From a virus (lineage: Duplodnaviria > Heunggongvirae > Uroviricota > Caudoviricetes): 25,290 nt of DNA. Both the position numbers and the translations under genes were made by a program. Positions within the stretch are counted from its first letter, which is position 1, and every line of letters begins with the position of its first letter. Of the stretch, positions 1 through 25,290 are shown piece after piece. Location: IMG/VR virus record IMGVR_UViG_3300035502_000737; one strand, 5' to 3'. Below the pieces are notes generated by a model. That model was not told the DNA's origin and searched no databases. It was given only the letters and a program-made list of their open reading frames with translations.

Positions 1-1482
1 TTCCAAGGGTTTTTCAAGACGCAGTGTTCACAATACCAAGTGCTCCCGACTGTCCTTGATTGTGGGGATACGTGGGGATATGAGTTCGTGCTGAAGAAAT
101 CCGAGTTGGAAAAGGAATCAAGCAAGACGCTGAATGACAAGTATCCGAACAACAAGGGAATATTCTTTTATATAGGTACACGTGCGGAGAACAAATGGGA
201 TTACTTGTATCATGACGCGGACGACGAGTGCTTTACGTTGTCTCCCGATGATTACGTGGAGGATGCTCACATTGACAAGAAGACGTATAAAATCAATAAT
301 TTGATTGAGGATGTGCTTGAGTTCGATGACTATGAGGAGACGGCGATGGATGATTTCTTGAACTACAAGTATTTTGATGAGTCATTGTATGACAGTTACA
401 ATATTTCGGATTATATCAGTGTGGGAGAGAAACCTACCGTGATTGACGAGGAAAAGAACCGATACAAGACAATGCAGTGGTGCTGCGGTCCTTCCACAAC
501 AACGACCACTTTCTCCACGTCTGAAAAACCTTGCAGATGTAGAAGTTGCGGAGGGCAGTCATCAACAGTCACCGCTTCCACTACGACAACCGTTAAGAAG
601 TATTTGAGTAAGTGTGACCTTTTTGGGGATGACTTCTTGTCTGATATTGACGATATGTATTTCGACACGGATTATATCGAGGACGAGCTTGACATTTCCG
701 ATTTTACATACAACACGGACGGAACTAGCACAATTGGCTCATTTGAATCCTATGTGGAGACGGACAACAAGTTTCTCTTATTCGATAGGACTTGCAGCGG
801 ATACAACGTGAGGAATTGGGTGGACGGAACCACTGCGAGGTATTTCTACAGAAAAAGCTCGTTCAAGGACAACTTGTTCCTCTTGATGAACAGAACATGT
901 ACTGGATACACCGTCCATACGATAGACACGCTTAGGGATTCGCAAACAGAGGAATATGACGTGAACGCAGACCTATATAACAACGCATTGGCATTCAGAA
1001 TCACGGATGAAGGGGCTGTGGGATACAGATATCTTGTTCAAGATTGTGATTCCGAGGAGGGATATTCAATCAAGGAGGGATACTCCAATAATGGAATCAT
1101 CAATGAGGATGAGTGGACGGACATTCACGTGAAGGTGGTAGGGGGCAGCGATACCATGGCGCTGAAGTTCTATGTGAACGGGAACTTGATATTCATATCC
1201 GATTCTCTTCCAAAGCTCAATTTGCGAGAATTGAATGATATTTATGAGAAGCAAGAGACGGTTCCTTTCAACATATCGATAGGAGGTGGCACGCAAGGAC
1301 TTTGTGACACGGTGCTTCCGAACTACATGCTTGACCCGTATAGGACCTATCCGTTGGAGGAGAATTTCGGAGGAAGTTTCATAGGATACTTCAAGTCCTT
1401 CAAGTTCTACAACTGCGATGTGGAGCAGTTATACATTAAAAATAATACATCCGTCGAATTGCATAAAACGAAAAATATTTAA
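1..1482 (+). CDS. 5'-truncated acidic phage virion protein with a probable C-terminal LamG/concanavalin A-like beta-sandwich
   Basis: Frame 1 is open from base 1 (FQGFFKTQCSQYQVLP...), so the track start at 40 is probably not the true start. The C-terminal pattern EWTDIHVKV...LKFYVNGNL...ISIGGG...FIGYFKSFKFYN resembles LamG-like domains. It lies directly upstream of fibre-like genes. Confidence 0.55.
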   Translation, partial: FQGFFKTQCSQYQVLPTVLDCGDTWGYEFVLKKSELEKESSKTLNDKYPNNKGIFFYIGTRAENKWDYLYHDADDECFTLSPDDYVEDAHIDKKTYKINNLIEDVLEFDDYEETAMDDFLNYKYFDESLYDSYNISDYISVGEKPTVIDEEKNRYKTMQWCCGPSTTTTTFSTSEKPCRCRSCGGQSSTVTASTTTTVKKYLSKCDLFGDDFLSDIDDMYFDTDYIEDELDISDFTYNTDGTSTIGSFESYVETDNKFLLFDRTCSGYNVRNWVDGTTARYFYRKSSFKDNLFLLMNRTCTGYTVHTIDTLRDSQTEEYDVNADLYNNALAFRITDEGAVGYRYLVQDCDSEEGYSIKEGYSNNGIINEDEWTDIHVKVVGGSDTMALKFYVNGNLIFISDSLPKLNLRELNDIYEKQETVPFNISIGGGTQGLCDTVLPNYMLDPYRTYPLEENFGGSFIGYFKSFKFYNCDVEQLYIKNNTSVELHKTKNI

Positions 1483-1489
1483 TATTTAT
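1483..1489 (+). promoter_or_regulatory. TATTTAT motif, putative phage late-promoter element
   Basis: AATATTTATA with the core 19 nt before the ATG at 1509. The same core recurs in sense orientation before several other non-replication genes. Confidence 0.55.
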
Positions 1490-1508
1490 ATAGAAAATCA
1501 ACCATAAA

Positions 1509-3743
1509 ATGAAGGGTCTTTACTTTTATAAATTAGTGTCACCATATGCGGAGGACGAAACAAAGGACTGCAAGTTGACCGTGAATGAGATTGACCATAA
1601 TTTTGTCACCCTCAAGGATGCCGACATCAAGGAGGTTTCAATTGACAAGGAGCACGGATTCCTTGTTTTGGAGACTAACAGCGGAGACAAGTTGAGAGCT
1701 GACATTTCAAGTTTCACTCAAGGCTTGGAAATCAATTATGATAAATCGAACGGTACACTTGAAATCAAGCATGACGGCGTTGTGGAGACAATCGACGGAC
1801 TTGCCACGAGCGGAAACCTTTCGCAAGAGATTGTGAACAATATCATCACGGACGAGACTTTGAGCGGAACGGGTACTGAAAAGCACCCCATCGGAATCTC
1901 AGACCTTGAGAAGACCTCATCTTTCAGAAAGGTAATCCGAGTGCTTGACAAGACGAACGGAGAGTCGCTCCCCGAACGCCATCACTTGAACAAGGGAGAC
2001 CGTTTCATCACGTTTGAGAACGTGAACGAGTACGGTTTCTTGTATTCCTTCAAGTATGCCAAACAGCTTGTGGAGGACTTGAACAGCAAGTGGAGGATTC
2101 CTACCAAGGAGGATTGGGACAACATGCTGAACGCCATCGAGCCTTGCGAGAGCGATAGGAACCATGGCATTGACACATGCAACATCCTTCTAGGCAAATT
2201 CGCAGGAAAGCTCCTTAAGTCAAAGACTCTTTGGCTTGGTGGAAAGCTTGAACCGAACGATTCTAGCGAATGCTCCCTCTCTGCCGATGACATCGTGGAG
2301 GATGACGTTACTGCTGACAGCGAGGACGTTACTGAACATCCGAAGCAAAAGCCGAGCAAGACAGACGGAACCGATTCTTATGGCATGAAGCTCCTTGCGA
2401 GCGGATATGGTGACGGCTGCCAAATGATGGATTACTTCTCTCAGAGAGGCAAGTTTTGGACTTCGACCGCAATCCGTGTCACGGACATCTATACCAAGCG
2501 TTTCGACTACGACAAGACGGGTGTCGCTCAGTTGGCTGACAATCCCAACTCGCTGTGCTCTCTGCGCCTTGTGAAGGATTACGACGGAAAGAACTTCAGT
2601 GGATATGAGACCATCGAGGGCGTTGTATATAAGACGGTGTTGTTGCCTAGCTTGAACTCTGAGCATGGATACGCCATTTGGCTCGGAAGCAACTTGGCCG
2701 TGGACAACGTGAAGTATAATCCCGTAGTGCCAAACAATGGAAATTGCAAGGGAACCAAGAGAGTTTGCTTCATCAACGAGTGGAACGGTTTCGGTTGGGA
2801 GAAGAAAGCTTTGACAGAAGGCGATTCGATGACCATCTTGTTCGGACCCGACGGAAGTAGGGACGAGGAGTTCCGCTTCATAAAGGGAAAACTCGTAAAC
2901 GTGAAGAGGGATATCATCGGTGCGGTGGTTAACAAATACGACGGCGACATCACCATCTTGAACAACGAGGTGTCAATGCTGAAGGATAGGGCTGACGAGA
3001 CCGACAAGAGGATTTTGGGGCTGAATGAAGCCATCCAAACCGAATCTGACAAGAGAGAGAATGCCGACGCATTGCTTGAATCCGCCATCAATACGGAAAT
3101 CGCAGATAGGAAGGAAGCAATCAATGCTGTGGAGGATGAAATCGCAGATGTGACCGAGAAGTTGGAGGCTGCCGACCAAAAGTTGGATGAATCCGTCTCT
3201 GCGGAGAAGGCTACAAGAGAAGAGGTTGAAGCTCAGATTTGGGCGTCCATCAACGGCGAGATTAAGGCACGTGAGGATGTTGAGAAGCAGATTTGGGAAG
3301 CCATCAACAACGAAACCGCAGCGAGGGAAGATGTGGAGTCTCAGCTTTGGAAGGGAATCACCGCAGAGCGTGAGGCAAGGGAAAGTGTGGAAGCCCAGCT
3401 TTGGGACGCCGTCAATGGTGTCATCAACGACAAGGACGAGGTCAACAAGCAGATTTGGGAGGCCATCAACAACGAGACCGCAGCTAGGGAAGATGTGGAG
3501 AAGCAGATTTGGTCTGCCATCAACAAGGAATCCGATTCGAGGGAGGACGTTGAGTCTCAGATTTGGAAGTCGTTGAACAACGAGATTGCAAGGGCCAAGG
3601 CAGCTGAAGAGGAGTTGGATTCGCAACTTATCGTGGAGGAAGGTTCTTCTTACAAGTGTAGGGAAGGCGTCTTGACGCTCGCCGCAAAGGATGAGGAAAA
3701 GACCATACGCATCAAGTTGGACAGCAACTATGGCACTTTCTAA
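1509..3743 (+). CDS. Fibre/receptor-binding-like virion protein with a FISUMP (Fib_succ_major-like) domain and a C-terminal 18-aa coiled-coil repeat
   Basis: YGFLYSF, WRIPTKEDW, AGKLLKSKTLW, GTDSYGM, GKFWTST and SLRLVKD match the Fibrobacter succinogenes major paralogous domain pattern. Seven Trp-containing 18-aa repeats lie near the C-terminus, and the protein ends in NYGTF. Confidence 0.7.
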   Translation: MKGLYFYKLVSPYAEDETKDCKLTVNEIDHNFVTLKDADIKEVSIDKEHGFLVLETNSGDKLRADISSFTQGLEINYDKSNGTLEIKHDGVVETIDGLATSGNLSQEIVNNIITDETLSGTGTEKHPIGISDLEKTSSFRKVIRVLDKTNGESLPERHHLNKGDRFITFENVNEYGFLYSFKYAKQLVEDLNSKWRIPTKEDWDNMLNAIEPCESDRNHGIDTCNILLGKFAGKLLKSKTLWLGGKLEPNDSSECSLSADDIVEDDVTADSEDVTEHPKQKPSKTDGTDSYGMKLLASGYGDGCQMMDYFSQRGKFWTSTAIRVTDIYTKRFDYDKTGVAQLADNPNSLCSLRLVKDYDGKNFSGYETIEGVVYKTVLLPSLNSEHGYAIWLGSNLAVDNVKYNPVVPNNGNCKGTKRVCFINEWNGFGWEKKALTEGDSMTILFGPDGSRDEEFRFIKGKLVNVKRDIIGAVVNKYDGDITILNNEVSMLKDRADETDKRILGLNEAIQTESDKRENADALLESAINTEIADRKEAINAVEDEIADVTEKLEAADQKLDESVSAEKATREEVEAQIWASINGEIKAREDVEKQIWEAINNETAAREDVESQLWKGITAEREARESVEAQLWDAVNGVINDKDEVNKQIWEAINNETAAREDVEKQIWSAINKESDSREDVESQIWKSLNNEIARAKAAEEELDSQLIVEEGSSYKCREGVLTLAAKDEEKTIRIKLDSNYGTF
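3204..3620 (+). repeat. About 7 tandem 54-bp (18-aa) coding repeats, consensus AREDVEKQIWEAINNETA
   Basis: Visible in both protein and DNA, e.g. aagcagatttggga(a/g)gccatcaacaacga(a/g)accgcagc occurs twice, three units apart. Confidence 0.9.
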
Positions 3744-3781
3744 ACGAGAAAAGAAAATAAGAAATAAACAACCAAGATTAC

Positions 3782-6700
3782 ATGGAAGAATTAAATAACA
3801 GATTGCAGTTTGTTCATCACGAGGGAGTCTTCAAGACGAGTGAGGAAGCGATTGACTATGTTAAGCAAGAATCCATTATCGATTACCCTGCGCTGTATGC
3901 GGAACCCATGATTGTCGCATATGGCAACGAGAAGGAGCCGAACATCATTTTGTGTATCGGCTCCCACGGTAACGGAAGCGCTAACTTGGCCAATAAGGTG
4001 TTCTTCATCGATTTCGCCTCTTTGGAGGAATCCGTGAAGGCTGCCGTTGAACAAGCGAGTGGCAGTGCCGAGGACATTGCACAAATCGAGAAGGCAGTGG
4101 CCGAGCTGCAAGAGGCCGACAAGACTTTGAAGGACGCAATCGATGCTGAGTCCGAGCGTGCGAAGAAGGCAGAGTCTGACCTTAAGGTGTCGGTCAAGGA
4201 CACGGACACCGTCTCTCTGTCGATGGACAGCGCATCTGAAGGAAACGTAATCTCCGCAGATGTGAAGGTGGCCAAGTCAAAGGTGGTCAATAAGGAAGAG
4301 TTGACAAACTTGCTCATCTCCGACGAGAATGGCTTGTTCCTCAATGCGAGCGTTGACTACGAGAATGACACCCTTACCTTCAAGGCGAACGGAAACGTCA
4401 TCAAGGTGGCAGAACTTCCCCATGAGGTTCATGTTGTAAGCGGTAAGTACGATACCAATACCGAGTCGATTGTCTTGTCGCTGAACAACGGCGAGGATAT
4501 TTCAATCGATGTGGAAGACCTTATCGGAGAGCTGAGCGTGGGCAAGGAATCGGAACAGGTTCACCCCGTCATCTTGAAGAGGGACAGCGTCGTTTACAAT
4601 AAGGAACTTCACTCGACAGAGTCACACCAAGACATCTTGAGCGCTGACGTCCGTTTGAAGGAGGCTTCCGACAACATCCTTGTCAAGGCGGTTGACAACG
4701 GTCTTGAGAGCTTGTACGTAAAGGGTGTTGCTTCCAACATCAAGGAATCCTACAAGGGAGACACACAGACCGTCCAAGAGACGTTGGACAGCCTTCGCGA
4801 GAGTGAGCTGAAAGTTTCCGACAAGGAAGGCAACATCATCAAGAACGACGGAAAGAACGGTATTTACAGCATCGTCACCTTGGCGTATGACTCGAACACC
4901 AACAAGCTGAAGTTCAACAACGGACTTGGTGAGCAGACCATCCAATTGGCTTCCGCATCGCTTGTGGACCATGTGGACTATAGCAACGGAATCTTGAAAC
5001 TGTACCTAAAGCTTGCAGACGGTTCCACCTCTACGGTTGAAATCAATATCACCGACATCATCAAGGAGAATCAGATTGACAATACGGACAGAACCGTGAC
5101 CTTGTCTTCAAAGGAAGGTGACGGCGCGTTTACATTGTCGGCTGACGTGAATGTGTCGGATGAGGATACCAACTTGCTGAAGGTAAAGGCACACGCCCTT
5201 TATGTAAGTAACCAAGCTTCTGACATCAAGTATGGTAAGGGTGATGTGGCTGCATCACTTGACACGTTGCTTGGAGGCGTTGATTCCGAAGGTTCTGTGA
5301 AGAACTTGATTAACGCCGAGAAGGAGGCAAGGGAAGCTTCAGACGTGGAACTGAAGGGTTCCATCACGGAGAATGCCCATGCCATCGAAGCCAACACTTC
5401 TGCATTCAATTCGCTGAAGGCTGAGGTTGAGGCTGACGAGGATGTCATTGCGAAGAACAAGGAAGGCATCGAGAGCAACAAGGCGTCTATTTCTGCCATC
5501 GAGAAGGACGTGGAGACACTTGCCACTTCGGTAGGCTCTATCAAGATTGAGAAGCAGAGCGGAAATGACTTGTACTATGACTTGTTGGTTGACAACGAGA
5601 CAAGGGGCACGGTAATCATCCCGAAGGACAATTACTTGGATAGCGTCACTTTCGACGAGGCTAGCAAGGTTCTGACCTTGAACCTTATCAATGGCGGAGA
5701 GAACACACCGTTCACCGTTTCACTCGCTTCTTTGTATAATGTATATACGCAAGGAGAAGGCGTTTCCATCAAGAATGGCGTTGTATCCGTACAGAAGTCT
5801 GAAGGCGACGAAGGTTTCTTGGAAGTTTCCGAGCAAGGCGTCAAGGTGGTTGGCGTGAAGGCTGCCATCGAGAAGAGCGCTCAGACAACTGCCGCTTATG
5901 CGGATTCCATCGTGGAGAAGGCGCAAGACATCGCAGTTTCCACCGCAGAGGAATACGCAGAGAAGAAGGACGCTGAAACCTTGAAAGAGGCAAAGGCATA
6001 CACAGATACGGTTGAGCTGAAGAAGGTTGACGACTTGACTTATGAGTTCCAAATCAACGGAGTGACCAAGTCAACCATCAGCATTCCGAAAGACCAATTC
6101 TTGTCAGATGCAAGGTATGACGAAGGGAACAAGGAACTTGTCTTCGTATTCCAATTGCAAGACGAGAAGAACGAGGTTAGAGTTCCCGTTGGCAGCTTGG
6201 TTGACACTTACACGGTAGGTGATGGCTTGCAAGCCAAGGGCACTGAATTCTCCGTGAAGGTCGCAGCAGATTCCGAATCCTACTTGACCGTAAGCGCTGA
6301 AGGCGTGAAGGTAAGCGGAATCGAGGAAGCCATCGACAACGCAGAGAAGGAAGCCATTTCCGTATCGAAGGCATATACGGAATCCATCACTCTCGTACAG
6401 CATGAGGACAACCCGTTGCACTATGAGCTGAAGATTGGAACCGTATCGCTCGGTGAAATCAACGTCCCGAAAGACCAATTCTTGAAGAGCGCCAAGTATG
6501 ACGCAGCCAACAAGAACCTTGTCTTCGTATTCGTTACTGAGGACGGTGAGGTCACTTCTGAGGTGAATGTAGCTGACTTGGTTGACACTTACGGGGCTAG
6601 CGAAGGATTGACAATCGATGCCGACAACAACTTCTCAGTAAAGGTTGCCGCTGATTCCGAGGCATATTTGACAGTATCCAAGGAAGGAATCAAGGTAAGC

Positions 6701-8365
6701 GGAATCAACAAGGCCATCGATGATATCAAGGCGACTGTTTCCGAGGCTGACGAGAAGGTGCTTGCAAGTGCCAAGGAATACGCTGACGGAATCAAGATTG
6801 AACAGTCTTCCGACAATGACCACGTGTACAACTTGTACCTTGGAGACGTGAAGAAAGGCAGCGTCGAGATTCCTTCTGACGTTCACTTGGAGAATGTGTC
6901 CATCGCTGATGACAAGCTTGTCTTCGATTTCGTGGGCAAGGAACAGCAGACCGTTGACTTGAGCAAGTACATCGACATCTATGGAGCTGGCGATGGTTTG
7001 TCTCTCTCTGACAACACCTTCAAGATTGAACTTTCCAATGATTCCGAGAAATACTTGTACATCACCAACGGAGTCCTCAAGCTTAGTGGTGTGGATGCAG
7101 CCATCAAGGAATCCGCAGACGCCACCATCGCTTCCGCAAACGCATACGCTGACGAGGCAGCTGCCAATGTGAAGGTGAAGGTTGCTAGCACGAATTCAAT
7201 CGCGTTGAATGTCGCTGAGGACAAGACCTTGACCGCAGAGTTGAACGTGGTTGACGCCACAAACAACTTGATTCACAAGAGCGAGGACGGAATCTACGCA
7301 AACGGTGTAAAGAGCGTAACCTATGACCCGACCACTTCGGTTCTGACCGTTTCTGACGGAGAGAACATCGATGAGTATGTCTTGTCAAGCAACTCTCTTG
7401 TCACCGACGCAGAGTACAACGAGCAAGGACAGTTGGTTTTGACCGTAACCACCGCAAGTGGAGAGGACAAGAAGATTATCGCGAACTTCGAGAGCGTTGT
7501 GGGCGGCAACGAGGCAAACAGCCCAATCACTGTCGTATCCACCAAGAACGGCAACGTGAACACCATCACAGCGACCTTGAAGATTTCCACCTCTTCCAAC
7601 AACCAACTCTCTCAGAACGACGGGGCACTCTTCGTAAGCAAGCTTGCTGAAGACCATATCGGAACTTACCGCGAGAACGAGAAGACCTTGCAAGAGGCTC
7701 TGAACCAAATCGCGGCTGAGATTACCGCAGTGGACAATAAGGCTGACAAGGTGACTGAGTTGAGCGAGGATGTGAAGGTTCTGCAATCTTCCGCAACCAC
7801 CATCTACTTGACAGCCACAGAAGCCAAGTCAAGCGCTAGCGAGGCGAAGACACTTGCTACCGAGGCCAACACCAATGCGACGAATGCCAAGTCTACCGCT
7901 GACGAACTTGCCACAAGGGTTACAGTCTTGGAGAACACTTCCACTGCTACTAATGCAAGTGTGGAGAAAGCGATTGCCACCGCAAACGCAGCTAAGGAAG
8001 CTTCCGACAAGGCTACAGAATCTGTTTCCTCTTATGATGATGCCATCAGTGATGCGACCGACAAGGCAACCGAGGCAAGCAAGAAAGCGGATGTGGCTAG
8101 CGATAAGGCTGACGCAGCGGCAGAAAAAGCTGATACAGCAATCGAAAAGGCAGATGCTGCACAAGCTGACGTTGACGCACTCGAAGAGACCGTATCGGCA
8201 CTCACAGTCACCATCAACGAGCTGACCGATGAGAACGCTGCCTTGAAGGAGAGAGTTGCCGCCATCGAAACACTGTTGACCAAGATTACCAACTTCGGAG
8301 AATATGACGAGAATGGAGCTGAAATCACGGAAACCGATGACGATGAAGAAGGTGAAAGCAAGTGA
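3782..8365 (+). CDS. 1527-aa acidic repeat-rich fibre-like virion protein
   Basis: Long ORF alternating beta-rich repeats (IPKDxxL...YD...LVF; SADV...NLL...GLYV) with Ala/Glu-rich coiled-coil segments. No enzymatic motif seen. Followed by a terminator. Confidence 0.7.
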   Translation: MEELNNRLQFVHHEGVFKTSEEAIDYVKQESIIDYPALYAEPMIVAYGNEKEPNIILCIGSHGNGSANLANKVFFIDFASLEESVKAAVEQASGSAEDIAQIEKAVAELQEADKTLKDAIDAESERAKKAESDLKVSVKDTDTVSLSMDSASEGNVISADVKVAKSKVVNKEELTNLLISDENGLFLNASVDYENDTLTFKANGNVIKVAELPHEVHVVSGKYDTNTESIVLSLNNGEDISIDVEDLIGELSVGKESEQVHPVILKRDSVVYNKELHSTESHQDILSADVRLKEASDNILVKAVDNGLESLYVKGVASNIKESYKGDTQTVQETLDSLRESELKVSDKEGNIIKNDGKNGIYSIVTLAYDSNTNKLKFNNGLGEQTIQLASASLVDHVDYSNGILKLYLKLADGSTSTVEINITDIIKENQIDNTDRTVTLSSKEGDGAFTLSADVNVSDEDTNLLKVKAHALYVSNQASDIKYGKGDVAASLDTLLGGVDSEGSVKNLINAEKEAREASDVELKGSITENAHAIEANTSAFNSLKAEVEADEDVIAKNKEGIESNKASISAIEKDVETLATSVGSIKIEKQSGNDLYYDLLVDNETRGTVIIPKDNYLDSVTFDEASKVLTLNLINGGENTPFTVSLASLYNVYTQGEGVSIKNGVVSVQKSEGDEGFLEVSEQGVKVVGVKAAIEKSAQTTAAYADSIVEKAQDIAVSTAEEYAEKKDAETLKEAKAYTDTVELKKVDDLTYEFQINGVTKSTISIPKDQFLSDARYDEGNKELVFVFQLQDEKNEVRVPVGSLVDTYTVGDGLQAKGTEFSVKVAADSESYLTVSAEGVKVSGIEEAIDNAEKEAISVSKAYTESITLVQHEDNPLHYELKIGTVSLGEINVPKDQFLKSAKYDAANKNLVFVFVTEDGEVTSEVNVADLVDTYGASEGLTIDADNNFSVKVAADSEAYLTVSKEGIKVSGINKAIDDIKATVSEADEKVLASAKEYADGIKIEQSSDNDHVYNLYLGDVKKGSVEIPSDVHLENVSIADDKLVFDFVGKEQQTVDLSKYIDIYGAGDGLSLSDNTFKIELSNDSEKYLYITNGVLKLSGVDAAIKESADATIASANAYADEAAANVKVKVASTNSIALNVAEDKTLTAELNVVDATNNLIHKSEDGIYANGVKSVTYDPTTSVLTVSDGENIDEYVLSSNSLVTDAEYNEQGQLVLTVTTASGEDKKIIANFESVVGGNEANSPITVVSTKNGNVNTITATLKISTSSNNQLSQNDGALFVSKLAEDHIGTYRENEKTLQEALNQIAAEITAVDNKADKVTELSEDVKVLQSSATTIYLTATEAKSSASEAKTLATEANTNATNAKSTADELATRVTVLENTSTATNASVEKAIATANAAKEASDKATESVSSYDDAISDATDKATEASKKADVASDKADAAAEKADTAIEKADAAQADVDALEETVSALTVTINELTDENAALKERVAAIETLLTKITNFGEYDENGAEITETDDDEEGESK
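5540..7150 (+). repeat. Four imperfect 127-155 aa modules inside the 1527-aa protein
   Basis: Anchors IPKDNYL (5618), IPKDQFL (6083), VPKDQFL (6464) and IPSDVHL (6869), each followed by Y..G(D/E)G(L/V)...(Y/F)L.V...GVK.SG-like segments. Outer boundaries are approximate. Confidence 0.85.
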
Positions 8366-8391
8366 AAGTAATTTGAACTTGTAAAAAAACT

Positions 8392-8430
8392 GGAAATATG
8401 CAGTGAAATATCTGCATATTTCCTTCTTTT
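8392..8430 (+). terminator. Rho-independent terminator
   Basis: Perfect 12-bp stem GGAAATATGCAG/CTGCATATTTCC with an 8-nt loop, followed by TTCTTTT. Confidence 0.85.
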
Positions 8431-8434
8431 GAAA

Positions 8435-8441
8435 TATTTAT
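8435..8441 (+). promoter_or_regulatory. TATTTAT motif, putative late-promoter element
   Basis: AATATTTAT immediately after the terminator and 20 nt before the ATG at 8462. Confidence 0.55.
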
Positions 8442-8461
8442 CCTTAAATAATTACAATAAA

Positions 8462-10138
8462 ATGGCTCAAAGTTTGCAACTGAGAAGGAATGCCCTATCA
8501 AGCATTCAGAATGGTTTGGCCAACATGAAGTCTGTTATCGAAGCGCTAACAGCAAAGGATGGCGAAATCATTATCGGTCGATATTATAAGACCTCTGGTT
8601 CCACTGACGCTGGTGTCACTTGGACTGACCCAACAACCCTTATCGCCATCGCAAAGGTGGAGGAAAGTGGAGAAGGTGCTAACAAGACCGTAACACAGTC
8701 GTTCACTTATTACGACGAGGATACAACTGACGATTTGAAAAAGGAGCTGAGCGGACTTATCGGTAGCGGTAGCGGCTCTGTTGCCACTCAAATTTCAACT
8801 GCCATCAGCGGACTGAGTGCGACCACAATCAGCGGCACAAACAAATACATCGCTTCGGTTAGCCAATCGAACGGTATTGTTTCTGCCACCACAAAAGACC
8901 TTGCCGCTTCAGCAGTCACAGCCACTGCAATCTCTAGCGCAGACACTACCGTTGCCGTCACTGGCACAACCGTCGCTGCACAGATTGCATCTCTCGGAAA
9001 GACCGTGAAGACCGTGCAAGACAACGCAGCCAAGTACAAGACCGTCAAGTTGACTGACGCCGAAGTGACTGCCCTTGGCAACGAGAATGTGAAAGAGGCG
9101 TACAAGATTGTATCCTACACGGGTGAATATGTAGCATCCGCTTCCACTCAAGTGGGTGACACCATCCTTATCTACAAGGACTCTTCACTGTCTTCTGCCT
9201 CATTCACTGACAAGGACGGAAGCAATAATAGCGGCCAGTTCTTGAAGTTGGTTTACGTACTTGCAAATGGCAAGGAATCAACCGTTTACGTCGACATGTC
9301 AGCTTTGATTGAACAGTCGGAGGTTGAAAACGGTATCCAACAAGTCAACGGTAAGCTTTCAGTGAAGAAAGACACCACTAGCGAGGACGCTGCATTCTTG
9401 ACCGTTGGAACGAACGGTGTGGGACTGAGCGGAATCACTTCTGCCATTACCAAGGCTGCTGCAACTGCTAAGTCTGTCGTTTCTCAAGCTTCTACCGCTC
9501 AGACTCACGTTAAGGTCAGCGCAGACACCACTGCAACTGACGGACACGTTGAGTACAAGATTTCAGAGACCGACATCGCTAGCGCATCTGCATTGACTGC
9601 AGCACAGAATGCCATCAACTTGCTGAACAGCGGAAACACTGTAAGCGGTTCTGTCGCATACTCTGTAAAGTCTGCCATCGACGCTTTGGACGTAACCGAC
9701 TCGGCTGTATCCAACCAATATGTAACTGTTGTAAGCGAGGCTGACGGTAAGATTTCTGTCACAAGGAAGCAACCCACCGCAGCTGAAATCTCTGCAACAA
9801 CCGTTGCAAGCGGTGCATCCACTGTTGGTTTGAGCGGTACGACCGTTAAGGCACAATTGGAAGGCTTGGCAACTGCCATCGGTAGCCTTGACGCTACTCT
9901 GTCTGCTGCAACTGACTACTTCGTTACGGGTGTAACTCAGACGAACGGTTTGTTGACTGCTGTCGGCACAAAGCAACCTGCTGCAAGCGGTGTTACTGCA
10001 ACTGCTATCTCTAGCGGTACAACAACTGTCGCTGTCACGGGTACAACCGTCGCTGCCCAAATTGCTTCTCTAGGCATCAGCATCCAAGATGTTTATACCT
10101 ACTTGAGCACTTTGACAATCGATTGCGGAACCTACTGA
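8462..10138 (+). CDS. Thr/Ser/Ala-rich tail fibre-like protein
   Basis: ATG 8462 (MAQSLQLRRN) is preferred over the track TTG at 8429, which overlaps the terminator tail. The N-terminal LQLRR...DGEIII is typical of fibre attachment domains. It has three internal ~52-aa repeats (8843-8998, 9716-9871, 9917-10075) and ends in IDCGTY. Confidence 0.7.
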   Translation: MAQSLQLRRNALSSIQNGLANMKSVIEALTAKDGEIIIGRYYKTSGSTDAGVTWTDPTTLIAIAKVEESGEGANKTVTQSFTYYDEDTTDDLKKELSGLIGSGSGSVATQISTAISGLSATTISGTNKYIASVSQSNGIVSATTKDLAASAVTATAISSADTTVAVTGTTVAAQIASLGKTVKTVQDNAAKYKTVKLTDAEVTALGNENVKEAYKIVSYTGEYVASASTQVGDTILIYKDSSLSSASFTDKDGSNNSGQFLKLVYVLANGKESTVYVDMSALIEQSEVENGIQQVNGKLSVKKDTTSEDAAFLTVGTNGVGLSGITSAITKAAATAKSVVSQASTAQTHVKVSADTTATDGHVEYKISETDIASASALTAAQNAINLLNSGNTVSGSVAYSVKSAIDALDVTDSAVSNQYVTVVSEADGKISVTRKQPTAAEISATTVASGASTVGLSGTTVKAQLEGLATAIGSLDATLSAATDYFVTGVTQTNGLLTAVGTKQPAASGVTATAISSGTTTVAVTGTTVAAQIASLGISIQDVYTYLSTLTIDCGTY

Positions 10139-10181
10139 TTCGGAGAAACAATAATTAATGCTTGATGTCTCATCGAGAGAG

Positions 10182-10211
10182 GGGCTTCCACGAGTTGGAA
10201 GCCCTTTTTTT
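10182..10211 (+). terminator. Rho-independent terminator
   Basis: 9-bp stem GGGCTTCCA/TGGAAGCCC with a 5-nt loop, followed by T7. Confidence 0.85.
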
Positions 10212-10223
10212 ATTTTATCTTGC

Positions 10224-10230
10224 TATTTAT
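10224..10230 (+). promoter_or_regulatory. TATTTAT motif, putative late-promoter element
   Basis: Lies after the terminator and 25 nt before the ATG at 10256. The context is AT-rich, so a chance match is possible. Confidence 0.4.
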
Positions 10231-10255
10231 TTTTATACTAATACATTTACATCCT

Positions 10256-10744
10256 ATGTTAATTTTATTGGCAATTTTGTTTCTTGCCTTTGTTACGTAC
10301 AACGTATATACAGTGGACTTATTCGGAATTCCGCAATCCATCAGCGAGACTGCCTACTTGTTCGATTCTTTAAATGGGAAGAGATGGCTTTTCTCCCTCA
10401 TGTGCGGAGTTATAGGAATAGGGCTGCTTATCCCTTGGATTGAAGCTACGGTTGAGGTGATTCAGTTCCTACCTTTCCTATCTTGCGCATGTATTCTGTT
10501 CTGTGCGCTCACACCTTGCTACAAGGAGAATTTGGAAGGAATGGTACATTATGTGTTCAGTGGAATATCTTTCGGAGCGTTAGTTGCATGGATGTATCTA
10601 AGCGGCACAAGCCTATATCTGCTCGCACTTTTGTTCGTTACCTTTATACTTAGTGTGGCTGTAAAACCAAAGAGCTACGTCTACTTCGCTGAGATATATT
10701 CCATTACATTCTTGCTTATTTCACTCATCGCGTTTTACCTATAG
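10256..10744 (+). CDS. Small polytopic membrane protein
   Basis: About 5-6 hydrophobic segments and a GIPQSISETAY motif after the first helix. The in-frame ATG at 10256 is preferred over the TTG at 10220. Confidence 0.75.
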   Translation: MLILLAILFLAFVTYNVYTVDLFGIPQSISETAYLFDSLNGKRWLFSLMCGVIGIGLLIPWIEATVEVIQFLPFLSCACILFCALTPCYKENLEGMVHYVFSGISFGALVAWMYLSGTSLYLLALLFVTFILSVAVKPKSYVYFAEIYSITFLLISLIAFYL

Positions 10745-10749
10745 AGACG

Positions 10750-10788
10750 AAGAAGAGCGGCAAAATCAATCGCCGCTCTTCTTTTTTT
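10750..10788. terminator. Terminator between convergent genes, possibly bidirectional
   Basis: 12-bp stem AAGAAGAGCGGC/GCCGCTCTTCTT with a T-run on the + strand. Lies between stops at 10744 (+) and 10807 (-). Confidence 0.85.
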
Positions 10789-10806
10789 CATTTGAAAATC
10801 AATCGT

Positions 10807-11097
10807 TTACGAATTTATCCAACCCCTTATATTGGAGCTGAGAGTGTCAATCCAACCTTTTATCTTGTTCGTGTTTGTGTTGGAATTGGAAGTAATGTTG
10901 GTTTCAGAAACCTCAATCTTCGACTCAACCTTCGCTTCGTTGGCATCGTCATTGTCCTTGATTTCTTCCTTCGCATCCTCGATTTGCTTTTCAATCTTCT
11001 TTCTCCAATCTCTTCTTTCTTCCGCCAATGAGTAGATTTCACTGTTCTCATTGAAGGAATATGCTGACATCGGGAAAATTTTTGCTGACTTGTCCAT
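10807..11097 (-). CDS. Hypothetical protein with a short coiled coil
   Basis: 96-aa ATG ORF, 12 nt downstream of the 87-aa ORF and ending near the terminator. Confidence 0.65.
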   Translation of the reverse strand: MDKSAKIFPMSAYSFNENSEIYSLAEERRDWRKKIEKQIEDAKEEIKDNDDANEAKVESKIEVSETNITSNSNTNTNKIKGWIDTLSSNIRGWINS

Positions 11098-11109
11098 GTT
11101 ATATTGTTT

Positions 11110-11373
11110 TTATTTGTTCAGAAGGTGGATGTCTTGCTCCAATGCTGTGATATCGTGCCTAATCTTCTCCAACTTGAAATCATGCTTGGAATGAGAGAAG
11201 GAATCATCGTTTGAAGAGTTCGCGTTGGCCTCAATCTCTTTGTACAGCTCTTTCAAGGAGGCGACGATTTCAGAAAATTTTCGTTCCAACTCAACATTTT
11301 TTTGATTCCCGAATATATTGTCCGCAATATATTGGTTCACAGTCTCGGAAACAATAGATTTCATCGTTCTCAT
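11110..11373 (-). CDS. Hypothetical helical protein with a KSIVSETV leader
   Basis: 87-aa ORF preceded by TATTTAT. Its N-terminus resembles that of the 596-aa ORF (KRIVAESI). Confidence 0.7.
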   Translation of the reverse strand: MRTMKSIVSETVNQYIADNIFGNQKNVELERKFSEIVASLKELYKEIEANANSSNDDSFSHSKHDFKLEKIRHDITALEQDIHLLNK

Positions 11374-11404
11374 ACAGTTGTTTTGCTTTCTTTTTCGTAT
11401 ATCA

Positions 11405-11411
11405 ATAAATA
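11405..11411 (-). promoter_or_regulatory. TATTTAT motif, putative late-promoter element
   Basis: ATAAATA on the + strand, 31 nt upstream of the minus-strand start at 11373. Confidence 0.5.
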
Positions 11412-11427
11412 TCTCGTCGCTTCAAGA

Positions 11428-11461
11428 ACTTGACATTTAAATTTCTTTTGTGTATCTTTGC
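11428..11461 (+). promoter_or_regulatory. Bacteroidota-type housekeeping promoter for the polymerase N-half
   Basis: ACTTG-N20-TATCTTTGC. The -7 box fits the Bacteroides TAnnTTTG consensus with a TTG at about -33. Confidence 0.75.
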
Positions 11462-11541
11462 GACAAAGGTGATGGCAACCGAACGAATTAGTTTGCCTTT
11501 AACCAAAATTAATTTTATCAAAACTTTAAAAGATACTTTAA

Positions 11542-13965
11542 ATGGCTGAGAAAAGCAACAAGGAAATAGTGGGCGAGTTCTTGAACGGACGCGACCCGAT
11601 GGAACGAATCATTTGCATCGAATGCGAGTATGCGGACGAGCAAGTGAGCGTCATATATGTGAACGAAAAAGGAGAGAAAAGAATAAAGACAGAGGATTTC
11701 CATCCTTTCGCATGGGTGAAGTTGGACGCTTGCATGAAGATGTTCGACGGGGACAAGAACGCACTCAAGCGAGAGTTGGCTCACTATGGTATAGGAATCA
11801 AGCCGCTTATTACACAGATGGGAGAGTCCGAGGTGTCGGACAGACTTGAGAACGGATACAAGTTCCTTTTCTACGCCAAGAGGAAAATGTCCTTCCAAAC
11901 CTTCCTCACCTTCTTCTCCAAGGCGAAGACACCCATTTACGAGAGGAAAAAGAAGGATGAACAGAAGGACAAATCACAGAATTTCCTTGTGGTGTCCCCT
12001 ATCGAACAGTATATGATTTCCACGGGAAAAAGACTCTTCAAGGGTTATGATAACTATGATGACCTACACAGACTCCAATTCGACCTTGAGACACAAGGAT
12101 TGGACCCTAACAAGTGTGGAATAGACCAAATAGGTATCAGAACCAACAGAGGATACGAACACGTCATCGATGTGGAAGGGGAAGACGACGAAAGAAAGGT
12201 GAGCGAACTGCAAGCCATCATCGAGTTCCTATCCATCCTCGCGGAACAGAAACCCGACATCATCGCTGGCCACAACTCCGAGAACTTCGATTGGAACTTC
12301 ATCATCGTCCGCTGTGAGAAACTCGGAACATCCCTCGACGAACTCTCTCGGAAGTTCTTTCGTTATCCAATATATAAGAGGAAAAAGGAAACCGTCCTCA
12401 AATTGGGAGGCGAAGTGGAATACTTCAAGCCAACCATCATGTGGGGACACAATGTCGTGGACTCACTTCACGCCGTAAGACGTGCACAAGCCATCGACTC
12501 AAACATCAAGTCGGCGAACTTGAAATACGTCACGCAGTTCTTGAGCTTGAAGAAGGAGAACCGTGTCTATGTGCCAGGCTCACAGATTGGCACGATATGG
12601 CGCGTTTTAGAGCCCGTATACGCATTTAACAACACGGATGGAGACTGGTATCGTATCACGGATAAAAAGCCTTTAAAACAAGGCTATGAGGCTGTGAGCG
12701 GCAAATATATCGTACACCGTTACCTACTTGACGATATTTGGGAAACAGACAAGGTAGAACTGAAACTGAACGAGTCAAACTTCCTCATCGGGAAGATGAT
12801 ACCCACCACGTTCCAAAGAGCATGCACGATGGGTACAGCTGCGATTTGGAAACTGATTCTGCTGTCGTGGAACTACGAGCACGGATTGGCGGTGCCAGCC
12901 TTCGGAAAGAAGAGAAGCTTCACGGGAGGACTTTCACGACTCCTTAAGGTGGGATATTCAGATAGAATCGTAAAATTAGACTACAACTCTCTTTACCCGT
13001 CCATTATTCTGACATGGAATATCAAGACGGAGCTCGATATCTCGAATTCTAGCCTTACCATGCTCGAATATGTGCTGTCAGAACGAGAGTACTACAAGGG
13101 GCTCAAGGAAGCGGCTGCCAATAAAGTAAAGGAAGTCAAAGCGCAAATCGAGAGTTTCAAAGGTTCGGATGAGGAACTTCATAAACTGAAGTTGGAACTT
13201 CAGAAGTGGGAGGCGGAGAAAACGGCGAATGACAAGAAACAGCTGCCTCTGAAGATTCTAGGAAATAGTTATTTCGGATCAGCTGGTTCCCCCAATATCT
13301 ACCCCCTTGGCGACGTGGACTGCGCCGAACGTACGACTTGTATCGGTCGCATGAGTCTCCGCCTCATGATTTCACACTTCACGAATCTTGGCTACACACC
13401 CATCGTTGGTGACAGCTTCACTTCCGACACTCCTATCTTCGTGCGCAAGAAGGGTTCTGTTGACATTGACATCAAGCCCATCTGCGAGCTGATAACGGAG
13501 AAAAACATCCAAGTGGACGCTTTTGGACGCGAGTATGATTACAAGGTGGATTACCAAGCGCTGTGCAGAAGCGGATGGGTGGATGTGAAATATGTATACC
13601 GCCACAAGACCGACAAACCCATCTACCACGTCACTGACGGATATATGAGTGTGGACGTCACGGAAGACCACAGCTTGTTCAATGATAAGAAGGAGAAAAT
13701 CAAGCCGAGCGAGATTACGGAAGAAACAAAGCTTGAATTTTATACAGATAAGATTGAGCACGGAAGCTACAGCGTGGAAGAGAAGGAGTGTGAGATTATC
13801 GCCAAGATGGTAGGGAACGGAACATTGGACAGAATACCCATGAAGATTCTGAACGGTGACAAGAAGACAAGGCTCACCTTCATCGGCAAGGCAATGGAAT
13901 ATGTGAACGCAAATCGTCTCGGAAAGGTTGCGCTCGCTGGAATGCAATTCCTCTGCCGTTCATGA
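11542..13965 (+). CDS. polB: Family B DNA polymerase, N-terminal half (aa 1-624), fused to split-intein N fragment (aa 625-807)
   Basis: ExoI FDLET, ExoII GHNSENFDW, ExoIII YLLDD, motif A DYNSLYPSII and motif B KQLPLKILGNSYFG are present. Motif C breaks off after YTPIVGD and intein sequence follows. Confidence 0.95.
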   Translation: MAEKSNKEIVGEFLNGRDPMERIICIECEYADEQVSVIYVNEKGEKRIKTEDFHPFAWVKLDACMKMFDGDKNALKRELAHYGIGIKPLITQMGESEVSDRLENGYKFLFYAKRKMSFQTFLTFFSKAKTPIYERKKKDEQKDKSQNFLVVSPIEQYMISTGKRLFKGYDNYDDLHRLQFDLETQGLDPNKCGIDQIGIRTNRGYEHVIDVEGEDDERKVSELQAIIEFLSILAEQKPDIIAGHNSENFDWNFIIVRCEKLGTSLDELSRKFFRYPIYKRKKETVLKLGGEVEYFKPTIMWGHNVVDSLHAVRRAQAIDSNIKSANLKYVTQFLSLKKENRVYVPGSQIGTIWRVLEPVYAFNNTDGDWYRITDKKPLKQGYEAVSGKYIVHRYLLDDIWETDKVELKLNESNFLIGKMIPTTFQRACTMGTAAIWKLILLSWNYEHGLAVPAFGKKRSFTGGLSRLLKVGYSDRIVKLDYNSLYPSIILTWNIKTELDISNSSLTMLEYVLSEREYYKGLKEAAANKVKEVKAQIESFKGSDEELHKLKLELQKWEAEKTANDKKQLPLKILGNSYFGSAGSPNIYPLGDVDCAERTTCIGRMSLRLMISHFTNLGYTPIVGDSFTSDTPIFVRKKGSVDIDIKPICELITEKNIQVDAFGREYDYKVDYQALCRSGWVDVKYVYRHKTDKPIYHVTDGYMSVDVTEDHSLFNDKKEKIKPSEITEETKLEFYTDKIEHGSYSVEEKECEIIAKMVGNGTLDRIPMKILNGDKKTRLTFIGKAMEYVNANRLGKVALAGMQFLCRS
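13414..13962 (+). mobile_element. Split intein N fragment (IntN, 183 aa, Ser1)
   Basis: Block A SFTSDTPIFV directly follows GD. YVYRHKTDK and block B VDVTEDHSLF are present. The ORF stops without blocks F/G. Confidence 0.92.
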
Positions 13966-14006
13966 CCGCGATGTGGGTTACTTTAAGATGATATTTACCA
14001 CATTTA

Positions 14007-14459
14007 ATGAGGACACAATACAAGCTTGACACACAAACATTCATCAATCGGAGCAATGAAAAACACAACGGCAAGTATGACTACTCAAAGACTGAATATA
14101 GAAACTTCAGAACCAAAGTAGTCATCACTTGCCCCCTTCACGGTGACTTTGAACAGACCCCAAAGAACCATTTAAAAGGTGAAGGCTGCCCCTTATGCGG
14201 CAAAGAATACGCAAAGACGTGGAGAAAATGTAAATACCAACACTTTACGGAGGAAAGCAAAAGAAGATTCGGAAACACATATTCATTCCCTCTTATCGAG
14301 GAGGAATACGAGAATTCACACTCAAGAGTCACAGTCCATTGCAATCTTTGCAACTATGATTTCACAAAGATTGCTTGCGACCATCTAACTTCCGAGATGG
14401 GAGGATGCCAACATCTTGACTATTTATTGAAACTAATACACGAAAAAGACAAATTATAA
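14007..14459 (+). CDS. Zinc-ribbon repeat protein (DUF723-like) with no nuclease domain, possibly a truncated homing endonuclease
   Basis: One full repeat (YDYSKTEY...ITCPLHGDFEQTPKNHLKGEGCPLC) and a second that ends GGCQHL, lacking the last Cys. Confidence 0.75.
   Translation: MRTQYKLDTQTFINRSNEKHNGKYDYSKTEYRNFRTKVVITCPLHGDFEQTPKNHLKGEGCPLCGKEYAKTWRKCKYQHFTEESKRRFGNTYSFPLIEEEYENSHSRVTVHCNLCNYDFTKIACDHLTSEMGGCQHLDYLLKLIHEKDKL
14421..14427 (+). promoter_or_regulatory. TATTTAT motif upstream of the endonuclease gene
   Basis: 38 nt before the ATG at 14466, embedded in the 3' end of the preceding ORF. Confidence 0.4.
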
Positions 14460-14465
14460 ACCTAT

Positions 14466-15617
14466 ATGACCAAAAAGTTAACGCGCGAGGAATTCATCGA
14501 CAAGTACAAACAGAGATTCCCCAATTCAACTTACGACTTTAGTAAATTCGAGTATGAAAATTCACACAAGCAATCAATTGTTATCTGCCCAAAGCATGGA
14601 GAGTTTTTAATGAATACATGCTGCCTTTTAAGCGGAACGGGTTGTCCGAAGTGTGGAGGCACAAAGAAAATGACTACTGAAGAATTTATAGAGCAAGCAA
14701 ACCTTGTACATCACAATTATTTTACGTACGACAAGGTTGAGTATGTAAATAATTTCACAAAGGTTATCATTACTTGTCCAATACATGGAGACTTCGAACA
14801 AAAACCAAACGTTCACTTGGAAGGGCATACTTGCCCACAATGCCGTAAAGAAGGAATTAAGCACGAGATAACATTGCGCGAACAAGTGAACGCTTCAACA
14901 AAGAAACTCACTCAAGAAGATTTCATAAGAAGGGCAACAAAGTTGTTCCCCAATTATGACTTCTCGAAATCTCTCTATGTGAAAAGTGGAATTAAAATCA
15001 TTGTTACTTGTAAGGAGCATGGTGATTTTGAAATAACGCCTAATCACTTGTTTGGAAATCGTGGATGTCCATATTGTTCAAAGAACAAGAAGATGAACAC
15101 AGAGGATTTTATCAAGAAATACAGAGAACGCTTCCCTTTGTCCACACTCGATTTCAGTGAAAGCGAATATAGAGGAACACATGTACCAATTAAGGTAAAA
15201 TGCCACGAGCATGAGAAAGTGGAAGAATTTTGGAATGAACCTTCGAATCTTTTGAGTGGACAAGGATGCCCATTTTGTTCAAAAAGTAAACTCGAAAACG
15301 AAGTATCTACATTATTGTACAAAAACAATATTGAATACGTTGAACAAAAGAAATTTGATTGGCTTGGAATGAAGCGGCTTGACTTCTATTTGCCGCAGAA
15401 GAACATAGCCATTGAATGCCAAGGAGAACAGCACTTTAAGGAGTACGAGTTTTTCGGAGGGAAGGAAGCTTTCGAAAAGCAGTTGGAACGCGATGCGGAA
15501 AAGAAAAGGCTCTGCGAGGAGAACAACATCAAACTTCTCTATTTCACACACGTAGATGTGAATGATGAAGAAATGATAAAAGATACGGACACTCTTTTAA
15601 GCAAAATTAACGAATGA
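14466..15617 (+). CDS. Free-standing putative homing endonuclease: four zinc-ribbon repeats plus a Vsr/DUF559-like PD-(D/E)xK domain
   Basis: Repeats of KK(L/M)xxE(E/D)FI...CxxH...CPxC occur four times. The C-terminus reads SKLENEV...EQKKF...RLDFYLP..NIAIECQGEQHF...RDAEKKRLCEENNIKLL. It looks more AT-rich than the flanking pol sequence. Confidence 0.85.
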   Translation: MTKKLTREEFIDKYKQRFPNSTYDFSKFEYENSHKQSIVICPKHGEFLMNTCCLLSGTGCPKCGGTKKMTTEEFIEQANLVHHNYFTYDKVEYVNNFTKVIITCPIHGDFEQKPNVHLEGHTCPQCRKEGIKHEITLREQVNASTKKLTQEDFIRRATKLFPNYDFSKSLYVKSGIKIIVTCKEHGDFEITPNHLFGNRGCPYCSKNKKMNTEDFIKKYRERFPLSTLDFSESEYRGTHVPIKVKCHEHEKVEEFWNEPSNLLSGQGCPFCSKSKLENEVSTLLYKNNIEYVEQKKFDWLGMKRLDFYLPQKNIAIECQGEQHFKEYEFFGGKEAFEKQLERDAEKKRLCEENNIKLLYFTHVDVNDEEMIKDTDTLLSKINE

Positions 15618-15619
15618 AA

Positions 15620-15653
15620 ACTTGCTATCCAAAAGCCTTTTTCGTATCTTTGC
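15620..15653 (+). promoter_or_regulatory. Bacteroidota-type promoter for the polymerase C-half
   Basis: ACTTG-N20-TATCTTTGC, with the same boxes and spacing as the promoter at 11428. Confidence 0.78.
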
Positions 15654-15683
15654 AATATAAGAACAATGTAAAAATGAACAATC

Positions 15684-15788
15684 ATGCCACTGAAAGTTGA
15701 AAACAAAGGAAAAATTGACGATTATGTGTACGACATATCACTAGATGGGAGTGTCGTGAACGCTCTTGGGAGGAACAATTTTTGCAAT
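15684..15788 (+). mobile_element. Split intein C fragment (IntC, 35 aa, ends Cys-Asn, +1 Thr)
   Basis: Block F DYVYDIS, terminal Asn35, then Thr at 15789. Confidence 0.9.
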
Positions 15789-17267
15789 ACAGATGGATTC
15801 AACATGAAAATGCCGTCCGACGACAAATTTCGTTACACTGACGCCCATCCATACATCGGTCTGGGCTTGGGTCGCAACACGGTGAAGGGCAAGGAGTACA
15901 CGAAGGTTGAGGCTGATGTGGCGGAGTTCGAGGACATGTTCATGAATAGTGCGTACAATGGGGGAATAAATAAAATGGGATTAGGTATTGATGAGTACTG
16001 TCCAGCCACCATTAATTTCTCCCGTAAGAACTACGCTGACCGTCTTGAGAACGGCAAGACGAAGCTTGTGGGTAACACCATCAAGTCCCGTCGCATGTCC
16101 TCTTACATTGAGAAGTTTCTTGACAGTGGCGTGAATCTTCTCCTCAACGGTGACGGTCACTCGTTCCTTGAGAATTATTATGCGTACATTGACAAGATTT
16201 TCAATTATCAGATTCCTCTTCGTGACATTGCCTCCAAGGGCAAGATTAAGAAGAGTGTGGAGGATTACATCAAGGACTGTTCGACGTTGACGAAGAGTGG
16301 CAGCAAGAAATCCCGTCAAGCTTGGTATGAGCTTGTCATCAATGCCAAGATGAAGGTTGACCTCAACGATACCATTTATTATGTGAATGTGGGCAAGAAG
16401 AAGTCGGAGAGTGACGTGAAGCGTGTGACCCATGTGTTTGTGAGGGTTGACGGTGAGGAGATGGAGTTGAACAAGGATTCGAAGAAGCTGATATTCGAGA
16501 AGGAATACGGAAAGGGTTACAAGCTCAAGGACATTGGCAAGGAGAATGTGGACAAGACGTTGGAGAAGTACACGGTGAGGACGGAGGATGAGATTCTATT
16601 GAATTGCAAGATGGTTCCGAGTGAGATTGTGGATGCGGAGGAGGACATCATGTGTACGGATGAGATTGAGTACAATGTGGAGAAGTACATTGAGCAGTTC
16701 AACAACCGAATCAAGCCATTGTTGGTATGTTTCTCGCTTGACATTCGGGACAAGATTATGATTAAGGACCCGAATGAGAGGCCGTACTTCACGGAGGAGC
16801 AGTGTAGGCTGACGAGTGGTTTCCCGTACAAGGCGGAGGACCAAGACACGTATGAGCAGTTGATGACGCCAGAGAGGAAGGAGATGGATTTTTGGGACAG
16901 TGTGCATGAGGTTCCTCCCTTTGTGAAGGAGTGTGGGATTGATTGGGATAGGATGATGGAGGAATACCACGAGACCAAGAGGAAGGAGCAAGACGAGTTG
17001 TTCCAAGAGGAGAACGAGAAGTACTTGAAGGCGATTAACTCGCTTACCATGGAGGACATTGAAAAGTTCGAGGAGGAGGGAAAGTTGCCGAGCAAGATTT
17101 CCGACATCGTGAAGTTAGACTCTGACTTGAAGTTCAGATTCTTGAAGATTCCTTCCATGACTCCAAGCACGGGAGGCTACATTTTCTCTGACTTTATCAT
17201 CCCAGACTTGTCAGAGGAGAAGTATGAAATTATGGAAGAAGCTGCAACTGCTTCTTCTGCTATATGA
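15684..17267 (+). CDS. polB: Split-intein C fragment (aa 1-35) fused to the C-terminal half of the family B DNA polymerase (aa 36-527)
   Basis: After YVYDISLDG...NNFCN comes TDGF, which completes motif C (GD+TDG). RKNYA and KLVGNTIK follow, and the thumb-type YNVEKYIEQF lies further on. Confidence 0.93.
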   Translation: MPLKVENKGKIDDYVYDISLDGSVVNALGRNNFCNTDGFNMKMPSDDKFRYTDAHPYIGLGLGRNTVKGKEYTKVEADVAEFEDMFMNSAYNGGINKMGLGIDEYCPATINFSRKNYADRLENGKTKLVGNTIKSRRMSSYIEKFLDSGVNLLLNGDGHSFLENYYAYIDKIFNYQIPLRDIASKGKIKKSVEDYIKDCSTLTKSGSKKSRQAWYELVINAKMKVDLNDTIYYVNVGKKKSESDVKRVTHVFVRVDGEEMELNKDSKKLIFEKEYGKGYKLKDIGKENVDKTLEKYTVRTEDEILLNCKMVPSEIVDAEEDIMCTDEIEYNVEKYIEQFNNRIKPLLVCFSLDIRDKIMIKDPNERPYFTEEQCRLTSGFPYKAEDQDTYEQLMTPERKEMDFWDSVHEVPPFVKECGIDWDRMMEEYHETKRKEQDELFQEENEKYLKAINSLTMEDIEKFEEEGKLPSKISDIVKLDSDLKFRFLKIPSMTPSTGGYIFSDFIIPDLSEEKYEIMEEAATASSAI

Positions 17268-17301
17268 GACCATGTTTTCATTAGATAAATTTAATATAGT
17301 T

Positions 17302-17339
17302 AAGCCCACCTTCGTTGTGATAACGAGGATGGGCTTTTT
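17302..17339 (+). terminator. Rho-independent terminator after the polymerase C-half
   Basis: Imperfect stem AAGCCCACCTTCGTT/AACGAGGATGGGCTT plus a T-run, between convergent genes. Confidence 0.8.
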
Positions 17340-17344
17340 CATTG

Positions 17345-19135
17345 TTACTTTTTTATATAGTCTCTTGGAGAGAAGCTTTTTGATTTGTTATTCAATACGC
17401 TTTGTATGTTGGTGGAATATTTGCTTTTTTCTTCCTTACCAAGGTCTTCGATTAAGGTCAGCGTTCCGTCTTCGTTTTTCTTGTAGGTTTTGAGGGCTTC
17501 GTAGTCTATTTGGTATTTTTCACCTCGTACTCCCGTGCTGTCCTTACCAACGGAAACCTCATATTTGCTACTTTCTCGGAATCCGAAGCCGTAGTCGAAC
17601 TTCAAAGTGGACGCTTGCTTTACATATGGATATTCATTGGAGACTACGTACAATGTTTTCATTTCGTCGTCTCCTTGCAAGAATACAATATCAATTCCTA
17701 CCTTATCGTAGCCTCTCAAACTCTTTGACAGCAGTTCGCCATCCTTTGTGTATAGGTCAATGTCCGTGGTTGAATTGTAGCAGAAGTAGGCGAACTTTCC
17801 GCAATTGTCAATTGACATGAATAGTTTGTCGCCGAAGAATCTGTTCTGCTTCAATGAGTAGAGGCCGAATGTTTTTCCGTTGAAAACAATCACGTTGAGA
17901 TTATAAAAGAATCTCACTTCCTTGTACCAATCCTTGAACACGTAGGTTCCGTCATTTCTTAGGATGTTTTTCTTATCTCCCTTTTGGACGATGAATCCGT
18001 AGTTTTTCTTCCAATCGCATACCTTGTCGAAAACTTCATTGATAAAAAGTTTTTGGGTACTCCAATCCATGATGACGTATTTGTCAATGTTCAAGTCGTC
18101 ATAGAGGTTTCCGTATCTTGATGAAATTGCCACATAGTGGATGTCAACGGCTCCCTCCTCATCGTCGTAATAATTGCCTTTCCCTCCATTCAATTGGGTG
18201 TAGAAGGCTTCCAAGTTTCTATCTCTTAAAAAGTTTTCGTCATCAAAAAGGGTATCCTTTGTGTCTTCGAATATTTCATCCGAGAGTTTGGCTTCCTTTG
18301 ACTTCACTTCCTCTTGCGTGTAAGGTGGCATCACCTCATAGACATTCTTTCCGATGACCTTTGAAAGTTCTATGGGTGACATGATGGCGTCATTTCCCTT
18401 GTTGTCGTGGTTCCATCTGCAAGTTACCGTGTTGACGGCTCCGTCGGGTTCGATGGATACCGCAATCATGGATAGTCCGTATTCATCCAAAGGGCATCCG
18501 TTGCCTTTAGTTTTCGGAACGTCTTCGAATCCGTCCTTCAAACAGAAATAGAACCTTCCAAGTCCACCGTGCGTATAGTTGTTGTACATGTCGGAATCGT
18601 AAGTGACGCACCAAGTGGTGTAGTCGGAATATTCGCTTGCATCTTCATACGAGTCGATGTTTACAATCTTGTACGCATTGGTGTCTTGTATGTTTGCTTG
18701 TTGCACTTCAGCCTTTTGTATATCAAGGTCTTGTCTTGCCATGGACGAGAATTTCTTGACCAATTCATCGCAGTGCATTCCATTGAGGTTTTGGTCATAT
18801 TCATTGACGTGGGCATTGCTAGCGACGAGTCTCAGCGTTCTGTTCAAATCCATCATCGCATCTCCGTCAGTTAGTTCCTTGTCAAGGTACATTCTTGTCA
18901 CGCCGAGCAAGAACTTGCACTTTGCGCTACGTACGTTCGGAATGCTTGTCTTTACCGCTCCGATGAGTTCCATGGCTTTCTTTTCATTGTACCCCAACCT
19001 ATCGTACAAGTAGTGCTTGGCAGCTGTCATGTTCCTTGTCTCCGTTCCCTCTGTGAGCACGTTCCTTCTTAAGAATGACTCTATGGATTCTGCCACGATT
19101 CTTTTTAATGCGTTATTCTTCATCATACAAGTCAT
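17345..19135 (-). CDS. 596-aa phage protein with a TxWC-motif domain and C-terminal beta-repeat region
   Basis: Leader LKRIVAESI...VLTEG; central ASEYSDYTTWCVT...MYNNY...FYF; C-terminal units such as KKNILRNDGTYVFKDWY resemble WG-type repeats. ATGA overlap with the upstream gene. Confidence 0.7.
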   Translation of the reverse strand: MTCMMKNNALKRIVAESIESFLRRNVLTEGTETRNMTAAKHYLYDRLGYNEKKAMELIGAVKTSIPNVRSAKCKFLLGVTRMYLDKELTDGDAMMDLNRTLRLVASNAHVNEYDQNLNGMHCDELVKKFSSMARQDLDIQKAEVQQANIQDTNAYKIVNIDSYEDASEYSDYTTWCVTYDSDMYNNYTHGGLGRFYFCLKDGFEDVPKTKGNGCPLDEYGLSMIAVSIEPDGAVNTVTCRWNHDNKGNDAIMSPIELSKVIGKNVYEVMPPYTQEEVKSKEAKLSDEIFEDTKDTLFDDENFLRDRNLEAFYTQLNGGKGNYYDDEEGAVDIHYVAISSRYGNLYDDLNIDKYVIMDWSTQKLFINEVFDKVCDWKKNYGFIVQKGDKKNILRNDGTYVFKDWYKEVRFFYNLNVIVFNGKTFGLYSLKQNRFFGDKLFMSIDNCGKFAYFCYNSTTDIDLYTKDGELLSKSLRGYDKVGIDIVFLQGDDEMKTLYVVSNEYPYVKQASTLKFDYGFGFRESSKYEVSVGKDSTGVRGEKYQIDYEALKTYKKNEDGTLTLIEDLGKEEKSKYSTNIQSVLNNKSKSFSPRDYIKK

Positions 19136-19512
19136 TGGATTGTAATTAGCAATTTTTCCCTTATGGGCATTTTAAGGTCTCCGCTCGGATAGGTGGTTGA
19201 TTCGCTTTTCAAGTTTCCGTTGAAATGGATGTTGAATGTCCCTTCGTACACGCCTTGTTCCTTGGTGTCCCTTTTCTTCCAATCGTAGCAGATGACATAT
19301 TCGATGACGCATCCATCCCCTTCCTTTTTCTTGATATAGCAAGGGGCGTTGGCAATCTTCGTGACATTGGTGTCCACGTTTGTCATGGTGAATGTAATCT
19401 CGCTGTCTTGGATTGCGTCAAAGAACTTGTTGAAATCCGACCTCCCGTCGTAGATGAGTTCCATCCTCAAGGTGGGAAGCACGGAATCCTTGTTTATGAT
19501 GAAGTTTTGCAT
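19132..19512 (-). CDS. BppU N-terminal-like (baseplate/fibre adaptor) Ig-like protein
   Basis: Pattern F.INKDSVLPTL...ITFTM...YDW...DT...GVYEGTF.I.F...TYP resembles stand-alone BppU_N domains. Confidence 0.6.
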   Translation of the reverse strand: MQNFIINKDSVLPTLRMELIYDGRSDFNKFFDAIQDSEITFTMTNVDTNVTKIANAPCYIKKKEGDGCVIEYVICYDWKKRDTKEQGVYEGTFNIHFNGNLKSESTTYPSGDLKMPIREKLLITIQ

Positions 19513-19544
19513 GCGTTTAAACTCTTGATACTAACTCTTTTGCT

Positions 19545-19551
19545 ATAAATA
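19545..19551 (-). promoter_or_regulatory. TATTTAT motif, putative late-promoter element
   Basis: Reads AATATTTATA on the minus strand, with the core 32 nt upstream of the start at 19512. Confidence 0.55.
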
Positions 19552-19553
19552 TT

Positions 19554-19946
19554 TCATTCAACGCTTTCAAAACCGTATTTATCCGCCATTGCGTCAAAAA
19601 TCTCATTATAAGGGGTCCCGAACTTGAAGACAAGCCGTCCTTCCTTGGGATATTCCTCCAAGAAGTCGATATTTTGGAAGGCGAGAGCGGTGCATCCGTC
19701 CACGCAGTTCTGCATGTTCATGCACAAGTTTTCTTGGATGCAAGTGAGAAGGATGTCGGTCTTGATGGTTTTCCTCAACTTGAAGTTCTTGGGCGGTTTC
19801 ATGTTGCAAAGTGCGCATGCGGTCTGCATGTCATCCTTATACCCGTCTTTCAGTCTGTCGGAGAAGTAAAGGTTATATTCGATGAGTTCCTCGGCGTCTG
19901 TCCCAAGTTTGTCAATGTATATCAGATAAAGTTCTTCCTCTTCCAT
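19554..19946 (-). CDS. Hypothetical Cys-rich acidic protein, paralog of the adjacent ORF
   Basis: Aligns by eye with 19968-20345 (FS, KT(D/N)I, IQE, MQ(N/D)C.D.C..(L/V)AF, (F/Y)G). Confidence 0.8.
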   Translation of the reverse strand: MEEEELYLIYIDKLGTDAEELIEYNLYFSDRLKDGYKDDMQTACALCNMKPPKNFKLRKTIKTDILLTCIQENLCMNMQNCVDGCTALAFQNIDFLEEYPKEGRLVFKFGTPYNEIFDAMADKYGFESVE

Positions 19947-19967
19947 GTCTCTTTTTATCCATTATGA

Positions 19968-20345
19968 TTATAATTCAAGGGAAAGTCCCAATTCTTGCAG
20001 TTTTCTTACTACTTCGTCCAATGTTTCTCCATAGTCGAATTTCACGATGAACTTGTTGTAGTCAGTATATGCGAAAGCCACCGACACGCACAAGTCAAAG
20101 CAATCTTGCATGGAGAAGCAGCAAGATTCTTGGATAAGTGAGAAATCGATGTTCGTCTTCAACGTGCGTATCGAGGAGATGCATTTGTCGTAAGGGATGA
20201 GATGGTTGACCATTCCGCAAGGTTTCACGTCAAAGTCATCCCCCCACACGTCGTCAATTTCCGTGGAGAACATGAACTCGTACTTGTAGTTGCCATCCTC
20301 CTCTTGTCCCACTCTGTTGATAAAGCAAAGTCTTTCTTCTTCCAT
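19968..20345 (-). CDS. Hypothetical Cys-rich acidic protein, paralog of the adjacent ORF
   Basis: 125 aa, starting 6 nt after the helicase stop, with the shared motifs listed for 19554-19946. Confidence 0.8.
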   Translation of the reverse strand: MEEERLCFINRVGQEEDGNYKYEFMFSTEIDDVWGDDFDVKPCGMVNHLIPYDKCISSIRTLKTNIDFSLIQESCCFSMQDCFDLCVSVAFAYTDYNKFIVKFDYGETLDEVVRKLQELGLSLEL

Positions 20346-20351
20346 GCGTTT

Positions 20352-22307
20352 TTATTTGTTCTTTTCGTCCACGATGACGGAATCGATGATTGCGTTCTTG
20401 ATTTCAAGGATTTCAAAGATTCTGTCCATGTAGGTGTTGTTGAATTTTTGGTAATATATCTTGCAGTCCTTCGTCTGACCGATTCTCAAGATTCTGTATT
20501 CCGCTTGTTGGTTGTCAGAAGGCAAGAATGAAACGGAGTTAAAGACAATTCTGCTCGCCACGGTAAGGTTAAGCCCCACGGATGCGGACTGTATGTTGCC
20601 TATGAACACCATGACATTCGGGTCATTGGTGAATGTGTCAAGCGCCTTGTCCTTTCTCTTGGACGTAATCTTACCGTTGTGGAATACACACTTATCTCCG
20701 TAGTAGTCTCTCAGCGAATACAGTTCCTCATCGAAGCTACAGAAGATGATTACCTTGTTTCCCTCCTCGATTTCCTTGTTTACAAGCTCGATTGTTCTTG
20801 GGACCATCAACTTGGAGGTTTCTTGCCTCAACACGGAACCTTCTATGAGTTGCTTGTTGTCAACGAGCTTCTTCACATCCTCTGTCTCATGCTCGGACAC
20901 ATACTTGTCCCACAATTCGTCGTACAATTTCCTCTCCTCTTGGCTCAAGTCGTAGTCAATGACCACAGTTTCTTTGGAAAAATGCTCGTAAATCTCCTCA
21001 TTGAGGTCACGGAGGTACAGATGCTTGATTCTTTCCCTCAGTTCATCGAGGTTTGAAGAGCCGCTTGTAATCCAAATCTTCTTGCAGTTCTTGTCAAGGT
21101 AAGCATCAAGCTCTTTTTTCTCATCGTATGTCAAGTCATACCAAGAATTCTTTCCTTTTCTCTTGATAAAACCGTATGAAAGCTTGTCTCGTTCAGATTT
21201 TACGTATATTTGCTTTCCGTCGCAGTAATTCTTTACATACGATTGCCAATCCTTTGTGATGGGAGCGTCGATGAGCTTGAGAATGTGATACAGATTCATC
21301 GGGTTGTTGGTAATCATGGTTCCCGTCAGCTCGTAAACCCCTCTCGGACGGCTTCTGTCAAGCAAATCGGAGATGATTTTGTACCTTCCGCTCTTATTAT
21401 TGCTCAATCTGTGTGCCTCGTCAATGATGATAAGGTCGAACTTGGATTGGTAGAGCTGTGAATTCATCATTGCTTCGGAAATCACCACATTTTTCTTAGA
21501 GACAACCTCCTTTTCCACGTATCTGTATCTGATTTTCCCGTAATCGTCCACGTACTTCTCCCTCCTTTTCACGACTTCTGTGGGAATTTCATAGAAATTG
21601 TCAAGAATGTCGTAATTTATGATGGTGAATCTCGATTCCTTCCATTTGGAACCCTCCACGATGGTAATGTCATCCTTGTCGACGAATCTGTTCACCTCCT
21701 TGAACCAATTTGTCTTCACGGAGGCTGGGCAAATGACCAATATCTTCTCGAATCCGTCCTCCAATGCCGCAACAATGGCCGTCGCTGTCTTTCCTCCTCC
21801 CATTTGGTGGGCAAGGATGGCCTTTTTTCTCGTCACAAGGAACTTCACGCCCATTTCTTGCTGAGGTTTCAGCGTGAAACCCTCCTTGTTGTACTTGGAG
21901 AAGTCAACTTCCCTCTTTTGGAAGTCCTCAAGGAACAGAGGGTTCAGAATGGCGCTTTTCGGGATGAAAAGGAGAACAAGCTTCTCTTGCGACTGTCTGT
22001 ACCTTACATACATGTGGTAGCAATTCTCGGTTTCGCCCAAGTAATAGCCAATTTTCACCTTTTTCGGCGTGAATTCAAGCTTGAACTTCTCTCGCATCAA
22101 CTCTCCGTACCAACTCGCGACGGATACAACCTTCCCAAGGAATTGGGGAACCAACGAATGGTTACGGATGACGTAATCCACTTGCATGTCGGTCAATGTA
22201 TTCGTCTTTTTTACAAATACAGCCTCTTTCAGCCACAAAAGGTAAGTATTAAAACCGCTATAATTCTTAAGCAGCGCTGACGCCTTGTTTAAATCTCCAA
22301 TAGTCAT
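20352..22307 (-). CDS. SNF2-family (SF2) helicase/ATPase
   Basis: Motif I HQMGGGKT, Ia VICPASVKTNW, II IIDEAH, III LTGT, V SASVGLNLT, VI QAEYRILRIGQ. Confidence 0.92.
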   Translation of the reverse strand: MTIGDLNKASALLKNYSGFNTYLLWLKEAVFVKKTNTLTDMQVDYVIRNHSLVPQFLGKVVSVASWYGELMREKFKLEFTPKKVKIGYYLGETENCYHMYVRYRQSQEKLVLLFIPKSAILNPLFLEDFQKREVDFSKYNKEGFTLKPQQEMGVKFLVTRKKAILAHQMGGGKTATAIVAALEDGFEKILVICPASVKTNWFKEVNRFVDKDDITIVEGSKWKESRFTIINYDILDNFYEIPTEVVKRREKYVDDYGKIRYRYVEKEVVSKKNVVISEAMMNSQLYQSKFDLIIIDEAHRLSNNKSGRYKIISDLLDRSRPRGVYELTGTMITNNPMNLYHILKLIDAPITKDWQSYVKNYCDGKQIYVKSERDKLSYGFIKRKGKNSWYDLTYDEKKELDAYLDKNCKKIWITSGSSNLDELRERIKHLYLRDLNEEIYEHFSKETVVIDYDLSQEERKLYDELWDKYVSEHETEDVKKLVDNKQLIEGSVLRQETSKLMVPRTIELVNKEIEEGNKVIIFCSFDEELYSLRDYYGDKCVFHNGKITSKRKDKALDTFTNDPNVMVFIGNIQSASVGLNLTVASRIVFNSVSFLPSDNQQAEYRILRIGQTKDCKIYYQKFNNTYMDRIFEILEIKNAIIDSVIVDEKNK

Positions 22308-22336
22308 CTTAAATCAAATTTACATAGTATTACTTT

Positions 22337-22368
22337 GCAAATATATACAAAATTATTGGAAAAACAAC
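22337..22368 (-). promoter_or_regulatory. Bacteroidota-type promoter for the helicase operon
   Basis: The minus strand reads GTTG-N19-TATATTTGC about 30 nt upstream of the helicase ATG. Confidence 0.7.
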
Positions 22369-22375
22369 TATTTAT
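22369..22375 (+). promoter_or_regulatory. TATTTAT motif, putative late-promoter element
   Basis: CTATTTATA, with the core 34 nt before the ATG at 22410, back-to-back with the helicase promoter. Confidence 0.55.
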
Positions 22376-22409
22376 AGTTATAAATTTGCTTGGAAGTTAA
22401 CATTTAGCC

Positions 22410-23378
22410 ATGAAAATCAAAATTAGCGAGAGTCAAGAACACATCATACGCTCACTGCTTCACGAAGCCATGAGTGAGGAATTCTCTTACCAAGAGTTGA
22501 AGAATATCACTTCGTTACGTGGAAGATTGGATTATTGTAAGAGATATTTAGGCGCCCCGATTGGCAGAGGAGATGGACGTATTGTATTTCAAATTGATGA
22601 CGAGAAAGTGTTGAAACTTGCGTTAAATAGATTCGGATTGGCGCAGAATGAACACGAATGCAATTGGGGATTGCAAAGATGGGACGTAACACCAACACTA
22701 TACAAAGAGACAGACGGGAAAGATTATTGGTGGCTTGTGTCGGAATATGTACTTCCAGCCACGGAAGAGGATTTTCAAGAATGTTTCGGATTTGATTTCA
22801 AGACTTTCGTTAAATTCATCTACTCGTCAGCTTCAGGTAATCAATACAAAGATGTTTCCAAAAGATGGAAAGAATATGGACTTACGCTAAGCGATGAAGA
22901 ATATCAGAATATACTTGAAAACAATGAGAATGCCCAGTTATTCGATGAATTCGTTCGTGACTACAATCCATATTTGCGCGATATACTTTCTATAAGGCAA
23001 TATGGCATTACGAACAGAAGCGGAGAACCTCAAATTGTTTTGCTTGATTATGGCTTGGATGAGAAGATATCTAAGAAATTCTGTCATTTCGAGCAAGTAA
23101 ACCATGAAAAACAACTTACGGAAAGCATCCGAATCCATAAAGGCGAAAAGGGGAAAACGATGAGCACGCAAGGACGATGGAAAGACTCAGTAGACTGTCC
23201 TCATTGCAAAGAATCAAAGGCGTTTTTCACCATGTCAATTAGTGACGGCAACAAAGGAAGAGGGAGAATCAAGATAACGGACGAGGATGGCAATGAGAAG
23301 GATACGGAAGTGCAGACAATAGCTTTGTACTACTGTCCCAAGTGTATGAAATTCTCAGCACTGAATAACATGGCATAA
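22410..23378 (+). CDS. Protein kinase-like fold protein with a C-terminal zinc ribbon
   Basis: Gly loop IGRGDGRIVF, VLKLA lysine, QNEHE helix-C Glu, WLVSEYV hinge, RDILSIRQYG loop, and VLLDYGL (DFG-like). CPHC and CPKC lie at the C-terminus. Confidence 0.7.
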   Translation: MKIKISESQEHIIRSLLHEAMSEEFSYQELKNITSLRGRLDYCKRYLGAPIGRGDGRIVFQIDDEKVLKLALNRFGLAQNEHECNWGLQRWDVTPTLYKETDGKDYWWLVSEYVLPATEEDFQECFGFDFKTFVKFIYSSASGNQYKDVSKRWKEYGLTLSDEEYQNILENNENAQLFDEFVRDYNPYLRDILSIRQYGITNRSGEPQIVLLDYGLDEKISKKFCHFEQVNHEKQLTESIRIHKGEKGKTMSTQGRWKDSVDCPHCKESKAFFTMSISDGNKGRGRIKITDEDGNEKDTEVQTIALYYCPKCMKFSALNNMA

Positions 23379-23391
23379 GGAAGGTATTGAG

Positions 23392-23934
23392 ATGGCTAAT
23401 TTGGAATTCAACACAAACAAGATACGCAAGGTTCCCATCAATAGGAACAACCTTTTCTACTCCGAGAAGGATTTCCAATACGAGACGGAGATTGGAAGGA
23501 ACTACTTGGAGCAAGACGTCAACCAAACGGTCATTTTGTACGAGGTTGACCTTGAGAAGACGAACCTTGACGACATTTACCATGAATCGAAGTCTGACAG
23601 CGTTGTGTTCAAGACTCCGATTGAACTTCATGTGATTTATACCGTGGAAAAGGGCGAGCTAGCATCCTACGAGAAGTCCAAAAACCTCGGAACGTATGTG
23701 AAGAGCGGAAAGCTTACCTTCGGCGTCTATCAGTTTACGTTGGACGAGCTTGGGGCCGACATCAAGATTGGGGATTACATCGGGGTGCAAGTGACTCCCA
23801 CACACATGGAGTTCTATACGGTCGTGAATGACGGAAGGAACAACTTTGACAACGCGCATACCACATTCGGGTACAAGCCGTCTTACAGAAGTATCGAATG
23901 CGCCTATGTGAATCCTAATGAATTCAACGGATAA
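23392..23934 (+). CDS. Putative neck/head-closure protein (T4 gp14-like)
   Basis: DDIYHES....F..PIEL and IKIGDYI patterns, its size, and its position near a gp15-like gene. Motif-level resemblance only. Confidence 0.5.
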   Translation: MANLEFNTNKIRKVPINRNNLFYSEKDFQYETEIGRNYLEQDVNQTVILYEVDLEKTNLDDIYHESKSDSVVFKTPIELHVIYTVEKGELASYEKSKNLGTYVKSGKLTFGVYQFTLDELGADIKIGDYIGVQVTPTHMEFYTVVNDGRNNFDNAHTTFGYKPSYRSIECAYVNPNEFNG

Positions 23935-23954
23935 AAGAAAGGGAAAGGAAAAAC

Positions 23955-24389
23955 ATGCCATTAAGAATAAAACCTTCGGATTTGAAGCCATGCCAATACT
24001 TCACGAAACTGTTCAACAACGACTACGCGCGATTGGGCGTTCATGTGACGGACGAGGATGTGCATAATGTGTTGCAGAAGTTTGGTCTTGACAAATATAT
24101 AAGCATCAATCATGGAGGTTCCATGTACTCCTTGCCGCTTGTAAACCGATTGAGGACGATGACGAAATCGCAAGACTTCGTCCGTGAATTAGTCAAGAGG
24201 AGCATGATGCACGATGAGGAAGACGAATACGTTCCGCAAGTTAGTACTTATGACTGTCAGCCACAATACAAGGATGGAGAGAATGACGAGGAGGAATATT
24301 CCAAGCACTTGATAGATATGTACCAATACGAATGTAAGAAAGTCAAGATAACAATAGAGCAATTCAACAGATTGAAGGGAATGATATGA
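23955..24389 (+). CDS. Hypothetical protein
   Basis: 144-aa ORF with ATGA overlap to the next gene. It ends in KKVKITIEQFNRL. Confidence 0.7.
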   Translation: MPLRIKPSDLKPCQYFTKLFNNDYARLGVHVTDEDVHNVLQKFGLDKYISINHGGSMYSLPLVNRLRTMTKSQDFVRELVKRSMMHDEEDEYVPQVSTYDCQPQYKDGENDEEEYSKHLIDMYQYECKKVKITIEQFNRLKGMI

Positions 24390-25290
24390 AACAGCAACCG
24401 AAGCCATATATAAACGGAATGAAGATGCGCAACAAGGCTTATGGCTTGGAGCGTAGGAGGAACATGTCGAAGATGATTCTCGAACATGCTCCCAATTTTC
24501 CATTGTCCGTTGAGCTGAAGGACATTGACCAAGAGTTCCAAAATTGGGTGGAGAATGGCATTGATATATCGTATGACGGGAAGAAGCTGCCCACGTTCAA
24601 GCTGTTCAGCAACCAAAGAATCAATGAGTACGCTCAGAGTTGGCAGCATTTGGATGAGGCAAGCAACTTGCTGATGAACTTCAAGACAGTAACGAGGGAG
24701 AATAATCCGTTGCACGGTAATAACCAAGGGGGAAGTTACAATATTCCAGGGGAACGCTACTATCCAATGTTCATCGTCCCCGTCCTCGGAGAGAATGGAC
24801 AACACCACTACGAGCAGTATTCCATGAAACAGCCCATGTGTGTCGATGTCATGTATTCCGTGTCCATCATTACCAACAAGTATGAGCTCATCAACACGAT
24901 GAACCAACTCATGCTTGACAAGTTCAAGTCCATCGATTGCTACATAGCTCCTAATTACCATTTTATGCCGATGACCCTTGAGGATATATCGGATTCTTCC
25001 GAATACGGGATGGATGACAGAAAGTACTACTCACAAACCTTTAGAATTAAGATTAAGGCATACGTCATCAAGGAGTCTGACTACAAGGTGGAGGAACTCT
25101 GCTCAAGATTAAGGGTGAGGATGCTTGGAGTCAACAACAAGAAGAAGAAACCGACCATCAAGCTCATAGAGGACTATGTGGCCGATGAATGTTGCTTGAG
25201 GACGGAGGAAGACCCATTCGCCAACAAGGGACTTACATTGGAAGTCAACTTCCCGTCTTGTGAGAAGGAGACGAAGTTCGTGATTGACAA
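24386..25290 (+). CDS. 3'-truncated putative tail terminator/sheath stabiliser (T4 gp15-like), missing from the ORF track
   Basis: Hand translation from ATG 24386 (MKQQPKPYINGMKMRNKAYG...) stays open to the window end. QPMCVDVMYSVSIITN and DDRKYYSQTFRIKIKAY resemble gp15-type proteins. Confidence 0.6.
   Translation, partial: MKQQPKPYINGMKMRNKAYGLERRRNMSKMILEHAPNFPLSVELKDIDQEFQNWVENGIDISYDGKKLPTFKLFSNQRINEYAQSWQHLDEASNLLMNFKTVTRENNPLHGNNQGGSYNIPGERYYPMFIVPVLGENGQHHYEQYSMKQPMCVDVMYSVSIITNKYELINTMNQLMLDKFKSIDCYIAPNYHFMPMTLEDISDSSEYGMDDRKYYSQTFRIKIKAYVIKESDYKVEELCSRLRVRMLGVNNKKKKPTIKLIEDYVADECCLRTEEDPFANKGLTLEVNFPSCEKETKFVID

Follow-up and report, generated by a model that had tools for sequence, protein, structure and literature searches.

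The replicative DNA polymerase B (PolB) gene examined here is a fractured gene, broken at the pol-c site, and its two products are very probably rejoined by trans-splicing of a split intein. The anatomy of the locus, its homologies, the conservation of its catalytic residues and its pattern of mobility are observed directly, and from them we infer the splicing. Such splitting is genuine and widespread among these jumbo phages. By the window we mean the whole stretch of viral DNA analysed, 25,290 nucleotides in length.

A polymerase gene broken within motif C

The genes lie on one strand in the order N-extein-IntN, two insert ORFs (150 aa and 383 aa) and IntC-C-extein (Table 1). ORF1 (11542-13965, +; 807 aa) encodes PolB as far as D624, the first aspartate of motif C, and then a 183-aa N-intein, and ORF4 (15684-17267, +) begins with a 35-aa C-intein that gives way to Thr36 and the remaining PolB. 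The insert between them is 1718 bases long (∼1.7 kb). This reading of the two ORFs and their coordinates, made in the initial annotation, was borne out by Pfam, PDB alignments and homologues: the domains DNA_pol_B_exo1 and DNA_pol_B fall on ORF1, and archaeal PolB structures align with it as far as motif C. When compared to P0122, an uninterrupted 1113-aa homologue, ORF1 aa 4-625 match its aa 2-627 with 69% identity and ORF4 aa 35-515 match its aa 626-1104 with 67% identity. The exteins meet exactly at GD|TDG with zero residues lost or gained (624 + 492 = 1116 aa), as expected from the earlier proposal that they join into a 1116-aa PolB with an intact motif C. A megablast search with the locus and a tblastn search with ORF4 against a phage collection gave no match. 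ORF2, ORF3 and ORF4 share a common frame; their fusion by stop-codon recoding was ruled out, the intervening stops being a mixture of TAA and TGA.

Because the source record is only ∼16% complete, ORF2 resembles a remnant and some related endonucleases contain in-frame stops, one could suspect that the gene is a pseudogene in decay, its phage genome being defective or fragmentary, or that assembly created the split. Both halves are nonetheless intact, free of frameshifts and 63-69% identical to full-length homologues, the same split recurs in an independent assembly from another sample, and among the matches listed there are more than 100 clusters (90% identity) of each half; we consider decay or artefact extremely unlikely. 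The layout is found in many independent assemblies, including seven related loci (L001, L003, L005, L009, L013, L015 and L018).

Table 1. Features of the split polymerase locus, in window coordinates
Feature	Position	Strand	Basis
Bacteroidota-type promoter-like motif, CTTG-N20-TATCTTTG, upstream of N-half	11429..11460	+	Motif match
PolB N-extein, aa 1-624	11542..13413	+	Exo I-III, motifs A and B, D624; Pfam and PHROG matches, PDB PolB alignments, P0122 identity
N-intein Hint part, ∼aa 625-744	13414..13773	+	Ser1 S625; NX motif R687-H688; block B T707/H710; homologous to contiguous intein N-terminus
Degenerate LAGLIDADG endonuclease remnant, ∼aa 745-807, C-terminal tail of N-intein	13774..13962	+	Alignment to both LAGLIDADG motifs of contiguous intein
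ORF2, 150 aa, two DUF723/CapR-type zinc-ribbon repeats	14007..14459	+	Pfam and PHROG matches
ORF3, 383 aa, predicted free-standing homing endonuclease	14466..15617	+	Four zinc-ribbon repeats; PHROG homing endonuclease families
ORF3 C-terminal EDxHD/Vsr-like nuclease domain, aa 265-383	15258-15614	+	Fold and invariant columns
Promoter-like motif, second copy, in 66-nt spacer before C-half	15621..15652	+	Motif match
C-intein, aa 1-35	15684..15788	+	Block F Asp D17; penultimate Cys34; terminal Asn35; matches contiguous intein C-terminus
PolB C-extein, aa 36-527	15789..17267	+	Thr+1, second motif C Asp, KxY motif, thumb; 67% identity to P0122
Strong hairpin and U-run after C-half	17302..17341	.	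Fold z-score -3.74; 0/200 shuffles equally stable

The intein halves

The polymerase relative P0121 carries a contiguous intein at the same site, and its two ends match aa 625-747 at the tail of ORF1 and aa 12-35 at the head of ORF4. S625 stands directly after PIVGD, with Ser1 also present in every contiguous relative, and block B reads T707-E-D-H710. Among the best-scoring matches listed, every one of the 113 split N-halves has Ser1 and the block B TxxH, and every one of the 98 C-halves has the terminal Asn and Thr+1. Ser1-type inteins have an NX motif upstream of block B, in which Arg or Lys precedes a conserved His (PMC10189870); its counterpart here, R687-H688, is invariant (alignment A1) and aligns with K-H of the Aes123 intein. 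The homologues thus uphold two elements of the initial annotation, namely that the break separates the two aspartates of motif C and that Ser625, Asn35 and Thr36 supply the junction chemistry, although its N-intein of ∼100 aa proved too short, the actual length being 183 aa. In the closest pairs, constraint on the Hint part equals that on the extein, omega being 0.04-0.09 (dN/dS is taken from the two closest pairs only, synonymous sites being saturated in most pairs).

Several features weigh against trans-splicing: the unusual Cys-Asn end, the lack of His in the C-intein, the sub-threshold or silent stock HMMs and the very long N-intein. The penultimate block G His expected of class 1 inteins is absent from the window, where Cys34 takes its place, and no His occurs anywhere in the C-intein. 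Because active inteins lacking this residue are known, the His does not strictly define the class. Across the 98 C-halves among the matches listed, the penultimate residue is S in 57, H in 30, K in 7, R in 3 and C in 1, the single Cys being that of the window. NCBIfam intein_Nterm (TIGR01445) scores 20.1 bits on the N-intein against a cutoff of 24.5, the intein regions of the window have no Pfam match, and ORF4 matches none of the library HMMs; the relatives with contiguous inteins bear precomputed PF14890 and PF14528. Because the stock HMMs are sub-threshold or silent, the intein call rests on homologues. A profile of the intein searched against the PDB matched the trans-splicing Aes123 PolB1 intein (9hth, E 3.9e-5), and none of the archaeal pol-c inteins reached E 1 in that search. 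The N-intein is much longer than those of characterised split inteins.

A model of the IntN-IntC complex scored 0.86 (best of 3 controls, 0.00), passing a mark that 58 of 80 solved complexes and 2 of 110 mismatched pairs reach, although this pass may partly reflect likeness to the solved split-intein complexes that exist. Contact agreement between runs was at least 84%, and partner pLDDT was at least 51. The model speaks for association, not for chemistry, and would also fit an enzyme of two non-covalently held chains whose intein fragments associate but splice poorly or not at all. Split polymerases and reductases do function in T4-like phages, whose divided gp43 and NrdA have no intein (PMC2677866), and the unusual Cys-Asn end of the window's C-intein points the same way. 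However, the break falls inside the DTD catalytic turn, where an unexcised intein would occupy the active site, and the splicing residues are strongly constrained and invariant over ∼100 alleles among the matches listed, a conservation for which association alone gives no reason. A two-chain polymerase is therefore quite unlikely, and we favor trans-splicing.

The tail of the N-intein is a remnant of the LAGLIDADG endonuclease of the contiguous intein, from which it differs by the loss of acidic residues and the deletion of ∼80 aa. It is retained in all split alleles, whose IntN measures 182-200 aa, and is more relaxed than the Hint part, yet with an omega of ∼0.2 in the closest pair. Because its terminal helix lies within the modelled IntN-IntC interface, a role in capturing the C-intein is conceivable. 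That the remnant is kept as a functional module rather than as debris, for capture of the C-intein or as the DNA-recognition partner of the free-standing endonuclease (two-component homing), seems on balance improbable; if true, either role would add a new principle to the design of natural split inteins.

The endonuclease cassette and its mobility

The initial annotation had placed one endonuclease in the insert; the endonuclease was found, but it shares the insert with a second ORF. This smaller one, ORF2, has no nuclease domain, its repeats are ∼38% identical to those of ORF3, and it also occurs in relative L018; it looks like an endonuclease remnant. In ORF3, DUF723/CapR/DUF4379 zinc-ribbon repeats stand where an N-terminal NUMOD/HTH DNA-binding region is absent. 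The E, D, E, H, D and K columns of its nuclease domain are invariant (E13, D42, E53, H59 and D79 in 58 sequences), and the spacing of 17 from D to H equals that of D196/H213 in I-Bth0305I. The model of this domain has a pLDDT of 92.1; an AlphaFold model of full-length ORF3, made from the single sequence (pLDDT 46.8), was set aside. The Vsr-like (EDxHD) assignment made earlier was confirmed by Foldseek, whose top matches were Vsr (1cw0; E 1.5e-4, TM 0.70) and I-Bth0305I (3r3p; E 2.3e-3, target TM 0.70); the likeness comes from the fold search only, as a profile of the domain had no match among PDB sequences. Neither ORF3 nor ORF4 gave a usable phmmer match against the PDB. The endonuclease contains in-frame stops in some relatives.

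The EDxHD prototype I-Bth0305I (3R3P; PMC3239194) shares with ORF3 a bipartite layout and a C-terminal Vsr-like nuclease with the E, D, H, D residues and 17-residue spacing; it differs in being intron-encoded and in having NUMOD/HTH motifs, whereas ORF3 stands free within a split intein and carries four zinc-ribbon repeats. As EDxHD endonucleases occur in introns (PMC3239194) and many small group I introns are reported from Jug phages (PMC12880540), the cassette could conceivably sit in a group I (or other) intron, removed from the mRNA so that a contiguous intein of ∼218 aa splices in cis. The insert leaves little room for one, with 113 of its 1718 bases non-coding and unstructured spacers (z-scores of -0.74 and +0.53). 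In every allele the C-half starts from a separate ATG that follows stops (an ATGA overlap with the endonuclease gene in L001, L003 and L005), the ORF1 tail evolves like coding sequence, and the cassette differs by whole genes between close relatives, one of which has an additional tandem endonuclease gene. Rfam gave no match in the window even at E up to 1, with a sensitivity unproven for these phages: it appears insensitive here, having zero matches in 130 kb of related loci, a search run without a positive control. An intron is very unlikely on this evidence, and separate translation of two halves remains our reading.

The promoter-like motif has just two matches in the window, where 0.21 are expected by chance. 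In most related loci the N-half ATG is preceded, at a distance of 62-92 nt, by a TAnnTTTG box; the second copy of the motif, before the C-half, is kept in L018 despite spacer substitutions and is absent in L001, L005 and L009. No plus-strand terminator-like site was found between ORF1 and ORF4, and the hairpin after ORF4 is likely a terminator that also serves the convergent gene. Only one metatranscriptome run contained 5% of the locus words; it yielded five short contigs of a related strain, which lack joints and bear neither way on splicing or transcription. A loose end in these contigs, at 13954, matches the L018-type allele.

The insertion site is pol-c, defined as YGD|TDS (PMC549080), here between D and T of motif C (GD|TDG) and with Ser1 and Thr+1. 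Among relatives the site occurs in three states, empty, occupied by a contiguous 355-aa LAGLIDADG intein, or split; these states are scattered over the extein tree, and the element is therefore mobile. In the mechanism that we propose, a Ser1/Thr+1 intein would have settled between the two motif C aspartates, and free-standing endonuclease genes would have invaded its LAGLIDADG domain, leaving the 183-aa IntN on the N-half and the 35-aa IntC on the C-half. The two polypeptides would be synthesized separately, their intein halves would associate, and trans-splicing via oxyester intermediates and Asn35 cyclisation would give the 1116-aa polymerase with GDTDG intact. For ORF3 we infer both activity and target: it probably cuts cassette-less polymerase alleles, spreading the whole unit by homing.

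Known relatives and significance

This kind of arrangement is already published, as fractured genes (2009), as split PolB inteins (N. equitans, Aes123, PolB16 and MIJ3) and as the split polymerase genes of Jug phages (2026). The fractured-gene arrangement recognized at the outset, N-extein with IntN, a free-standing Vsr-like endonuclease, and IntC with C-extein on one strand, stood. The window agrees with the fractured genes of Dassa et al. in gene order and strand, in the short spacer (41 nt) ahead of a Vsr-like endonuclease, in having a phage replication enzyme for its host, and in its C-intein, whose length falls within their 33-54 aa. It differs in its host, PolB not being among those they published, in its N-intein (183 aa with the LAGLIDADG remnant, as compared to 88-105 aa), in having no significant hairpin upstream of the endonuclease, and in its two or three tandem endonuclease-type ORFs that use zinc-ribbon repeats, not NUMOD, for DNA binding.

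The pol-c inteins of archaeal PolB and Mimivirus (PMC549080) have the identical site, YGD|TDS, with Ser1 and Thr+1, and the contiguous relatives also share their LAGLIDADG domain (355 aa vs 351 aa). N. equitans and Aes123 were correctly cited as precedents. The N. equitans polymerase (Neq Pol intein) is split at the window's site (PMC549080), but there the halves occupy separate loci, no endonuclease intervenes and the intein is thermophilic, whereas the window belongs to a bacterial jumbo phage. The Aes123 PolB1 split intein of T4-like Aeromonas phages (9HTH; PMC11923092), the closest solved structure by profile, is like the window's naturally split, mesophilic and cysteine-independent, and its K/R-H NX motif and block B T-x-D-H-S region align; its IntN, however, is 120 aa rather than 183 aa, overall similarity is low, and the window intein has non-catalytic cysteines. 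The split PolB of the Pseudomonas jumbo phage MIJ3/PA5oct (PMC6892783) has similar block B and block F motifs and weak tblastn matches, but an HNH endonuclease and Ser+1 in another phage lineage and host, where the window has EDxHD and Thr+1.

The report on the Jug gut jumbo phages (PMC12880540) notes split polymerase genes with intervening endonucleases; together with the split-intein PolB of MIJ3 (PMC6892783), this makes the suggestion that the allele may be undescribed an overstatement. The main text of the Jug phage report contains no analysis of split inteins or trans-splicing (PMC12880540). Relatives of the window's polymerase sit on contigs of 345-412 kb, and Jug phages infect Bacteroides/Phocaeicola (PMC12880540). 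The phage is a jumbo gut phage and, its polymerase being only ∼59-67% identical to theirs, a distant relative of the Jug phages; its host is probably a member of the Bacteroidota.

One phage lineage shows the proposed stages of gene breaking, from the empty site through the contiguous LAGLIDADG intein and the fractured intein to gain and loss of tandem endonucleases, and the locus lets the competition of selfish elements within an essential gene be studied in a natural system. With it come more than a hundred natural variants of a mesophilic split intein of the Ser1/Thr+1 class, which protein engineers call very rare and useful (PMC10189870). For annotation, the break accounts for the frequent calling of two polymerase genes in these abundant gut jumbo phages where there is one enzyme.

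A polymerase divided within motif C

Four plus-strand ORFs occupy the interval given in the initial annotation (11542-17267), and its joined exteins with an intact GDTDG are upheld by alignment to P0122, an uninterrupted PolB homologue of 1113 aa: ORF1 aa 4-625 align with P0122 aa 2-627, and ORF4 aa 35-515 with aa 626-1104. With D624 as the last residue of the N-extein and T36 as the first of the C-extein, the joined exteins restore GDTDG with no residue missing relative to P0122. A second homologue, P0121 (1469 aa), has a contiguous intein at the identical position, its start matched by ORF1 aa 625-747 and its end by ORF4 aa 12-35. This D/T insertion site in motif C is the classical pol-c site. 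LAGLIDADG inteins of archaea and Mimivirus, with Ser1 and Thr+1, sit there, and the Nanoarchaeum equitans polymerase is split at this point (PMC549080).

Features of the polymerase locus and its surroundings in the window
Feature	Coordinates	Strand	Length
Large ORF upstream of polymerase	1509-3743	+	744 aa
Large ORF upstream of polymerase	3782-8365	+	1527 aa
ORF1 (PolB N-half, N-intein)	11542-13965	+	807 aa
ORF2	14007-14459	+	150 aa
ORF3	14466-15617	+	383 aa
ORF4 (C-intein, PolB C-half)	15684-17267	+	527 aa
Hairpin and U-run	17302-17341		

ORF1 matches PolB exonuclease and polymerase domains in profile libraries, and archaeal PolB structures align with it as far as motif C; ORF4 has no match in any profile library searched, despite thousands of homologues. 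ORF2, ORF3 and ORF4 share one frame, and stop-codon recoding across them was rejected because the separating stops are both TAA and TGA. The window belongs to a 54.7-kb viral record of ∼16% completeness (CheckV), and polymerase relatives lie on contigs of 345-412 kb, which indicates that it is a fragment of a jumbo phage. Two homologues of the N-half (P0248 and P0314) are labelled as 'Bacilli bacterium' MAG proteins at NCBI; their source contigs are probably phage binned into bacterial genomes.

Probable competence of the split intein

Several lines suggest that the split intein is competent. Among the matches listed, every N-half (113 of 113) has Ser1 and the block B TxxH, and every C-half (98 of 98) has the terminal Asn and Thr+1. 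An Arg-His pair at aa 687-688, invariant in the N-intein alignment, is the counterpart of the NX motif, which has been described as a hallmark peculiar to Ser1 inteins (PMC10189870), and the N-intein profile matches the Aes123 PolB1 split intein (PDB 9hth, E 3.9e-5). In the least saturated comparisons, omega for the Hint (splicing) part is 0.04-0.09, like that of the polymerase itself. The penultimate C-intein residue of the window is Cys, unique among the C-halves listed; in the relatives this position is Ser, His, Lys or Arg. When the two intein-bearing fragments were modelled as a complex, the score was 0.86 (best of 3 controls, 0.00); the runs shared no fewer than 84% of contacts, and partner pLDDT was 51 or higher. 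The model thereby passed a mark that 58 of 80 solved complexes attained, as did 2 of 110 mismatched pairs; because split-intein complexes have already been solved, this pass would speak at most to likeness and association, and not to chemistry. That the polymerase is instead a non-covalent two-chain enzyme is improbable, as it would leave the conservation of every splicing residue unexplained.

The N-intein is 183 aa long (182-200 aa over split alleles), well above the natural N-inteins that have been characterised: 88-105 aa in PMC2677866 and 120 aa in Aes123. Alignment with the contiguous intein identifies the extra segment as what is left of a LAGLIDADG domain after decay: the first motif is kept without its acidic residue, ∼80 aa have been lost, the second motif is degraded, and the chain stops just past a conserved helix (SK..AG..FL). 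By omega, constraint on this remnant is weaker than on the Hint part, though still present, and its last helix is predicted to contact the C-intein in the complex model. The remnant may have a role.

The endonuclease cassette and its expression

Only 113 of the 1718 bases in the insert are non-coding. In ORF3, four DUF723/CapR-type zinc-ribbon repeats are followed by a C-terminal domain in which E, D, E, H, D and K positions are invariant; the nuclease-domain model (pLDDT 92.1) most resembles Vsr and the I-Bth0305I catalytic domain, and the Asp-to-His spacing equals that of I-Bth0305I. ORF3 thus belongs to the EDxHD type of nuclease and has another kind of DNA-binding module, in keeping with the Vsr-like endonuclease first proposed. 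ORF2 has two repeats of the same type and no nuclease domain. The ORF3 nuclease recurs in three related loci (L005, L009 and L015); its profile matches L013 weakly and gives no match in L001 or L003; an L001 ORF retains zinc-ribbon repeats and a nuclease-like segment of different sequence. The endonuclease lying between the two polymerase halves at L009:6060-6950 is broken by one in-frame stop (69 aa and 227 aa, same frame), much like the ORF2/ORF3 pair of the window, which suggests endonuclease decay or a recurrent two-part form.

L018, a close relative assembled independently (DNA 91-95% identical), has the identical split, which rules out the mis-assembly that the initial annotation had allowed for; a pseudogene or assembly artefact is very improbable, being at odds with the intact reading frames and with the independent assemblies. 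Immediately behind the ORF1 stop (between window positions 13969 and 13970), L018 has an extra 1363-nt insertion encoding a second complete endonuclease (476 aa; L018:7421-8851; start overlapping the stop as ATGA) that combines DUF723 repeats with a Vsr-like domain. One split intein thus holds as many as three endonuclease-type ORFs in tandem, and the extra gene shows that endonuclease genes turn over there.

An RNA intron holding the cassette is unlikely: the insert has little non-coding sequence and its spacers lack structure, every allele has a separate start codon for the C-half, and close relatives differ in the cassette by entire genes. An Rfam search was negative for introns, although this is weak evidence; even with an intron, protein splicing would remain necessary for the polymerase.

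CTTG-N20-TATCTTTG, which resembles Bacteroides -33 and -7 promoter elements, has only two matches in the window, one ahead of each polymerase half (0.21 expected by chance). The box ahead of the N-half recurs in most relatives; for the one ahead of the C-half, the only counterparts are in L018 and, in altered form, L003. No plus-strand terminator was found between the halves in the window. After ORF4, a strong hairpin and U-run (z -3.74) separates the C-half from a convergent 596-aa minus-strand gene and is likely a bidirectional terminator. It is a reasonable inference that the halves are co-transcribed, with an optional internal promoter.

Three allele states at the pol-c site

Across 16 related loci and the window, the site is empty (L007, L008, L012 and L014), holds a contiguous 355-aa intein (L004, L006, L010, L011 and L016) or is split with intervening ORFs (L001/L002, L003, L005, L009, L013, L015 and the window). 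The matches listed fall into at least 117 clusters of uninterrupted proteins, 12 of proteins with the contiguous intein, 113 of split N-halves and 98 of split C-halves; as best matches, they do not give frequencies. The three states are interspersed on the C-extein tree (24 changes in total, at least 12 for the split state forced by well-supported branches), and nearly identical exteins occur in different states. These patterns indicate repeated gain and loss of the element rather than inheritance from a single fracture, as expected for homing and precise loss.

At L015:6950-8530, the C-half ORF, when read from the first start codon (425 aa), has neither the C-intein nor the TDGF start present in the other split loci, and may be a damaged allele or reflect an alternative start. 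In L003 (393-kb contig), an IS605 OrfB/TnpB-type gene with a Cas12f-like TNB domain (L003:208-1338) lies just upstream of the split polymerase.

The arrangement is of the fractured-gene type described in 2009, in which study PolB is not among the published hosts (PMC2677866). Known split PolB inteins are those of N. equitans, Aes123, PolB16 and phage MIJ3, and a passage in the Jug phage paper mentions polymerase genes split by endonuclease sequences (PMC12880540). The present analysis adds the recognition of the site as pol-c, the three co-circulating allele states, the LAGLIDADG remnant in the N-intein and the turnover of tandem endonucleases.
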